A stretch of DNA of 64,000 nt from a candidate division KSB3 bacterium (lineage in GTDB: Bacteria > Moduliflexota > Moduliflexia > Moduliflexales > Moduliflexaceae). Shown here piece by piece: positions 1 to 64,000 of this stretch (positions within the stretch are counted from its first letter, which is position 1; the number at the start of each line of letters is the position of its first letter). The position numbers were made by a program, and so were the translations under genes. The DNA lies in NCBI GenBank assembly GCA_002748425.1, contig PDSJ01000010.1, positions 35,841 to 99,840 of the forward strand. The letters are read 5' to 3'. The notes beneath the pieces were generated by a model, which saw only the letters and a list, made by a program, of their open reading frames with translations, did not search any database and was not told where the DNA came from.

Positions 1-426
1 ATTGACTCGCGTTTCAGCAACATCAAGTTTATCAAGGATCATGCCCGCATTGACGGACTTATATTTAATTTCATCCATCGAAGCAATATCAATGCCTATC
101 GGGAGCAGATAATTCTCCCCATCAGCTTGAACACCATGCCCACTGAAATAAAAGAGTGCGGTATCCTGAGCGTCAAGACGATTTCCAAAATCGCGAATGA
201 GTCCTTCCATCTTCTGCTGGTTGACATTCGTTGCTGTAATTACAGTAAAGCCCATGCGTTCTAATGCTTCCGTCATATCATATGCATCATTTACGGGATT
301 CCTTAATGGGGCTTCCACATAATCTGCATTACCAATAACGAGAGCATACTTTTCGGCAAAGCCTTCTGGACCAGCCAATAGTATGCTAAGCAATGAAATT
401 ACGAAGAGATACATTTTCTTGTTCAT
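1..426 (-). CDS. Caspase-family (peptidase C14-like) protein with signal peptide, runs off the window edge
   Basis: Not in ORF track; manual translation from ATG 426 gives MNKKMYLFVISLLSILLAGPEGFAEKYALVIGNADY..LRNPVNDA..ALFYFSGHGVQADGENYLLP; His motif SGHG present, Cys motif would lie beyond the edge. Confidence 0.85.
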   Translation of the reverse strand, partial: MNKKMYLFVISLLSILLAGPEGFAEKYALVIGNADYVEAPLRNPVNDAYDMTEALERMGFTVITATNVNQQKMEGLIRDFGNRLDAQDTALFYFSGHGVQADGENYLLPIGIDIASMDEIKYKSVNAGMILDKLDVAETRVN

Positions 427-448
427 AGCTTATAGCCTAGCTTATGGG

Positions 449-534
449 CCCGAACGATGAGCATAACCGGCTGGTCAAAGCTGCAGTGCGAAGCAGCGCA
501 GTTTTTAGCAGTCCGAGTCATGCTGTTGTTCTGC
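449..534 (-). mobile_element. attC-like integron recombination site
   Basis: Minus strand reads GCAGAAC..AGCATGACTCGGACTG..GCTTCGC..CAGCCGGTTATGCT..GTTCGGG: AAC/GTT cores, paired inner arms with two unpaired bases, central TTCG hairpin, 86 bp. Confidence 0.7.
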
Positions 535-658
535 AAATTCTGGCGCCCAATCTAATGCAGGTTTACGTTTTGAATGAACACAATCACGCACATACAGATT
601 AATTACATGTTGATATGGTCCACCAGTTTCATCTGCTGAATTTTTTAAACTCGTCTAT

Positions 659-1037
659 AATATTGAAGCACAGCCCCTGAATGGCCGTGGCGTCAGGGAT
701 ATCAGCCGGCATCCTGGGATCGCGAAAGAAACCGTGCTGGCGGAGTTGAAAAAACAACGCCAGCAGAAGGAAATACCGCCTTTGCCGAGCCGCTCGCCAA
801 GAGGCCCCCGGCAGCAATTGACGTCGAGATGTGTGTCGAGGCCGATGCGTTCTGGAGTGCTGTGAGCGACACATCGAAGCAGCGAGGGGCATGCTATGCC
901 CGTTGAGCGTGGCAGAATTCTGGCCTCTCAAACAGTGAAAGCCTCCATGCTCATGTTATCGGGATGGATATTCATCGCTATTCCTATCATGGACGCTATA
1001 AACATGTGGCCTGATCAACTGGTGTTTAGGCACTACC
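659..1037 (+). pseudogene. Degenerate IS1-family transposase (insA/insB relic)
   Basis: LNGRGVRDISRHPGIAKETVLAELKK (InsA C-terminus-like), A6C at 749-755, then in the -1 frame VEADAFWSAVSDTSKQRGACYA (InsB-like) followed by a stop; right end reads GGTAGTG on the minus strand at 1037. Confidence 0.7.
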
Positions 1038-1520
1038 TTTATATTATGAGGTGTCGCTAACTTGATTTGACAAACTTTTCACGAATTCCCCATCCAGAGA
1101 GGGGGAACGGAAGGCAGGACCATTTTCGCGGATCATGCCTTGTCCAGGAAAAACCCATCATTACAACAAAAACGTCAATTTATTCAATGCAGGAAAGATA
1201 GGCAAGCAAATTTTAACATTCTTGGCCTTTCTGCGGAAAATCCTGCTCGCAGAGGCGCGGCCTTGCCTGAGCCCCAGATCTCCAGCATGAATTTTCCGTG
1301 AGCGTCACCGGCTTTCCTTCTCGTCCAGAACATCCTTAAAATCCAGGACTCCGCAAGCAAAAAGCACCCGGAGAAATGGTCCGGAGAGCTTGCATAAATT
1401 CCTTTTCCCTGCATATTTTTATTGACAGAATTTAGGCTCCTTCTCCTTAGCTTCTCCATCGTAGATCGTACAAAACCAGACAGACATATTAACAAAGGCG
1501 TTCGGCAATCCGAACGGAGT

Positions 1521-2498
1521 ATGACTGTGATACGTATCGGCTCACAGAGTTTTAACACGAATATTTTTCTTGCGCCCCTTTCGGGCTGCTCGGATTTGGC
1601 CTTTCGGCTGATCGCCAGAGAATGCGGGGCGCAATTTTGCTTTTTAGAGATGGTGGATGCCCATTCGTTGCTGGGATCACATCCTAAACGCTTCGAGCTC
1701 CTCAACACTGTTGAGGCCGATACACCGCTCGGAGGGCAACTGCTGGGAGAAGACCCACAAATGATGCTTGATGCAGCACAGATTCTGCTGGAACGGCTGC
1801 CCAAGCTGACAGTGATCGATATCAACAGCGCTTGCCCGGTCAAAAAAGTCGTCAAAAAAGGGGCCGGATCAGCTTTGTTGCTCGATAAGACGAGACTTTT
1901 CAGCATAATCCGCCTGCTCGCCTCCTCGCTGTCCGTGCCAGTGACGGTCAAACTGCGCGGCGGCTACCACCGCATTGATCTCTATAACCTGGAAGAACTC
2001 GCGCGTGGCTGCGAATCCAGTGGAGCGGCAGCGATTTTCATTCACGGACGCAGTCGCGATCAAGGCTACAGCGGAGTGGTCAATTACACAGCGATCCGCC
2101 TGGTGAAAGACTGTGTATCGATTCCGGTCTTTGGGAGTGGAAACGTCTTCGATCCCTTGTCGGCCAGACAGCTGCTTGATGAAAGCGGCTGCGACGGTCT
2201 TCTGGCGGCCAGAGGCGCGTTCGGAAATCCCTGGATCTTCCGCTGCATCAAAGAATATCTCCACAACGGTGTCCTGCTGCCACCTGTCTCGCGTTCGGCC
2301 AGAAAAGAGGTCTTACAGCGGCACCTGGCCTACATTGCAAAGTTTAAAGCAACGTCTCCGGCCGGACAAATCGGCTTTATGCGTAAAGTCGCGCTCTGGT
2401 ATCTCAAAGGCTTTCCCAACGCTGCCAAAGTTCGGGGCCGGATCAGTACTGTCAGCGATTACGAGAGCTTAGTCGATTTCGTGAACGAAGAGCTCTGA
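1521..2498 (+). CDS. dusB: tRNA-dihydrouridine synthase DusB family
   Basis: LAPLSG, IDINSACP, GAGSALL, VTVKLR, IHGRSR, GDV-like GNV motifs; ATG 1521 after GGAG. Confidence 0.88.
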   Translation: MTVIRIGSQSFNTNIFLAPLSGCSDLAFRLIARECGAQFCFLEMVDAHSLLGSHPKRFELLNTVEADTPLGGQLLGEDPQMMLDAAQILLERLPKLTVIDINSACPVKKVVKKGAGSALLLDKTRLFSIIRLLASSLSVPVTVKLRGGYHRIDLYNLEELARGCESSGAAAIFIHGRSRDQGYSGVVNYTAIRLVKDCVSIPVFGSGNVFDPLSARQLLDESGCDGLLAARGAFGNPWIFRCIKEYLHNGVLLPPVSRSARKEVLQRHLAYIAKFKATSPAGQIGFMRKVALWYLKGFPNAAKVRGRISTVSDYESLVDFVNEEL

Positions 2499-2854
2499 GC
2501 CCCAGATCTCCTCTCCCGCCTTCCCGGAACAGAGCTGTGGGGGATCCATACGCTTTCCGGCCCGCTTTTCCTTGACAGAAGCGTGTGCGTTCCATAGGCG
2601 TTCGAGTGTACACTGTAGAGAGCACACAGTCTGTACGTGGCGAATAAGAGCTCAGTCAAAAGCGACCGGGCATTGTCATAGATATTTACGAATCAGCACA
2701 CGATCTTATCCACGCATGCCGAACACAAGCTTCTGGTCTGGGACAGGCATTTGTATGGAGTGCCAGAGCACACTTTCGCAGTTCTGAAGATTCCTGAGAA
2801 CTTCTGTCCCGGAGCACGACGATGTGCCTGGTCATGACGTTGGATTTTTCCATA

Positions 2855-3694
2855 ATGAACACGACAACACACGACGTTCATTCTCGTTCCGAACATGTAT
2901 CCGAACTCAACGTCCTTAAAGACGGGATTCTGGCAGATTATCAACGCGGTGACATTTTCCTGCGCGATGCGAGGGTCACGCTCCAATTTCCCATGATGCT
3001 TGTACGGCACGGCCAGACCGACGGAAACCTTCGACGAACTTTTCAGGGCCAGATCGACGGGCCGGAGAACCAGTTAAATGCCCTCGGTCGAGTACAGGCT
3101 CAAGAGGCGGCAAAGCAGGTCTATGAATGTCTCGCAGAGCTGTCAGGCCCGGCGTTAAAGGAGTTTGCCGTATCCGGACGGCTGCGCATTCTCAGCAGCC
3201 CTCTGACCCGCGCACAAGACACCTGTCGGGCCTTCACCGACTACTTTGAACGCCGGAGCGGTGTTGCTCTGAAAGCGACCCTTGAGAACAGGCTGACTGA
3301 AATGTTCTTTGGCGCGATTGAAGGCAAGTCTACAGAAGAGATCGACGATGAAAAACTCCGAGGGGATACCCTCCGCTTTCGAGAGCAGGATGCGCTTGTT
3401 GACTGGCAAGGCAGCGGCGAGAGTTTTCTGGATGTCATGTATCGTTCAAAAGAGCTGCTTGAGCAACTGAATGCCGAGTGGGCTGACAAGGGCGTTCTGG
3501 CCGTTGCATTTGCTCACGGAACCCTGATTAATGCCTTACGCTCGGTGGTGGGCGACAAAAAGCTTATTGGGGACAATGGCCTGATCGCCTTTCGCAACGA
3601 TATCGTCGAGAATGCCAAACCGTTTTGGCTGGGAAACTCAGAGCTTTTAGCTCAATCTGTAACTGCTCATCTTTTGGAAAGAGGAACACACTGA
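2855..3694 (+). CDS. Histidine phosphatase superfamily protein (candidate phosphoserine phosphatase)
   Basis: LVRHGQT, SSPLTRAQDT, LTEMFFG..EG, GES and FAHG motifs; stop overlaps serA start. Confidence 0.85.
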   Translation: MNTTTHDVHSRSEHVSELNVLKDGILADYQRGDIFLRDARVTLQFPMMLVRHGQTDGNLRRTFQGQIDGPENQLNALGRVQAQEAAKQVYECLAELSGPALKEFAVSGRLRILSSPLTRAQDTCRAFTDYFERRSGVALKATLENRLTEMFFGAIEGKSTEEIDDEKLRGDTLRFREQDALVDWQGSGESFLDVMYRSKELLEQLNAEWADKGVLAVAFAHGTLINALRSVVGDKKLIGDNGLIAFRNDIVENAKPFWLGNSELLAQSVTAHLLERGTH

Positions 3695-4872
3695 TGTACA
3701 AGATTTTGAAGTTGAACCGGATTTCTCCAAAGGGCCTGGAAATATTTCCTCAGGATCGTTACGAGCTTGCAAGCGAATTCACGCACCCTGACGCCATTCT
3801 CGTCAGAAGCCATGTGATCGAACCGGCTGAAATCCGCCCCTCGCTTAAGGCCATTGCCCGCGCCGGCGCCGGAGTGAATACGATTCCGGTGGCTCTCTGC
3901 ACCCAAAGAGGGATTCCCGTGTTCAATACTCCGGGAGCAAATGCCAATGCTGTCAAAGAGCTTGTTCTGGCAGCGCTTGTGATCAGCTCGCGCGGTATCA
4001 TGCCGGGAATCGACTTCGTCAGGACTCTGAGAGAAATATCCGATCCCGACAAGATCTCAATGCTGGTAGAAAGGCGTAAAAAAGAATTTACAGGGCAGGA
4101 ACTGGCCGGAAAAACCCTCGGCGTGGTGGGCCTTGGAAAAATCGGAGCCTTGGTCGCGGAAATGGGTCTGAAACTCGGCATGAAGGTGATCGGCTTCGAT
4201 CCGGAGTTATCGGTTGATGCAGCCTGGCGCTTATCAAATGAAACCGAACGCATCGAAAATTTGCCGACGTTGTTGGGACATGCGGATTATATTTCTCTGC
4301 ATCTGCCATACACGCAAGCCACAAAAAATCTGATTAATGAGGAGAATCTCCGCTTCTTGAAACAGGGTGCGCGACTCTTGAATTTTGCCCGAGGCGGCAT
4401 CGTGAACAGCGCGGCAGTGCTTTCGGCGCTCAACAGCGGAACGCTTAGGTCCTATGCCAGCGATTTTCCGACGCCAGACCTGCTGAAAAGAGACGATGTG
4501 ATTCTCTTCCCTCACATCGGCGCCGGGACAGCAGAAGCCGAAGACAGCTGCGCAGTGATGGCGGCAACACAATTGATCGACTTTCTGGAGAAGGGCAGCA
4601 TTGTCAATTCCGTGAATTTTCCAGCATTGGTCCTCGAACGATGCAGCGGGTCCCGCATTGCGATCGTCAATAAAAACATCCCGAAAATGTTGGGCAAGAT
4701 GACGACAGTCCTTGCGGACTCCGACATCAACGTCAATGAAATGCTGAATAAAAGCCGAGACGATATTGCCTATAACCTGATCGATCTTGATTCCGCTCCC
4801 TCAGAAGAACTTCTTTCGGCTTTGCGCTCGATTCAAGGAGTGATCAACGTCCGAACGGTCTTCAGCGTCTGA
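3694..4872 (+). CDS. serA: D-3-phosphoglycerate dehydrogenase with C-terminal ACT domain
   Basis: ARAGAGVN, NTPGANANAVKE, GLGKIG, NFARG, PHIGA, ACT-like C-terminus; ATG within TGATG at 3692-3696. Confidence 0.9.
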   Translation: MYKILKLNRISPKGLEIFPQDRYELASEFTHPDAILVRSHVIEPAEIRPSLKAIARAGAGVNTIPVALCTQRGIPVFNTPGANANAVKELVLAALVISSRGIMPGIDFVRTLREISDPDKISMLVERRKKEFTGQELAGKTLGVVGLGKIGALVAEMGLKLGMKVIGFDPELSVDAAWRLSNETERIENLPTLLGHADYISLHLPYTQATKNLINEENLRFLKQGARLLNFARGGIVNSAAVLSALNSGTLRSYASDFPTPDLLKRDDVILFPHIGAGTAEAEDSCAVMAATQLIDFLEKGSIVNSVNFPALVLERCSGSRIAIVNKNIPKMLGKMTTVLADSDINVNEMLNKSRDDIAYNLIDLDSAPSEELLSALRSIQGVINVRTVFSV

Positions 4873-5124
4873 CAGGTCTTCATCACTTGCATACATGCAG
4901 AATACGCCCGAAATCAGATTGATCTCGGGCTTTTCAGACCTTATCAGTTGCAGGATGAATTCTCCCGGGAGCCCTGCGATCTCTCTTTCTCCCGATCTGC
5001 AGGCATGTGACGATTTAGCGTCGCTAAGGCAGCCTATCGATTTCTCATCCACGTCATTCCGCTCTGCACATGTCAAAAAATCATGACTTTTTTCGCGTTC
5101 CGGCTCCTGCAGACGATATTTTTA

Positions 5125-5154
5125 TTGACAAATCCATAAATTTCGGGCTAGACT
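5125..5154 (+). promoter_or_regulatory. Putative sigma70 promoter
   Basis: TTGACA-18 nt-TAGACT upstream of the vWA/TPR gene. Confidence 0.5.
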
Positions 5155-5252
5155 TCTTAAAAGTGTATTGAGTGTGGCAACAATTATGACTTTTTGCTTC
5201 GTTCTCCTCCTTTTTGGCTCATCCCATGAGCGCGGAGAAGTGTGAATAAGGA

Positions 5253-7058
5253 GTGGGGGTTCAAATTATGAGACGAGTGTATACTCTTCTAATCATCTGC
5301 TGTATTCTTGCGATATCAGGAAGATTTTCCCATGAGGCGTTTGGCATTGATGCGTATTTCGACTCGGAAATATCAACCAACTTAACCTATACGCCGAATA
5401 CCGGAACACTCATTGTTGAAATGCTTGAAGAAGAGTTACCCCCCATCCTGCCGAATGTCTTCTACAAACGAACGATCTATGTTGAAGTGATTTTTGATGC
5501 CTCAAAGACCATGCAAGAGCCAGATATCAACGGCATTCCCAAAATCAGTGTGGCGAAGTCGCTTGTTGCTGCGCTTGTGAGGTATTTTCCCAACCGTGAT
5601 ACACAATTTGCATTGCGAGTCAGTGGCGGAGCGTTGCAGAATAATTGCTTTGACAGCGAACTTGTTGTTCCATTCAGCCCCAAAAACGGTCAGGAACTGC
5701 TTCAGGCTCTGAAAAATGTCCATCCGACAGGACTCTCTCCGATTACCTACTCCCTCCGGCAGATTTTATCCGATTTTCAGGGGACGATCGGTTCCAAGAT
5801 TGTCTTCCTCATCACTGATGGACAGGACACTTGCGACACTGAGCCGGCCGACACATGTACACGCACCATGGATACCTTGCAAGAAGCTGAGTTCGATGGT
5901 GTCGTGAATATCCTGGGAGTGAACACGCTTCAACGCGATGTGCAAGCGCTGCTTTCCTGCTTATCAGCCCGGGGCTACGGCCGCTATCTGGACAGCAACC
6001 GGAACAGCGGTCAGCAATTAGGACAACTCATCCGGGAGTCATCCCAAATCAACTATAGTATTTTACGTGTTCTGGATGCTGAGACGCTGGCTGAAGGGAA
6101 AATTCTGGGATTATACAATCGTCGTATCGGCGACGCTACCGAGGTGGCTGATACGGCCACGATGAACAACAGCGCTACGACCATCAAACCCGGGATCATT
6201 CGCAAAGAAAAAACCGGCTTTGAAATTCAGGAAATTCGTGTCAGGGATCTTCCTAGAAACAGCTCTGCATATTCCAGCCACGAGCTTCCTCCGGGAGTGT
6301 ATAAAATCGAATTTCTCACCACTCCTCCCCTTGCATCATATTTTACGATCGATCAGGCACAAGAACTGCGGATCGGCGTTATACGATCAGGCGAGGGATT
6401 TGATCTCTACGCTCGAGCACATTTGAGCCTTGGAAACCGCTACTACGACGCTGATCAATTTGAGGAAGCCCTGCAAGAGTATCAGAAGGTTCTGGATTTT
6501 GATCCGAGAAATGTTGACGCTCACCTCAACATGGGAATTATCTACCAGGATATTCTGCATGATACAGAGCAGGCGATTTCTCACTATAAACGCTATTTAG
6601 AGCTTCAAGGCCCACGCTCTACCGAAGTCAGTACCTGGTTTCGTGAAGCTCAAGGGCTGCCTTCAGAAGAAAAAGAACTCCAGATGCGCCTTCAGGAACG
6701 GGAAGAACAACTGGCTCGGGAGGAAGCCGCGCGCCTGGCTCAGGAAGAAGAACTCAAGCGCCAAAAAGAGATGAAAAAAGCGATGGCTGCGTATAATGAA
6801 ATCCTGACGGCGAACTCACGAATCCGCGAGTTATCAAAAGATGCTGTCGTTCAGGGCGCAGCGAGCCTTGAAGTCATTGTGTCGACTGCGACCACGGATA
6901 GTGCTGCCGAACGAATCGCTCTGGATGTCGGCAGGCGCATGAAAAACCTGCTGAACCAGACACCGGATGTCTATGTTTACCGTGAGCGGGATCGAAACAT
7001 CACTGTGAAAAAAGCCGTGTTCGATGCAGGGCGAGGCGAGTATGTTCTCACTGAATAG
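5253..7058 (+). CDS. Exported vWA + TPR + coiled-coil protein
   Basis: Hydrophobic N-terminus, VIFDASKTM and LITDG MIDAS-like motifs, TPR (AHLSLGNRYY..ALQEYQKVLDFDPRNVDAHLNMG), E/R/K-rich coil; start may be 5268. Confidence 0.75.
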   Translation: MGVQIMRRVYTLLIICCILAISGRFSHEAFGIDAYFDSEISTNLTYTPNTGTLIVEMLEEELPPILPNVFYKRTIYVEVIFDASKTMQEPDINGIPKISVAKSLVAALVRYFPNRDTQFALRVSGGALQNNCFDSELVVPFSPKNGQELLQALKNVHPTGLSPITYSLRQILSDFQGTIGSKIVFLITDGQDTCDTEPADTCTRTMDTLQEAEFDGVVNILGVNTLQRDVQALLSCLSARGYGRYLDSNRNSGQQLGQLIRESSQINYSILRVLDAETLAEGKILGLYNRRIGDATEVADTATMNNSATTIKPGIIRKEKTGFEIQEIRVRDLPRNSSAYSSHELPPGVYKIEFLTTPPLASYFTIDQAQELRIGVIRSGEGFDLYARAHLSLGNRYYDADQFEEALQEYQKVLDFDPRNVDAHLNMGIIYQDILHDTEQAISHYKRYLELQGPRSTEVSTWFREAQGLPSEEKELQMRLQEREEQLAREEAARLAQEEELKRQKEMKKAMAAYNEILTANSRIRELSKDAVVQGAASLEVIVSTATTDSAAERIALDVGRRMKNLLNQTPDVYVYRERDRNITVKKAVFDAGRGEYVLTE

Positions 7059-7099
7059 CGAAACGCTCCAGCGGGATTTTCTAGATTTCCAGAAGAGAT

Positions 7100-7134
7100 A
7101 AAGGCCCTGACAGCTTCGAGTCGTCAGGGCCTTT
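7100..7134. terminator. Hairpin between convergent genes, probable bidirectional terminator
   Basis: AAAGGCCCTGAC-11 nt-GTCAGGGCCTTT. Confidence 0.65.
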
Positions 7135-7162
7135 GCTTTGTGGCCGCTGCATTTCGTCATAT

Positions 7163-8230
7163 TTACCGGGTCGAAAATACGTAAAGGCTTGTCTGCGTAT
7201 ATTCCTCACCGGCTTTCAAGACGGTTGAAGGAAATTCAGGCTGATTCGGAGAATTGGGAAAGTGCTGCGTTTCGAGGCAAAAACCAGAGTGCTTCCGGTA
7301 GACTGTACTGCCTTTTCCCGTAATGCTCCCGTCTAAAAAATTGCCGGTATAAAATTGAACGCCGGGTGCTGTCGTAAACAGATCCATCACACGCCCGCTT
7401 ACAGGTTCATAAACCTGTGCTGCAAGCGCCAGGCTTCCATCGCAGCTGTTTAAGACCCAATTATGATCATATCCACCGGCTCTCAACAGTTGTTCGTCCT
7501 GCTCGTGAATTCTGGCGCCGATCCGTGTTGCCACCCTGAAGTCCATTGGACTGCCTGCGACCTCCCGATATTCTCCGGTGGGAATCAGCCCGCCATCGCT
7601 GGGAGTAAAGCGATCCGCCGACAACATAAGCTGATGATCTAAAATATCGCTGCCCGATCTTGCACCAGCAAGATTAAAATAGGAATGGTTTGTCAGATTC
7701 AGCACAGTATCCCGGTCACTTACAGCGTGATAATCGAGCTGTAAAGCATTTTCGCGCGTCAGGGAATACACGACCGTGACACGCAGGTTTCCAGGATAGC
7801 CTTCCTCGCCATCGTTGCTGAGATACTCTAACTCAAGTTCCACAGCACGATCGACAGTCCGTTCATTGGCGCTCCACAGGGCTTTATCAAAGCCTTTCAG
7901 GCCGCCATGAAGATGATGGTCTCCATCATTCAGCGCGAGTGTATAGTCCACGCCATTCAAACGAAAGCGTCCTTTTGCAATCCGATTTCCGTAACGACCG
8001 ATCAAAGCCCCGAAGTACGGATTTGTGTTGACATCACAATACGGTTCAAGCGTATCATGTCCCAGGACAACATCATCAAGCGCAGCTTCTCGGTCAGGAA
8101 CCTTGAGCGTCAGGATGATCCCGCCAAAATTCGTAATCGCGCAGCTCATACCATTATCATTTGTCAGTGTATATACATCGACTGACCTTCCATCAGGTGT
8201 CTGACCAAAAACCCGTTTTTCAATGTTCAT
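7163..8230 (-). CDS. galM: Aldose 1-epimerase (galactose mutarotase)
   Basis: GRYGNRI, HLHGG, GYPG, NLTNHSYFNL, GYDHN, QFYTGN, CLETQHFP. Confidence 0.95.
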   Translation of the reverse strand: MNIEKRVFGQTPDGRSVDVYTLTNDNGMSCAITNFGGIILTLKVPDREAALDDVVLGHDTLEPYCDVNTNPYFGALIGRYGNRIAKGRFRLNGVDYTLALNDGDHHLHGGLKGFDKALWSANERTVDRAVELELEYLSNDGEEGYPGNLRVTVVYSLTRENALQLDYHAVSDRDTVLNLTNHSYFNLAGARSGSDILDHQLMLSADRFTPSDGGLIPTGEYREVAGSPMDFRVATRIGARIHEQDEQLLRAGGYDHNWVLNSCDGSLALAAQVYEPVSGRVMDLFTTAPGVQFYTGNFLDGSITGKGSTVYRKHSGFCLETQHFPNSPNQPEFPSTVLKAGEEYTQTSLYVFSTR

Positions 8231-8375
8231 CTTGTCACCATCCTTTAAAAAAATTCACAGCGGCAGCTGCAATCGGGGCTCTTCGGCTGACTGTTGAAAC
8301 AAGGTTCATCAACAATAAAAAAAACGACCAAGTAGCATTGGCCGTTTTGAGGACACGAAGAACACAACATTCCGC

Positions 8376-9143
8376 TTAAAAATGCAGTGGTTGATCGCGG
8401 GAACTTCCCGGCTTGATCACAAATTTTCCGGGACCTTCTTCCCTCTGTTTTTTACCAGGCTTGCCTGCCGAACTGCGTTCAACATGCTCCCGGAGGTTCT
8501 TTTCCAATTTGTGCGTGATACGTGTAATCTCTTCGCTTGATTTGCCGATTTTATATTTCTCGCCAAACGACTCTACCATCGACACCAGAACAGCTATGAA
8601 ACAATCCAGCACGCCAAGATTGTTCGGATCGATTGCCACTGATCCAAAGGAACGCAGCCTTCTGAAATTCAGCTTCTTATCCATAACATCCAGCGGCAGA
8701 GTATTTGGCAGATCCCGTTTATTATATTGGAGCACTAACGGAATGCTTCGGATATCCAAACCGTTCGCAGCCAGATTTTCGGCCAGATTTTTCAGGCTTT
8801 CCAGATTGTCTTTATGGCGCTTCACGTCGGAATCCGCCACAAAGGTCACTGCATCTGCACCAGTCAGGACCATTTTTCTGGTGGAGTTATATTTGACCTG
8901 CCCCGGGACCGTATAGACTTTCAGGCGAAGATCCATGCCTTTTATATTTCCGAGATTAATAGGCAGTAAATCAAAAAATAACGTACGGTCGGCCTCTGTT
9001 TCTAAAGAAAACAATTTTCCCACGCTTCGAGGGTCGAGTTTACTGTGAAGCCACTGTAAGTTTGTTGTTTTTCCTCCGACAGAGGGACCGTAATACACAA
9101 CTTTTGCAATAATTTCGCGCGTATTATAATTAAACTGTGCCAT
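8376..9143 (-). CDS. mglA: MglA-family small GTPase with C-terminal extension
   Basis: KVVYYGP..GKTTNL, DRTLFFD, YTVPGQ, QYNKRDLP; ATG 9143. Confidence 0.9.
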   Translation of the reverse strand: MAQFNYNTREIIAKVVYYGPSVGGKTTNLQWLHSKLDPRSVGKLFSLETEADRTLFFDLLPINLGNIKGMDLRLKVYTVPGQVKYNSTRKMVLTGADAVTFVADSDVKRHKDNLESLKNLAENLAANGLDIRSIPLVLQYNKRDLPNTLPLDVMDKKLNFRRLRSFGSVAIDPNNLGVLDCFIAVLVSMVESFGEKYKIGKSSEEITRITHKLEKNLREHVERSSAGKPGKKQREEGPGKFVIKPGSSRDQPLHF

Positions 9144-9211
9144 AAACCACGTTCCTATCCTACAACAGGTTCCAGGGTAATACTCATGTCTGTACACTCT
9201 TTCCTCTTTTG

Positions 9212-10966
9212 TCAAAAAAGAGGAAACACGATGCGAATCGTTGTGCCCTTTTCAGGGGCATTGCGAATATCAATCTGCGCATGATGTTCTTCAAGAATTT
9301 TTCGAGCCAGGCTCATGCTCAGCCTGCAATCATACTGGCTTTCATGCCCGATAAAGGGATTGAAAAAATGCGCCAGTGTTTCCGACGGCATTCCATCCCC
9401 GTCATCAGTAAATTCAAGAGAGAGCGCGTCTTTATCGCCCCGGCTGCTGACGGTCCAATTCCCTCCATTTGGCATAATGTGACAAGCGTAATCCGTAAGA
9501 TGTCGAAAGACATGTGCCATTTTTTCACGATCAATAAAAAAATTTCCGTTATACGCCCAATGCCGATGAACATGGATTTGTCGCTCTTCAAGCATTGTGT
9601 CAAACTCTGCAAACATTTCTTCAAGAAATTCTGTCACCGGGACACGTTGCTTTGCTAATATGCTCTTTTCATTTTGTGACAAGCGTCGAAAGCCATCGAA
9701 AATCTCTTCGATCCGGGTCACACTGCCAGACAAGGCCTGAGAAGGCAGTACGCTGTCTTCAGCATGCTGCCCGTCAAGCTCTTCGGCGACTCCCCGGATA
9801 CGTTGAAGGGATGGCTTAAGCTGATCATGAAAAAACTCCGCCAGTTGACCAAGCTCCTTCATCTGCTCGTTGAAGACTCTTTGGCTTGTGAAGCGTATAT
9901 TTGATAAGGAGATAGACACTTGACCCGCCAATGACACGATAAAATTCAGATCGTCTTGTGTGAATGTTGCGTTATGTTCGAAACCATACACTGTAAAGAT
10001 ACCGATTTCACAACTGTCTATTCGCATTGGAACCAGCATGAGGCACTCAAGTCCGGGGTATTCCACCGCCAAAACGTTCAGTTGCTCGTCAAACTCGACA
10101 TCCTGGATCAGAAGGGGAACGTCTTTTTTGATCGTGTCCCATAAAATCCGATCGCCGGCAAGGGGCTTGGCAGCGAGCAGAAGATCGTCGGGCCTCCCGT
10201 ATGAGACGCCGATTTGGAGACGCTGCGTGTCTTCATCTATCAAAAGAATCGCACAATGCTCAATTCCAAGCTCCCCGTAGACCGAAGATAAAGTGAGCTG
10301 CAAGAGTTCATCGCGGTCCGGGATCATCGTAATCGTTTTCCCAATATCATTCAGCAGGGATAATTCTCGAATTTTTGCATCAAGCCGGCGCCGGGCTTCA
10401 TCGACTTCCGTATACAACTCCGCCAACTGCATATTCGAATCAACAGCTTTGGCCATCAATTCATTAGAAAGCTGGTAAGCGCGTTCGAGTTCTTCTGTGC
10501 GCTGCTGAACCTTCTCCTCAAGCTGACGGTTCAGCTCTTTCTGGCGCTTATATGAGCTGCGCAACTGATTTTCCAGCTCCCAGTTGCGTCGCTTCATTTC
10601 AAATTTTTCAAGATTATCGCTGATACTATAAGAAAGCTTTGACACAAAGTCATCCGATTTTGTTAAATAATCAGAGGCACCATTTTTCAGAGCGCCCACA
10701 GCTAGCCCTTCAGAACCGTTGTCAGTCATCATAATGACTGGTACATCAGTATGATTTCGAACGATTTTTTGTAAGAGACTCAGTCCATCGGTATCGGGCA
10801 GAGAGTGCTCCAGGAGGATCAAATCACAGTGATGCTGTGCCATATAGTCTAAGCCGTCAGCGCCGTTTGAAGCTGTCACCACCGTATATTTCTGTTGTTG
10901 CAGGATTTCCAGAATAGATTCCTGGGCCGATTCACTGCCGCCTATGAGTAAAATATTCGCTCTCAT
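9212..10966 (-). CDS. Receiver-coiled coil-GAF-histidine kinase-like protein with degenerate catalytic motifs
   Basis: Receiver fold with LILLEHSLP, GAF-like middle region, HATPase-like C-terminus retaining DDGDG but lacking the N and G2 boxes. Confidence 0.8.
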   Translation of the reverse strand: MRANILLIGGSESAQESILEILQQQKYTVVTASNGADGLDYMAQHHCDLILLEHSLPDTDGLSLLQKIVRNHTDVPVIMMTDNGSEGLAVGALKNGASDYLTKSDDFVSKLSYSISDNLEKFEMKRRNWELENQLRSSYKRQKELNRQLEEKVQQRTEELERAYQLSNELMAKAVDSNMQLAELYTEVDEARRRLDAKIRELSLLNDIGKTITMIPDRDELLQLTLSSVYGELGIEHCAILLIDEDTQRLQIGVSYGRPDDLLLAAKPLAGDRILWDTIKKDVPLLIQDVEFDEQLNVLAVEYPGLECLMLVPMRIDSCEIGIFTVYGFEHNATFTQDDLNFIVSLAGQVSISLSNIRFTSQRVFNEQMKELGQLAEFFHDQLKPSLQRIRGVAEELDGQHAEDSVLPSQALSGSVTRIEEIFDGFRRLSQNEKSILAKQRVPVTEFLEEMFAEFDTMLEERQIHVHRHWAYNGNFFIDREKMAHVFRHLTDYACHIMPNGGNWTVSSRGDKDALSLEFTDDGDGMPSETLAHFFNPFIGHESQYDCRLSMSLARKILEEHHAQIDIRNAPEKGTTIRIVFPLF

Positions 10967-11233
10967 GATCTCTGCGGAACGTCATGAATACGCCGATTAT
11001 GGCGTATTCTTTCATGCACTTGATGAATTTCACGAATCTTTTTTGAACGTTACACAATATTCCATCGATTCATAAAAAAAGAAACTATCTCGAAAGTGAG
11101 GCTGCTGTCAAGACATTTTTTCTCAGCGTCATCTTCAAAAGTCTTCTTGCAGCGCTGCAGCTGAGAGAGGATGCGGCTTCCGTCTTCTCCCCATTCTTTT
11201 CCAGGAACGCCGCAACAGGAATCATGAAGAAGG

Positions 11234-13054
11234 TTACACGATCGTTCCAGTAACCCGAATCACCTCTTCAACCGTCGTGATGCCCTCTTTCATCTTTCGA
11301 ATCGCGCTCTCACGCAAGGTCTGCATCCCTTCTTTAAGAGCCTCCTCTTTTATATCGTGGGCACCGGCATTGTTATGGATCAGTGCCCGAATTTTCGGGC
11401 TTACCGGCATGACTTCAAAAATAGCGCTCCGTCCATAATAGCCGGTCCCGCGACATTTTCCACAGCCTTCTCCCTTTTGCAGCAACACGCCGCGCATGGA
11501 AGGATCGGCCGCAAGCTTAAGGGCCGCAAGTTCGGTGGAACTCGGCTTACAGGCAGCGCCGCAATTGTCACAGACTTTCCGCACGAGACGCTGCGCCAAT
11601 ACCGCGATTAAGGTCGATTCAACCAGAAAAGGCTCTGCGCCCATATCTACCAGACGGGCAATCGCTGAAGGAGCATCGTTGGTATGTAAAGTGCTCAGGA
11701 CCAGATGACCTGTTAATGCCGCATGAATGGCATTGTCAACCGTTTCAGTATCCCTGATCTCTCCAACCATGATCACATCCGGGTCCTGGCGCACAATGTT
11801 CCGAAGAGCCGTGCCAAAGGTTAAGCCCACATTCGCTCGAACAGCGATTTGGTTTAAATGTTCATTGAGCATCTCGATCGGATCCTCGATCGTCATGACA
11901 TTGATTTGCTCGGTAGACAATTTTTCAAGCGTCGAGTAGAGGGTCGTTGTTTTGCCGCTTCCGGTTGGTCCGGTGATCAGGATGATCCCGTTACTTTTCG
12001 CAATAAAGGACATATACTGTTCGGCTTCCGCTTCCGAGAACCCCAGCTCTTCGATATTCTGCACCAGCGTGCCTCTGTCGAGAACGCGGATAACGACTTT
12101 TTCGTCGTAGGCAACGGGCATGGTGGAGACACGCAGTTCGATGTCCCTCCCGTGAAAACGGGTCTTGATGCGTCCATCCTGCGGGCGGCGCTTTTCGGCA
12201 ATATCCATACGCGACAGCATTTTGATACGTGAAATGATCGCAGCATTAACGGATTTCGGCATACGATGGATGTTGTGCAGGAGTCCGTCAATACGCAGCC
12301 GAATCTGGCTGTACTCCCGTTTCGGTTCAATATGAATATCGCTGGCCCGTTGCTCAAAGGCATAATTAAACAGTAAATTGACGGCGTTGACAATGTGTTT
12401 GTCCGTATAGCGGATATTGACGTCGGTATATTGTTCCAGGTTCCCAAAATCGATCCGCCCTCCGAGGTCTTCTTCAGCCGCCTTGACAGACGTTCGAAAA
12501 CCATGAAATTCTTTCACAATTTTCAAAATGTCCGTTTTCGTGCTGATGACAGGCTTCACTTTCATCCCTGAGACTCTCCGGACGGTTTCAAGGGCTTCGA
12601 TGTCCCAGGGATTCATGACAGCCACCGTTAGAAGCTCATGCTCTTCGTCGCTGTGAATCGGCACGATCAGATGCTTGACGGCAAACGGTTCAGACAGCTT
12701 GGACGTCACGGTTTCCATATCCAGTTTAAGCGGATCGAGACGGGTAAAGGGAAGCCCCCAGTGAGTCGCCAGTGTCTTCATGATCAACTCTTCCGTCAGG
12801 ATATCCTCTTTACTCCGGGGCAGCCGTAAATGCATAGAACTGATGACATCCACCACTGTCACCTCCTCGACCAGCCAATTTTTAGAAGATTTCACTCTGG
12901 AATTATTGTGACTTTCTTTTAACAATCTTGATTGAAGCAGCTTCTGATGCTTGTCCTTCTGTATCAAGATCTCTTGTTCCTGTTCCTGCCCGAGAAGATC
13001 GTTTTCTCTTAAGACCGAACAGACAAAATCTGCATCAAAGGTATTGGAAGCCAT
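11234..13054 (-). CDS. GspE/PilB-family secretion or pilus assembly ATPase
   Basis: ASDIHIEP, RRPQDG, GPTGSGKTT, TIEDPIE, RQDPDVIMVGEIRD, TGHLVLSTLH, two CxxC pairs. Confidence 0.93.
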   Translation of the reverse strand: MASNTFDADFVCSVLRENDLLGQEQEQEILIQKDKHQKLLQSRLLKESHNNSRVKSSKNWLVEEVTVVDVISSMHLRLPRSKEDILTEELIMKTLATHWGLPFTRLDPLKLDMETVTSKLSEPFAVKHLIVPIHSDEEHELLTVAVMNPWDIEALETVRRVSGMKVKPVISTKTDILKIVKEFHGFRTSVKAAEEDLGGRIDFGNLEQYTDVNIRYTDKHIVNAVNLLFNYAFEQRASDIHIEPKREYSQIRLRIDGLLHNIHRMPKSVNAAIISRIKMLSRMDIAEKRRPQDGRIKTRFHGRDIELRVSTMPVAYDEKVVIRVLDRGTLVQNIEELGFSEAEAEQYMSFIAKSNGIILITGPTGSGKTTTLYSTLEKLSTEQINVMTIEDPIEMLNEHLNQIAVRANVGLTFGTALRNIVRQDPDVIMVGEIRDTETVDNAIHAALTGHLVLSTLHTNDAPSAIARLVDMGAEPFLVESTLIAVLAQRLVRKVCDNCGAACKPSSTELAALKLAADPSMRGVLLQKGEGCGKCRGTGYYGRSAIFEVMPVSPKIRALIHNNAGAHDIKEEALKEGMQTLRESAIRKMKEGITTVEEVIRVTGTIV

Positions 13055-13317
13055 AGCGTAGATTTCTTTTCCTCAAACTCTCAGGCATTGTGTCATAATG
13101 CCTGTTACGAATATGTTATGTGTCTAACAACTGTAGAACATGACAGACAAATTTCCTCCTGCGGTTCTGCGCAAAATTGTCCCACCGCAGCACTTCTCAG
13201 GCAGAAACAACAGAAGGGATGAAGGATCAACTCCGTCGCTTTTGTCCTCCATCCCTTCGGGTGTCCCGCATCACAGCGCAGAAATCGTCTTCAGATTTTC
13301 GGAACGCACCTTGTGAT

Positions 13318-16300
13318 CTACTGCAGAATTTCTTCAAGAACCTCGGTACTAAAGCCGATATTATCAATGCCGATCGACTTTCCGTGAAATGAGAGCCACG
13401 ATGTATGCGCATAGTCAAGCTGATAGCGGCGCAGGTCTCCGGCAAGGTCTGCCTGAACCAGCGTCCAGCCGTCACGCCAGATCCTGCTCTGTAAAGGCAT
13501 GTAAATATAGTTCCCGGAAAGCCCTTCTGAAGCAGCCTCGCCCGGTGTCTCCGGAAGGTAAGCCACATAGTATTCCTTCCCGTCTCCAGCCTGGACCTTC
13601 ACAATCAGCTTAAACTCTGGTCCGGCTTTCACCATGGCCATGAAGAACGGCTGCGAAGATAATTGACCGATAGCGCTCTTCGGATATGTGATCACAATAT
13701 CTGACGCATTACTCGATTCTGCCGACAGGAAGGTGTTCACGTCAGTCGAACGGGGCCTGATGCCTGCGATAACGACTCCATCAAACAGTTCGTCACGGCG
13801 CGAACTTCCGACTTGTCGCACATCAGAGGCAAAAGATTCCTCGGCAAGCCGCACGCTTCCGCTGCCGAAATGCAGCTTCCAGCCATTTTGCAACGGCGGC
13901 ACTCTGTCTTCAAAATCGGTGATCGGCGTAAATACCTGTCCTTTCAGCGTCACCTTCCGCAAGGAGACGCTTTCGCTTCTTACGACAAAACGATCGGCCC
14001 CAAGGTACGTATGGCCGGTTGCATCCAGCAGATCCAGTAACAGATCCCGTTTCATTTCATGCCATCCGCCGTCCAGCAATGCTGCATCAAGCGGATAAAA
14101 CACATAGTTTTCAATACGTTTCCACGGTGTTCCTGCAAGAGACAGCGCCGCGGCCTCCTCAGGCGCGTTCAAGACTTCGATTATGCGTGAAGCGCCATGC
14201 TGCGCATTGGTCAAGGGCTCTTCCGTCGTATAACAGAGATAATACGGCTCTCCCCTCTCTGCAGCAGTCACACGGGCACAGAACGTGAACGGCTCTGTGC
14301 CTTTCACGTCAAAGCGTAATGCTGCCTGTGGCAGAGTCTTGCCCGCAGGATATACAGCGGTCATGGCAGCAGCATTGACGCGCCCCTTGACGTTGGAGCT
14401 TTTTTGCAAGCTGATCGCTGCATCTACTCCACCTGAAATTCTGCCAGAACCTTTGCCCTGCACGAGCTTCCATCTGGATCGTTCTGACGGCGAAATCGCC
14501 CGGGACTGCGCCGTACGTTCTTCTGCCGGAAAGGTCGTTTCCAGGACGAAATTTGATATCTCAGACACATTGCCGCTCCGATCAATAGAGCGCAGAGCAA
14601 AAGAGTAGGTCTGATCCGGCAGCAGATGAGCGACAACAAATTCCTCCACTTGTCCCGGCGCATTCGGAACAGGCGGCAGTGCGACTTTCTGCGCGCGTTC
14701 CCAGGGGAATTGCTGCATAATTTCTCCATCAGGCGGCAGTGGGAAATAACGAATGTCGTAGGCAGCGACCGACAAATCCTCCAAAGACGCCCGAGTGACC
14801 GGTCCCGCAGCGTCGGCAGAAGCGGTCCAACGCAGCATTACGCTGGAAGATGTCGGATAGAAGGCTCTTAAATCAGCCACGGCCGCCGGAGACGTCAGAT
14901 CCTGAGTCCGAGCTTCCAGCGGGCTGGAAAGCGGCGAAAGATTACCAGCCTCATCGATCGCCCGAACAGCAACGTAATACGGAGTATTCTCTTCCAGACC
15001 GCTGATGGTATATTCCATCAGACTTCCGGGAGGCCCCGGCTGCAAATCGTCTACCCCCAGCGACGCGCTGTCCCAGTTATCTTCGCCCAAAGGCCCCAGG
15101 CTGTAGCGAAGTGCATAAGACGCAGGTGTCTCGTGCTTGGCATCGTCGGCAATGACTGTCCAGGACACGGTCAGGGACTGCTTGTCGGCCTGTGCCACAG
15201 TCAGATCGTCGATCGCCTGCGGCGCAATGGTGTCCGTTGTATACGCGATCGCCACATTCGACAGCGGCGAACGTTCCTTACTGCTGTCCAAGACTTTGAT
15301 CCCGAAATAGTAGCACATATTCGGTGAGAGGGTTTCGACAGTAATCGACTCCATTTCACCAAAGGTTTTCGGCACCAGCTTGTGTTTCACCCTTTCAGCT
15401 GTAGTCCATTTTTTCAGACCTTCGGGTGACTCGGCATAACGAATCTCATACTTCACAACCCGGTCGGCCATCCGATCCTTCGGAGCGGTCCAGGACAGGG
15501 TCACACTCGTTTCCGTCCCCGTGACAAAGGTCAGATCGTTGATATGCTGGGGGAGAACTTTGCCGATTAGCGCGATGTTGGAAAGCCCGGAGAGATTTTT
15601 GGCATCATCGATCGTTATCATGGCCACATAATAGCTGCGATCTTTTCTCAACCCCGTAATCGTATACTCTTGCGCTGTTCCGGCTGCATCCGGCAACGGT
15701 TCGCCCTGAATCAACGTGGCCTTCTTCCATTGTTTAACGTGTTTCTCTTTTTCAGCAAAACGGATATCGTAAAAAGCCGCTGTCCCGCGATCAGCATTAT
15801 CACCCGGCGCAGTCCAACTGAGTTTTACGTCGCCATTCGCCTGTCTTTCAGCCTTTAAATCGACAATCGCGGACGGTGCACTTGTATCTTCAGGCGACCA
15901 TTGTGCAGAATTTGATAATGGACTCATATTGAGCTGCTCATCAATGCTCTGCAACGCAAAGTACACAGTCTCCTCACTTGACGGCACCTGCACAACCGTT
16001 TTCTGATACGTTCCGGCGCTCAAAGGCTTCGGGACAGGTCTCGCCACTGTCATAGCGTTCCAGTTCTCTTCAGTCACAGGCTCATATCCATAACGAATAT
16101 CATACCTGGTCGCGCTTCCCTCAAAATCGTTATCCCCTGGAGCCGTCCAGCTGAGCTCGATGTTCCGCAATCCTCCTGCAGCCTCACCGCCATCCCGCGC
16201 AACCAGGTCCGCCACATCTGCCGGCGGCATGGTGTCAGGACGACGCAGCTCAACCACATTTGACAGCGCCGACGTCTGCGAGCTCTCATCCATACCAGCG

Positions 16301-19300
16301 TCGCTCCCCAACTTGACAGCCCAGAAAATCTGTTCGTAGGGCGGCAGACCGCGCACACGGATTCTTTCCGGGCTTCCCGGCTCTTTAACGCTCAAATCGT
16401 CCAGAACGTGAGGACGTGCAGAACGGGCTTTGTCCCAGGTGTCTTCCGTAATTTTCGAGGAACTGTAGCGAATGTCGTAGGGCAGTCTGTCCTGTAAAAA
16501 GACCCCGCCAGGCGTGGTCCAGCTCAGAACCACCTCATCCTCTGAAAAGTCAGCGATTTCAAGATCAGTAATAACATTCTCCGACGTGTAGACCCGTACA
16601 ATATTTGATACGGGCGACACGTTTCCTTCCACATCAAAGGTTCTCACAGCAATATAATACAGCGTATTCACACGAAGCCCAGAAAGCAGAAGATGTTCTT
16701 CATCTCCCTGCGGCGAGGGTTGAGGAATCCCAGTGGCAACACGAGCCTCAGACCATCTTGCTTCTGTTAACGGACGATCCGAATAGCGCACATCATATCC
16801 TGCAGGAATACCGTGCAAGTCGTCATCTCCCGGGGAAATCCAGCTCAGCCGCACCGACGTGCCGTCCATCTGTTCAGCAGTCAAGGTTGTAATCATGCCG
16901 GGAGCGACGGTATCGCTGGTGGACACTTCAAGCTGATTCGAGAGAGGCGAGGTATTACCGTCAGCATCAACCGCCGTCATCGCAAAGTAATATCTGGTGT
17001 TGGGCGACAGACCAGTCACCCGGACGCGCTGTCTTGTGCCAGCAGGTTCCGGATCCGGGAGCAGAGGAACCGACCGCGCATCGGGCCAGCTTGCCGGAGT
17101 GATCGACGTCTGGGAATAGCGGAGAGTGTATGATGTCGCCTGCCCTTCCATCCCATCTTCCCCGGGAGCCGTCCATTCCAAGACCACAGAATCAGCTTCA
17201 ACCGAACGAGTCTTCAGATCAGCAATACTTACAGGAGCCAGATTGTCTCGGGTTTTGGCCCGGATGATATTCGACATTTCCGACTCATTTCCAAAAGCAT
17301 CGACGCTTTTCACAGCAACATAATAGCTGGAATCGCTTTTCAAATCGCGAATAACAAAGGATTCTTTTGTCCCGGCCGTTGAAGGCTGCAAGCTATTTGC
17401 CACATCCTGAGCCAAATCCCATTGCTTAATCTGCGTCAGACTCGGCGCAATCCGAATGATCTGCGCGGCTGCCTGGCCGCGACCCCCGTCATCTCCTGTT
17501 GCCGTCCAGGCGATCGTGATGCTGTCAGTCTCTACATTTTTGGCAAAAAGATCGAGAATCGGTCCCGGAGGCACAGTATCAACTTTTGGGATCTGGATCA
17601 CATTTGACAGTGCTGAAGAGTTCCCCTGGGCATCATAGGATTTCAAAGCCAGATAGTAGGCCGAATCTTTTGGACCTTCCGTGACCGTAAAGGTCTCCAG
17701 ATGTTGCGGACGCCCCGGAAGCGGTGCTGTTGGCAAACGGCTTGCCGTGTCCCAGCTCTCTTCGCTGATCGGGCGAAGAGCGTAGCGGATATCGTAGCCG
17801 GCAACGCCCATGCTGTCCTGCTCGGGAGCACTCCAGTTCAGAGTGACGCCATCGGCTCTCAGTTCTTCGATCGCAAGATCGCTGACGGCAGTTGGGGGAA
17901 GAGTCTCTACGGTCTCGATACGAAGAATATTCGAGGTCTCGGAAACGTTCCCCTCGGCATCTACAAGCCGTAGTCCGACAAAATACGGGGTATTTTGGCG
18001 CAGCCCTGTGAGGGTGAAACTTTCCTGTGTGCCTGCCTTCGAAGGGATTGGGAGGTTTTCAGCGGACACAGCAGTGCGCCATTCCCGGATTTCTCTGAGA
18101 TTTCCGGCATAGCGTAATTCGTATGAAGCCGCCTGCTGTCCGTTCGCATCTCCCTGCGCGGTCCATCCCAGTTTCGCCCAGTCACGCCCAAGGCTTTCAA
18201 GATGCAAATCACTAATTGTCGGGGCATCTATACTCTGTGGCACAGACACGAGCGTATGGGGACGCCACACGGCTTCATTCGACATTTGGGAAATATTCAA
18301 GGAATCATCGACCACTTTCAGGCCCCAAAAAATTTCGCGATCGTCCCAGGGCTTTGGTACTTGAATTTTTTGCAGCATTCCTGCAGGCAGCGGAGCCGGA
18401 AGGTTCTCGACCTGAGTCGCCCGCATCCAGTTCTCTTCCGTGATCGCTTCAGGCGCAAAACGGAGATCGTATTGCGCTGCCGTGCCTTGTCCGCCGTCAC
18501 CACCCGATGCGATCCAGCTCAACTCAAGGGTCGTTGCATTCAGTTCTGCCACCTTCAGACTTTGAATCTGAGCAGGGGGCGTATTATCCACTGGAATGAG
18601 CTTGGCTACACTGGAAAGTGGTCCCACGGGAACAAGAGAACCGGCCACCTTATCCATAATCTTCATGGCCACAAACACGGGTTTGTCAACTGCTAACGGC
18701 ACATGTTCCAACTGGTGCGTCTCCCGCTTTCCTGCAGCAGCCAGTTGCAAGGCTGTGTGATATGGAAACGCCGTATCCCAGTTCTCTTCCGTGATCGCTT
18801 CAGCCGCAAAACGGATATCATACCTGGCTTCCGGCGTATACGCGCCAAGAGGCGCTGTCCAGCTCAATGTAAGCGAATTGTCGTCATATTCCATCACAAC
18901 TAAATCAGCCACATAGCCTTCAACATTCGATTTCAGACCTTGATTGTCAAATGCTCGCGGGCCAGCCTTGATCACTGTGGGACCAGACGGCGTCTGGATG
19001 CCCATTCGTCCTGGCCCTGAAGAGATCACACTGATACTCGGCGCGTCTGAGCTGCTTGCCGCCACCGCCATCTTCCGCCCAATCTCACCGTAGTAACCTG
19101 AATGATGAGAATTGCCTCTGAAGCTCTGCCAGGCGATCTGCGGCGCAGTGCTGCCTTTGCGTTCAATCGTCCAGGCATGCATCCGATTATCTTTGGACCC
19201 GACAAAGACTTCAAGCGTTCCATTGCCGTCCGTGTCTCCAAGCGCCGGTGTGGCGGAAATTTCTCCACCAGTGCTCTTAGGCCATCCAGGCAGAAGACGT

Positions 19301-20355
19301 CCGTCAGCTCCCCAGGCATAGACCTTGCTGTCTTTCGACCCGATCACCACTTCCAGAACACCATCTCCATTCAGATCGCCAAGCACCGGAGACCCTACGA
19401 TTTCAGCATCTGTGACCGTCGGCCAACCTGTAACAAGCTGGCCGTTTGCATCCCAGGCATACACTTTTCCGTCTTTACATCCGATCACCACTTCCAGACG
19501 CCCATCATTCGTCAAATCGCCGAGAGCCGGAGAGGACGGAATCTGATGCCCGGCAATCACCGGCCAGCCGGATTTCCGCTCACCATAGCGATTCCATACA
19601 AAGACCTTATCCCAGGAGCCAACAATCACCTCCAGCTCGCCGTCATTATCCAGATCGCCGACAGCCGGAGAAGAGGGCACCACATGCTCTGTTGCAGCAG
19701 GCCAGCCTTCTATCGCAGTCCCATCGCCTTTCCAGGCAAAGACACGATGGTTATCCGTGCCGACAATCACCTCGACGATCCCGTCTTGATCGAGATCCGC
19801 CAGAGCCGGCGACGAATACACAAACAAGCCGGTGGGCTTTGGCCAGCCTCGTACAACGGTTCCATCAGCATTCCAGGCATAGACTTTATTATCAAAGGAC
19901 CCGATCACCACTTCCGGGAGCTGATCGCCATCAATATCGCCCACTGCCGGCGAGGAGTAAATGACGCTGCCGGTGACCGCCGGCCAGCCAGGGAGCAACG
20001 TCCCGTTGAAGTTCCAGGCATAGACCTTATTATCGAAGGAACCGACAACAATGTCTAAATGACCATCGCCATTGAGATCCGCCAGCGCTGGTGATGAACG
20101 CACCGAATCACCGGTTGTCACCGGCCAGCCGGGCATGAGCGTTCCATCCGGTTTCCAGGCGTAGACCATGTTATTGTCGGAACCAACGACGATCTCCTGA
20201 ATCCCGTCATTATCAATATCTCCGATGACAGGAGAGGAATTCACCGGCGCCCCGGTGTCCTGCGGCCAGCCATGCGGAGCGAATTGCGCTTCGACAGCTC
20301 CACCCTGGCAGAGTAAACCCAGCAAACAAACCGTCAACAACACTGTACGTTTCAT
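13318..20355 (-). CDS. Giant secreted or surface protein: FG-GAP-like repeats, FN3-like repeats and a duplicated C-terminal domain
   Basis: Signal peptide MKRTVLLTVCLLGLLC..AVEA; GWP..SSP..DxDxDG repeats; WTAPG..YDIRY repeats. Confidence 0.85.
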   Translation of the reverse strand: MKRTVLLTVCLLGLLCQGGAVEAQFAPHGWPQDTGAPVNSSPVIGDIDNDGIQEIVVGSDNNMVYAWKPDGTLMPGWPVTTGDSVRSSPALADLNGDGHLDIVVGSFDNKVYAWNFNGTLLPGWPAVTGSVIYSSPAVGDIDGDQLPEVVIGSFDNKVYAWNADGTVVRGWPKPTGLFVYSSPALADLDQDGIVEVIVGTDNHRVFAWKGDGTAIEGWPAATEHVVPSSPAVGDLDNDGELEVIVGSWDKVFVWNRYGERKSGWPVIAGHQIPSSPALGDLTNDGRLEVVIGCKDGKVYAWDANGQLVTGWPTVTDAEIVGSPVLGDLNGDGVLEVVIGSKDSKVYAWGADGRLLPGWPKSTGGEISATPALGDTDGNGTLEVFVGSKDNRMHAWTIERKGSTAPQIAWQSFRGNSHHSGYYGEIGRKMAVAASSSDAPSISVISSGPGRMGIQTPSGPTVIKAGPRAFDNQGLKSNVEGYVADLVVMEYDDNSLTLSWTAPLGAYTPEARYDIRFAAEAITEENWDTAFPYHTALQLAAAGKRETHQLEHVPLAVDKPVFVAMKIMDKVAGSLVPVGPLSSVAKLIPVDNTPPAQIQSLKVAELNATTLELSWIASGGDGGQGTAAQYDLRFAPEAITEENWMRATQVENLPAPLPAGMLQKIQVPKPWDDREIFWGLKVVDDSLNISQMSNEAVWRPHTLVSVPQSIDAPTISDLHLESLGRDWAKLGWTAQGDANGQQAASYELRYAGNLREIREWRTAVSAENLPIPSKAGTQESFTLTGLRQNTPYFVGLRLVDAEGNVSETSNILRIETVETLPPTAVSDLAIEELRADGVTLNWSAPEQDSMGVAGYDIRYALRPISEESWDTASRLPTAPLPGRPQHLETFTVTEGPKDSAYYLALKSYDAQGNSSALSNVIQIPKVDTVPPGPILDLFAKNVETDSITIAWTATGDDGGRGQAAAQIIRIAPSLTQIKQWDLAQDVANSLQPSTAGTKESFVIRDLKSDSSYYVAVKSVDAFGNESEMSNIIRAKTRDNLAPVSIADLKTRSVEADSVVLEWTAPGEDGMEGQATSYTLRYSQTSITPASWPDARSVPLLPDPEPAGTRQRVRVTGLSPNTRYYFAMTAVDADGNTSPLSNQLEVSTSDTVAPGMITTLTAEQMDGTSVRLSWISPGDDDLHGIPAGYDVRYSDRPLTEARWSEARVATGIPQPSPQGDEEHLLLSGLRVNTLYYIAVRTFDVEGNVSPVSNIVRVYTSENVITDLEIADFSEDEVVLSWTTPGGVFLQDRLPYDIRYSSSKITEDTWDKARSARPHVLDDLSVKEPGSPERIRVRGLPPYEQIFWAVKLGSDAGMDESSQTSALSNVVELRRPDTMPPADVADLVARDGGEAAGGLRNIELSWTAPGDNDFEGSATRYDIRYGYEPVTEENWNAMTVARPVPKPLSAGTYQKTVVQVPSSEETVYFALQSIDEQLNMSPLSNSAQWSPEDTSAPSAIVDLKAERQANGDVKLSWTAPGDNADRGTAAFYDIRFAEKEKHVKQWKKATLIQGEPLPDAAGTAQEYTITGLRKDRSYYVAMITIDDAKNLSGLSNIALIGKVLPQHINDLTFVTGTETSVTLSWTAPKDRMADRVVKYEIRYAESPEGLKKWTTAERVKHKLVPKTFGEMESITVETLSPNMCYYFGIKVLDSSKERSPLSNVAIAYTTDTIAPQAIDDLTVAQADKQSLTVSWTVIADDAKHETPASYALRYSLGPLGEDNWDSASLGVDDLQPGPPGSLMEYTISGLEENTPYYVAVRAIDEAGNLSPLSSPLEARTQDLTSPAAVADLRAFYPTSSSVMLRWTASADAAGPVTRASLEDLSVAAYDIRYFPLPPDGEIMQQFPWERAQKVALPPVPNAPGQVEEFVVAHLLPDQTYSFALRSIDRSGNVSEISNFVLETTFPAEERTAQSRAISPSERSRWKLVQGKGSGRISGGVDAAISLQKSSNVKGRVNAAAMTAVYPAGKTLPQAALRFDVKGTEPFTFCARVTAAERGEPYYLCYTTEEPLTNAQHGASRIIEVLNAPEEAAALSLAGTPWKRIENYVFYPLDAALLDGGWHEMKRDLLLDLLDATGHTYLGADRFVVRSESVSLRKVTLKGQVFTPITDFEDRVPPLQNGWKLHFGSGSVRLAEESFASDVRQVGSSRRDELFDGVVIAGIRPRSTDVNTFLSAESSNASDIVITYPKSAIGQLSSQPFFMAMVKAGPEFKLIVKVQAGDGKEYYVAYLPETPGEAASEGLSGNYIYMPLQSRIWRDGWTLVQADLAGDLRRYQLDYAHTSWLSFHGKSIGIDNIGFSTEVLEEILQ
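14530..18915 (-). repeat. About 13 tandem FN3-like coding repeats
   Basis: Recurrent DTxxPxxIxDL..LxWTAPGDD..YDIRY..ITE..W..SNV unit, counted by eye; boundaries approximate. Confidence 0.75.
19165..20280 (-). repeat. Eight FG-GAP/VCBS-like repeats of about 47 aa (predicted beta-propeller)
   Basis: GWPxxTG..SSPAxGDxDGDG..EVVVGSxDxKVYAW occurs eight times. Confidence 0.8.
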
Positions 20356-20462
20356 TCTACAACACTGGCGCATTGGCATCATAAGGCTGTAAAGTAAATC
20401 AACGTCCGCAAGGTAACATGAGGCCTGAACGCCTCTCAGGCAACACGTGAGCTGCCCTGTCA

Positions 20463-22109
20463 TCACTTCAGGACACTTTGATCACTTTGTTTCGCTAAAG
20501 GCACTGTGAAATAAAAGGTGGCTCCGGCCCCGACCTGACTCTCCAGCCAGATGGCGCCTCCATAAAGTTCGACAAGTTTTCTGGAGATGGCCAGCCCGAG
20601 TCCGGTCCCGTTATATTCACGGGTCAATGAACCATCGACCTGACGGAATTCATCAAAAAGAATGGCAAAATCTTCCTGCTCGATCCCAATCCCCTGATCC
20701 GCCACGCTCACAATCAAGGTCGCAATATCCGATGCAAGAGACTCTCGCACATAGACTCTTCGCGGATCGTCAGACGAAAGTGATGACGCGCAAAATGCAG
20801 AAATCGTAATTTGTCCTGAGGATGAAAATTTAATCGAGTTATCAAGCAGGTTGTATAAGACTAATTTGACCTTGTCGCGACTGCACAGACAATCCGGCAA
20901 ATCTCTCTCGATCTCAACTTTGAGCCGCAAGCACTTCTCATCGGCTTTTCCGTGAAGCTCCTGCAGGACGTCATGTACAATTGTCGAGAACTGGATGGAT
21001 TCCATTTTCAACGTAACCTGACCAGCATTCAGCATGGAAACTTCAATCACATCGTTCAAGACGCGCAAGAGGTGACTGCCGCTGTTTAAAACCATCGTTA
21101 ACTGACGAGACTGATTTTCGTTTAAAGAGCCGCTGTAGCCTTGTAAGAGCAGTTCAGTAAAGCCAATAATTGAATTAAGGGGTGTCCGAAGTTCATGCCC
21201 TATATTCGCCAGAAATTCCGACTTCAATCGATCCAGTTCCCGTAATCGCCCGTTCGCATGATCCAGCATGGCGTAGTTTTTTATCAGTTCCCGGTTCGAT
21301 ACGCGGAGCTGGGCCACGAGCTGGTCGCGTTCGAGCTTGATACGGCTCCGCTCCACTGCTTGCTCAACAAGAGAAAGTATCTGCTCGACCAGAAACGGCT
21401 TTCGCACATACGCATCCACCTGCTCTCCAATCGCACTAATCGCCAAGTCTTCATCCCCATACGCCGTCATGAGCACGACCCCAACCCCCGGGACGATTTC
21501 ACGGATGCGTTTCAGGACCTCCAAGCCCGACAGATCCGGGAGGTTATAGTCCAGCAGAATGACATCTGGCCTGAAGGAGGAAAGCCCTTCAAGACACGCC
21601 TGGGCACTCAAGGCTTGCATCGTCTTATACCCATGTTTTTCAAAAGTGGTCCGCAGAAAATCGAGAACATCTTCTTCATCATCGACAATCAGGATCTTGG
21701 GCCAAAAAGGCTGCTCGCTCGCTTTACCCTGAAGATACTGAAGCTCTTCTACCAGTCTGGATGCCTCAAAAGGTTTCATGAGGCAGCGATCCGCGACAAT
21801 GGGGTAAGTCGTCGTTCCGAAACAAATCCCATTTTTGAGATCGCTTTCATCAAGATAGAGCGCTGAAGTCATCAGCACGGGAATATGCTTGAGCCTGGGA
21901 TTACGTTTGAGATTCCAGCAGAGTTCAAAACCATTCACCTTTTGCAGCAATGCATCGAGAATAATGACGTCCGGCGTTTCCTGCTCGGCACGCTCTTCGG
22001 CTCGTTCCGCATCATGAATGGCTTTGACCTGATAGTCCTGCTCTTCTAAATAGCTCGTCAGATTTTTACACAAATTCGAGTCGTCACAGACTATTAATAC
22101 TCTCTCCAT
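20463..22109 (-). CDS. Hybrid sensor histidine kinase (two receivers + HisKA + HATPase)
   Basis: VIILD and VILLD receivers, HELRTPL, NLLDNSIKF, DQGIG, GTGLGL. Confidence 0.92.
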   Translation of the reverse strand: MERVLIVCDDSNLCKNLTSYLEEQDYQVKAIHDAERAEERAEQETPDVIILDALLQKVNGFELCWNLKRNPRLKHIPVLMTSALYLDESDLKNGICFGTTTYPIVADRCLMKPFEASRLVEELQYLQGKASEQPFWPKILIVDDEEDVLDFLRTTFEKHGYKTMQALSAQACLEGLSSFRPDVILLDYNLPDLSGLEVLKRIREIVPGVGVVLMTAYGDEDLAISAIGEQVDAYVRKPFLVEQILSLVEQAVERSRIKLERDQLVAQLRVSNRELIKNYAMLDHANGRLRELDRLKSEFLANIGHELRTPLNSIIGFTELLLQGYSGSLNENQSRQLTMVLNSGSHLLRVLNDVIEVSMLNAGQVTLKMESIQFSTIVHDVLQELHGKADEKCLRLKVEIERDLPDCLCSRDKVKLVLYNLLDNSIKFSSSGQITISAFCASSLSSDDPRRVYVRESLASDIATLIVSVADQGIGIEQEDFAILFDEFRQVDGSLTREYNGTGLGLAISRKLVELYGGAIWLESQVGAGATFYFTVPLAKQSDQSVLK

Positions 22110-22574
22110 AAAATATTCCTGCGGCCACAAGGCAGCTCATCAGCTTTATATTCATTATTTCATCTAAAATATAGCAAAATACTTCAGGGGTTGTCAAGAC
22201 AAAAACCGTGAAAGATATTCTTCCCAAAAAGTTTCCAGTCGTTTCCATGAAAAAGTTGATTTTTACCCGTATAAAACTTGACACGTTTTCCGCCCTGGTT
22301 CAGAGAAGATTACACATTACTTTGTTTATGTCTGGGACTTAACGGCCCAATCTTTCAACCAGTACAAGAGAAATGCTCTCACGTAAAGTGTACGCGTAAA
22401 ACATGGGATGACCCTGTGGGGGGTTCTCACGCAGGTCTCACCGAGCGGTGTATAATGACAACGTGACGAGCGTCCGCTATCGCTCGACACCCTACGTCAA
22501 CAGGTGAAATTTGTAAAGTTTTTATGCCGCAGGCACAACAACGTGTGTACTTTGGCGGGGAGGCATCTTGATGT

Positions 22575-23726
22575 ATGAGCAGAAAAGATTTTTTATTTAC
22601 GTCTGAATCGGTTACTGAGGGACATCCGGATAAAGTAGCAGACCAAATCTCGGATTCCGTCTTAGATGCGATTATGGCCGAAGATCCGATGGGACGTGTG
22701 GCGTGCGAAACTATGGTCACAACAGGGATGGCCCTGGTAGCCGGTGAAATCACCACAAGCTGCTACGTCAATATCCCGAAAATCGTTCGTAACACCATTA
22801 AGCAGATCGGCTATACCCGCGCGAATTTTGGCTTTGACTATGAAACCTGTGCCGTACTCACATCAATCGACGAGCAATCGCAAGACATCGCAATGGGCGT
22901 CAATCCCGGCGGAGCCGGCGATCAGGGCCTGATGTTCGGCTATGCCTCGAATGAAACCGATGAATTGATGCCGTTACCGATTATGCTGGCCCATAAGCTC
23001 ACCATGCAGCTGACCAAAGTGCGCCGCGATGATCTGCTGCCCTATCTGCGCCCGGACGGAAAATCGCAGGTGACCGTAGAATATGTCAACGGCAAGCCAA
23101 AACGTATCGATACTGTCGTGATTTCATCACAACACGACGCCAAAGTCAGCCTCAAAGAACTGCGTGAAGGGATTATTGAAAAAGTGATCCTGCCGGTTCT
23201 GCCGGAAGGGCTGTACGATCCTGAAAATATTACCTACCATATCAACCCCACCGGGCGTTTCGTTGTTGGCGGTCCGCAGGGAGATTGCGGGGTGACCGGA
23301 CGAAAAATTATTGTTGATACGTACGGTGGAGTCGGGAGTCACGGCGGCGGCGCCTTTTCCGGAAAGGATCCGACAAAGGTTGATCGCTCGGCATCGTATA
23401 TGGCGCGGCATGTGGCAAAAAATCTTGTGGCTGCAGGTGCTGCCGAACGTTGTGAAGTCCAGCTTGCCTACGCCATTGGTGTGGCAGAACCGGTCTCAGT
23501 GATGGTGGATACCTTCGGAACCAGTAAAGCTGACAATGCGAAAATGGTCCAGACAATTCGTGAGATTTTCGAATTAACGCCTGCCGGTATTATCAAAGCG
23601 CTCAACCTGCGCCGTCCGATTTACCAGAAGACCGCATCTTACGGACACTTTGGCCGTCGTGAACCAGAATTTACCTGGGAAAATACTGATAAGGTCGATG
23701 CGATCAAAAACGCGCTCAACCTGTAA
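22575..23726 (+). CDS. metK: S-adenosylmethionine synthetase
   Basis: [39 protein letters not shown]. Confidence 0.98.
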
Positions 23727-23756
23727 GACGCTCTGCAGAGCGGACAGGCATCACAG

Positions 23757-23795
23757 AACAGCCGTCAGGCAGCAAGCCTGACGGCTGTTTTTTTT
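23757..23795 (+). terminator. Rho-independent terminator of metK
   Basis: AACAGCCGTCAGGC-AGCAA-GCCTGACGGCTGTT followed by a T run. Confidence 0.85.
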
Positions 23796-23818
23796 CCAGC
23801 AGCGGACACGTACAGAAT

Positions 23819-24388
23819 CTATTTGCAGCAACGGAACCCGGCTCGGTTGCTGCTGGTATGCGGAGCATTGACCCAGAACTCCAGAGCACATTCTGCACAG
23901 CTTTCGCTGCTCCAGGCCCCGCCGCGCACTTTTACACCTTCTTCCAAAGATCTCCCAACCCACTCCCAGACACTGCCGTTTAAATCGTAGACCCCATAGC
24001 CGCTGACACAGCTTGTCGGATTTTCACCAATGCGGGTCGGCCCGTCAAAAGGACTTTCGGAATTACATTTTGTGCCGTCGTAGGTCGGCCCGTAGGGATA
24101 GCGTAAGCCTCGAGGACCACGGCAGGCCTGCACCCATTCCTTGTCGGTACACAAGCGTTTCCCCCTGGACTCGCAGATCGCTTTGGCTTCCTGCCAGGTC
24201 ACATTGGTTTGCGGTAATTCTCCGATCGTATTCGGGTATTCATACTTATCCATATAAAAATTTCCGATCCGCACCATGTTCTCGGTATCCATCTGCTCCT
24301 GGGCCGCAAGCTGACGGGAAGCCACGACACACGAACAGCTCAGAACGACTGCAATAACGGAAAATGCATGCAAGGATTTTTTCATCAT
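23819..24388 (-). CDS. Exported FGE-sulfatase (SUMF1-like) domain protein
   Basis: FYMDKYEYPN, KRLCT..EW, YPYG, GVYDLNGSVWEW, RGG.W, GFRCC; signal peptide. Confidence 0.85.
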   Translation of the reverse strand: MMKKSLHAFSVIAVVLSCSCVVASRQLAAQEQMDTENMVRIGNFYMDKYEYPNTIGELPQTNVTWQEAKAICESRGKRLCTDKEWVQACRGPRGLRYPYGPTYDGTKCNSESPFDGPTRIGENPTSCVSGYGVYDLNGSVWEWVGRSLEEGVKVRGGAWSSESCAECALEFWVNAPHTSSNRAGFRCCK

Positions 24389-24512
24389 CTTTTTCACTGC
24401 CGCTGACAATACGGAACCCACAGAAACGATTTCGTCTCTTTACTGCACGATTTTTCCGTATCCCCGCAGTATCAGCGATTCCATCAAGAGACTGTTTCCC
24501 AGAAGATTAGTC

Positions 24513-24550
24513 AAAAAAAACCCCGTCCGGAAGTCCGGACAGGGCTTTTT
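24513..24550. terminator. Terminator hairpin after the OmpA-family gene
   Basis: A8-CCCCGTCCGG-AAGT-CCGGACAGGG-CT5. Confidence 0.7.
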
Positions 24551-24583
24551 CAACGAGAACACGACGATACAATCGTCTAGCGC

Positions 24584-26116
24584 TTAACGAAGACCGATAA
24601 GACGATTATCGGCAACAACTTTGACAAACTGAGCACGTCGGTTCTGTGCGCGGCCTGCATCAGTTTCATTGGAGGCGATCGGCACAGATTCGCCATAGGT
24701 TTCACCGGCAATAATGCCTCTGGCCAGCTTTCTTGAGCTGACGATACGGGCCGGATCAATGCCTTCATCATAAACCAGATAGTACACTGCAGCGCGGGCG
24801 CGTCTATTCCCCAGCCCCATATTGTAATTTTCTGTGCCTATCCAGTCGGTATGTCCCTGCACTTCCAGGACAGTGTCTGTGCAGAGGCGCATATATTTAC
24901 CAATCCGTTTCAACGCTGCGATTGCTTCCGGCGTCAGGGTGGATTTATCAAAGTCGAAATGCGCCATCACCAGTGCCTGCCGGCAATCAAAACCCGCAGC
25001 AGCCGAAGGCGCTTCTTTGGGCGGACGCGGAATCTCCGATCCTGCGTTGGGCAAGGCAACAGGTGCATCAAGATCAACAGAAGGCCCTACCGGAACTTCC
25101 ACTTCCACTTCACGCACCGGGCTGTAAGTCAAACCCGCAGTATACCTGTAATGCGGTGATTCATACATCGGTTCTTCAGCAAAAATTCTTGAGCCGCCAG
25201 CGACTGTCAGAGCAATGCCGTTTCCAAAACCAGCCCGCGCTCCTGCCATGAACATGCCACCGTCCTGCACAACATCCAACTCTTTGCCGTCTTCAAACAT
25301 CGGAATATAGTCTTTATCTTCAAAAGAATGGTAGAAATTTGCTTCACCAAAGAGTTCGAACACGTTGTCTACGATCGGCAGCGCCAGCCCGGCCCCATAA
25401 AACACTGTACTGCCGTATTCACGGAATAAGGGATTTGTTCCGAAACGCTCATATCGCGGACGCCGATACGCAGCGTTCACCTCGCTGAAATCACGGCGGT
25501 CCTGATCATAGTCAGTAGCAATTTGATATGCGGCCTGTCCGTAAAAACGAGCACTTCCCACTGCGGTTCCCATAGAAGCACCGACCCGGATTCTGGTGTT
25601 ATCAGCCCCAATCCCCTTTTCAGGATCGCTGCCTGTCGGTAAAAATACCTGAACATAGGGCGTAAACCAGTCACTTAACTGGTAGCGCATCCCAAGAGCC
25701 AGGTCTCCAAAACCACTTTCACTGACATCGTCCTGCACGGCAAGATCATTTGCAGCACGGCTGCTGGTCGAGGCTGTGGGAATTTTCAGAAAATTCATCG
25801 GAGCAGAAGCAAAAAGCTCCAGTCGATCGCTAAGACCGTAGGCACCGCCAACAGTCAGTTCCATGAGTTGAGGAAAGCGCGGATCGCCCGGCAGACAGAA
25901 ACGGCTGTAATCCATATAGAGACCGACTCCGAATCTCCCCTTATCATAGGTGGTCGGACTAAAAAGACTGTACAAACCAGCCGGCCCGAATTTTGTAGGA
26001 GTGTCTGACAGCCATTGTTCTTCTTTCAGACGCGGCAGTGTCTCCTGTGCGCCGGCAGCAGCGACCATCAGCCCCACAAACGCAAAAATCATTAAGATGC
26101 CAGAAATTTTTCGCAT
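24584..26116 (-). CDS. OmpA-family outer membrane protein (predicted beta-barrel + peptidoglycan-binding domain)
   Basis: Signal peptide, aromatic beta-strand pattern, Pro-rich linker, HFDFDKS, GHTD, LGNRRA, GRAQNRR. Confidence 0.88.
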   Translation of the reverse strand: MRKISGILMIFAFVGLMVAAAGAQETLPRLKEEQWLSDTPTKFGPAGLYSLFSPTTYDKGRFGVGLYMDYSRFCLPGDPRFPQLMELTVGGAYGLSDRLELFASAPMNFLKIPTASTSSRAANDLAVQDDVSESGFGDLALGMRYQLSDWFTPYVQVFLPTGSDPEKGIGADNTRIRVGASMGTAVGSARFYGQAAYQIATDYDQDRRDFSEVNAAYRRPRYERFGTNPLFREYGSTVFYGAGLALPIVDNVFELFGEANFYHSFEDKDYIPMFEDGKELDVVQDGGMFMAGARAGFGNGIALTVAGGSRIFAEEPMYESPHYRYTAGLTYSPVREVEVEVPVGPSVDLDAPVALPNAGSEIPRPPKEAPSAAAGFDCRQALVMAHFDFDKSTLTPEAIAALKRIGKYMRLCTDTVLEVQGHTDWIGTENYNMGLGNRRARAAVYYLVYDEGIDPARIVSSRKLARGIIAGETYGESVPIASNETDAGRAQNRRAQFVKVVADNRLIGLR

Positions 26117-26220
26117 TCTGGATACCTCCTTACATGAATGAAAAGTTTAGATGATGTATGACTCTATAGAACAACAACAGTTCGAAAAATCATAAATATA
26201 AGACAGTCTACATAAAAAAA

Positions 26221-26361
26221 GTATAAAAAAGCCTCGCGTTGTTGTCAAGTCTTTTTTGGAGAATAATTCATGAATTCCGACAGACGTTTCTTTCTCCAGA
26301 AGATTTTCTTGCAACACAAGCTAAACTCTATGTCTGCCAGGCACATTGTCAAGTCTTTTTT
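26221..26361 (-). promoter_or_regulatory. Tandem sigma70-like promoters for the OmpA-family gene
   Basis: Identical 16-mer TTGTCAAGTCTTTTTT at 26242 and 26346 (TTGACA on the minus strand), followed on the minus strand by TATACT and TAGAGT. Confidence 0.55.
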
Positions 26362-26590
26362 CTGCTTTCCGTGAAATTTTCCCGAAATATTTTGCGAAAA
26401 ATTGCTTGACTTTAATAAGGCGACGACTCAGCAAGACATCAGGTGCTATGTCTCCGGACGAATCTCCTGACAGCCCTTTGTGGAAAGAGCTTCATAAAAA
26501 CGTGCTCATCTGAAAAATTGAGGGGCCGGAGCTCCATATCACACAGATCTCGCTGAATTGGCCGAAATATCATGAGTGGAGGTGAAGAGT

Positions 26591-26785
26591 ATGTCAAGAC
26601 GTTGTGACGTGTGTGGAAAAGGTCCGCAATTCGGACATGCAGTCAGCCATGCGCACAATTTAACCAAACGGCGCTGGAATCCAAACCTGCAAAAAGTTCG
26701 TGCAGTAGTCAACGGATCGGTAAAGCGCATGAAAGTTTGTACGCGCTGCCTGCGTTCAGGTAAGATCCAGAAAGCCGTCCGCTAG
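26591..26785 (+). CDS. rpmB: 50S ribosomal protein L28 (zinc-ribbon type)
   Basis: [39 protein letters not shown]. Confidence 0.97.
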
Positions 26786-26804
26786 CGCGAAACAGCAGCA
26801 CGGT

Positions 26805-26851
26805 ACAGGCCGTCAGACTCCTGAAGAGTCTCTGACGGCCTGTTTTCTTTT
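26805..26851 (+). terminator. Rho-independent terminator of rpmB
   Basis: ACAGGCCGTCAGACTC..GAGTCTCTGACGGCCTGT followed by a T-rich tail. Confidence 0.8.
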
Positions 26852-26993
26852 CCCGCAGCATCTGCACGTTTCTGCATGCCTGCCGCTGAAACAGCCGCCT
26901 GTTTGTCGTCTCCAGGCAAAAAAGTGGAAAAATTTTCTTGCAGAAAACTCTTCAGGAAAGTAGAGGACCTGAAGTAAGGAGTGATACAGGATC

Positions 26994-28364
26994 ATGAACG
27001 TATTTCTGACGATAACACCGTGCTGGACCAAAAAACTTGTTCGACAGCTTCTCCCGGGGATCGTTTTCGCCGTTCTGCTGATCAGGCTGCCTCTGACAGC
27101 CTGCGCCGCCCAAGTCTATACCATTCCGATCAAAGGTCCGATCGATCGCGGATTCGCGTCCTATGTGCTGCGTGTCCTGGAACACGTCGGCAATGCAGAC
27201 GCTGTTATCCTGGACCTCAATACCCCGGGAGGACTTGTGGACGAAGCCCTCCAAATTCGAGACGCCCTCGTGAGCACTGAGATCACGACAATCGCCTACA
27301 TTAACAAACGCGCGATTTCGGCTGGTGCGTTGATCGCCCTTGCTGCGGACCATATTGTGATGAGTCCTGCTTCGTCAATCGGGGCTTCAACACCGATTCA
27401 GATCGATCTGTCCGGACAGGGCAGACCGGTCAGTGAAAAATATTTGTCCTATTTTCGAGCGGAAATGCGTTCAACTGCCGAAGAAAAAGGCCGACGCGGC
27501 GACATTGCCGAAGCCATGGTGGATGCGGCCATTGCAATCGACGGCGTAACTGAATCAGGCAAGCTCCTGACTTTGACCACTGATGAAGCCTTGAGCTATG
27601 AAATCGCCGAAGCCCGGATCAGCAGCTTGTCTGGAGTATTGGAGCGCTTCGACCTGAAAGGGGCTGAAATCGTAACGCCCGGCAGGAACTGGGCTGAACA
27701 ATCGGTCCGCGTCCTGACTCATCCAGCTATCAGCATCATTCTCATGGCCGCAGGCTTTCTGGGCCTCTTTCTCGAATTCAAAACTCCTGGGTTCGGGCTC
27801 GGCGGGATTGTCGGGGCGATCTGTCTGGCACTCTTTTTCTGGGGCCATTTCCTGATCCGCCTTGCCGGCTGGGAGGAGCTGATTTTGTTCAGCGCCGGCG
27901 TGATTCTCCTGATGCTGGAAATATTCGTCATCCCCGGATTTGGCCTGGCCGGCATTCTCGGTATTCTTGCCATCTTTGCCGCTCTGGCCCTGGCCATGGT
28001 CGGCCGTTTTGACCTGCTTACCATTCAGGATATTGTGCGCACAGCCTTAGCACGGGTGTTAATCGCTTTTCTGGGCAGCGCAATCCTCTCGATCATGCTG
28101 CTCAAGTTTTTTCCGGGAACCGCTATGGGCAGACGGATTCTCCTGGAAGAGAGTGAAGAAGGCTTTGTGGCTCAAAAGCCTGACCGCTCCGGCCTGATCG
28201 GAAAAATCGGCGTTGCGCTCACCCCTTTGCATCCTTCAGGAACCATGCTGCTGGGGCACACACGCTATGATGTCGTCAGTGAAGGCGGCTTTATCGACAA
28301 AGATCGCCGCATCGTTGTGCTAGACGTAGAAGGCGTGCGAATTATCGTACGAGAACATGAATAA
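26994..28364 (+). CDS. nfeD: Long-form NfeD (ClpP-like protease domain + transmembrane region + OB fold)
   Basis: LNTPGG, AISAGALIAL, IAEAMVD, LLTLT..EA, PGFG repeats, LTPLHPSG. Confidence 0.92.
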   Translation: MNVFLTITPCWTKKLVRQLLPGIVFAVLLIRLPLTACAAQVYTIPIKGPIDRGFASYVLRVLEHVGNADAVILDLNTPGGLVDEALQIRDALVSTEITTIAYINKRAISAGALIALAADHIVMSPASSIGASTPIQIDLSGQGRPVSEKYLSYFRAEMRSTAEEKGRRGDIAEAMVDAAIAIDGVTESGKLLTLTTDEALSYEIAEARISSLSGVLERFDLKGAEIVTPGRNWAEQSVRVLTHPAISIILMAAGFLGLFLEFKTPGFGLGGIVGAICLALFFWGHFLIRLAGWEELILFSAGVILLMLEIFVIPGFGLAGILGILAIFAALALAMVGRFDLLTIQDIVRTALARVLIAFLGSAILSIMLLKFFPGTAMGRRILLEESEEGFVAQKPDRSGLIGKIGVALTPLHPSGTMLLGHTRYDVVSEGGFIDKDRRIVVLDVEGVRIIVREHE

Positions 28365-28392
28365 CAGATAGACCAACAGGAGGGAACTCGAT

Positions 28393-29424
28393 ATGGGATT
28401 TGAAGTTGGAGGAGTTGTACTGATTGCCCTGATTATTATTGGATTTTTCATTTTTTTGTCAGTAGTACCTTTAGGCTTATGGTTTACAGCCCTGTTTGCA
28501 GGTGCGCCCGTGGGATTGTTCAAACTGGTGGGAATGCGTTTGCGCCGCGTTCCGCCGAAATTGATCGTCAAACAATATATCACGTCTCGGAAAGCCGGCT
28601 TAGGCATCACAACAAACGATCTGGAAACGCATTATCTGGCTGCCGGCGGAAACCGCGATGCCGAGTTTCATGTGACTCAGGTCGTCAACGCAATGATCTC
28701 GGCTGATAAAGCCGGTATTGAGCTGGATTTCAAAACCGCGACCGCGATCGATCTGGCCGGACGCGACGTGCTGGAAGCCGTGCAGATGAGCGTGAAGCCG
28801 AAGATTATCACCACGCCGAAAATTGCTGCGGTCGCCAAAGACGGCATCCAGTTGACCGCGATCTCCCGGGTGACTGTGCGGGCGATGATCGAGCGTCTGG
28901 TCGGCGGCGCCGGCGAAGACACCATTGTTGCCAGAGTCGGCGAAGGAATCGTCACGACTATCGGCTCAGCCTCCAGTCATAAAGATGTGCTGGAAAACCC
29001 GGACCTGATTTCCAAACGTGTGCTCGAAAAAGGCCTGGATCACGGAACAGCCTTTGAAATTCTCTCCATTGATATTGCCGACGTGGATGTGGGCAATAAT
29101 ATCGGCGCCAAACTGCAAACCGCGCAAGCCGAAGCCGATAAAAAAATCGCTCAGGCCAAAGCTGAAAGCCGCCGGGCTATGGCCGTGGCCCAGGAACAGG
29201 AAATGAAAGCCAACGCCCAGGCCATGCGCGCCAAAGTCATCGAGGCCGAAGCCGAGGTCCCGTTGGCAATGTCGCAAGCCTTGCGGGAAGGCAGAATCGG
29301 GGTGATGGATTATTACAATCTGAAAAATACCGTCGCTGATACAGATATGCGCCAGTCAATTTCGGACATGGGCCGCGCTGAAGCCCAGCAACAGCGGCAC
29401 GACCACGACCGGGAAGATCGCTAA
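28393..29424 (+). CDS. floA: Flotillin-like protein FloA (YqfA)
   Basis: [50 protein letters not shown]. Confidence 0.95.
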
Positions 29425-29463
29425 ACACCGCCTTCGGCACGATCAGCAGGAGGACCCGTTGTT

Positions 29464-29922
29464 ATGAATGGATTGTTTTATCTCATCGTTGTATATCTGA
29501 TTTTCTCCAGCTTTGGCAGCGTTGTTAAAAAGCTCCAGCAGCAAACTTCCAGCCAGCAGCCGGCCCACAAGTCCTCAGAGCCGCAACTGGATACAGCGCG
29601 CGAAGACGCTCATCTGCCTGAGGCGGCTCTTAAGCTTGAACTTGATGAAAGCGTAATATATCAGGCGCAAGACAGTGCAGACCCTCATCTCTGCGAGGGA
29701 ACTCTCGACCCTGAGGATGATGAAATCGCATTTCACGCGCAAGACGTTTCAGTGGAAGCGATTCCTGAGCTTGTGCCCCAGCCGCCAGCAGGGTCCGCGA
29801 AAAAGCGCCCTCATGCGCTGTCATGGCTGCCTCTTGATGGTCCGAACTCGCTCAAAGGCATCGTGCTTGCCGAGATCCTTGGCCCGCCTGTCAGCCGGCG
29901 CTCGCACAGCACACGCAACTAA
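29464..29922 (+). CDS. Membrane-anchored hypothetical protein (YqfB-like position)
   Basis: N-terminal TM helix, acidic low-complexity middle, C-terminal GIVLAEILGPPVS; AGGAGG RBS. Confidence 0.75.
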   Translation: MNGLFYLIVVYLIFSSFGSVVKKLQQQTSSQQPAHKSSEPQLDTAREDAHLPEAALKLELDESVIYQAQDSADPHLCEGTLDPEDDEIAFHAQDVSVEAIPELVPQPPAGSAKKRPHALSWLPLDGPNSLKGIVLAEILGPPVSRRSHSTRN

Positions 29923-29951
29923 GCTCTGTCTGCCTGAGCATCGACGCACCC

Positions 29952-29985
29952 GAGCGTCTTGCGCGCAGAGAGGCGCAAGACGCTC
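29952..29985. terminator. Perfect 13-bp hairpin between convergent genes
   Basis: GAGCGTCTTGCGC-8 nt-GCGCAAGACGCTC; no U tract. Confidence 0.55.
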
Positions 29986-29997
29986 AGCGCTCCGGAC

Positions 29998-30522
29998 TCA
30001 TGTCTTGTCATGTGGCCAGCGCTCGTCATAAATCAGCGTATGCAGATCTTTACGCGTTTTGGGACCAGCCGTGTCAGCCGGATAGCCGAGCGGCGTAAAG
30101 GCGATCGGTTCGACTTCCTCTGGCAAGGCCAGAAACGCGCGGGCAGCAGCCACGTCAAAAGCGCCGATCCAGCAGCTTCCAAGTCCTTCATTGGCAGCAG
30201 CCAGGATCAGATGATCCATCACAATCGCCACATCAACGTCATTGTAATTTTTGCCGTCTCTGCGGACCCAGTTCTCCTGCGGCAGACCGCAAGCGCACAA
30301 AAGCAGCGGCGCCTGCGTAAACCAGGGCTGGGCATAGATTGCGCTCAGGGCCCTTTCCCTGCCGGCTGTGTGAATCAGGATCAATCGAAAACTCTGACGG
30401 TTTGCAGCAGTCGGAGCCAGTCTGGCGGCGTCGAGAATTCTCTGCAATTTGTCAGCGTCAACAGGGTCAGACTTATACGCCCGCACGCTGTAACGCGCTC
30501 TAAGAAGATCGTTAAATTCCAT
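29998..30522 (-). CDS. Nitroreductase family protein
   Basis: RYSVRAY, APTAANRQ, GLGSCWIGAF; ATG 30522 after AAGGAG. Confidence 0.92.
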   Translation of the reverse strand: MEFNDLLRARYSVRAYKSDPVDADKLQRILDAARLAPTAANRQSFRLILIHTAGRERALSAIYAQPWFTQAPLLLCACGLPQENWVRRDGKNYNDVDVAIVMDHLILAAANEGLGSCWIGAFDVAAARAFLALPEEVEPIAFTPLGYPADTAGPKTRKDLHTLIYDERWPHDKT

Positions 30523-30673
30523 ACAAAAACGCTCCTTGTGTTCATTGCACGATCTGAGGTGCCGGTTCATGAAGAGATCGGTTCGCTGAAACAGGTTCTG
30601 CTCTCTTGTCACACAAGCAGGCTGATTAGCCGCAGAACTCAGTACTGCGCGGCATTGCCTCAAAAAAAATTTC

Positions 30674-30691
30674 GCCGGGCTCACGCCCGGC
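30674..30691 (-). other. GC hairpin downstream of the NACHT-DUF1566 gene (possible DGR cis stem-loop or terminator)
   Basis: GCCGGGC-GTGA-GCCCGGC followed by GAAA and T8 on the minus strand. Confidence 0.6.
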
Positions 30692-30738
30692 CCGCTAAAA
30701 AACCTCAAATGAATCAACGCGCCAAAGATTCAAACAGG

Positions 30739-32913
30739 TCAGGAACGAACACACCGAACGTAGCCGCCGTACTGGAAGTAGCCCCAGTGCACGCCGCCGC
30801 CGCTGAAATTGACGCCCCACGCCGACCCCGACGAAGCTGCCACGCGGTCGGCGCTCCAGCACCAAAGCTGCCTTACATCAAAGATCGGATCGATGTAGAG
30901 TCCACTCGACGACCTCTCCGGGTCCAGCAGCGAGAGCAACTCTGGTATCGTTGGCAAGCGCCAGTCCGCAAAGCCGCCCCAGTTGACAGCATTCAGACCC
31001 TCAACATAGTCCGCAGCCTGCGCATAGCTTAGCCTCTCCGAGGACCCGGACTGCTGCCAGATCAGGCCGGTCGCACGGTCCAGGACCACATCGCCCTGGC
31101 GCTCGTACTGATTGTGGATGTACGCCAGCGGCCGCCACGCTGAATCCAGTTCAAAAATCCGCTCAAACTCTTCTGTCGAGACCGACTGCGCTGCGCTGCG
31201 CAAGTGAAGATCAGGAAGCTCTTCCAAGGCTCTCTTCAGCGCTTCCCGCAGGTCAGGATCGACCGTTAATGCTTCTTCCGCAATATTGCCGCCCAGCTTC
31301 AATGCGCCTGCGGTGCCCAGGTCCATACAGGTCCGTATCAACGGGCTTGCGTCTGCGACTTGCGCAGCATAGAGACGCAAGACCTCATGCCACCAATCGT
31401 CATGAATCGCAGCCCGCCAATCCTGTTCATCAGAGGAACGCTCCTTCCAGGACGCAGCGCACAAATATTCCTGAAAGGTCAGATGCGCAAAGCCCCAGAC
31501 CCCACTTTCCTGCTCCAGCAGCAGGCCGCTTTCGTCCTGCAGTTTTGTCAGAAAATCCAAGACCTTCTCCTGACCCACGCGTTTCAAATGCGGGTCCATG
31601 AGCGCCTGCAGCTCTTCAAACGGCAGGGTCCTGAGCTGGCGCGCCATCATACTTTCAGCTACAGGATACAAGACCGCCCGTTTCTGGGCAGCGCTCAACT
31701 CGTCGTCAATGCCTTTGGCGCTCTGCCAGTGCTCCAGGAGCACATCACAAATCTCAGCATAAAGCTCCACCCGGCGTTTAGGCAGGGCCCCGCGATAGTT
31801 ATGCACATTTGCAATCATGGTCAGCAGCAGCGGATTCACAGTGAGTTTTTCCAAAGCCGGCTGTGTGCGCAAACGCTCCAGCAAGTCGTCAGCCTCCAGA
31901 TCTGCATCACGTTGTATGCCAGGATCATCGATGTCTGAAGAGAGTATCATGGTGGCCAGATACCAGTTGCGCACAAAACGCTCAGCCTGCTCAGAGCTGA
32001 ACGGCAGCACTTCCAGGACCTGAGCCCGGTTCAGCGGCGTCTCAACATAGCCTTTTGGCCGGGCTGTCAAGACAAAACAGCAGTTCGGATAGGCGACGAT
32101 TTGGCGGTCCACCCATTTGACAACGCTGTTCCGCAGCGTTTCCGCGACTTCGTCCAGGCCATCCAGCAGCACGAGACAGCGCCCGGCCCTGAGCTGCTTC
32201 TGAAACCAGGTCGCAGGCGGCTCCAATTCCGGATAGCGTTTTGGGTTGGCAAAATGGGCCTGCGCCAGCTCTGCCAGAGTTGGAGATTCATCATGAATGG
32301 TCCGGGCGTGCTCTCGTAAGAAGAGCAAAATCGGCACAAAGGCACGGAGATGGTAGCGGCGCTGCTTGTTGCCTGCAAAGGTCAGCGCCAGATACTTCAG
32401 CAGCGTGCTTTTCCCGCAACCGGGCGGGCCCAGAATCGCCAGCGCCACTGCCTTCTGGCTTTTGAGGCGCTGCAGAAACGTCCATACCGTCTGGCTGCCG
32501 GGCAGCGATTTGGCCTCCAGAGGATTGGAGCTGACCTGCGAGGCATGGCTGGGCGCAAGCTGCAGATCAACAAAGACCTTGGTCAACGCGAGCTGCGCCC
32601 GCGCAGGAGTGCGCAGACCACGTGTGCCAATCCCCCGGTGGTCGTATGTCACATGCTTTTTATAGCGTTTCCGAAAACCGGAAAATGCGTTGAGGATACT
32701 GGTTTTGATCCAGTCTGTCAGCGCTTTCACCACATCTGGCTTGAGTGCTTCCCACACATCCCGGCCCACAAAACCCCAGACAAAGATCAGCAGCTCATAA
32801 CTGCCAGCCAGGATCACGGCTGCGAGCGGCTGTTGCCGCCAGAGCAGCGCAGGGGCAAAGAGCGGGATTTGCGAGCACAACAACAGCACGGACTTTTTGA
32901 ACGTCTCCCCCAT
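30739..32913 (-). CDS. NACHT NTPase with N-terminal hydrophobic helices and C-terminal DUF1566 (Lcl-C, C-type-lectin-like) domain
   Basis: GPPGCGKST, LVLLDGLDEV, NPLLL, FAHLTFQEYL; DRATGLIWQQ, DWRLPTIPEL, YVRCVR. Confidence 0.88.
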   Translation of the reverse strand: MGETFKKSVLLLCSQIPLFAPALLWRQQPLAAVILAGSYELLIFVWGFVGRDVWEALKPDVVKALTDWIKTSILNAFSGFRKRYKKHVTYDHRGIGTRGLRTPARAQLALTKVFVDLQLAPSHASQVSSNPLEAKSLPGSQTVWTFLQRLKSQKAVALAILGPPGCGKSTLLKYLALTFAGNKQRRYHLRAFVPILLFLREHARTIHDESPTLAELAQAHFANPKRYPELEPPATWFQKQLRAGRCLVLLDGLDEVAETLRNSVVKWVDRQIVAYPNCCFVLTARPKGYVETPLNRAQVLEVLPFSSEQAERFVRNWYLATMILSSDIDDPGIQRDADLEADDLLERLRTQPALEKLTVNPLLLTMIANVHNYRGALPKRRVELYAEICDVLLEHWQSAKGIDDELSAAQKRAVLYPVAESMMARQLRTLPFEELQALMDPHLKRVGQEKVLDFLTKLQDESGLLLEQESGVWGFAHLTFQEYLCAASWKERSSDEQDWRAAIHDDWWHEVLRLYAAQVADASPLIRTCMDLGTAGALKLGGNIAEEALTVDPDLREALKRALEELPDLHLRSAAQSVSTEEFERIFELDSAWRPLAYIHNQYERQGDVVLDRATGLIWQQSGSSERLSYAQAADYVEGLNAVNWGGFADWRLPTIPELLSLLDPERSSSGLYIDPIFDVRQLWCWSADRVAASSGSAWGVNFSGGGVHWGYFQYGGYVRCVRS

Positions 32914-33052
32914 TCCCTCCTCCTCTTTCTCAACACACGCTTCAGTCCTCTTCTCGGCTCGGCCGCATGCCGTCACATAAAAGCGCTCTGCACAATTCCG
33001 CCTTTTTCCCGCAAGACATCATGTTCTTCGCATTCCCGCCGCTTTAACCGTT

Positions 33053-33934
33053 TCAAGAGCTGCGCTGGAATTGGTACGATAAATAGACAGCCACTCCAAG
33101 CCCTTTTGCGTATTGAGTCACTCCAGGTTCGCTCTCCATGTGGGCAACGATGACCGGAAAGATGCTTTGGCCGTCTGTTTCGAACTGTCGGATACGCTTA
33201 TTGAGAAACTGATCGACATACTTTCGAGAAAGCTGAAGCTTGCTCTCTCCTATCAAGAGGATCGCTTCTCCAGCGCGCTTGGCCTGGCCCAGGATATTGA
33301 TTTCCATCATGACTCCCTTTTTATTCCTCAACCAATCGCGACGCAAGGGTTCCGTCAGCTCGATTCCCCAATCCCGGAAGAGTAAATCAGGCAAAAAACG
33401 ATAGGCTTCATTTTCAAGCGTGTAGCCGACTGTCATATTCAGGCCGCCCAACTGCTTATTATTCTGATCCAGACGTTTTGAAAGCTGTAATATGCTCTTT
33501 TCCGTACGTTTCTGGGCTTCTGCCAGCTCATCAACACGGATTTCCGTACGCTTTTGAGCCTCTGCCAGCTCTTCAAGGCGGAGTTCCGTGCGTTTCTGGG
33601 CTTCAGCCAGCTCTTCAAGGCGGACTTCCGTGCGTTTCTGGGCTTCTGCCAGCTCTTCAACACGGATTTCTGTACGTTTCTGGGCTTCTGCCAGCTCTTC
33701 AACACGGAGTTCCGTGCGTTTCTGAGCTTCAGCCAGCTCATCAAGGCGGATTTCCGTACGCTTTTGAGCCTCTGCCAGATCTTTTACGACATCTTTTAAA
33801 TCGGAGAATTCTTCTTTTGTGACGCTGTTACGCAGTTCTTCGTACATTGACGACATCACATTGACAAGCTTCCGCGCAGTCTGCGCTTCCATGGTCTTGG
33901 AGAGATCGTCATAAATCTGCAGGGTATCGAACAT
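33053..33934 (-). CDS. Coiled-coil repeat protein with PD-(D/E)XK-like C-terminus
   Basis: Seven LAEAQKRTE units, LGGL..TVGY.LE, EINILG..IGESK. Confidence 0.75.
33500..33781 (-). repeat. 42-bp in-frame tandem repeat, about 6.7 copies
   Basis: [10 protein letters not shown](I/L/V)R(L/V)(D/E) units, near-identical at DNA level. Confidence 0.92.
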
Positions 33935-34085
33935 CTTTTTATCTCCAAATCTTGAAATTTTTGTCTTCTGAAAAACAGGGCCAGGGAGCCACAAAAAAAG
34001 TCATGACGCTGTCTTGCTTCGTCAAGTTTTTTCTGAACAGAAGGAGAAAGTAGAAAAAAAAGCCGCTGACGGCCTGAATTTCTCC

Positions 34086-34114
34086 TTGACAGAACTTCGG
34101 GCCATTATTATCTT
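34086..34114 (+). promoter_or_regulatory. Putative sigma70 promoter of the tRNA
   Basis: TTGACA-17 nt-TATCTT, ending 15 nt before the tRNA. Confidence 0.6.
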
Positions 34115-34129
34115 TGTCTTTGAAGACAT

Positions 34130-34204
34130 CGGGGCGTAGCGCAGCCTGGTTAGCGCACTGGTCTGGGGGACCAGGGGTCGGAGGTTCAAATCCTCTCGCC
34201 CCGA
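34130..34204 (+). tRNA. tRNA-Pro(GGG), CCA not encoded
   Basis: CGGGGCG/CGCCCCG acceptor stem, CTGGT-CTGGGGG-ACCAG anticodon arm, GGTTCAAATCC T arm. Confidence 0.96.
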
Positions 34205-34247
34205 TTGAAGATTTTCCTGCCTTGTCTTCTTTTCTGTACTCACGTTC

Positions 34248-34991
34248 TTAGCTATCATGGCTGTGCCCGAACTTTTTCGAAACGATCGCACAGGCCCAGA
34301 TGCTGATTTCATACAAGACGATCAGTGGCCCTGCCAGCAGGGCTTGCGTAAAGATATCCGGCGGGGTCAGGATCGCCCCCAGAACAAATGCTGCGACAAT
34401 CGCGTATTTGCGAAAGCTCCGCAGCATCCCTGGGCTGACAATGCCCATTCTGCTCAGAAAGACTACGATCACCGGGAGCTCGAACACCGCGCCAAAGGCC
34501 AGGATCGTTTTCGTCACAAAAGATACATAGGCGGACACGGAAATGACCGGTTCGATCAGGCTTTCACTGAATCCGAGCAAAAAACGCAGGCCAAAGGGCA
34601 GAATCACCGTATACGCAAACAGACCTCCAAGCAGGAAGAAGATGGTTGCTGTCACGACAAACGGCAGCGCATACCTTTTTTCATTTTCGTACAGCGCGGG
34701 CGCCGTAAAGGCCCAGATTTGATACAGCGTCATTGGGCTGGAGATGACGACTGCGCCGAAAATCGTGAGCTTGAGATGGACCACAAAGGCCTCGGCCGGA
34801 GCCAGCATATACAACTGTTCGGTTATAGGCGACCGGACCAAGAGCAAGAGATTGTTCGACAAGGGATAGAGCGCCAGACAAGATCCGCCCACAGTCGCCA
34901 GCGCGATCGCGATCCGGGAACGCAGCTCTTCCAGATGGCCGGTCAGCGGCATCTTTTTTTCTCCACCAGCCTGCGTCCAAGTCCATTTCAT
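34248..34991 (-). CDS. tatC: Twin-arginine translocase subunit TatC
   Basis: HLEELRSR, YQIWAF.APALY.NEK, FELPV, LTPPD. Confidence 0.95.
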   Translation of the reverse strand: MKWTWTQAGGEKKMPLTGHLEELRSRIAIALATVGGSCLALYPLSNNLLLLVRSPITEQLYMLAPAEAFVVHLKLTIFGAVVISSPMTLYQIWAFTAPALYENEKRYALPFVVTATIFFLLGGLFAYTVILPFGLRFLLGFSESLIEPVISVSAYVSFVTKTILAFGAVFELPVIVVFLSRMGIVSPGMLRSFRKYAIVAAFVLGAILTPPDIFTQALLAGPLIVLYEISIWACAIVSKKFGHSHDS

Positions 34992-35012
34992 ACGCTTTTC
35001 CGTCAGTCTGAC

Positions 35013-35870
35013 TTATCTTCGCTTCCAGTCCACCTTTGCCGGGCCTTTGCCAGCGGCTTTCAGCGCATCTTCAGCGCGCAGCATTCGTCGTTCGACCAGA
35101 CTCAAGTCGATGATCACCTGTTCTGAATCCACAGCCAGCAGCTCTTCATACAATTTCACGGCATCTTGAAAACGTTCGTTTTGTTCGTAGCAAAAGGCCA
35201 GTTCGAGTCTGTTGTCTGTCGAGAGTTGTTCTGGAAGCGCGTTGTCCTGTAACAAGGCTTCATGCAAGGCAATCGCCTGGTTCCAGTCTTCCTGCAAAGC
35301 ATAGATATTGGCGATCTGGAAACGCGCCCGATACGCATACTCACTCTCCGGGTACTGTTCTGCCAGCGTTTCGTATTCAATCAATGCGAGCTGATATTCA
35401 CTCGATTTAAAGTAACATTCAGCAATGGCGAACTGATACTCCGAGGCATCAAGCACGAGATTCGACGCATAGTCCTGAATCAACAAGCGGTAGGCTTCAA
35501 TCCCTTCGAGGCAGCTATTCAGCGAAGTTTCATAGATATGTCCGATCAGTTTCAGCGCTTCTAAAGAATATTTTCCGGGATCGCTTTGAGCGTATAAATC
35601 CTGAAGATGTTTCAGGGCCTTGCGCGGCTGTTTCATCTTGTACAAATAGATCTTCCCAAGCTCGTAGCGGGCCTTACGACTCAGATTATGATCCGGATAC
35701 TTCTCCAGAATCCGTTCGAACAATTTGACCGCTTTCTCATGCTCTTCATGGCGGTAGGCGGTCATGGCCTTCTGATACAGGTCTTTCATATCTTCCCTGC
35801 AAGACGTCAGGCTCATGGAAAGACTCACAATCACTCCCAGTAATAGGTAAGGACATGAAGAATGTTTCAT
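35013..35870 (-). CDS. TPR-repeat lipoprotein (BamD/CpoB-like)
   Basis: Lipobox LTSC, multiple TPRs with YP turns. Confidence 0.75.
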   Translation of the reverse strand: MKHSSCPYLLLGVIVSLSMSLTSCREDMKDLYQKAMTAYRHEEHEKAVKLFERILEKYPDHNLSRKARYELGKIYLYKMKQPRKALKHLQDLYAQSDPGKYSLEALKLIGHIYETSLNSCLEGIEAYRLLIQDYASNLVLDASEYQFAIAECYFKSSEYQLALIEYETLAEQYPESEYAYRARFQIANIYALQEDWNQAIALHEALLQDNALPEQLSTDNRLELAFCYEQNERFQDAVKLYEELLAVDSEQVIIDLSLVERRMLRAEDALKAAGKGPAKVDWKRR

Positions 35871-35873
35871 GGT

Positions 35874-38399
35874 TTATTCGCCTGTCTCTCCCATGCTGTC
35901 TGCTTCAGGCGCGGAATCTGCCTGAAGCGGCTCTTCGCTCTCATCTTCATTCTCGTTTTCAAGCACGCGGGCCACAGCAACGACTTTATCGTCATCGCTC
36001 AGCCACTGTAAGGCAACACCCTGCGTATTGCGCCCGATGACGCTGATGCTGGCCACTCCCATCCGAATAATCTTTCCAGAGGCCGTGATCATCAGGATGT
36101 CATCACTTGCGCTGACCTGGAGCGTCCCGACGACATTCCCGCGCTTCGGGGTGCACTTGATATTGATAATTCCCTTGCCGCCACGTCCCTGACCGCGATA
36201 CTGTTCGACAGACGAGCGCTTTCCATAGCCTTTTTCCGTGACTGTCAGAATCGTGAATTCATCCCGCACAATGTCCATCCCGATCACGTAATCGTTTTTT
36301 CCCAGCGAGATTCCGCGGACGCCGGTTGCTGTCCGTCCCATTGCCCTGACATTGTCTTCAGAAAAACGAATCGCCTTGCCGTTGTGCGTGGACAGAAAAA
36401 TATCCTGTTGCCCGTCGGTCAGCGCCACAGAGACCAATTCATCGCCATCATTGATATTCAGGGCGATGATTCCTGTTGAACGCGGCTTAGCGTATTCAGT
36501 CAGCTCAGTCTTTTTTACGACTCCATGCCTGGTGGCCATGACGATGTATTTTCCTTCTTCAAATTCCTGGACCGGCAGGATGGCTGAAATCTTCTCATCC
36601 TGCTCGATGTTGAGCAGATTGACGATCGCCTTGCCTCTGGCCTGCCGTCCGGCCTCGGGAATGATATAGACTTTCAGCCAATAGACCTTGCCTCTATCAG
36701 TAAAGACCAGGATATAGTCGTGGGTGGACGCGACAAAAAGATGTTCGACAAAATCGTTTTCCTTGGCGACAATGCCGGTGACGCCTTTTCCACGACGCAA
36801 CTGGCTGCGATAGAGCGTGACCGGGTTGCGTTTGACATAGCCGGCATGAGTCACCATGACCATCATGTCCTCTTCCACGATCATATCTTCGAGGGTAATC
36901 TCAGAGGAGTCATCGACGATTTCAGTGCGGCGTGCGTCGTTGTAAACATCCTTCAGGGCCAGCAGTTCCTGCTTGATTAAGCCAGTGACAAGAGCGGCCT
37001 CGCTTAACAGGGATTTCAGATACGCGATTTCCCTGAGGAGATTCTGGTGTTCCTGTTCGAGCTTTTCGCGTTCGAGTCCGGTCAATCTCTGGAGCCGCAT
37101 GTCTAAAATCGCCCGGGCTTGAACGTCTGTGAGAGCGAAGTGCTGCATCAAGCCGCTGCGAGCAGCCTGTGGCGTTTGAGATGCTCTAATCAAACTCACG
37201 ACCGCGTCGATATTATCGAGCGCGATCAGCAAGCCCTGCACGATGTGATCTCTGGCTTCGGCTTTTTCCAGCAAAAACCTGCTGCGGCGCAGAATCACCT
37301 CGCGACGATAATTCAGGAAGAGCTCCATCATTTCTTTCAGATTCAGCAGTCTCGGCCGTTTTTCCACCAAGGCCAGGACGATCGCGCCAAAGGTGACTTG
37401 CAACTGCGTATGTTTATACAACTGATTGAGGATCACTTCCGCAAACTCATTCCGCTTCAATTCGATCACGATCCGCATGCCGTCTCGATCCGATTCGTCG
37501 CGCAGATCAGCGATGCCCTCGATGCGTTTATCACGAACAAGATCGGCGATTTTTTCAATTAAGCGGGCTTTATTGACCTGATAAGGAAGCTCAGTCACAA
37601 TAATACGTTCTTTTTCAGAACGCTTCTCTTTTTCCACAAAGCAGCGCGCCCGTACTTGAATCAAGCCGCGTCCAGTACGATAGGCATTCATGATGCCCTC
37701 GCGGCCATAGATAATCGCTCCGGTCGGGAAATCAGGGCCTTTCACATAAGCGCACAAGTCCTCAATCGTCAGATCTGGGTTTTCGAGCAGGGCCACCAAG
37801 CCGTCAACCACTTCTCCGAGATGGTGCGGGGGGACGTTGGTCGCCATTCCGACAGCAATGCCGGCTGAACCGTTTACCAGCAGATTGGGCAGCACACTGG
37901 GCAGGACTTCCGGTTCAAGCAGCGACTCATCGTAATTGGGAACAAAGTTGACAGTATTCTTCTCGATATCCCGGAGGATTTCGCCGGAGATTCTTGCACG
38001 GCGGGCTTCGGTATATCGCATGGCTGCCGCAGGGTCGCCGTCGACCGAGCCGAAGTTTCCCTGACCGTCGACAAGTGGGTAACGCAAGGAAAAATCCTGC
38101 GCCATGCGTACAAGCGTATCATAGATCGCCGAATCGCCGTGAGGATGATATTTTCCCATCACATCGCCGACCACGCGCGCCGATTTTCTGAAGGGCTTAT
38201 TCCAGTCAAGCCCCATTTCATGCATTGTATACAGCACACGTCGATGAACCGGTTTCAGCCCGTCACGCACGTCGGGAAGGGCGCGCGCGATAATCACACT
38301 CATGGCATACTCCATAAATGAAGTCTGCATTTCAGCTTCTATTGATACGGGTACAGCAGGCATTTCCTGGTCGTGCTCTCTCATAAAACTATCCGTCAA
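35874..38399 (-). CDS. gyrA: DNA gyrase subunit A
   Basis: [30 protein letters not shown], GyrA-box-like QLRRGKG, pinwheel repeats. Confidence 0.98.
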
Positions 38400-38470
38400 A
38401 ACACCGTATTCGATCGGGGGAAGCCAGGATGTCCGTCAGCACGGGCCAGCTTCCAACGATCGCACAGCAT

Positions 38471-40972
<2,502 letters not shown>

Positions 40973-41181
40973 CTATTTTTCCAGAACGCTAGAATTTCAG
41001 TGTGCTTGGCTCTTGTCAAGTAAATTCAACGGCAAGGTGGACTTATTTGGGCATTTTTGACAATCATTCTCAAAAAAATTCACTGGCTCACTGCTATCTT
41101 TAGCATGAAATTTGCATATATCGCGTTCCTGACTTTCTTTCATGACCTTGTACGAGACACTTTGCAAGACATGCAAGCCAA

Positions 41182-41436
41182 CTATCCCGGCACTCTCTTA
41201 TTCCAACGCGCCCGCAGGGTGCGGCAATGAACGTTTGAGCAGTGAATTTCATGATCTGTGGTCAGCAGACAGGATTTGACTTCGTGCAGGGACAAGCCGT
41301 TCCGTACCAGAACGGCATTTGGGGGAACGCTTAGGGATGCTCCATCGCTCGTCTGCGTCAGAAACAGCGATACATCAACGATCGCCGCGATCCGTTCCGA
41401 CCAGAGATAGATATTCATTCCGATATGAAGATACAT
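41182..41436 (-). CDS. remB: RemB/YaaB-like small protein
   Basis: MYLHIG..I.AI.D..KS..LT....S.....TL..R pattern; position between recF and gyrB. Confidence 0.65.
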   Translation of the reverse strand: MYLHIGMNIYLWSERIAAIVDVSLFLTQTSDGASLSVPPNAVLVRNGLSLHEVKSCLLTTDHEIHCSNVHCRTLRARWNKRVPG

Positions 41437-41467
41437 ATATAATTTGTTAACACGATTCGGTCAACGT

Positions 41468-42646
41468 TCAAAAAGGGTCTGTTGCCCCTGCCTGAACAGG
41501 ACCTTTCCGTGTTGAAAGATCGAACGAGAGCTCATGCTCTCCAAGATTCAGCCTGTGAGTCGATGTGATAAATACCTGCATGCCTTGCTGCAAATAATCG
41601 AATAATTTTGCGTGACGCTGCGTATCGAGTTCGGATCCCACGTCATCCAGCAGGAGCAGAGGATATTCGGCATATCGTTCATGATACAGCTCAACGCCCG
41701 CAAAGATCAGGGCCAGCACTGCCGTGCGCTGTTGGCCCTGCGAACCATAGGCACGCAGCAACCGGCCTCTCAGACGGAGGTCCAGATCATCACGGTGCGG
41801 TCCAACGACACAGACCCCCTGACGGACTTCACGGGCCATCGCACGCCGCAGCGCCCTTTCATAGCCTTCCAGGACAATGGCCGACAGATCATCGATATTC
41901 CCTCCGGCAAGCGGATTCATGATGGTCTGAAGTTCTTTCATATCGCTGTCAATGCCGGATTTATATTGGATATCAAGGGTCTCCTCATCCCCCAGCCATC
42001 GAGCATAAACCTCTGCCAGCTGACGTTTCAGGCTGTTGAGAAAGAGAAGACGCTGCACAATGATTTTCGTTCCCAGGCTTTGCAGCTGCAAATTCCAGAC
42101 CTCACACGCCTCCTCAGCGCCCTGTCTGCCGTGTCCCTGCTGCAAGCGCCGCAGCAAGGTGTTTTTCTGGCGCAGCACACGATTATAATCCGTCAACAAG
42201 GCCCAATACGGAGGGTAAAAATGGAAGACGCTTTTATCTAAAAAGTACCGCCGAAAAGCCGGAGCGCCCTTTACCAGGCTCAGATCGTCAGGGACAAATG
42301 TCGCCGAAGGCATGATCTGCAAAAAGTCTTTCGACTGTTTACAACTTTTTGCATTCAGGAGAGGAATGCGTCCGTGGGGCTGTATATCGACGGCGAGCTG
42401 TTTTCTGTTGCCGCCTCTGTCCTGTATGACGCCCCGGACAGAGGCGTTTTTTTTACTCCAGACAATCAGCTCTCGAAAATTACGGGATCGAAAGGAACGG
42501 AGATTGGACAGGACATGAATCGCTTCCAGAAGATTGGTTTTTCCAGAAGCGTTTGGGCCAAAAAAGACGTTGACACCCGGACAGAATTCAAAGTGTCCAT
42601 CCGGGAAACTCCGAAACTGATAGAGATCGACAGATTGCAGATGCAC
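41468..42646 (-). CDS. recF: DNA replication and repair protein RecF
   Basis: GPNASGKTNLLEAI, GPHRDDL, GSQGQQR, LLLDDV.SELD. Confidence 0.97.
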   Translation of the reverse strand: MHLQSVDLYQFRSFPDGHFEFCPGVNVFFGPNASGKTNLLEAIHVLSNLRSFRSRNFRELIVWSKKNASVRGVIQDRGGNRKQLAVDIQPHGRIPLLNAKSCKQSKDFLQIMPSATFVPDDLSLVKGAPAFRRYFLDKSVFHFYPPYWALLTDYNRVLRQKNTLLRRLQQGHGRQGAEEACEVWNLQLQSLGTKIIVQRLLFLNSLKRQLAEVYARWLGDEETLDIQYKSGIDSDMKELQTIMNPLAGGNIDDLSAIVLEGYERALRRAMAREVRQGVCVVGPHRDDLDLRLRGRLLRAYGSQGQQRTAVLALIFAGVELYHERYAEYPLLLLDDVGSELDTQRHAKLFDYLQQGMQVFITSTHRLNLGEHELSFDLSTRKGPVQAGATDPF

Positions 42647-42654
42647 GGTACAGT

Positions 42655-43767
42655 TTATACCCGCATCGGCATAATGACACAGGAGAAGCCTTCGTCTTCT
42701 TCACCGTCTGAGCTGAACAGCCCTGGGCTGAGAGCATCGCTCAATTTAATGAAGATCTTCTCGCCTGTGGTGACTGACAGGAAATCCATGACGTATTTTG
42801 CATTAAACCCAATCGCCAGCTCTTCGCCGTCATAATCGACCGTCATACTCTCCTTGGCTTCCCCCAGATTCGGATCGTTCGAGCTGAGGCTCAGGCGTCC
42901 TTCAGACACTGAAAACTTCATCAGCCGTGTCTCACTGCATAAGAGCGAGACACGACGAATAGCGTGCAGCAGCTCTTCTTTATCGGCCGTAAGCGTAAAG
43001 CGGGACTCTGCAGGAATGACCTGCCGATAGTCCGGAAATTGTGCGTCGATCAAGCGTGAAACCAGCATCGTGTTCTCTTTCCTGAAGGCGATCTGGCTTT
43101 CCCCGAGGTTAATGGAGATCTGATCGTCGCCATCACACATTTTTTTTACTTCGTTGACAGCTTTCAACGGGATAATGACTTCCCGGGAACTTTCTTCATC
43201 AAGTTCAACGGCATGAGGTTTTTTGATCAGAGCCAGACGATGGCCGTCTGTGGCGACCATTGAGAACTCGTTCTCATCGATCGAAAAAAGCACTCCTGTC
43301 AGCGCATAGCGAGATTCATCGTTTGAAACGGCAAATGCGGTTTTTGCGATCATATCTTTCAACATGGCTTGTGGAAAGATAATCGTGCCCTGTGAGGGAA
43401 GAGCCGGCAGCTCCGGAAAATCGGTACGGGGCAATCCAGCCAGCTTAAAATTCGCATTCGAGCAATCAAGGCTAACCCAATTGTTTTCATCGATCGTCAG
43501 ATTCAGGGTGCTGTCCGGCAGCTCGCGCAAGATTTCGAAGATTTTCTGAGCTGGAATAGTGATGCTGCCCTCAGTCACTTCACTCGCTGGTAAAACCGTT
43601 GAAATACCGACTTCCAGATTGGTGGCGACAAGTGTAATCGCTATATTTTCAACATCTGTTTCAAGGAGAAGATTCGAAAGAACCGGGATCGTATTTTTTT
43701 TATCCACCACGTTCTGAACGCGCTGCACCCCTTCAAACAGAGTATGTTTTTCAATAGCTATTCGCAT
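42655..43767 (-). CDS. dnaN: DNA polymerase III beta clamp
   Basis: ATNLE, VATDGHRL, SRLID..FPDY, IMPMR. Confidence 0.97.
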   Translation of the reverse strand: MRIAIEKHTLFEGVQRVQNVVDKKNTIPVLSNLLLETDVENIAITLVATNLEVGISTVLPASEVTEGSITIPAQKIFEILRELPDSTLNLTIDENNWVSLDCSNANFKLAGLPRTDFPELPALPSQGTIIFPQAMLKDMIAKTAFAVSNDESRYALTGVLFSIDENEFSMVATDGHRLALIKKPHAVELDEESSREVIIPLKAVNEVKKMCDGDDQISINLGESQIAFRKENTMLVSRLIDAQFPDYRQVIPAESRFTLTADKEELLHAIRRVSLLCSETRLMKFSVSEGRLSLSSNDPNLGEAKESMTVDYDGEELAIGFNAKYVMDFLSVTTGEKIFIKLSDALSPGLFSSDGEEDEGFSCVIMPMRV

Positions 43768-43889
43768 AAATTCTCCTCCTGCCTGAGAAAGTAGTAATTG
43801 TACCGCTGCTGCCCTGTACCTCTCAAACTATCATCTCCTGCATGCCGGAAATTTGTCAAATAAATTTTTCCCCCTGCTGTCAGCGAAAA

Positions 43890-44290
43890 TTTTCTCCACA
43901 GCGTGGAGCTTGTGTTGTGAAAAAAGCGTCAGTCTGTTTTTCCACCACGTGCTTTAGATCCTGTTTTTTAAAATAAAATAATTTTATTTTATATAGTAGT
44001 AGTAGTAGAGGATGTGGACAGTGTGGAAAACGTTCAGGTTTCGCCTGTTTGTAAGGAAAGACGTCACTGTTTTTATGTGGAAAAGCACGTGTATAAACTG
44101 TGGACAATGTGGAAAAGTGGAAAGAATTCGCAAGTTATACACATTTTATTCAAAATGATCCACATATAATCCACATTCTTTCCACATGTTGTCCACATAA
44201 AATTGTGGATATTTTTTAATGTTTATCCACAATTTTACTAATGATCACATTGGAATTTTTAAAAGTTATCCACAGAGTTATCCATAGGCT
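43890..44290. other. Chromosomal replication origin oriC
   Basis: dnaA-dnaN intergenic region with over a dozen exact or near TTWTNCACA boxes, (TAG)5 at 43994-44008 and an adjacent AT-rich tract. Confidence 0.92.
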
Positions 44291-44370
44291 GTGTAAAAGT
44301 TTGGCAATTGTATGTGTTTCTGGAAAAGATCTTACATTTTAGCGGGAGGAAAGTCACGATGTTGTGGTAC

Positions 44371-45744
44371 TTAGGAGCGAATCGTCTGTTCGAGATGTTC
44401 CAGTTCTTGTTGAAAATTCGGATCGTTTTGCAGCAACGCTTCGATTTTTTGGCAGGCATACATGATAGTCGTGTGATCCTTCCCGCCAAAATGTTTTCCG
44501 ACTGAGGGCAGTGAGAGCGTGGTCAGCTTCCGTGATAAATACATAGCGACCTGTCGGGGAAAGGCGATCGTGCGTAAGCGGGTCGACGTTTTCATGTCCT
44601 GGGTCTTTATCTTATAGTGGCCGGCCACGATCTCCTGAATCAGTTCAACAGTGATATTTTTAGCTGTAGCGCTTTCTGTGCTGTCCAGGATGTCGTCCAG
44701 GACTTTACGGGCGAGATCCATCGTAATCGGCTGTTTGGCAAATTTGGAATGCGCGGCGATTTTCGTCAGACACCCCTCTAAGGCCCTGATGTTGGACTTG
44801 ATTTTCGTCGCAATATACATGGCGACTTCATTTGAAAGCTCGATCCCTTCTGTTTCTGCTTTTTTTCGGAGGATCGCCACTTTGGTTTCAAAATCGGGCG
44901 GTTGAATATCCGCGATCAATCCCCATTCAAAACGAGAACGCAGGCGTTCCTCAAGTGTGGGAATTTTTTTCGGTGGGCAATCACTTGAAATGACAATCTG
45001 TTTCTGCGCGTTATGGAGAGCATTGAAGGTGTGGAAAAATTCCTCTTGTGTCCGTTCTTTCCCGGCAATAAACTGGATGTCGTCGATCAGCAGCAGATCG
45101 ATATTGCGGTATTTATCGCGGAATTGCTGGATCGTATCATAGCGGATAGCATTGATCAATTCGTTCATGAAGCGTTCGGACGACAGATAGTAGAGACGAA
45201 ATCCAGGGATATTCGCATCTTGCAGCGTATGACCGATGGCATGCATGAGGTGTGTTTTCCCCAGACCGACACCACCATAAATAAAGAGTGGGTTGTAGGC
45301 TTTTGAGGGTTGTTCGGCCACAGCAACTGAGGCGGCATGGGCGAATTGATTGCTTCCGCCGACGACATAGGTATCAAAGGTATATTTTGGATTCAGTCCG
45401 GGATCTTCATCGTGTTGCACGTTCGGAACAGAGGGGGCGGGTTGTGAAATTGTGCTTTCAGACGCTTCGGGGAATGCTTCCCGTGAGATCGGAGGGCTGA
45501 GCGGCACCTCGCTGATGACAAATGCGATCTCAAGCGCTTGTCCGGTCAGGGTATGTAAAATCTCGATGATGGTGTCGCGGTATTGCTCTTCCAGCCAGTT
45601 CACGAAGTACTTGTCGGGCACAGCCACAGTCAGAAGCCGATCCTCGAAGCTGGCCTGTCGCGTCGGGGCAAACCAGGTTTGAAAACTCGACGGATTCATG
45701 CGGGTCGAGATGTGCTTCAGTACATTTTCCCAAAGTGTTTTCAT
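44371..45744 (-). CDS. dnaA: Chromosomal replication initiator DnaA
   Basis: YNPLFIYGGVGLGKTHL, LLIDDIQF, RLRSRFEWGL, GGKDHTT. Confidence 0.99.
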   Translation of the reverse strand: MKTLWENVLKHISTRMNPSSFQTWFAPTRQASFEDRLLTVAVPDKYFVNWLEEQYRDTIIEILHTLTGQALEIAFVISEVPLSPPISREAFPEASESTISQPAPSVPNVQHDEDPGLNPKYTFDTYVVGGSNQFAHAASVAVAEQPSKAYNPLFIYGGVGLGKTHLMHAIGHTLQDANIPGFRLYYLSSERFMNELINAIRYDTIQQFRDKYRNIDLLLIDDIQFIAGKERTQEEFFHTFNALHNAQKQIVISSDCPPKKIPTLEERLRSRFEWGLIADIQPPDFETKVAILRKKAETEGIELSNEVAMYIATKIKSNIRALEGCLTKIAAHSKFAKQPITMDLARKVLDDILDSTESATAKNITVELIQEIVAGHYKIKTQDMKTSTRLRTIAFPRQVAMYLSRKLTTLSLPSVGKHFGGKDHTTIMYACQKIEALLQNDPNFQQELEHLEQTIRS

Positions 45745-45811
45745 AAAAGGTTATACGCTATAATTCTCTGTTTTCCTGCAATCTCTGAATTGAGTAACAG
45801 GCGTGTGTTAT

Positions 45812-45832
45812 TTATCCACAACATTGTCCACA
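45812..45832. promoter_or_regulatory. DnaA boxes upstream of dnaA (autoregulation or second half of a bipartite origin)
   Basis: TTATCCACA at 45812 and TTGTCCACA at 45824. Confidence 0.8.
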
Positions 45833-45938
45833 TCTGTGAAGAACTTTTGGGGAGTACGGATTTTTTGTCAAGCAGCAATCTGCACGAAGAGTGTGAAAAG
45901 CAGGAGGTCAGAGCAATCTGAAATACTAGCAAGTTTCA

Positions 45939-46583
45939 TCAAGACTCGTGTTCGGCCGTTTGAGAGTCGTTGTCAGCCTTGTCGAGATCAGTTGACGTTG
46001 TGTTGAGAAGCCGGATGCCCTTATACACATAGCCGAGTCCGGAACTGACCGTCACAACAAAGGTGATCCAGCAGACAAGATGAATAATGTCTGGACGCCG
46101 GAGGCCGCTTACGTTGAAGAACAGTATCAGAATGATAAGGCTGAGTTGCAGGAACGTTGTTAATTTACCGATTTTAGTCGGTGAAATCGTCACGTTGGTT
46201 TCCAGCATGAACAGAACGGCAATCCCGATTGAGATAATCAGATCGCGGCTGATGACGGTGACAATCAGCCAGAAGGGAATCGTGTTCGGGAGTTCGACGA
46301 GCGCAAGCGTGATAAAGGATGATGTTAAGAGGAGTTTATCTGCGAGCGGGTCGAGAAATGCGCCGATTTTAGTGCGTTGATGGTAGGTGCGCGCAATAAA
46401 ACCGTCCAAGCCGTCAGTCAAGCCGCAGATCACAAAAATTACTAAGGCGATGCCGTTATGGTTATAGGCCAGGGCGACAATGAAGAACGGCACCGCAATC
46501 ACTCGTGAAATGGTCAGGACATTCGCCGCATTCAGGTTCTGATAGTGGGTGGCAACCCTCGTAAGCACGTCTGAAATACTCAT
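45939..46583 (-). CDS. CDP-alcohol phosphatidyltransferase (PgsA-like)
   Basis: ANVLTISR, DGLDGFIAR..G..LDPLADK. Confidence 0.9.
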   Translation of the reverse strand: MSISDVLTRVATHYQNLNAANVLTISRVIAVPFFIVALAYNHNGIALVIFVICGLTDGLDGFIARTYHQRTKIGAFLDPLADKLLLTSSFITLALVELPNTIPFWLIVTVISRDLIISIGIAVLFMLETNVTISPTKIGKLTTFLQLSLIILILFFNVSGLRRPDIIHLVCWITFVVTVSSGLGYVYKGIRLLNTTSTDLDKADNDSQTAEHES

Positions 46584-46608
46584 AATCTTCTATGCCTGCA
46601 GAACGTCG

Positions 46609-46965
46609 TTAGTCAATTTCTTCTTCTTCCAGTTTTGTTTTGCAATTGATGCAATAGGTCGTCACCGGACGCGCGCTCAAACGTTTCAGACTAATCTCTT
46701 CTCCACAACGCTCGCAGAGGCCGAACGTGCCGTCTTCAAGTCGTTCCAGCGCCTGATCGATTTTTTTGATCAGTTTTCGCTCACGTCCGCGAATTCTCAT
46801 GCGGAAATTTCGTTCCGACTCCAGCGTTGCAATATCAGCATATTCGACAAGGTGTTCGCGAACGTGGGTGGCTTCGTGCGAAACAGTCTCATTGCCCTGG
46901 TGCAGCAGATGCTCTCTGCGCTCGTTCAGCATTCGTTTAAATTGCCTGTAGCTGTCTGAATCCAC
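46609..46965 (-). CDS. dksA: DksA/TraR-family zinc-finger protein
   Basis: Coiled coil with EYADIA tip, RERKLI.KI..AL, CERC..CINC. Confidence 0.88.
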   Translation of the reverse strand: MDSDSYRQFKRMLNERREHLLHQGNETVSHEATHVREHLVEYADIATLESERNFRMRIRGRERKLIKKIDQALERLEDGTFGLCERCGEEISLKRLSARPVTTYCINCKTKLEEEEID

Positions 46966-47075
46966 GATCTGTATCCTCTCCTCATATCTGCTAAAATTGT
47001 TTCAAAGACGTAAAAAGGGACCTTTCCTCAAACGACTGGCTGGACGGGCCGAAGTCAAGAGAAAAAGCAAAATAA

Positions 47076-48158
47076 TTAGATCATTTTCATCAAAATTCCG
47101 GCAATCTCGTGTACAGAAGCAACGTTATCGACAAGACCTCGTCGTATGGCGACTTCGGGCATGCCGAAGACCACGCAGCTACTTTTATCTTCAGCAATCG
47201 AACAGCCACCGTATTTCTTGATCTGTTCCAGACCTTTCACGCCGTCTTTCCCCATACCGGTCAGGATGATTCCGACACAGCGCTGGCGATAGATTTCAGC
47301 GACATCGCAAAAGGTAAGATCAATGGAGGGAATATGAATATAATGCGAAGGCTCGGCTCTGACCTGTGCCACGACGTGCCCTTGGGCAGTCTGCTCCAGG
47401 AAGAGGTGATATCCGCCCGGCGCAATCAGGGCCAGTCCTGCCTGGACTCTGTCTCCACTTTCGGCTTCTTTCACCGTAATCGCGCTGTTCTTATTCATCC
47501 GTTCTGCAAGAGATTTCGTGAAGCCCGGCGGCATGTGCTGTACGATAATAATACCGCAGGGAAAGTCTTTGGGAAGGGTGGGAATAATGTGATAGAGAGC
47601 GGTCGGGCCGCCGGTGGAGACGCCGATCGCAATGCAGTCGATTTTAGCCGGTGATGCTTTGGGCCTGATTGCTGTGCGCCGAAGCATCGGGGATGAGAGT
47701 CGGGGTTGTTGAATTGCGTTCTGAAGCATGGGGCCGTCAAGCCCGGCAACGGCGACCACTTTGTTGACCAGGTCTGATTTGATCTGAAAGAGTTTGTCTG
47801 ACGCCAGTTCAGTGGGTTTCAGAATACAATCGACAGCCCCGTATTCAAGGGCTTCCAGGGTCTTTTCGATGATGTTCTGCTTGAGCCAGGTCACGATGAT
47901 CACCGGTGTTGGCATGTCGCGCATGATAATCTTCAGGGCCTCAAGGCCGTTCATATGCGGCATGTTGATATCCATGGTGACGACATCCGGTGAGAGTGTT
48001 GCGATTTTTTCGATCGCTTCCTGGCCGTCCCAGGCTGTTCCGATGACATTGATTCGCGGATCCCGATCCAGAATATTCGTGAGGGTCCGGCGGGCAAATG
48101 CTGAATCATCGACAACCAAGACGCGCACTGTGTGAAAGGCCCTGAAAGATGTCTTCAT
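47076..48158 (-). CDS. cheB: Chemotaxis methylesterase CheB (receiver + esterase)
   Basis: VVDDS, TMDINMP, GVSTGGP, VQHMP, LTGMGKDG, VFGMP. Confidence 0.96.
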   Translation of the reverse strand: MKTSFRAFHTVRVLVVDDSAFARRTLTNILDRDPRINVIGTAWDGQEAIEKIATLSPDVVTMDINMPHMNGLEALKIIMRDMPTPVIIVTWLKQNIIEKTLEALEYGAVDCILKPTELASDKLFQIKSDLVNKVVAVAGLDGPMLQNAIQQPRLSSPMLRRTAIRPKASPAKIDCIAIGVSTGGPTALYHIIPTLPKDFPCGIIIVQHMPPGFTKSLAERMNKNSAITVKEAESGDRVQAGLALIAPGGYHLFLEQTAQGHVVAQVRAEPSHYIHIPSIDLTFCDVAEIYRQRCVGIILTGMGKDGVKGLEQIKKYGGCSIAEDKSSCVVFGMPEVAIRRGLVDNVASVHEIAGILMKMI

Positions 48159-48168
48159 AATGCTGTGC

Positions 48169-49038
48169 TCAGCTCGTACGCTGGTAGACTAGTGAATGGT
48201 GGAACTGCTGAAGTTTAAACAACTGAAGTTTAAACAAATGGGTAAAGTTTATGATTGACTCTGAATGCCCTAAAAAGAGATAGCGCTTTGGCTGGAGTTT
48301 CTTATGAAAATTTTCGATCAGCTGCCGTTTCGAGTCATGATCGAAATAGATCAGCAGATTCCGGCAAAAAATCACATCGAAGACTGGCAGAAATGCCAAG
48401 CGTTTTTTATCCATCAGATTGATGCAGAAGAAGGTCAATGGTTCTTTGACCTCATCGTGAATTTTGTAGGTACCGTCTTCTTCTTGGGGGTGAAAAAAGC
48501 GTGTCAGATAGCTCGTATCAGTGGCACGGAATGAACTTTGCCTGTAAATGCCTTGTTTGGCTTTGTGGATAGCTTGTTGACTAATATCGTTGGCGAAAAT
48601 CTTTACCTGACCCGGGCCCTTGTGAAAACCACGTTCGATGCAGAGCATCGACAGCGTGTAGGCTTCTTCTCCGGTAGCGCAGCCCGCACTCCAGATTTTG
48701 ATCGTCTCATGCGCTTTCTCCTTGCGCAGGGCAGGGATGATTTCATTGACCAGCGTTTTCATCTGATCCAGTTCCCGAAAAAAATATGTCTCCTTGATCG
48801 TAATCGTGTCCATGAGCTTCTGCAATTCAGCATGATTGTCCCGGGTATATTTCAACTGGTAATAATAATCGCGAAAGCAGTCCAGCCCGAGATCGAGAAG
48901 TCGACGCTCCAGGCGTCTCATGAAAATGCCTTGGCAGTCGTCTGAAATGAAAATCCCGGCATAGGCGTAGATCGCATCTCGAAGAAGCTTGAAGTCATCC
49001 TGTGTATATGGGACTTGCGTTCTGATATGAAATCGCAT
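48169..49038 (-). CDS. cheR: Chemotaxis methyltransferase CheR
   Basis: ETYFFRE, IWSAGCATGEEAY, FCRNLLIYF, LFLGHSES. Confidence 0.95.
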   Translation of the reverse strand: MRFHIRTQVPYTQDDFKLLRDAIYAYAGIFISDDCQGIFMRRLERRLLDLGLDCFRDYYYQLKYTRDNHAELQKLMDTITIKETYFFRELDQMKTLVNEIIPALRKEKAHETIKIWSAGCATGEEAYTLSMLCIERGFHKGPGQVKIFANDISQQAIHKAKQGIYRQSSFRATDTSYLTRFFHPQEEDGTYKIHDEVKEPLTFFCINLMDKKRLAFLPVFDVIFCRNLLIYFDHDSKRQLIENFHKKLQPKRYLFLGHSESIINFTHLFKLQLFKLQQFHHSLVYQRTS

Positions 49039-49072
49039 GAAACAGAGCCTCCAGAATACGTAGCCTGTGGTT

Positions 49073-51286
49073 CTATGTATTCTGTGACATTTTGGCGCTG
49101 TACAGAATGTGTTTCAAATATAAGTGGACTTTGGGATTGTCATCGCTCTGATACGGAAGAATGTCTTCCAGATGCCGCTCTGCCAGCATCAGCAGGCCAT
49201 GATACGCTGAATCATCGAGTTCGTCGTGAGCGAGATATTCAATCAGTGTCGGAATCACCTTTGGTGAGCCAATGCGGCCTATTGTCACTAATAACGCTTT
49301 TTTCACGCTCGTATCAGGATCGTGTAACATGTCAAGCAGTTCAGGTTCTGCCTGCTTTGCGCCCAAAAGTCCCAGGGCGGTGATGGCGGATTCACGAACA
49401 CACCAGTGGGTATCTTTCAGAAATGTCAGGAGGATCGGAATCAGTGATTCTGCACAGGCCTGGAAGGAACCCAGGGCGAGAATCGCTGTTTTTCTGACAT
49501 CAAAATCGACATCTTGTGTGAGACGCAGAAGCAGTTCCTTGCTTTGCTCTGTTTCAGTATGCTCCAGAGGCCGACAGAACGCGATTTTGAGTAAGCCGTC
49601 TTCGTAGCGGCGACAGCGATTTTTGAGAATATCGCCGATCTTTTTCAGGGCGCGCTGTCGATACTCTTCATCCGGATGCTGTTTCAGATAACGAGCGATC
49701 CCGATGACAGCAGCACGCTGGACCAGAGGGGTTTGATCGTCCAAGACCAGTAACAACGACTGGAAAGCCTCCCGGGCGTGGGCATTACCCAGCGCAAAGG
49801 CCACTTGTTTCCGGATACCGGGATGATCGTCTGAGAGCAGCAAGGTTAAGTGGTTCAGCACTTCCGGACAGCTGGGCAGCAGGTGTCCCAGGTGCTCGAT
49901 CGCCTTCATTCGGATGCGTGGGTCAACGTCTTTTGTCGCATTTAAGAGATCGTCAAGGGCCTCTTCACCACGCAGCATGCCCCACAAGGCAATGGCTTCG
50001 GCCCGAACCAGAGGATGTGCAGACTCGATATACTGTTTGGTGCAGCGGAGAATGGGGTCCAGATACGCTGAATCGTCCGGTGGGAGAAGGTATACGTTGA
50101 GTGAAGGCGTTGTAAAGGATCGCAGTAACGCGTGGATAAGGCTCTCATCGCTCTCATCCCGGATATATTCCAGCAGGATTTTCGGCACTTGTTCTCCTCC
50201 GATCTCCCGCAGACACTCGATGATGATCAGTCGTACTTCAGAATTGGTAGCAGTCTTATAGCTGCGTTCAAGCGGGACAATCGCTTCGTCCCCGATGTGG
50301 ATCAGCGCACTTGCGATCATTTCCGAATACTGTTCATTGCCCAGGCGTTCCAGAAGGGCGTAAGCCGCATCCTGCCGTCTGCTCCACCCCAGCATCCTGA
50401 TCGAGGAAACCGCAAGGTTGAAATCAGGGCCGTCCATGAAGTCGATCAGGCTGAGCATGACAGACTCGCTGCAAGCCGAGCGAAACAGGGTGTGATAGCT
50501 GGGGAGTTGCTGGGTGATGGCATGAAATTTATCCAGTTTATGAGCGATCTGCTCCATCGAGATGACGGCGCTTTTACGAATTTCTTGATCGTTTGAGCTG
50601 AGAGCCTCGATAACGCATGGAATGCCGCGCTCATCTCCGATATGTCCCAGGGCTTCGAGGACTGTTTGGAGGAATAAAGGGGATTCAGCGATTTTTATGA
50701 GATGAGGGGTGGCTCGATAATCACCGATATGCCCGAGCGCTGAAATGGCTGGCAGCTTGAGCCAGTCATCATCTTCTTCCAGAATCTTGGTCAGGGGGCT
50801 CACGGATTTTTGGCTCGGAATACGGGAAAGCGCCTCGACAGCGGCGTAGCGTACATTGATATGCTCGTCGTCGAGGGCCGTGAGTAAGGCATCGCAGGCG
50901 TCGTGGTGCCCGATATTTCCGAGCACATTAGCTGAAGCAATTCTGACATCCTTATCGGGATCCTGTAACGAGACCCTCAGATAGGGAATCGCGGGACGGC
51001 CGATCTCATTCAAACATTCGAGTGCGGAATTGTGAAATCGGACCGTCTGGAGTTCAATATCCCCAACATTCAGGGCCTGGATCAAAAAAGGAACGACCAG
51101 TTCACTATCAGTTCCAGCTAAAAATTTGACAGCCGCCTTCCGTACCCGCCAACTCTGATCGGCCAGGAGCGCAACTAATTGTTCAGTTTCTTTGGTGTTG
51201 CCCGGGGCGTCGAGCGTCATAAGCGCTTGCAGCCTGACCTCTTCATCCGGCGACTGTAAGGCTTGAAAGCTTTCAGTAGCGATCAT
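49073..51286 (-). CDS. HEAT/PBS-lyase repeat protein
   Basis: Many L.D....VR..A..AL..IG units. Confidence 0.88.
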   Translation of the reverse strand: MIATESFQALQSPDEEVRLQALMTLDAPGNTKETEQLVALLADQSWRVRKAAVKFLAGTDSELVVPFLIQALNVGDIELQTVRFHNSALECLNEIGRPAIPYLRVSLQDPDKDVRIASANVLGNIGHHDACDALLTALDDEHINVRYAAVEALSRIPSQKSVSPLTKILEEDDDWLKLPAISALGHIGDYRATPHLIKIAESPLFLQTVLEALGHIGDERGIPCVIEALSSNDQEIRKSAVISMEQIAHKLDKFHAITQQLPSYHTLFRSACSESVMLSLIDFMDGPDFNLAVSSIRMLGWSRRQDAAYALLERLGNEQYSEMIASALIHIGDEAIVPLERSYKTATNSEVRLIIIECLREIGGEQVPKILLEYIRDESDESLIHALLRSFTTPSLNVYLLPPDDSAYLDPILRCTKQYIESAHPLVRAEAIALWGMLRGEEALDDLLNATKDVDPRIRMKAIEHLGHLLPSCPEVLNHLTLLLSDDHPGIRKQVAFALGNAHAREAFQSLLLVLDDQTPLVQRAAVIGIARYLKQHPDEEYRQRALKKIGDILKNRCRRYEDGLLKIAFCRPLEHTETEQSKELLLRLTQDVDFDVRKTAILALGSFQACAESLIPILLTFLKDTHWCVRESAITALGLLGAKQAEPELLDMLHDPDTSVKKALLVTIGRIGSPKVIPTLIEYLAHDELDDSAYHGLLMLAERHLEDILPYQSDDNPKVHLYLKHILYSAKMSQNT

Positions 51287-51732
51287 GATTGTACTCCATG
51301 TGTTTTAAACATACCAGGCTCTTCCGTCAGGAGTGGATGCTCGTAGTATATCATGAACGACTTGTGTCGTTTCCGCATCTTCTATCTGCACACTGCGAAA
51401 TGATGAATGCTGACCTCAGCGCATCGTGCGTCCAATGCCTCTCAACAACAAATTGCGTGAAGTCGATGAACACGAGCTGTAAGTTATAAACAATATGAGA
51501 TATTATGCAGGAATAAGCGTTGCGTGAAATAAAATATTTGTCAAGTAAAGCTTGAGGAATCTTTTCTGGCTGTGTACGAGAAAGCAGTTTTACAGGGCTT
51601 TCGGAACGACACGATGCAAATCGTCGAGCACGCCGATCGTCATAATCCCGGCATCGATGCGCCGGTAAAAGCGATACAAACGTGGTTGGATACACAGCGG
51701 TGTGACATATTGCCATGAGATCGAAGCCTTGT

Positions 51733-52497
51733 TTATCCGGATGTAATGATGTTTTGATCGTAGCTCATGGCCAGTGTTTCGCCGGGCTTGAGAATCAGAA
51801 AATCATCTTCCCAGTCAGCGTTCAGCAAGCGACGGATTAAGACGATACTGCCGGCAATGCGCTCAAAGGTCCAGCCCCGTTTTGCAGCCTCTTCCCTGGC
51901 CTGGGCCTCGACATTGTCGTTGCCGCTGATGCCCATGTCGATGAACACGGCGCGTTGATAATGATTGTGCCAGGTTCCCATCACGTCCATCAGATACTTG
52001 GCATTATCTTTGCCGTATTTTTCTACATAGCCCTCGTAAACATCGTGAAGATCGACGCTCATATCAGCTCCTGAGGACAAGGGGGTGGCGGCCCCTGTGC
52101 TGCGTTCGATATAATCTCTGGTGTACCAGTAGGTTCCGGAACAGCTTTCAAATTGCTCGGCATACTGTTCGCGGCTTCCCAGAAAGAGCGTGATGCAATC
52201 GTGTGCGCGAGGGATGACGAGCGGCAGAGTTTTCGCCTGTAATCCGGCGGTAGCTCTGCCGCATAAGCCATACGCCATGATAACGGCGTCGTAATGTTTG
52301 GCCTCGATCTTATCGATGCGTTGCTGGAGACGCTTCCGTAAATCTGTGGGATGAGCGTGCAGACCGAGGCGGAATAATTCGACATCGACGATCTGTGATG
52401 ACTGAGAGGCGCAAAGATAGACAATACGCGCCAGAGCGTCGCAGGCTAAACATTTTAAACGCATAATGTTTTTGTTCATGTTATTCTCATGCGTCAT
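51733..52497 (-). CDS. DUF1638-like protein
   Basis: LACDAL, GLH..P..L, YGLCG, RAHDCITLFLGS motifs. Confidence 0.72.
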   Translation of the reverse strand: MTHENNMNKNIMRLKCLACDALARIVYLCASQSSQIVDVELFRLGLHAHPTDLRKRLQQRIDKIEAKHYDAVIMAYGLCGRATAGLQAKTLPLVIPRAHDCITLFLGSREQYAEQFESCSGTYWYTRDYIERSTGAATPLSSGADMSVDLHDVYEGYVEKYGKDNAKYLMDVMGTWHNHYQRAVFIDMGISGNDNVEAQAREEAAKRGWTFERIAGSIVLIRRLLNADWEDDFLILKPGETLAMSYDQNIITSG

Positions 52498-52641
52498 CCC
52501 GATATTTCACTAGTCTGCCGCAAGAGTTCTGTCAACTATTCATTCTGAAAAATATGTGTTGACTTTCCCGGGGATTTCAGGAACTCGGTGTCGGCAGGAA
52601 TTGATCGAATCCTGGCGTTTGTAACTGCTGTCGACAGCGAT

Positions 52642-54096
52642 ATGAAAACACTGCTCATCGCCGCTCCCGCGAGCGGAAAAGGGAAAACGACGGTCACAAT
52701 GGGGCTTCTGCGGGCCTTGCGGCAGCGCGGCCTGGACGTCTGCGCGTATAAGGTCGGTCCCGATTATATCGATCCGGCATTTTTGACAAAAGCGGCTGGA
52801 AACGCTGCCAGAAATCTGGATTTGCATCTTCAGGGAAAGGCAGGCGTTCGCTGCAATCTGCAGCGGGGACGCTCGGACTATGCCTTGATCGAAGGCGTGA
52901 TGGGCTATTTTGACGGTCTGCATAACACCTGGCGTCATTCCAGTTATCATCTGGCTTCGCTTTTCAGGATTCCGACACTTCTGATCTATACTCCGAAGGG
53001 AGAAATGTTTTCGGCTATTCCGAAAATCAAAGGCATGGCAGAGTTCGGGCACTCGACTATCTGCGGAGTGCTTTTCAATCAGGTCAGCAGGCATTACTAT
53101 GGTCTTTTAAAGGAGGCGCTGGAAGAGTACACGTCCTTGAAAGCCCCGGGCTACGTTCCTGAGATACAAGAGGCAGGGCTGAAGAGCCGCCATCTTGGAT
53201 TGGTGCAAAGCATCGAAGTCGATGAACTGGATCGCAAAATCGATCTGCTCGCCGCACAGATTGCCGCCCATGTTGATCTGGATGCTGTCATCGATATGAT
53301 GGACGAGTACGACCCTTCCGACTTATGCGAAGAACTGCCCGAATTCCCGACCGTCTTTTCCCCGGACATTACGAAGACGGAAGTATGTGCGTCGCTTTCT
53401 GAAACGCCGGGACCAGCGGCTTCTTTGCCCACGCTGCTGGAAAATACGAGCTGCTCAGAACCTTCAGAGACGAGAACTGTCCGGGTCGCAGTTGCCCGAG
53501 ATGAAGCATTTTCTTTTTATTATACGGAAAATTTGGAATTACTGGAACGGTATTGTATGGTCTCTTATTTTTCTCCCCTCAGAGACACGCAGCTTCCAGA
53601 CTGTGATTTACTCTATATGGGGGGCGGCTATCCGGAGCTGTTTCTTCAAGAATTATCCGAGAACACTGCGATGCTTCGGGCGGTTCGTGAGTATGCCGAA
53701 GCCGGAGGCTGCGTGTATGCTGAATGCGGCGGTTTCATGTATTTGACTGAATCGCTTGATGGGGCAAAGATGGTCGGGATTTTTCGGGGTATGACGAAAC
53801 TGACAACCCGGCTTCAGCGTTTTGGCTATATCGATATTGAGTTGAAGAGCGAGTGTTTACTGGGGAAAGCAGGAACCTGCTTCACTGCTCATGAATTCCA
53901 TCGATCAGTGTCTGAAGTACAAGGTGATACAGTGTTCCGAATCCGTAAAAGCTCAGGGACAACGAGCTGGGACTGTGGGTATCGCTATAAGAACGTCCTG
54001 GCCGGTTATCCTCATATCAATTTTTTAGGTCATCCCGGAATATTGCAGTATATGCTGGAGTACTGTGGCAGAAAAAAGCTGCCGGAAGAAGCTTGA
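52642..54096 (+). CDS. cbiA: Cobyrinate a,c-diamide synthase
   Basis: SGKGKTT, KVGPDYIDP, IEGVMG, SRHLGL, GGGYPE, AECGG, HEFH. Confidence 0.95.
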   Translation: MKTLLIAAPASGKGKTTVTMGLLRALRQRGLDVCAYKVGPDYIDPAFLTKAAGNAARNLDLHLQGKAGVRCNLQRGRSDYALIEGVMGYFDGLHNTWRHSSYHLASLFRIPTLLIYTPKGEMFSAIPKIKGMAEFGHSTICGVLFNQVSRHYYGLLKEALEEYTSLKAPGYVPEIQEAGLKSRHLGLVQSIEVDELDRKIDLLAAQIAAHVDLDAVIDMMDEYDPSDLCEELPEFPTVFSPDITKTEVCASLSETPGPAASLPTLLENTSCSEPSETRTVRVAVARDEAFSFYYTENLELLERYCMVSYFSPLRDTQLPDCDLLYMGGGYPELFLQELSENTAMLRAVREYAEAGGCVYAECGGFMYLTESLDGAKMVGIFRGMTKLTTRLQRFGYIDIELKSECLLGKAGTCFTAHEFHRSVSEVQGDTVFRIRKSSGTTSWDCGYRYKNVLAGYPHINFLGHPGILQYMLEYCGRKKLPEEA

Positions 54097-54152
54097 AGAA
54101 CGCTTTTCCTTTCTTCTTCTGCTATTCCTGCCTGGCCGCTCGCAGAAACATA

Positions 54153-54776
54153 ATGTATCTAAAAAATCCGCAAAAGATTGAAGCAAGCAGCATGGAAATT
54201 ATCGAACAGGGCCTGGATGCGCATAGCTTGCGTGATGAAGAATTGCAGATCGTCAAGCGATGCATCCACAGTACCGGCGATTTCGGCTATCAGCATATCA
54301 TCTCTTTGACCCCAAACGCGGTAGAAGCTGGCATTGAGGCGATCCGCGCGGGCTGCCGGATCGTCACGGACACCAGTATGGTGTATGCCGGTATCAATAA
54401 ACGCGCTTTAGAGAAAGCCGGCTGCTGTATTGAGTGCTATGTCGCTCATGACGAGGCATTTCGACTCGCAAAAGAACAAGGCATAACGCGATCGATGGCC
54501 GCGGTCGATTTAGCCGTGCAAAAGGGCGTTGATATTTTCGTCATCGGCAATGCGCCGACCGCGCTGTATCGTCTTGGAGAGTATATTGAAAAGACCTGTA
54601 TCACTCCGGAGTTGATCGTGGGGGTTCCGGTGGGCTTTGTCGGAGCAGCAGAATCGAAAGAATATCTTCGGGCCTTACACGTTCCTTCCATTTCAACAAT
54701 CGGCACACAAGGTGGCAGTAATGTCGCAGCCGCGATTATGAATGCCATTATCTATATGGCAGTTGGCAGGGCTTGA
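54153..54776 (+). CDS. cbiC: Cobalt-precorrin-8 methylmutase
   Basis: IHSTGD, TRS.AA, GNAPTAL, PVGFVGAAESK. Confidence 0.95.
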   Translation: MYLKNPQKIEASSMEIIEQGLDAHSLRDEELQIVKRCIHSTGDFGYQHIISLTPNAVEAGIEAIRAGCRIVTDTSMVYAGINKRALEKAGCCIECYVAHDEAFRLAKEQGITRSMAAVDLAVQKGVDIFVIGNAPTALYRLGEYIEKTCITPELIVGVPVGFVGAAESKEYLRALHVPSISTIGTQGGSNVAAAIMNAIIYMAVGRA

Positions 54777-54850
54777 TACGTCAGTTTGGGAACGCTGCTG
54801 TAAGGGGGGGGCCCGAACGTCGTTGTAAAAAACTGCAGGAACGATTGGGT

Positions 54851-55933
54851 ATGAAACATGTGCAGTATATCATTGAACGGGGCAAGAAGCTGCGTTGCGG
54901 ATATACGACAGGCACGTGCGCTGCCGCTGCTTCAAAGGCTGCTGCGCTGATGCTGCTGCAGGGCGCTGATAGCCTGAAGACGATCGCGCTGGAAACGCCT
55001 GCTGGCATTCCTGTAGAACTGAAGGTCGAACAACCGTGTTTGCAGGATGATTCAGCCTCATGCTGTATTGTCAAAGATGCCGGAGACGATCCTGACGTCA
55101 CCAATGGGATCGAGATTTATGCTGAGGTTCGTAAACGCTCTGACGGGAGGATTGTGATTGAGGGGGGGAAAGGAATCGGCAGAATTACACGTCAGGGCTT
55201 TTGGGGAGCAATCGGAGAGGCGGCGATCAATCCGGTTCCCCGCGAAATGATCCGCAATGAACTTGCCGCGCTCGCGCCACATGGCTGGGACGTGATGATT
55301 TCCGCGCCCAAAGGCGTGGAAATCGCTGAACACACTTTTAACAGCAGACTGGGAATCACAGGCGGGATTTCGATCATCGGCACCAGCGGTATCGTTCGTC
55401 CTATGTCTGATGATGCGGTGAAGCAGACGATCTATCTTGAGATCGATCGAATCGCCGAAGAATCACGTGATGCGATTCTCCTGTTGTTGGGGAATTACGG
55501 CGAGCAGATTGTTACAGAACGCGGCTGGAAAGGCCCTCGCGCGCAAATCTCGAATTTTATAGGAGATGCGGTCGCCTATTGTTATGAAAAGCGCTTCAGG
55601 AAAGTCACGTTGATTGGGCATATCGGTAAATTGAGCAAACTTTCCATCGGCGCCTTTAATACGCACAGTAAGATGTGCGACATCCGTATCGAGGCATTCG
55701 TCTATTACTTGGCGCTTGCCGGAGCGCCTGCAGATTTACTGCAAACAGTGCTAGGCTGTGTCAGCTCTGAGGAAGTCCTCAGCGTGATCCGTGCCAGGGG
55801 CTATGGGGGCATTCTTCATGATATGCAGCAGGGCTGTGTTGATCGTTTGAAACGTTATGTCAAAGATGATGATTTTCATATTGATGTCATTTTTTATTCC
55901 ATGGAATCGGGTATCTTGGAGGAGCGAGTGTGA
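54851..55933 (+). CDS. cbiD: Cobalt-precorrin-5B C1-methyltransferase
   Basis: GYTTGTCAAAA, KDAGDDPDVT, AINPVPR, GGISIIGTSG. Confidence 0.96.
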   Translation: MKHVQYIIERGKKLRCGYTTGTCAAAASKAAALMLLQGADSLKTIALETPAGIPVELKVEQPCLQDDSASCCIVKDAGDDPDVTNGIEIYAEVRKRSDGRIVIEGGKGIGRITRQGFWGAIGEAAINPVPREMIRNELAALAPHGWDVMISAPKGVEIAEHTFNSRLGITGGISIIGTSGIVRPMSDDAVKQTIYLEIDRIAEESRDAILLLLGNYGEQIVTERGWKGPRAQISNFIGDAVAYCYEKRFRKVTLIGHIGKLSKLSIGAFNTHSKMCDIRIEAFVYYLALAGAPADLLQTVLGCVSSEEVLSVIRARGYGGILHDMQQGCVDRLKRYVKDDDFHIDVIFYSMESGILEERV

Positions 55934-56529
55934 TTTACGTAATCGGTATGGGACCCGGACATCTCAAATATCTGACTCTCGAAGCCATTGAGGCCGTTCA
56001 GGCCGCAGACACTGTACTGGCTTTTGGACGAATCGCCGAAACTGCTGAGAAGATTCGAAGGCCGGTGACGCGAATCATGCGGATGGACGAAGTCCTGCCT
56101 TTTCTCAGCAATGAAGGGCGCATCGCCGTGCTGGCGTCCGGCGATCCCTGTTTCTATGGTATTGTCGATTATTTAAAGCGACATGATATTGCCATCGATG
56201 CGATTTTGCCGGGACTGTCTTCCATGCAATACATGATGGCTCGCTTGCAAAAAAGCTGGCAGCAGGCGAGATTTTTCAGCCTTCACGGGCGCGATGAAGA
56301 GCTTGAGGCGATCAAACAATCGCCTCTGAGTGTGATTTTGACGGACAGCCGGAATACGCCGCAGGATATTTCGCAGCAGCTGAAACGCCTTGGTCTGCGG
56401 GGACGCCTGTATGTTGGTTATAAACTCTCGTATGAGGACGAACGTATCCTTGAACGAAAGATTGGGGAGGAGATTGAGGTCTGCGAGGCAATCTCTCTGG
56501 TGGTGGTAGAGCATGAGCTGGATTCCTGA
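55930..56529 (+). CDS. cbiE: Cobalt-precorrin-7 C5-methyltransferase
   Basis: IGMGPG, ASGDP.FYG, PGLSS.Q, SLHGR. Confidence 0.92.
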   Translation: MIYVIGMGPGHLKYLTLEAIEAVQAADTVLAFGRIAETAEKIRRPVTRIMRMDEVLPFLSNEGRIAVLASGDPCFYGIVDYLKRHDIAIDAILPGLSSMQYMMARLQKSWQQARFFSLHGRDEELEAIKQSPLSVILTDSRNTPQDISQQLKRLGLRGRLYVGYKLSYEDERILERKIGEEIEVCEAISLVVVEHELDS

Positions 56530-57064
56530 TGACGAGTTTATTCGAGGCAGTGTGCCGATGACGAAGTTTGAGATACGAGTCCTCACACTGGCCCTGCTCG
56601 ACTGTGCTTCTGGAGAGCGCCTGTTGGATATTGGGGCGGGAACCGGTTCGGTGAGTGTTCAGGCTGCGCGCCTGGGAGCTGAAGTCTGGGCGATCGAACG
56701 CAAGCCTGAGGGACTTGAGCTTATCGCCAAAAATGCTGAACAATTTGGAGTGAGCGTGAATCTTATTGCCGGTTCAGCGCCGGAGGCCATTGCAACGCTT
56801 CCTGAGTGTACACGGTGTTTTATCGGCGGCAGCGGAGGAAAATTGCCAGAGATTTTTGAGAGATTGGAGTCTTGCCTGGCTGCAAGCTGTCGAGTGGCGG
56901 CGAATTTCATTACAGTTGAGAATTTGGTTGAGAGTAAAAGATTATTCGAACATTATGGGTATCGAGACATTGAAACACGCTTAATTCAGAGTGCGCAGCT
57001 TGACAAGTACGGTTTGTTACGCGGACACAATCCGGTGTTTATTATCAAGGGAGACAAGGGATGA
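56513..57064 (+). CDS. cbiT: Cobalt-precorrin-6B C15-methyltransferase (decarboxylating)
   Basis: IPDDEF, PMTK.EIR, DIGAGTGSV, FIGGSGG. Confidence 0.93.
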   Translation: MSWIPDDEFIRGSVPMTKFEIRVLTLALLDCASGERLLDIGAGTGSVSVQAARLGAEVWAIERKPEGLELIAKNAEQFGVSVNLIAGSAPEAIATLPECTRCFIGGSGGKLPEIFERLESCLAASCRVAANFITVENLVESKRLFEHYGYRDIETRLIQSAQLDKYGLLRGHNPVFIIKGDKG

Positions 57065-57726
57065 AAACATTATACGGTGTCGGAGTCGGTCCCGGCGATC
57101 CTGACTTGCTGACGCTGAAAGCGATTAAAGTCATACGAAGTGCCGATTACGTGTTTGTGCCGCGTCCAAAACCCGACAAACAGGGGATGGCAGAGGCGAT
57201 TGCGGCTGAATATCTTCAGGGCAAACGTGTGATCACTCTTCATTTTCCGATGGGCCCCGATAATGTGGACTTGTATAAAAGGACAGCCGAAACCCTTGAT
57301 CGTACATTGAAAGACGGTGAAAGCGGAGCATTTATTACGATCGGCGATCCAATGACGTACAGCACTTTCACCTATGTCATGTTTGAAGCACAGAACTTGG
57401 ATATGCAGTGCGTGCTTGTCCCTGGAATTTCTACGTGTAACGCGACGGCGGCCGCCTTGCAAATGCCGGTGACGATCAAAGGCGAGAGTTTTTATCTGGC
57501 TGACGGTTCTGTTGACGAGGAAGTCTTGCGGCGGGTGCAGAGCGTTTGTGTTCTGAAGCCCCGCAAACAAAGCGCTGAAACGCTTGAAAAGCTTGAGAAG
57601 TATGGCTTTGAATATCGCTATATTAAGCGTTGCTCGTTCCCGGATCAGGAGATCTGGTGCGATCGGCGCGCAATCGAAGAGGATCGGGACTATATGAGCG
57701 CCTTATTTTCCAGAAAACGCGGATAA
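57061..57726 (+). CDS. cbiL: Cobalt-sirohydrochlorin C20-methyltransferase
   Basis: GVGVGPGDPDLLTLKA, FPM, GDPMTYST. Confidence 0.92.
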   Translation: MKTLYGVGVGPGDPDLLTLKAIKVIRSADYVFVPRPKPDKQGMAEAIAAEYLQGKRVITLHFPMGPDNVDLYKRTAETLDRTLKDGESGAFITIGDPMTYSTFTYVMFEAQNLDMQCVLVPGISTCNATAAALQMPVTIKGESFYLADGSVDEEVLRRVQSVCVLKPRKQSAETLEKLEKYGFEYRYIKRCSFPDQEIWCDRRAIEEDRDYMSALFSRKRG

Positions 57727-57776
57727 GTTCTGGGAAAAGGCGTTGTTACAGAGCAGCGATATTGTAAAAATACGAG

Positions 57777-58574
57777 GTGAACTGGGTGATTTATTTTGTA
57801 GGAGCTGGTCCGGGCGATGTAGACCTTATTACGGTCAAGGGGCGGAAGCTCCTGGAAACTGCGGATGTGCTTGTGTATGCAGGTTCGTTGGTTTCGGAAG
57901 CACATGTGGATTTTTGCCGGACGGATTGCGAATGTTACAACAGCGCCGGCATGACCCTGGAAGAGGTGCTGAACGTGTTGGTGGAGGCAGAGCAGGCGGA
58001 AAAGATGACGGTCAGGCTGCATACTGGAGATCCGACACTTTACGGGGCGATCCGCGAACAGATGAGCGCTCTGGATGCCCAGAACTTGTCTTACGAGATT
58101 GTGCCGGGGGTCAGTTCCTTTACGGCAAGTTGCGCCGTGCTGCAACGTGAGTATACCTTGCCGGGAGTCAGTCAGACAGTGATCGTGACACGTCTGAAAG
58201 GTCGCACTCCTGTACCGGAAGCTGAAGATTTGGCGTTGCTGGCTGCTCACCAAAGCTCGATGGCGATTTTTCTGTCGGTCAAACAGATCGATCTTGTGGT
58301 GGAACACTTGAAAGAAGGCTATGGACGCGACGATGTGCCGGTCGCGGTCGTGTATAAGGCCAGCTGGCCGGATCAGCACATTCTGCGGGGGCGCTTGAGC
58401 GATATCGCCGATAAGGTTAAGGCTGCTGGCATCAAAAATTTTTCTCAAATTCTGGTGGGCGACTTCCTGGAAACGGATTTCGAACGCTCACAGCTTTACC
58501 ACCCCCGCTTCTCCCACAGATTCAGGCAAAAGAAAAAATTCGAATACAAGATGTCTGCGGGCGTTGAGGGTTGA
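57777..58574 (+). CDS. cbiF: Cobalt-precorrin-4 C11-methyltransferase
   Basis: GAGPG..DLITVKG, YAGSLV, RLHTGDP.LYGAI.EQ, SQTVI.TR; start may be 57786. Confidence 0.95.
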   Translation: MNWVIYFVGAGPGDVDLITVKGRKLLETADVLVYAGSLVSEAHVDFCRTDCECYNSAGMTLEEVLNVLVEAEQAEKMTVRLHTGDPTLYGAIREQMSALDAQNLSYEIVPGVSSFTASCAVLQREYTLPGVSQTVIVTRLKGRTPVPEAEDLALLAAHQSSMAIFLSVKQIDLVVEHLKEGYGRDDVPVAVVYKASWPDQHILRGRLSDIADKVKAAGIKNFSQILVGDFLETDFERSQLYHPRFSHRFRQKKKFEYKMSAGVEG

Positions 58575-58579
58575 ACTAA

Positions 58580-59548
58580 TTGAAAATTGCGTGTTTCACA
58601 TTTACCAGGCAGGGCAGCCTGCTGGCGGAAAAGCTTGCTGAAGATCTCGGCGACCCGGTTGAGTTGTTTACGAAAGAGCATTATAAAGCCCAGCTACCCA
58701 GAGTATTCGAGGAATTCCAGGGGATCATATTCATTTCGTCGACCGGGATTGCTGTACGTCTGTCTGCAGCCTTTCTGCAAGATAAAACCTGCGATCCGGC
58801 GATTGTCGTTGTCGACGACCTGGGACGCTATGCTATCAGCCTGCTTTCCGGGCATCTCGGCGGAGCCAATCGGCTGGCGGAAAAGATTGCCGGAGTGCTG
58901 GCATGCCAGCCGATTGTGACAACCGCCTCTGACGGAAGAGGAATCGAGGCGATCGATCTCTTCGCTCAAAGACATGGGTTCATTATGGAAAGCATGCAGG
59001 ACGTGAAAGTGCTGACCGGGATGATGGTCGACGGCAAAGCGCTGAAGCTGCTATCGGAAGTTCAAACGTCCTTTAATTATCCACATTGTGTAGATAAGAT
59101 GGAAGATGCGGAAGGCTGCATTTATATCAGCTCGCAGACAGCTTTTCCATGCGAATTGCCCCACTGTGTCTTGCGGCCTAAAAATTTGGCAGTGGGGATT
59201 GGCTGCCGGAAAGGAAAATCTGTCAATGAGATTCTCAAGGCCCTTGAACAGGTCTTTGCTCGCCATTATCTCAGTCTCAAAAGCATTCGTCTAATGGCAA
59301 CGATTGACGTGAAGAAAGATGAAGCGGGAATTCTCGCGGCCTGTGAGATGCTGGGCGCTGAATTACGGATTTTCAGAGCTGATGAGATTCAACAGGTCCA
59401 GGAGCAGTTTGCCGGAAGCGAATTTGTTGAATCACAAGTCGGCGTCAAGGCAGTCAGCGAACCCTGTGCTTTTCTGGCTGGAGGCGATATCCTAGTGGGA
59501 AAGACAGCGATTGATGGGATCACAATCGCTGTTGCAAAATTAGAATGA
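58580..59548 (+). CDS. cbiG: Cobalt-precorrin-5A hydrolase
   Basis: TGIAVR, K..DPA, LSGHLGGAN, VTTASD, GIGCRKG, VSEP.A; TTG start. Confidence 0.94.
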   Translation: MKIACFTFTRQGSLLAEKLAEDLGDPVELFTKEHYKAQLPRVFEEFQGIIFISSTGIAVRLSAAFLQDKTCDPAIVVVDDLGRYAISLLSGHLGGANRLAEKIAGVLACQPIVTTASDGRGIEAIDLFAQRHGFIMESMQDVKVLTGMMVDGKALKLLSEVQTSFNYPHCVDKMEDAEGCIYISSQTAFPCELPHCVLRPKNLAVGIGCRKGKSVNEILKALEQVFARHYLSLKSIRLMATIDVKKDEAGILAACEMLGAELRIFRADEIQQVQEQFAGSEFVESQVGVKAVSEPCAFLAGGDILVGKTAIDGITIAVAKLE

Positions 59549-59620
59549 TGAGGATGCATACACGAATTCGGTCTGTCACCATCCTGATAAGAGGACAGAG
59601 GCTTTACATGAAAGTGAATC

Positions 59621-60340
59621 ATGGCAAAACTTTATGTGGTTGGCATCGGGCCTGGGGGAAAAGAGCATCTGACCCTCAGAGCGCTTGACGTTCTGAAACA
59701 ATGTGAAGTAGTGGTCGGTTATACGTTTTATCTCGAGCTGATTCAGGAGTTTCTGGAAGGTAAAACTCTGATCGAGACTGGTATGACCGGTGAAATCGAG
59801 CGTTGCTGCCAGGCGATCGAGCAGGCGAAATGCGGGAAGACCACGTGTATTGTCAGCACTGGAGATGCCGGCTTGTACGGTATGGCTGGGCCGATCCTGG
59901 AAATGGCTGAAGAGATCGACGTGGAGATCGTTCCTGGTGTCAGCTCTGTGTTTGCAGCAGCGGCGGAAATAGGCGCTCCGCTGATGCACGACCTCTGCAT
60001 TATCAGTTTGAGCGATCTCCTGACGCCCTGGACTCTGATTGAGACGCGTCTCAAAGCTGCAGGGCAGGGAGATTTTGTCGTCGCTCTGTATAATCCGAAA
60101 AGTCGAGGACGAGTCCGGCAGATCGAAACAGCGATCCGTGTACTCGCACATTATAAAGCCCCTGATACGCCGGTTGCACTTGTCAAGAATGCCGGCCGCG
60201 CCGGTTCGACACGCAAGCTGCTGACCCTCTCTACGATCGATTACGACTTTATCGACATGAAAACGCTTGTCATTATCGGCAATCGGTCGACCCATATCAA
60301 GAATGGGAAAATGCTTACGCCACGAGGGTATATGCTATGA
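59621..60340 (+). CDS. cbiH: Cobalt-factor III C17-methyltransferase
   Basis: VGIGPG, GDAGLYGMA, GAPLMHD, SLSDLLTPW, YNPKS, TPRGY. Confidence 0.96.
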   Translation: MAKLYVVGIGPGGKEHLTLRALDVLKQCEVVVGYTFYLELIQEFLEGKTLIETGMTGEIERCCQAIEQAKCGKTTCIVSTGDAGLYGMAGPILEMAEEIDVEIVPGVSSVFAAAAEIGAPLMHDLCIISLSDLLTPWTLIETRLKAAGQGDFVVALYNPKSRGRVRQIETAIRVLAHYKAPDTPVALVKNAGRAGSTRKLLTLSTIDYDFIDMKTLVIIGNRSTHIKNGKMLTPRGYML

Positions 60341-61086
60341 TCTGGATTCTTGGCGGAACCTCTGAAAGCGTCACCTTGATCGAGCGTATTCAAGGAAAAC
60401 TCGACTATATTGTCACGGTGGCGACAGCAAGTGGACAAGCATGTCTGCCCGAGACGGCTCGTGTTCGTGTCGGCCGGATGAACCCCGGACAAATGCGGGA
60501 ATTTATTCAAGAGCAGTCCATTACGCTGGTCGTGGATCTTACTCATCCCTACGCCACTGAAGTGACAGGACAGGTCCAGCGGATTTGTCAGGAACTTCGG
60601 ATACGCTATGTTCGTTACGTGCGTGAGTCATCTGAAGCCAGGGCTGCAATTCGTTGCGCATCGCTTGAGGAATGTGCCGCTTTTTTACAGGGGCTTTCCC
60701 ATACGTGTGTCTTTTTTACAACAGGAAGCAAGCATATCGAGAAGTTTCAGCAGATTCGTGGCAAGAACCGCTTTGTGTATCGCGTGCTGCCGGCGCCCGA
60801 AAGTCTGAAGATCTGTGTCGCGCATCAGGTCGAAATGAAAGATATTGTGGCTGCGCTGGGTCCTTTTTCGGAAGCAATGAACATAGCTATGTTTCGAGAA
60901 TATCGTGCGGACTATGTCGTGATGAAAGATTCGGGGCAGACTGGAGGAACCCCTCAAAAAATTTCAGCCTGCGAAACGCTCGGCATCAGTCCGGTGCTTT
61001 TACTTCGAAAAGAAGAACAAGGCTTCACAAAGCTGGAACAATTAGAGGAAACGCTTTTTGCTATACTGCATTCTACAGAGCATTAG
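60337..61086 (+). CDS. cbiJ: Cobalt-precorrin-6A reductase
   Basis: LGGTSE, D.THPYA, TTGSK, RVLP, GPFS, KDSG..GG. Confidence 0.94.
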   Translation: MIWILGGTSESVTLIERIQGKLDYIVTVATASGQACLPETARVRVGRMNPGQMREFIQEQSITLVVDLTHPYATEVTGQVQRICQELRIRYVRYVRESSEARAAIRCASLEECAAFLQGLSHTCVFFTTGSKHIEKFQQIRGKNRFVYRVLPAPESLKICVAHQVEMKDIVAALGPFSEAMNIAMFREYRADYVVMKDSGQTGGTPQKISACETLGISPVLLLRKEEQGFTKLEQLEETLFAILHSTEH

Positions 61087-61172
61087 CACTTATCCACAAA
61101 AATCTTTAATAATATAGGTTTTTTCCTCTATATGTATGCGCTTTAAGAACGTGTGAGCACGCGGGATCACAC

Positions 61173-61817
61173 TTATCTTTCAGTTTCCGAGTGGTTGCAG
61201 TCGTCACCTTTGCCGTCATGCACACAGATTCGTCGCGGAAGACACTGTTCCGCCAAAATAATCGCTTCAAGTTCCCGAACCGCATCGTGAAAGTCGTCGT
61301 TGATGATCACGTAGTCATAGTTTTCGTAATGAGTGACTTCCTCTCGGGCTTTGAGGAGTCGGCGCTCGATTTCTTCACTGCTGTCACTTCGACGCTCTGT
61401 CAAACGTTTACGGAGTAAATCGAAGCTGGGGGGAAGAATAAAGATGAAGACACCTTCATCGCCATAACGCTCTTCGAGTTGTTTGGCTCCCTGCACATCA
61501 ATATCGATGAGAAGATATTTGCCTCTGGATAAGGTTTCGGCAATACTCGTGATGCTCGTTCCGTAATAATTTCCATGAACATACGCGTATTCGACGAATT
61601 CATCTGTCTCGACCATCTGCATAAACTTTTCTTCAGACACGAAATGATAGTCGCGGCCGTCGGTTTCGTTTGAGCGACGTTGCCGTGTTGTATAGGAAAT
61701 ACCATGCTCGAAGTTGGGCAGCCGGCGGATGACTTCTTTGCATAATGAGGTTTTCCCACCGCCTGAAGGCGCAGAGACAACGAAAAGGATGCCGTGAGTA
61801 TTTTTGCTGAATTTCAT
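61173..61817 (-). CDS. gmk: Guanylate kinase
   Basis: [30 protein letters not shown]. Confidence 0.97.
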
Positions 61818-62101
61818 GATGTCACCTCATTGATGGAGTCTGAATCGACAGGCATATCATCGCCGCCGAAAAGGCGTTGTGAGACTGTTGCCGGCAGCAC
61901 GGCCGACAGGATGACATGATCGCTGTCTGTGATAATGATTGCGCGGGTTTTTCTGCCTTGTGTCGCATCAATAAGTTTTCCCTGCTGCCGGGCCTCTTCT
62001 TTCAAACGTTTCATTGGGGCTGAACTTGGAGTAATAATCGCGATTATTCTCGATGCAACCACGACATTGCCAAACCCGATGTTGACCAGTTTATTGCTCA
62101 T
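61814..62101 (-). CDS. remA: RemA/DUF370 family protein
   Basis: [28 protein letters not shown]. Confidence 0.93.
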
Positions 62102-62110
62102 AGCAAGCGG

Positions 62111-62995
62111 CTATTCCACGTTTTGGACCTGCTCACGGATTTTTTCCAGGAGAGACTTCACATCCACAACGTGTTTCGAGATGTCCAGGTTATTTGCTTT
62201 CGAGCCGATGGTGTTGATCTCTCGATTCATTTCCTGGACCATGAAATCCAGCTTTCTGCCAACACCTTCCTGAGCTTCCAGCAGATGCTGAAAGTGATCG
62301 ATATGGCCGCGTAATCGGCTCAGTTCTTCAGAAATATCGATGCGATCTGCAAAAAAAGCAGCTTCCTGGATGAGACGGTCGGGATCGATGTCGATGACGT
62401 TTTCTGTCAGGCGTTTGAGGCGTTCTTCCAGGGCAGTTTTATATGCGGTCGGCGTCATTTGGGCAAGATGGGCGATCTCTGCACTCTGCTGTTGAAGCTC
62501 ATCCAGATAGGAGCGTAAATCTTGCTCCAGCAGGTCGCCTTCATGCCGGCGCATCTGATCCAGATGATTCAGGGCGTCCGTCACAGCCTGCTCTACTGCA
62601 AGCCGGGCTTCTTCCTGATCCAGATCAGCGCTTTTGACGTTAAGCACTTCTGGCAGCCGGATCAAAGAGAGGATGTCGACGGGATTCTCAAGTTTGAGAT
62701 AATCTCCGAGCTCTCGGAGTTGTTCAAGATAGTCTTCTGCCAGGCCCTGATCGAAACTAATCTGTTTGGCAGTTTTTCCGAACTCATCCAGTGAAAGGTA
62801 TATATCAAAACGACCTCGCTGAAAACGTTCCTTGACAGAGCGTTTCAGCTCGTGTTCGAGAAAGGAAAGCTTTCCCGGCACTTTGACATGCACATCGCAG
62901 TAACGATGATTGACCGATTTGACCTCAATGCTGTAAGTTCTGCCGGATTCTGTCTGAACTGCAGCCGTTCCGTAGCCGGTCATGCTTTTTATCAT
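62111..62995 (-). CDS. yicC: YicC/YloC family endoribonuclease
   Basis: SMTGYG, SVNHRY, DISEE..RL, GRKLDF..QEMNRE.NTIGSK, REQVQNVE. Confidence 0.95.
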   Translation of the reverse strand: MIKSMTGYGTAAVQTESGRTYSIEVKSVNHRYCDVHVKVPGKLSFLEHELKRSVKERFQRGRFDIYLSLDEFGKTAKQISFDQGLAEDYLEQLRELGDYLKLENPVDILSLIRLPEVLNVKSADLDQEEARLAVEQAVTDALNHLDQMRRHEGDLLEQDLRSYLDELQQQSAEIAHLAQMTPTAYKTALEERLKRLTENVIDIDPDRLIQEAAFFADRIDISEELSRLRGHIDHFQHLLEAQEGVGRKLDFMVQEMNREINTIGSKANNLDISKHVVDVKSLLEKIREQVQNVE

Positions 62996-63091
62996 GGCAC
63001 GTTCCTCAGTCTTATACACCATTAATCTTTGTCTGATTTTGGAGGAATATTGAGGAGAACAGGGAAGTTTTTGTCAATGAAATTCTTGCAA

Positions 63092-64000
63092 CTAATAGGC
63101 ATGCTTATTGATCATGCCCTTCCACAGTGTCATGAAAAGAATTTTCACATCAAGGCTGACCGACCAGTTCTGAATATAGTAGAGGTCGTATTCAATGCGT
63201 TTTTCGATCGAGGTATTGCCGCGCCATCCATTGATCTGAGCCCAGCCGGTTATGCCGGACTTGACACGATGGCGTAACATGTATCTGGGGATCTTTTCCC
63301 GGAATTTCTGAACAAAAGGAGGACGCTCCGGGCGCGGCCCGACGAGGCTCATGTCGCCTCGTAAGACGTTGAAAAACTGCGGCAGTTCGTCAAGGCTGGT
63401 GGAGCGCATAAACGCGCCGAGTCTGGTCCGTCGAGTATCTCGCTTTGCGGCCCAGACTGCCCCGGTTTTGGATTCGGCATTGACGCGCATCGACCGAAAT
63501 TTATACATCTTGAAAAGATGTCCGTCCAGGCCCATGCGTTTTTGGGTGTACAACACAGGTCCCGGCGACGAGAGCTTGATCAACAATGCCAAGACCAGCA
63601 TCATCGGCGCGCTCAATACGATAAACAGCAGCGAGAAGGCGATATCAAAGCCGCGTTTGATGACGCTGTTCCAGCCTTGAATGGGGGTTTCCCGCAAATT
63701 GACGATTGGGATTCCGTCGAGTTCTTCCACCCCGACGCGCAAACTCATATATTGCATGAGATCCGGAATGAATTTGACATCGACGCATTCTTGATCCACT
63801 GACGCCAGCAGCTCCAGCACCTTTTCGTGGGCGGTCATCGGCAGCGCAATGAAGAGCTGCTCGACCCCGCGTTCCTGAATAATGCGCTGCGTATCGTTTA
63901 AAGACCCCAACACCGGAGTCCCTTGAAGCACCTTCCCCTGTTTGTCAGGGTTATCATCGACAAAGCCGATGACGTTCAGGCCGAGCTCCGTATAGGTGTG
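63092..64000 (-). CDS. Undecaprenyl-phosphate sugar phosphotransferase (WcaJ-like), 5' end outside the window
   Basis: Frame open to the edge (..IGFVDD..), KRGFD, KFRSM, SLDELPQ, SLVGPRPE, GITGWAQ. Confidence 0.93.
   Translation of the reverse strand, partial: HTYTELGLNVIGFVDDNPDKQGKVLQGTPVLGSLNDTQRIIQERGVEQLFIALPMTAHEKVLELLASVDQECVDVKFIPDLMQYMSLRVGVEELDGIPIVNLRETPIQGWNSVIKRGFDIAFSLLFIVLSAPMMLVLALLIKLSSPGPVLYTQKRMGLDGHLFKMYKFRSMRVNAESKTGAVWAAKRDTRRTRLGAFMRSTSLDELPQFFNVLRGDMSLVGPRPERPPFVQKFREKIPRYMLRHRVKSGITGWAQINGWRGNTSIEKRIEYDLYYIQNWSVSLDVKILFMTLWKGMINKHAY

Follow-up and report, generated by a model that had tools for sequence, protein, structure and literature searches.

The 3' end of a gene for a NACHT STAND NTPase in the window, a stretch of 64,000 nucleotides from a candidate division KSB3 bacterium, very probably carries a true DGR variable repeat (VR) at 30739-30835 on the minus strand, the sensor encoded there being one of a multi-target repertoire. 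As the comparisons below show, mutagenic retrohoming produced this VR from a template repeat (TR) that agrees, at all non-adenine positions, with the TR found on the metagenome contig L057. The VR specifies the ligand-binding face of the protein's C-terminal Lcl_C domain. The annotated features of the gene and of its downstream region are the following.

30739..32913, minus strand: target gene, 724 aa from the ATG at 32913, NACHT NTPase with a C-terminal Lcl_C (DUF1566) domain
31963..32439, minus strand: NACHT domain (PF05729), Pfam 2.7e-17, residues 180-338 of the gene as read from 32976 (30739..32976)
30745..31089, minus strand: Lcl_C/DUF1566 domain, Pfam 3.3e-24, residues 630-744 of the gene 30739..32976
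30739..30835, minus strand: DGR VR, 97 nt including the stop codon, with 16 of 25 template adenines substituted
30739..30765, minus strand: nearly adenine-free 3' end of the VR (the TACGTTCGGTGTGTTCGTTCCTGA region), the same in the TR and in seven of eight distinct VRs
30692..30738, minus strand: T/G-rich spacer of 47 nt from the stop codon to the hairpin
30674..30691, minus strand: GC hairpin GCCGGGC-GTGA-GCCCGGC, 7-bp stem and GTGA loop
30662..30669, minus strand: T8 run, following the hairpin and GAAA

The longest open reading frame of the target gene (30739..32976, minus strand) begins at a GTG at 32976 and its C-terminus reads ...SAWGVNFSGGGVHWGYFQYGGYVRCVRS*, whereas translation likely begins at the ATG at 32913, downstream of GGAGG. 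Both a Walker A motif (GPPGCGKST) and a Walker B motif (LVLLDGLDE) are read in the NACHT sequence. Of the three-part STAND layout, the protein has the sensor (Lcl_C) and the NTPase, and its N-terminal part consists of two hydrophobic stretches, read from the sequence by eye, that are predicted to be helices; no Pfam domain was found at this N-terminus. The AF2 model of the Lcl_C domain has a pLDDT of 88 and its top PDB match is the C-terminal domain of Legionella Lcl (8q4e), with numerous C-type lectin domains ranking next, such that the domain models as a C-type-lectin-like fold. The VR is located both at the 3' end of its gene and in a C-type-lectin fold, as given by the Pfam Lcl_C match and the AF2/PDB comparison.

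The sequence-only reading had recognized the VR from its codons, and the signature that it described was recovered in full. Fifteen of the nineteen codons between W and VRC end in C compared to 27.4% of codons gene-wide; only one of 727 sliding 19-codon windows reaches fifteen C-ending codons, and all six windows with at least thirteen are found at the VR site. When aligned with the TR of L057, the VR shows sixteen mismatches, all of them at the 25 TR adenines and none at the 72 non-adenine positions (hypergeometric point probability 2.6e-12). An origin without any DGR, in which paralogue divergence under positive selection combined with a local codon bias to give the NNC pattern, can draw on the flanks of the two copies in the binned genome, where the differences are mostly non-synonymous too. 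This origin is nevertheless already contradicted, and we regard it as exceedingly improbable, as the adenine-restricted mismatches were counted against a TR that was found independently, this TR is located between bAvd and RT genes, and the adenine rule holds in eight VRs.

The template cassette was found outside the binned genome (G000) in a single metagenome scan; the contigs concerned are labelled L052-L058 here. Contig L057 carries, in order, bAvd (PF22296, 5.5e-13), the TR, which reads SSGSAWNVNFNNGNVNWNNFQNNNYVRCVRS, and an RT gene (RVT_1 1.1e-20) with a C-terminal MutS_I domain (2.4e-11) and the YVDDF motif. By its domains and its position next to the TR, this RT is assigned as the DGR RT of an avd-TR-RT cassette. 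A copy differing from the VR nearly only at template adenines and lying next to RT and Avd genes, as had been anticipated, is thus present on L057, and the template that had been predicted from the VR alone (AWNVNFNNGNVNWNN..NNNYVRCVR) almost exactly matches the one found (SAWNVNFNNGNVNWNNFQNNNYVRCVRS). The neighbours of the target gene are housekeeping genes (GyrA, TatC, nitroreductase and FloA), so that its earlier description as a remote target is right. Compared with the L057 RT, the DGR-type RTs of the four family members searched (G001, G003, G004 and G006) show only 37-41% identity, and in no case does the match extend into the MutS_I part. Rfam searches at gathering thresholds gave no matches on L054, L009, L056 and L057. 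Contig L055, which carries a candidate cis target, overlaps L057 by 92 nt as opposed to the 99 nt by which contigs of the binned genome overlap one another.

Seven further VRs fit the L057 TR, one of them on contig C46 of the binned genome and six on metagenome contigs, and these are carried by TIR-, NACHT- and caspase-like proteins. All nineteen mismatches between the C46 VR and the TR are at adenines. The window and C46 VRs differ from each other at fifteen positions, all of which correspond to TR adenines and none to a third codon position. In the sequence flanking the two VRs, 12 of 171 nt are different on the upstream side and 6 of 78 nt on the downstream side. The paralogues are only about 71% identical in domain DNA, yet 72 of 72 non-adenine positions match the TR. 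The number of possible protein variants per VR, by arithmetic from the TR, is about 1e14. As one TR serves at least eight distinct VRs, the window gene belongs, as a remote member, to a hypervariable set of sensors. A similar Lcl_C VR was observed in the genus-level relative G003, where a TR lies 360 nt downstream; with eleven non-adenine mismatches, the G003 TR was rejected as the source of the window VR.

Neither a TR nor an RT is present in the window, as had been noted from the sequence. The search for a TR was extended to the whole 3.41-Mb binned assembly, which is 93.8% complete, and none was found by BLAST at word size 7 or by an adenine-tolerant ungapped scan; these scans matched the window and C46 VRs only, with the next best sites having at least 32 mismatches in 135 nt, and a scan of the assembly with the L057 TR as query likewise returned only these two VRs. 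Only two RVT_1 matches occur in the binned genome, on C59 and C41, and neither is an intact DGR RT. The C59 RT was rejected as it is of the group-II type (RVT_N, GIIM) and lies beside Cas1 and a CRISPR leader. The C41 RT is a broken DGR-type RT, reduced to a fragment of 190-205 aa with the YVDDF motif out of frame, and was rejected as the source since it is tied to an FGE-type target.

The odds that this genome itself holds the intact cassette, still in an active state, are about even. The repertoire could instead be a fossil, in which a DGR wrote the window VR, the genome later lost both TR and RT and the VR is now frozen, the intact L057 cassette being that of a co-occurring relative from another genus or of a strain variant; we consider this quite possible, although at somewhat less than an even chance. 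The remains of a cassette on L054 speak for such a loss. This contig, which carries two further VR targets (L054a and L054b), overlaps the end of C59 by exactly 99 nt in the unique CRISPR leader beside the cas operon, and contigs of the binned genome overlap one another by the same 99 nt in six pairs; judged by this overlap, L054 is physically tied to the binned genome. The avd-TR-RT segment has been deleted from its DGR locus, where all that remains is the ~100-nt start of avd (94% identical to L057 over 220 nt), joined directly to the final 99 nt of the RT gene (98%). The RT of the second DGR of the genome, on C41, is broken as well. The intact cassette on L057, in turn, joins L056/L053, and the genes adjoining it are 73-76% identical to their homologues in the binned genome, with only 73-75% for a GHMP-kinase/GalU pair. 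This pair is equally distant from every genus of the family, a degree of divergence that would be expected if the genes around the intact cassette came from another genus. The end of L053 falls within a unique gene, which resembles a low-coverage genome, whereas in that assembly the population of the binned genome yields a contig of 72 kb. Furthermore, two assemblies give an identical VR consensus at both loci compared (C46 with L058, and L053 with L056), and the non-adenine mismatches in L054a (two) and L052a (six) look like decay.

Against this loss, none of the 72 non-adenine positions is mismatched in the window, C46 or L054b VRs, while the L054 remnants differ by 2-6% from L057, which argues that these VRs were overwritten after the loci had diverged. 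None of the species-representative genomes has the L057 RT at more than 71% identity, and repeat-filled contigs of 1.7-2.6 kb usually stay outside bins. A particular course of events, in which the binned genome just lost avd-TR-RT beside its CRISPR array, the intact twin persists in a co-occurring relative of another genus, the entire locus with its DGR and sensor genes was recently transferred between the two and the NLR-like sensors here are frozen, appears rather unlikely to us.

In the mechanism that we favour, which follows the BPP-1 model, an RT-Avd complex would copy the TR RNA, misincorporating opposite adenines, and the cDNA would then replace the VR while being anchored at its adenine-free 3' end. 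The region 30739..30765 (minus strand) is likely an IMH-like anchor, at which cDNA priming and integration would start. The conserved spacer and the GC hairpin found downstream of each VR copy possibly assist in this replacement. From published work, the variable lectin face would sense a ligand, probably that of an invader, and ligand binding would switch the NACHT NTPase, leading to release of an N-terminal membrane-associated effector.

The hairpin, which lies 47 nt beyond the stop codon with a GTGA loop just as the sequence-only reading had placed it, may serve in targeting or may be only a terminator. That it is solely the intrinsic terminator of the target gene, with no part in retrohoming, is a reading to which we give nearly an even chance. 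The T8 run after the hairpin makes the site look like such a terminator, and the 7-bp GC stem followed by T8 was picked by a terminator scan that found three sites in the region where 3.1 were expected in shuffles. Hairpins of the BPP-1 type have a GC stem of 7-10 bp and a 4-nt GRNA loop, and in phage DGRs the GRNA loop consensus is found 4-34 bp from the VR (PMC3240598); the stem and loop lengths in the window agree with these, whereas the GTGA sequence and the distance of 47 nt fall outside. The loops also differ among the VR copies (GTGA, GCCA, GCA and CTTG), with none of them being GRNA. On the other hand, a GC stem follows every VR copy at an equal distance behind a related spacer with TTTGA/TCTTTG motifs, and although the stem sequences differ, the stem itself is kept in the ~71%-identical paralogues and in another genus (G003) with its sequence altered on both sides. 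Guo et al. also describe terminator-like stem-loops as possible targets of DGRs (PMC3240598).

The window system adds to an already known type, as DGR-diversified NACHT/STAND-CLec 'antigen sensors' and trans targets have been described in multicellular bacteria (Dore et al. 2024, PMC10907252). DGR 3 of Thiohalocapsa PB-PSB1 and clade 5D in that account likewise combine a central NACHT with a C-terminal DGR-diversified CLec. Its systems also share with ours sister targets with TIR or peptidase N-termini and the use of several targets by a single element, and trans action is assumed both for incomplete loci and for targets at remote sites. They differ in that the CLec here is of the Lcl_C/DUF1566 type and the RT has a MutS_I extension, the terms 'DUF1566' and 'MutS' being absent from the main text of that paper; the host lineage also differs from that of Thiohalocapsa PB-PSB1, and the core cassette here lies outside the binned genome.

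DUF1566-type targets are represented by the 'category d' CLec2 proteins such as Legionella LdtA, in which the VR overlaps a C-terminal DUF1566 and Avd is present (Wu et al. 2018, PMC5758913). As described in that survey, such targets are mostly short or surface/adhesion proteins, whereas here the domain is found on NACHT, TIR and caspase-like proteins. The survey also reports that a MutS-related function accompanies some DGRs and that three RTs have a MutS_I-like C-terminal extension. The Treponema denticola DGR cited there, with seven non-adjacent targets, resembles ours in that one TR serves many dispersed genes, and differs from it in target fold family, host lineage and target architecture. 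With the mtd VR of Bordetella phage BPP-1, as described in PMC3240598, the window VR shares the adenine-specific TR-to-VR pattern, a conserved 3' anchor and a GC-rich downstream stem-loop; unlike in BPP-1, there is no evident (GC)14 element, the loop departs from GRNA, and the stem is 47 nt away as opposed to 4-34 bp and has a T-run after it.

A DGR target was thus recognisable from its VR alone, the template having been anticipated at nearly every residue ahead of its discovery. Binning can strip a genome of its DGR core, as contigs that are short and rich in repeats stay out of the bin, and with the core missing a target gene can look like an orphan. The analysis adds a multi-target DGR with at least eight VRs, by which the Lcl_C domains of NACHT, TIR and caspase-like proteins are diversified, and the case of the window lends support to the published proposal that hypermutation of NLR-like sensors occurs in some bacteria.

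The gene that bears the variable repeat (VR) in the window encodes a NACHT protein with an Lcl_C/DUF1566 domain at its end, and its features are as follows.

30739-30835 (-): VR of the diversity-generating retroelement (DGR)
30739..32976 (-): NACHT-Lcl_C target ORF, 745 aa, C-terminus ...SAWGVNFSGGGVHWGYFQYGGYVRCVRS*
residues 180-338 of the target (-): NACHT domain (Pfam, 2.7e-17)
residues 630-744 of the target (-): Lcl_C/DUF1566 domain (Pfam, 3.3e-24)
30674-30691 (-): stem-loop GCCGGGC-GTGA-GCCCGGC, 47 nt after the stop, then GAAA and T8
33053-33994 (-): 313-aa ORF immediately upstream of the NACHT gene, without Pfam match

The true start of the target gene is likely the ATG at 32913, with GGAGG upstream, giving a product of 724 aa. 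A total of fifteen of the nineteen codons from W to VRC end in C, compared with 27.4% in the whole gene. Only one of the 727 nineteen-codon segments of the gene reaches this count, and all six segments with at least 13 C-ending codons fall on the W-VRC stretch. Both this codon pattern and the GC stem-loop with its GTGA loop 47 nt past the stop had been described correctly in an earlier sequence-only reading. That reading had also proposed a remote target, with which the surroundings agree, as the gene lies amid genes for GyrA, a TPR protein, TatC, a nitroreductase and FloA/NfeD and is therefore a remote chromosomal target.

Only one other place in the genome (G000; 72 contigs, 3.41 Mb, 93.8% complete; the window is G000:C3:35841-99840) was matched by a 301-nt query spanning the VR, namely G000:C46:580-880 with 90% identity. 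This second VR terminates another gene, within which contig C46 begins. The contig L058, from a second assembly of the same population, extends 309 nt further upstream, where the product, by sequence reading, resembles a STAND NTPase in its C-terminal part (...FSHKSILEYFLA...). No substitutions separate C46 from L058 over 13.9 kb and their VRs are identical; the one 28-nt indel (G000:C46:100-127) lies inside this second VR-bearing gene and shifts the reading frame in L058. The window gene and C46 are alike over roughly the last 160 codons and onwards as far as the T-run past the hairpin. Within the 97-nt VR the two differ at fifteen positions, third codon positions being unaffected, whereas the flanks show twelve differences in 171 nt upstream and six in 78 nt downstream. 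This flank rate of about 7% predicts about five differences at the 72 non-adenine positions of the VR, where none was observed.

No template repeat (TR) was found in the 72 contigs of G000 by small-word BLAST and an adenine-tolerant scan, and RVT_1 matches occur there in two places, C59 and C41. The C59 reverse transcriptase (RT) was rejected as a DGR RT, being of group II type (RVT_N, RVT_1, GIIM) and placed after RAMP, Cas6 and Cas1 and before a CRISPR leader; together these genes resemble a type III system with an associated RT. The C41 locus (L069; G000:C41:1046-4160, outside the window) consists of a caspase-FGE-sulfatase target, bAvd and an RT fragment, followed by a caspase-DUF4384 gene. 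Its DGR-type RT fragment is short (190-205 aa), with YVDDF lying further downstream and out of frame, and the locus is thus a DGR in decay whose target is of a different type. No TR was noticed on C41 by reading the contig.

A single scan of metagenome contigs, for which the adenine-poor last 21 nt of the VR served as query, gave seven loci, one of which (L057) carries an intact cassette.

L057, 2,367 nt, read on the minus strand: VR 3' end with spacer and hairpin, bAvd, TR, RT, in this order
bAvd on L057: 128 aa (PF22296, 5.5e-13)
TR on L057: 97 nt with 25 adenines, translation SSGSAWNVNFNNGNVNWNNFQNNNYVRCVRS*
L057:3-1415 (-): RT of at least 471 aa, open at the contig end (RVT_1, 1.1e-20; YVDDF present; C-terminal MutS_I, 2.4e-11)

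The window VR differs from this TR at sixteen positions, all sixteen of them adenines in the TR, with 0/72 mismatches elsewhere (hypergeometric point probability 2.6e-12), and every one of the nineteen mismatches of the C46 VR is also at an adenine. The claimed derivation of the VR from a template is thereby borne out. The genome-wide BLAST proposed for finding an adenine-differing copy beside RT/Avd genes gave none in the binned contigs, and it is the metagenome contig that holds the TR with bAvd and RT. Between TR and RT (L057 (-) 735-950) the distant segments GCCTGCGAAACACGCA and TGCGTGTTTCGCGGGC look complementary by eye and may represent the structured spacer RNA of the DGR.

A total of eight distinct VRs fitting the L057 TR were found when all G000 contigs and the metagenome contigs L052-L058 were scanned, with up to eight non-A mismatches permitted.

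Distinct VRs, with mismatches to the L057 TR and the proteins or domains concerned
Window VR: 16 at A, 0 elsewhere
C46 VR (= L058): 19 at A, 0 elsewhere
L052a VR: 17 at A, 6 elsewhere
L052b VR: 15 at A, 0 elsewhere
L052 as a whole: two Lcl_C domains; adjacent upstream reading frame caspase-like by sequence reading
L053 VR (= L056): 18 at A, 0 elsewhere; on L056, NACHT gene, in-frame stop, then Lcl_C part
L054a VR: 19 at A, 2 elsewhere; TIR-Lcl_C
L054b VR: 10 at A, 0 elsewhere; NACHT-Lcl_C, 744 aa, layout as in the window gene
L055 VR: 13 at A, 0 elsewhere; TIR-Lcl_C

The domain DNA of the VR paralogues is about 71% identical to that of the window, though the non-A positions match the TR perfectly. 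Such a match among divergent paralogues is the expected product of repeated overwriting from one template; ordinary divergence cannot explain it. The in-frame stop at L056:1117-1119, found at the same place on L053, separates the NACHT part from the rest in the gene just downstream of the RT, and the ORF reopens at the same residues (AYVLEV...) in both contigs, that is, in both assemblies. An AF2 model was built for the last 150 residues of the protein that bears the window VR (15-sequence alignment; mean pLDDT 88). Its best PDB matches are the C-terminal domain of Legionella Lcl (8q4e, E 8e-4) and Bd2740, after which come numerous C-type lectin domains; with TM scores of 0.4-0.6, the likeness is at fold level only.

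Downstream of each VR copy come a related T/G-rich spacer, a GC stem whose distance from the VR is nearly constant, and an A/T run. The stem on C46 is that of the window (GCCGGGC) with the loop GCCA, while L052-L057 carry CTGGGGC with GCA or CTTG, and the relative G003 carries CAGGGGG with CTTG. The stem sequence varies yet the pairing is kept, and the structure is therefore conserved. For phage DGRs, Guo et al. (PMC3240598) reported a GRNA loop consensus and a spacing of 4-34 bp; the GTGA loop and the 47 nt of the window fall outside these two phage criteria. The window hairpin scores as an intrinsic terminator, and the same authors suggested that terminator-like stem-loops may be structures which DGRs have evolved to exploit as targets. 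The hairpin may serve in targeting, as a terminator, or in both roles.

As to where the intact cassette resides, G000 contigs overlap pairwise by exactly 99 nt in six pairs, which marks them as products of a single k=99 assembly graph. The end of L054 meets the end of G000:C59 with an overlap of exactly this length, situated in the unique leader of the CRISPR array of L054 (68 repeats), and the matching cas operon is at the C59 end; L054, with its two VR targets, therefore belongs to G000. Together with the VR flanks on L054, which are shared with the cis VR of L057, and with the 72/72 agreement with the TR at non-A positions in the two VRs on large binned contigs, this placement favours the cassette being an unbinned island in G000, to which we give about an even chance. 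Against it, all that is left between the two L054 targets is the beginning of avd (94% to L057 across 220 nt), fused to the terminal 99 nt of the RT gene (98%); the L054 locus has lost avd-TR-RT by deletion. The other reading, about as likely, is an intact twin in a co-occurring relative. The contig with the intact cassette shares a 99-nt overlap with L056, and L056 is the L053 locus (1,649 nt compared, with two mismatches that both fall at the end of the contig), where the neighbours of the cassette, a GHMP-kinase/GalU pair and a membrane protein, are 73-76% identical to the G000 copies. The L053 neighbours are as distant from G000 (72.6-75.0% identity) as the genera of the family are from one another (73.8-74.8%), the value within one genus being 80.5%. 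In addition, L053 ends within a unique gene, which suggests coverage below that of the G000 population, which yields a 72-kb contig in the same assembly.

Three further features were observed on L054.

L054:1467-1798: deleted DGR core between the TIR-Lcl_C and NACHT-Lcl_C genes, first ~100 nt of avd kept
L054:4882-5073: short repeated element of 51-nt tandem units, copies 88-97% identical on C50, C39, C72, C23 and C48
L054:5138-10144: CRISPR array with a 36-nt unit, whose leader meets C59 (G000:C59:124000-136082, L070)

The contig break at the L054/C59 leader end could reflect spacer polymorphism. The VR is identical in both assemblies at two loci (C46/L058 and L053/L056), which argues weakly against fast turnover of the dominant allele, the comparison concerning that allele only.

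Matches to a 501-nt query were found in seven of 61 genomes, G000 counted, and in four of the six other family members. VR/TR pairs of the Lcl_C type occur in two of these relatives, the G006 pair being similar to that of G003.

G003:C10 (L036:10120-10700) and G006:C8:~512500 (L046): Lcl_C VR/TR pairs, TR 140-360 nt downstream of the target

The G003 TR lies 360 nt downstream, reads ...SAWNVNFNNGNVNWNNLNNDNYVRCVRSGK and shows thirteen mismatches to its VR in 104 nt, twelve of them at adenines by reading of the two sequences; its 3' flank opens with the same ATGATACTGTCCG as that of L057. No RT was found within 10 kb of this TR, and none of the RVT_1 matches in G006 is near its TR. The RT loci examined in both genomes have A-rich repeats of FGE-type look, and the TR may therefore be used by a distant RT. 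The G003 TR was rejected as the source of the window VR, with eleven non-A mismatches, and TRs therefore drift between genera. In the four family members searched (G001, G003, G004 and G006), DGR-type RTs share 37-41% identity with the L057 RT, with no match extending into its MutS_I part. Among species-representative genomes, six loci carry relatives of the L057 RT, the best at 71% over a 196-aa fragment and at 51% over the full length. Full-length relatives (45-51%) are in MAGs labelled Desulfobacterales, KSB1 and, in one case, 'bacterium', and the KSB1 locus (L060) has Lcl_C-like target ends (...YVRAVRS).

Dore et al. 2024 (PMC10907252) describe DGR targets of multicellular bacteria that combine a central NACHT or nSTAND NTPase with a diversified CLec domain, some with TIR or peptidase N-termini, and regard incomplete loci and remote targets as probably supplied in trans. 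In the survey of Wu et al. 2018 (PMC5758913), DUF1566-type VRs form category d, some remote targets lie at distances above 100 kb, and a MutS_I-like extension is present in three RTs. Since NACHT/CLec DGRs and DUF1566 VRs are already described in these sources, the present case is of a known type. Particular to it are a core cassette that is absent from the bin and has a deleted twin within the genome, and an Lcl_C-type VR placed on NACHT, TIR and caspase-like proteins with at least eight VRs per TR. The comparisons made here support the interpretation, first proposed in the sequence-only reading, that an NLR-like protein encoded in the window bears a genuine DGR variable repeat and is a remote target.
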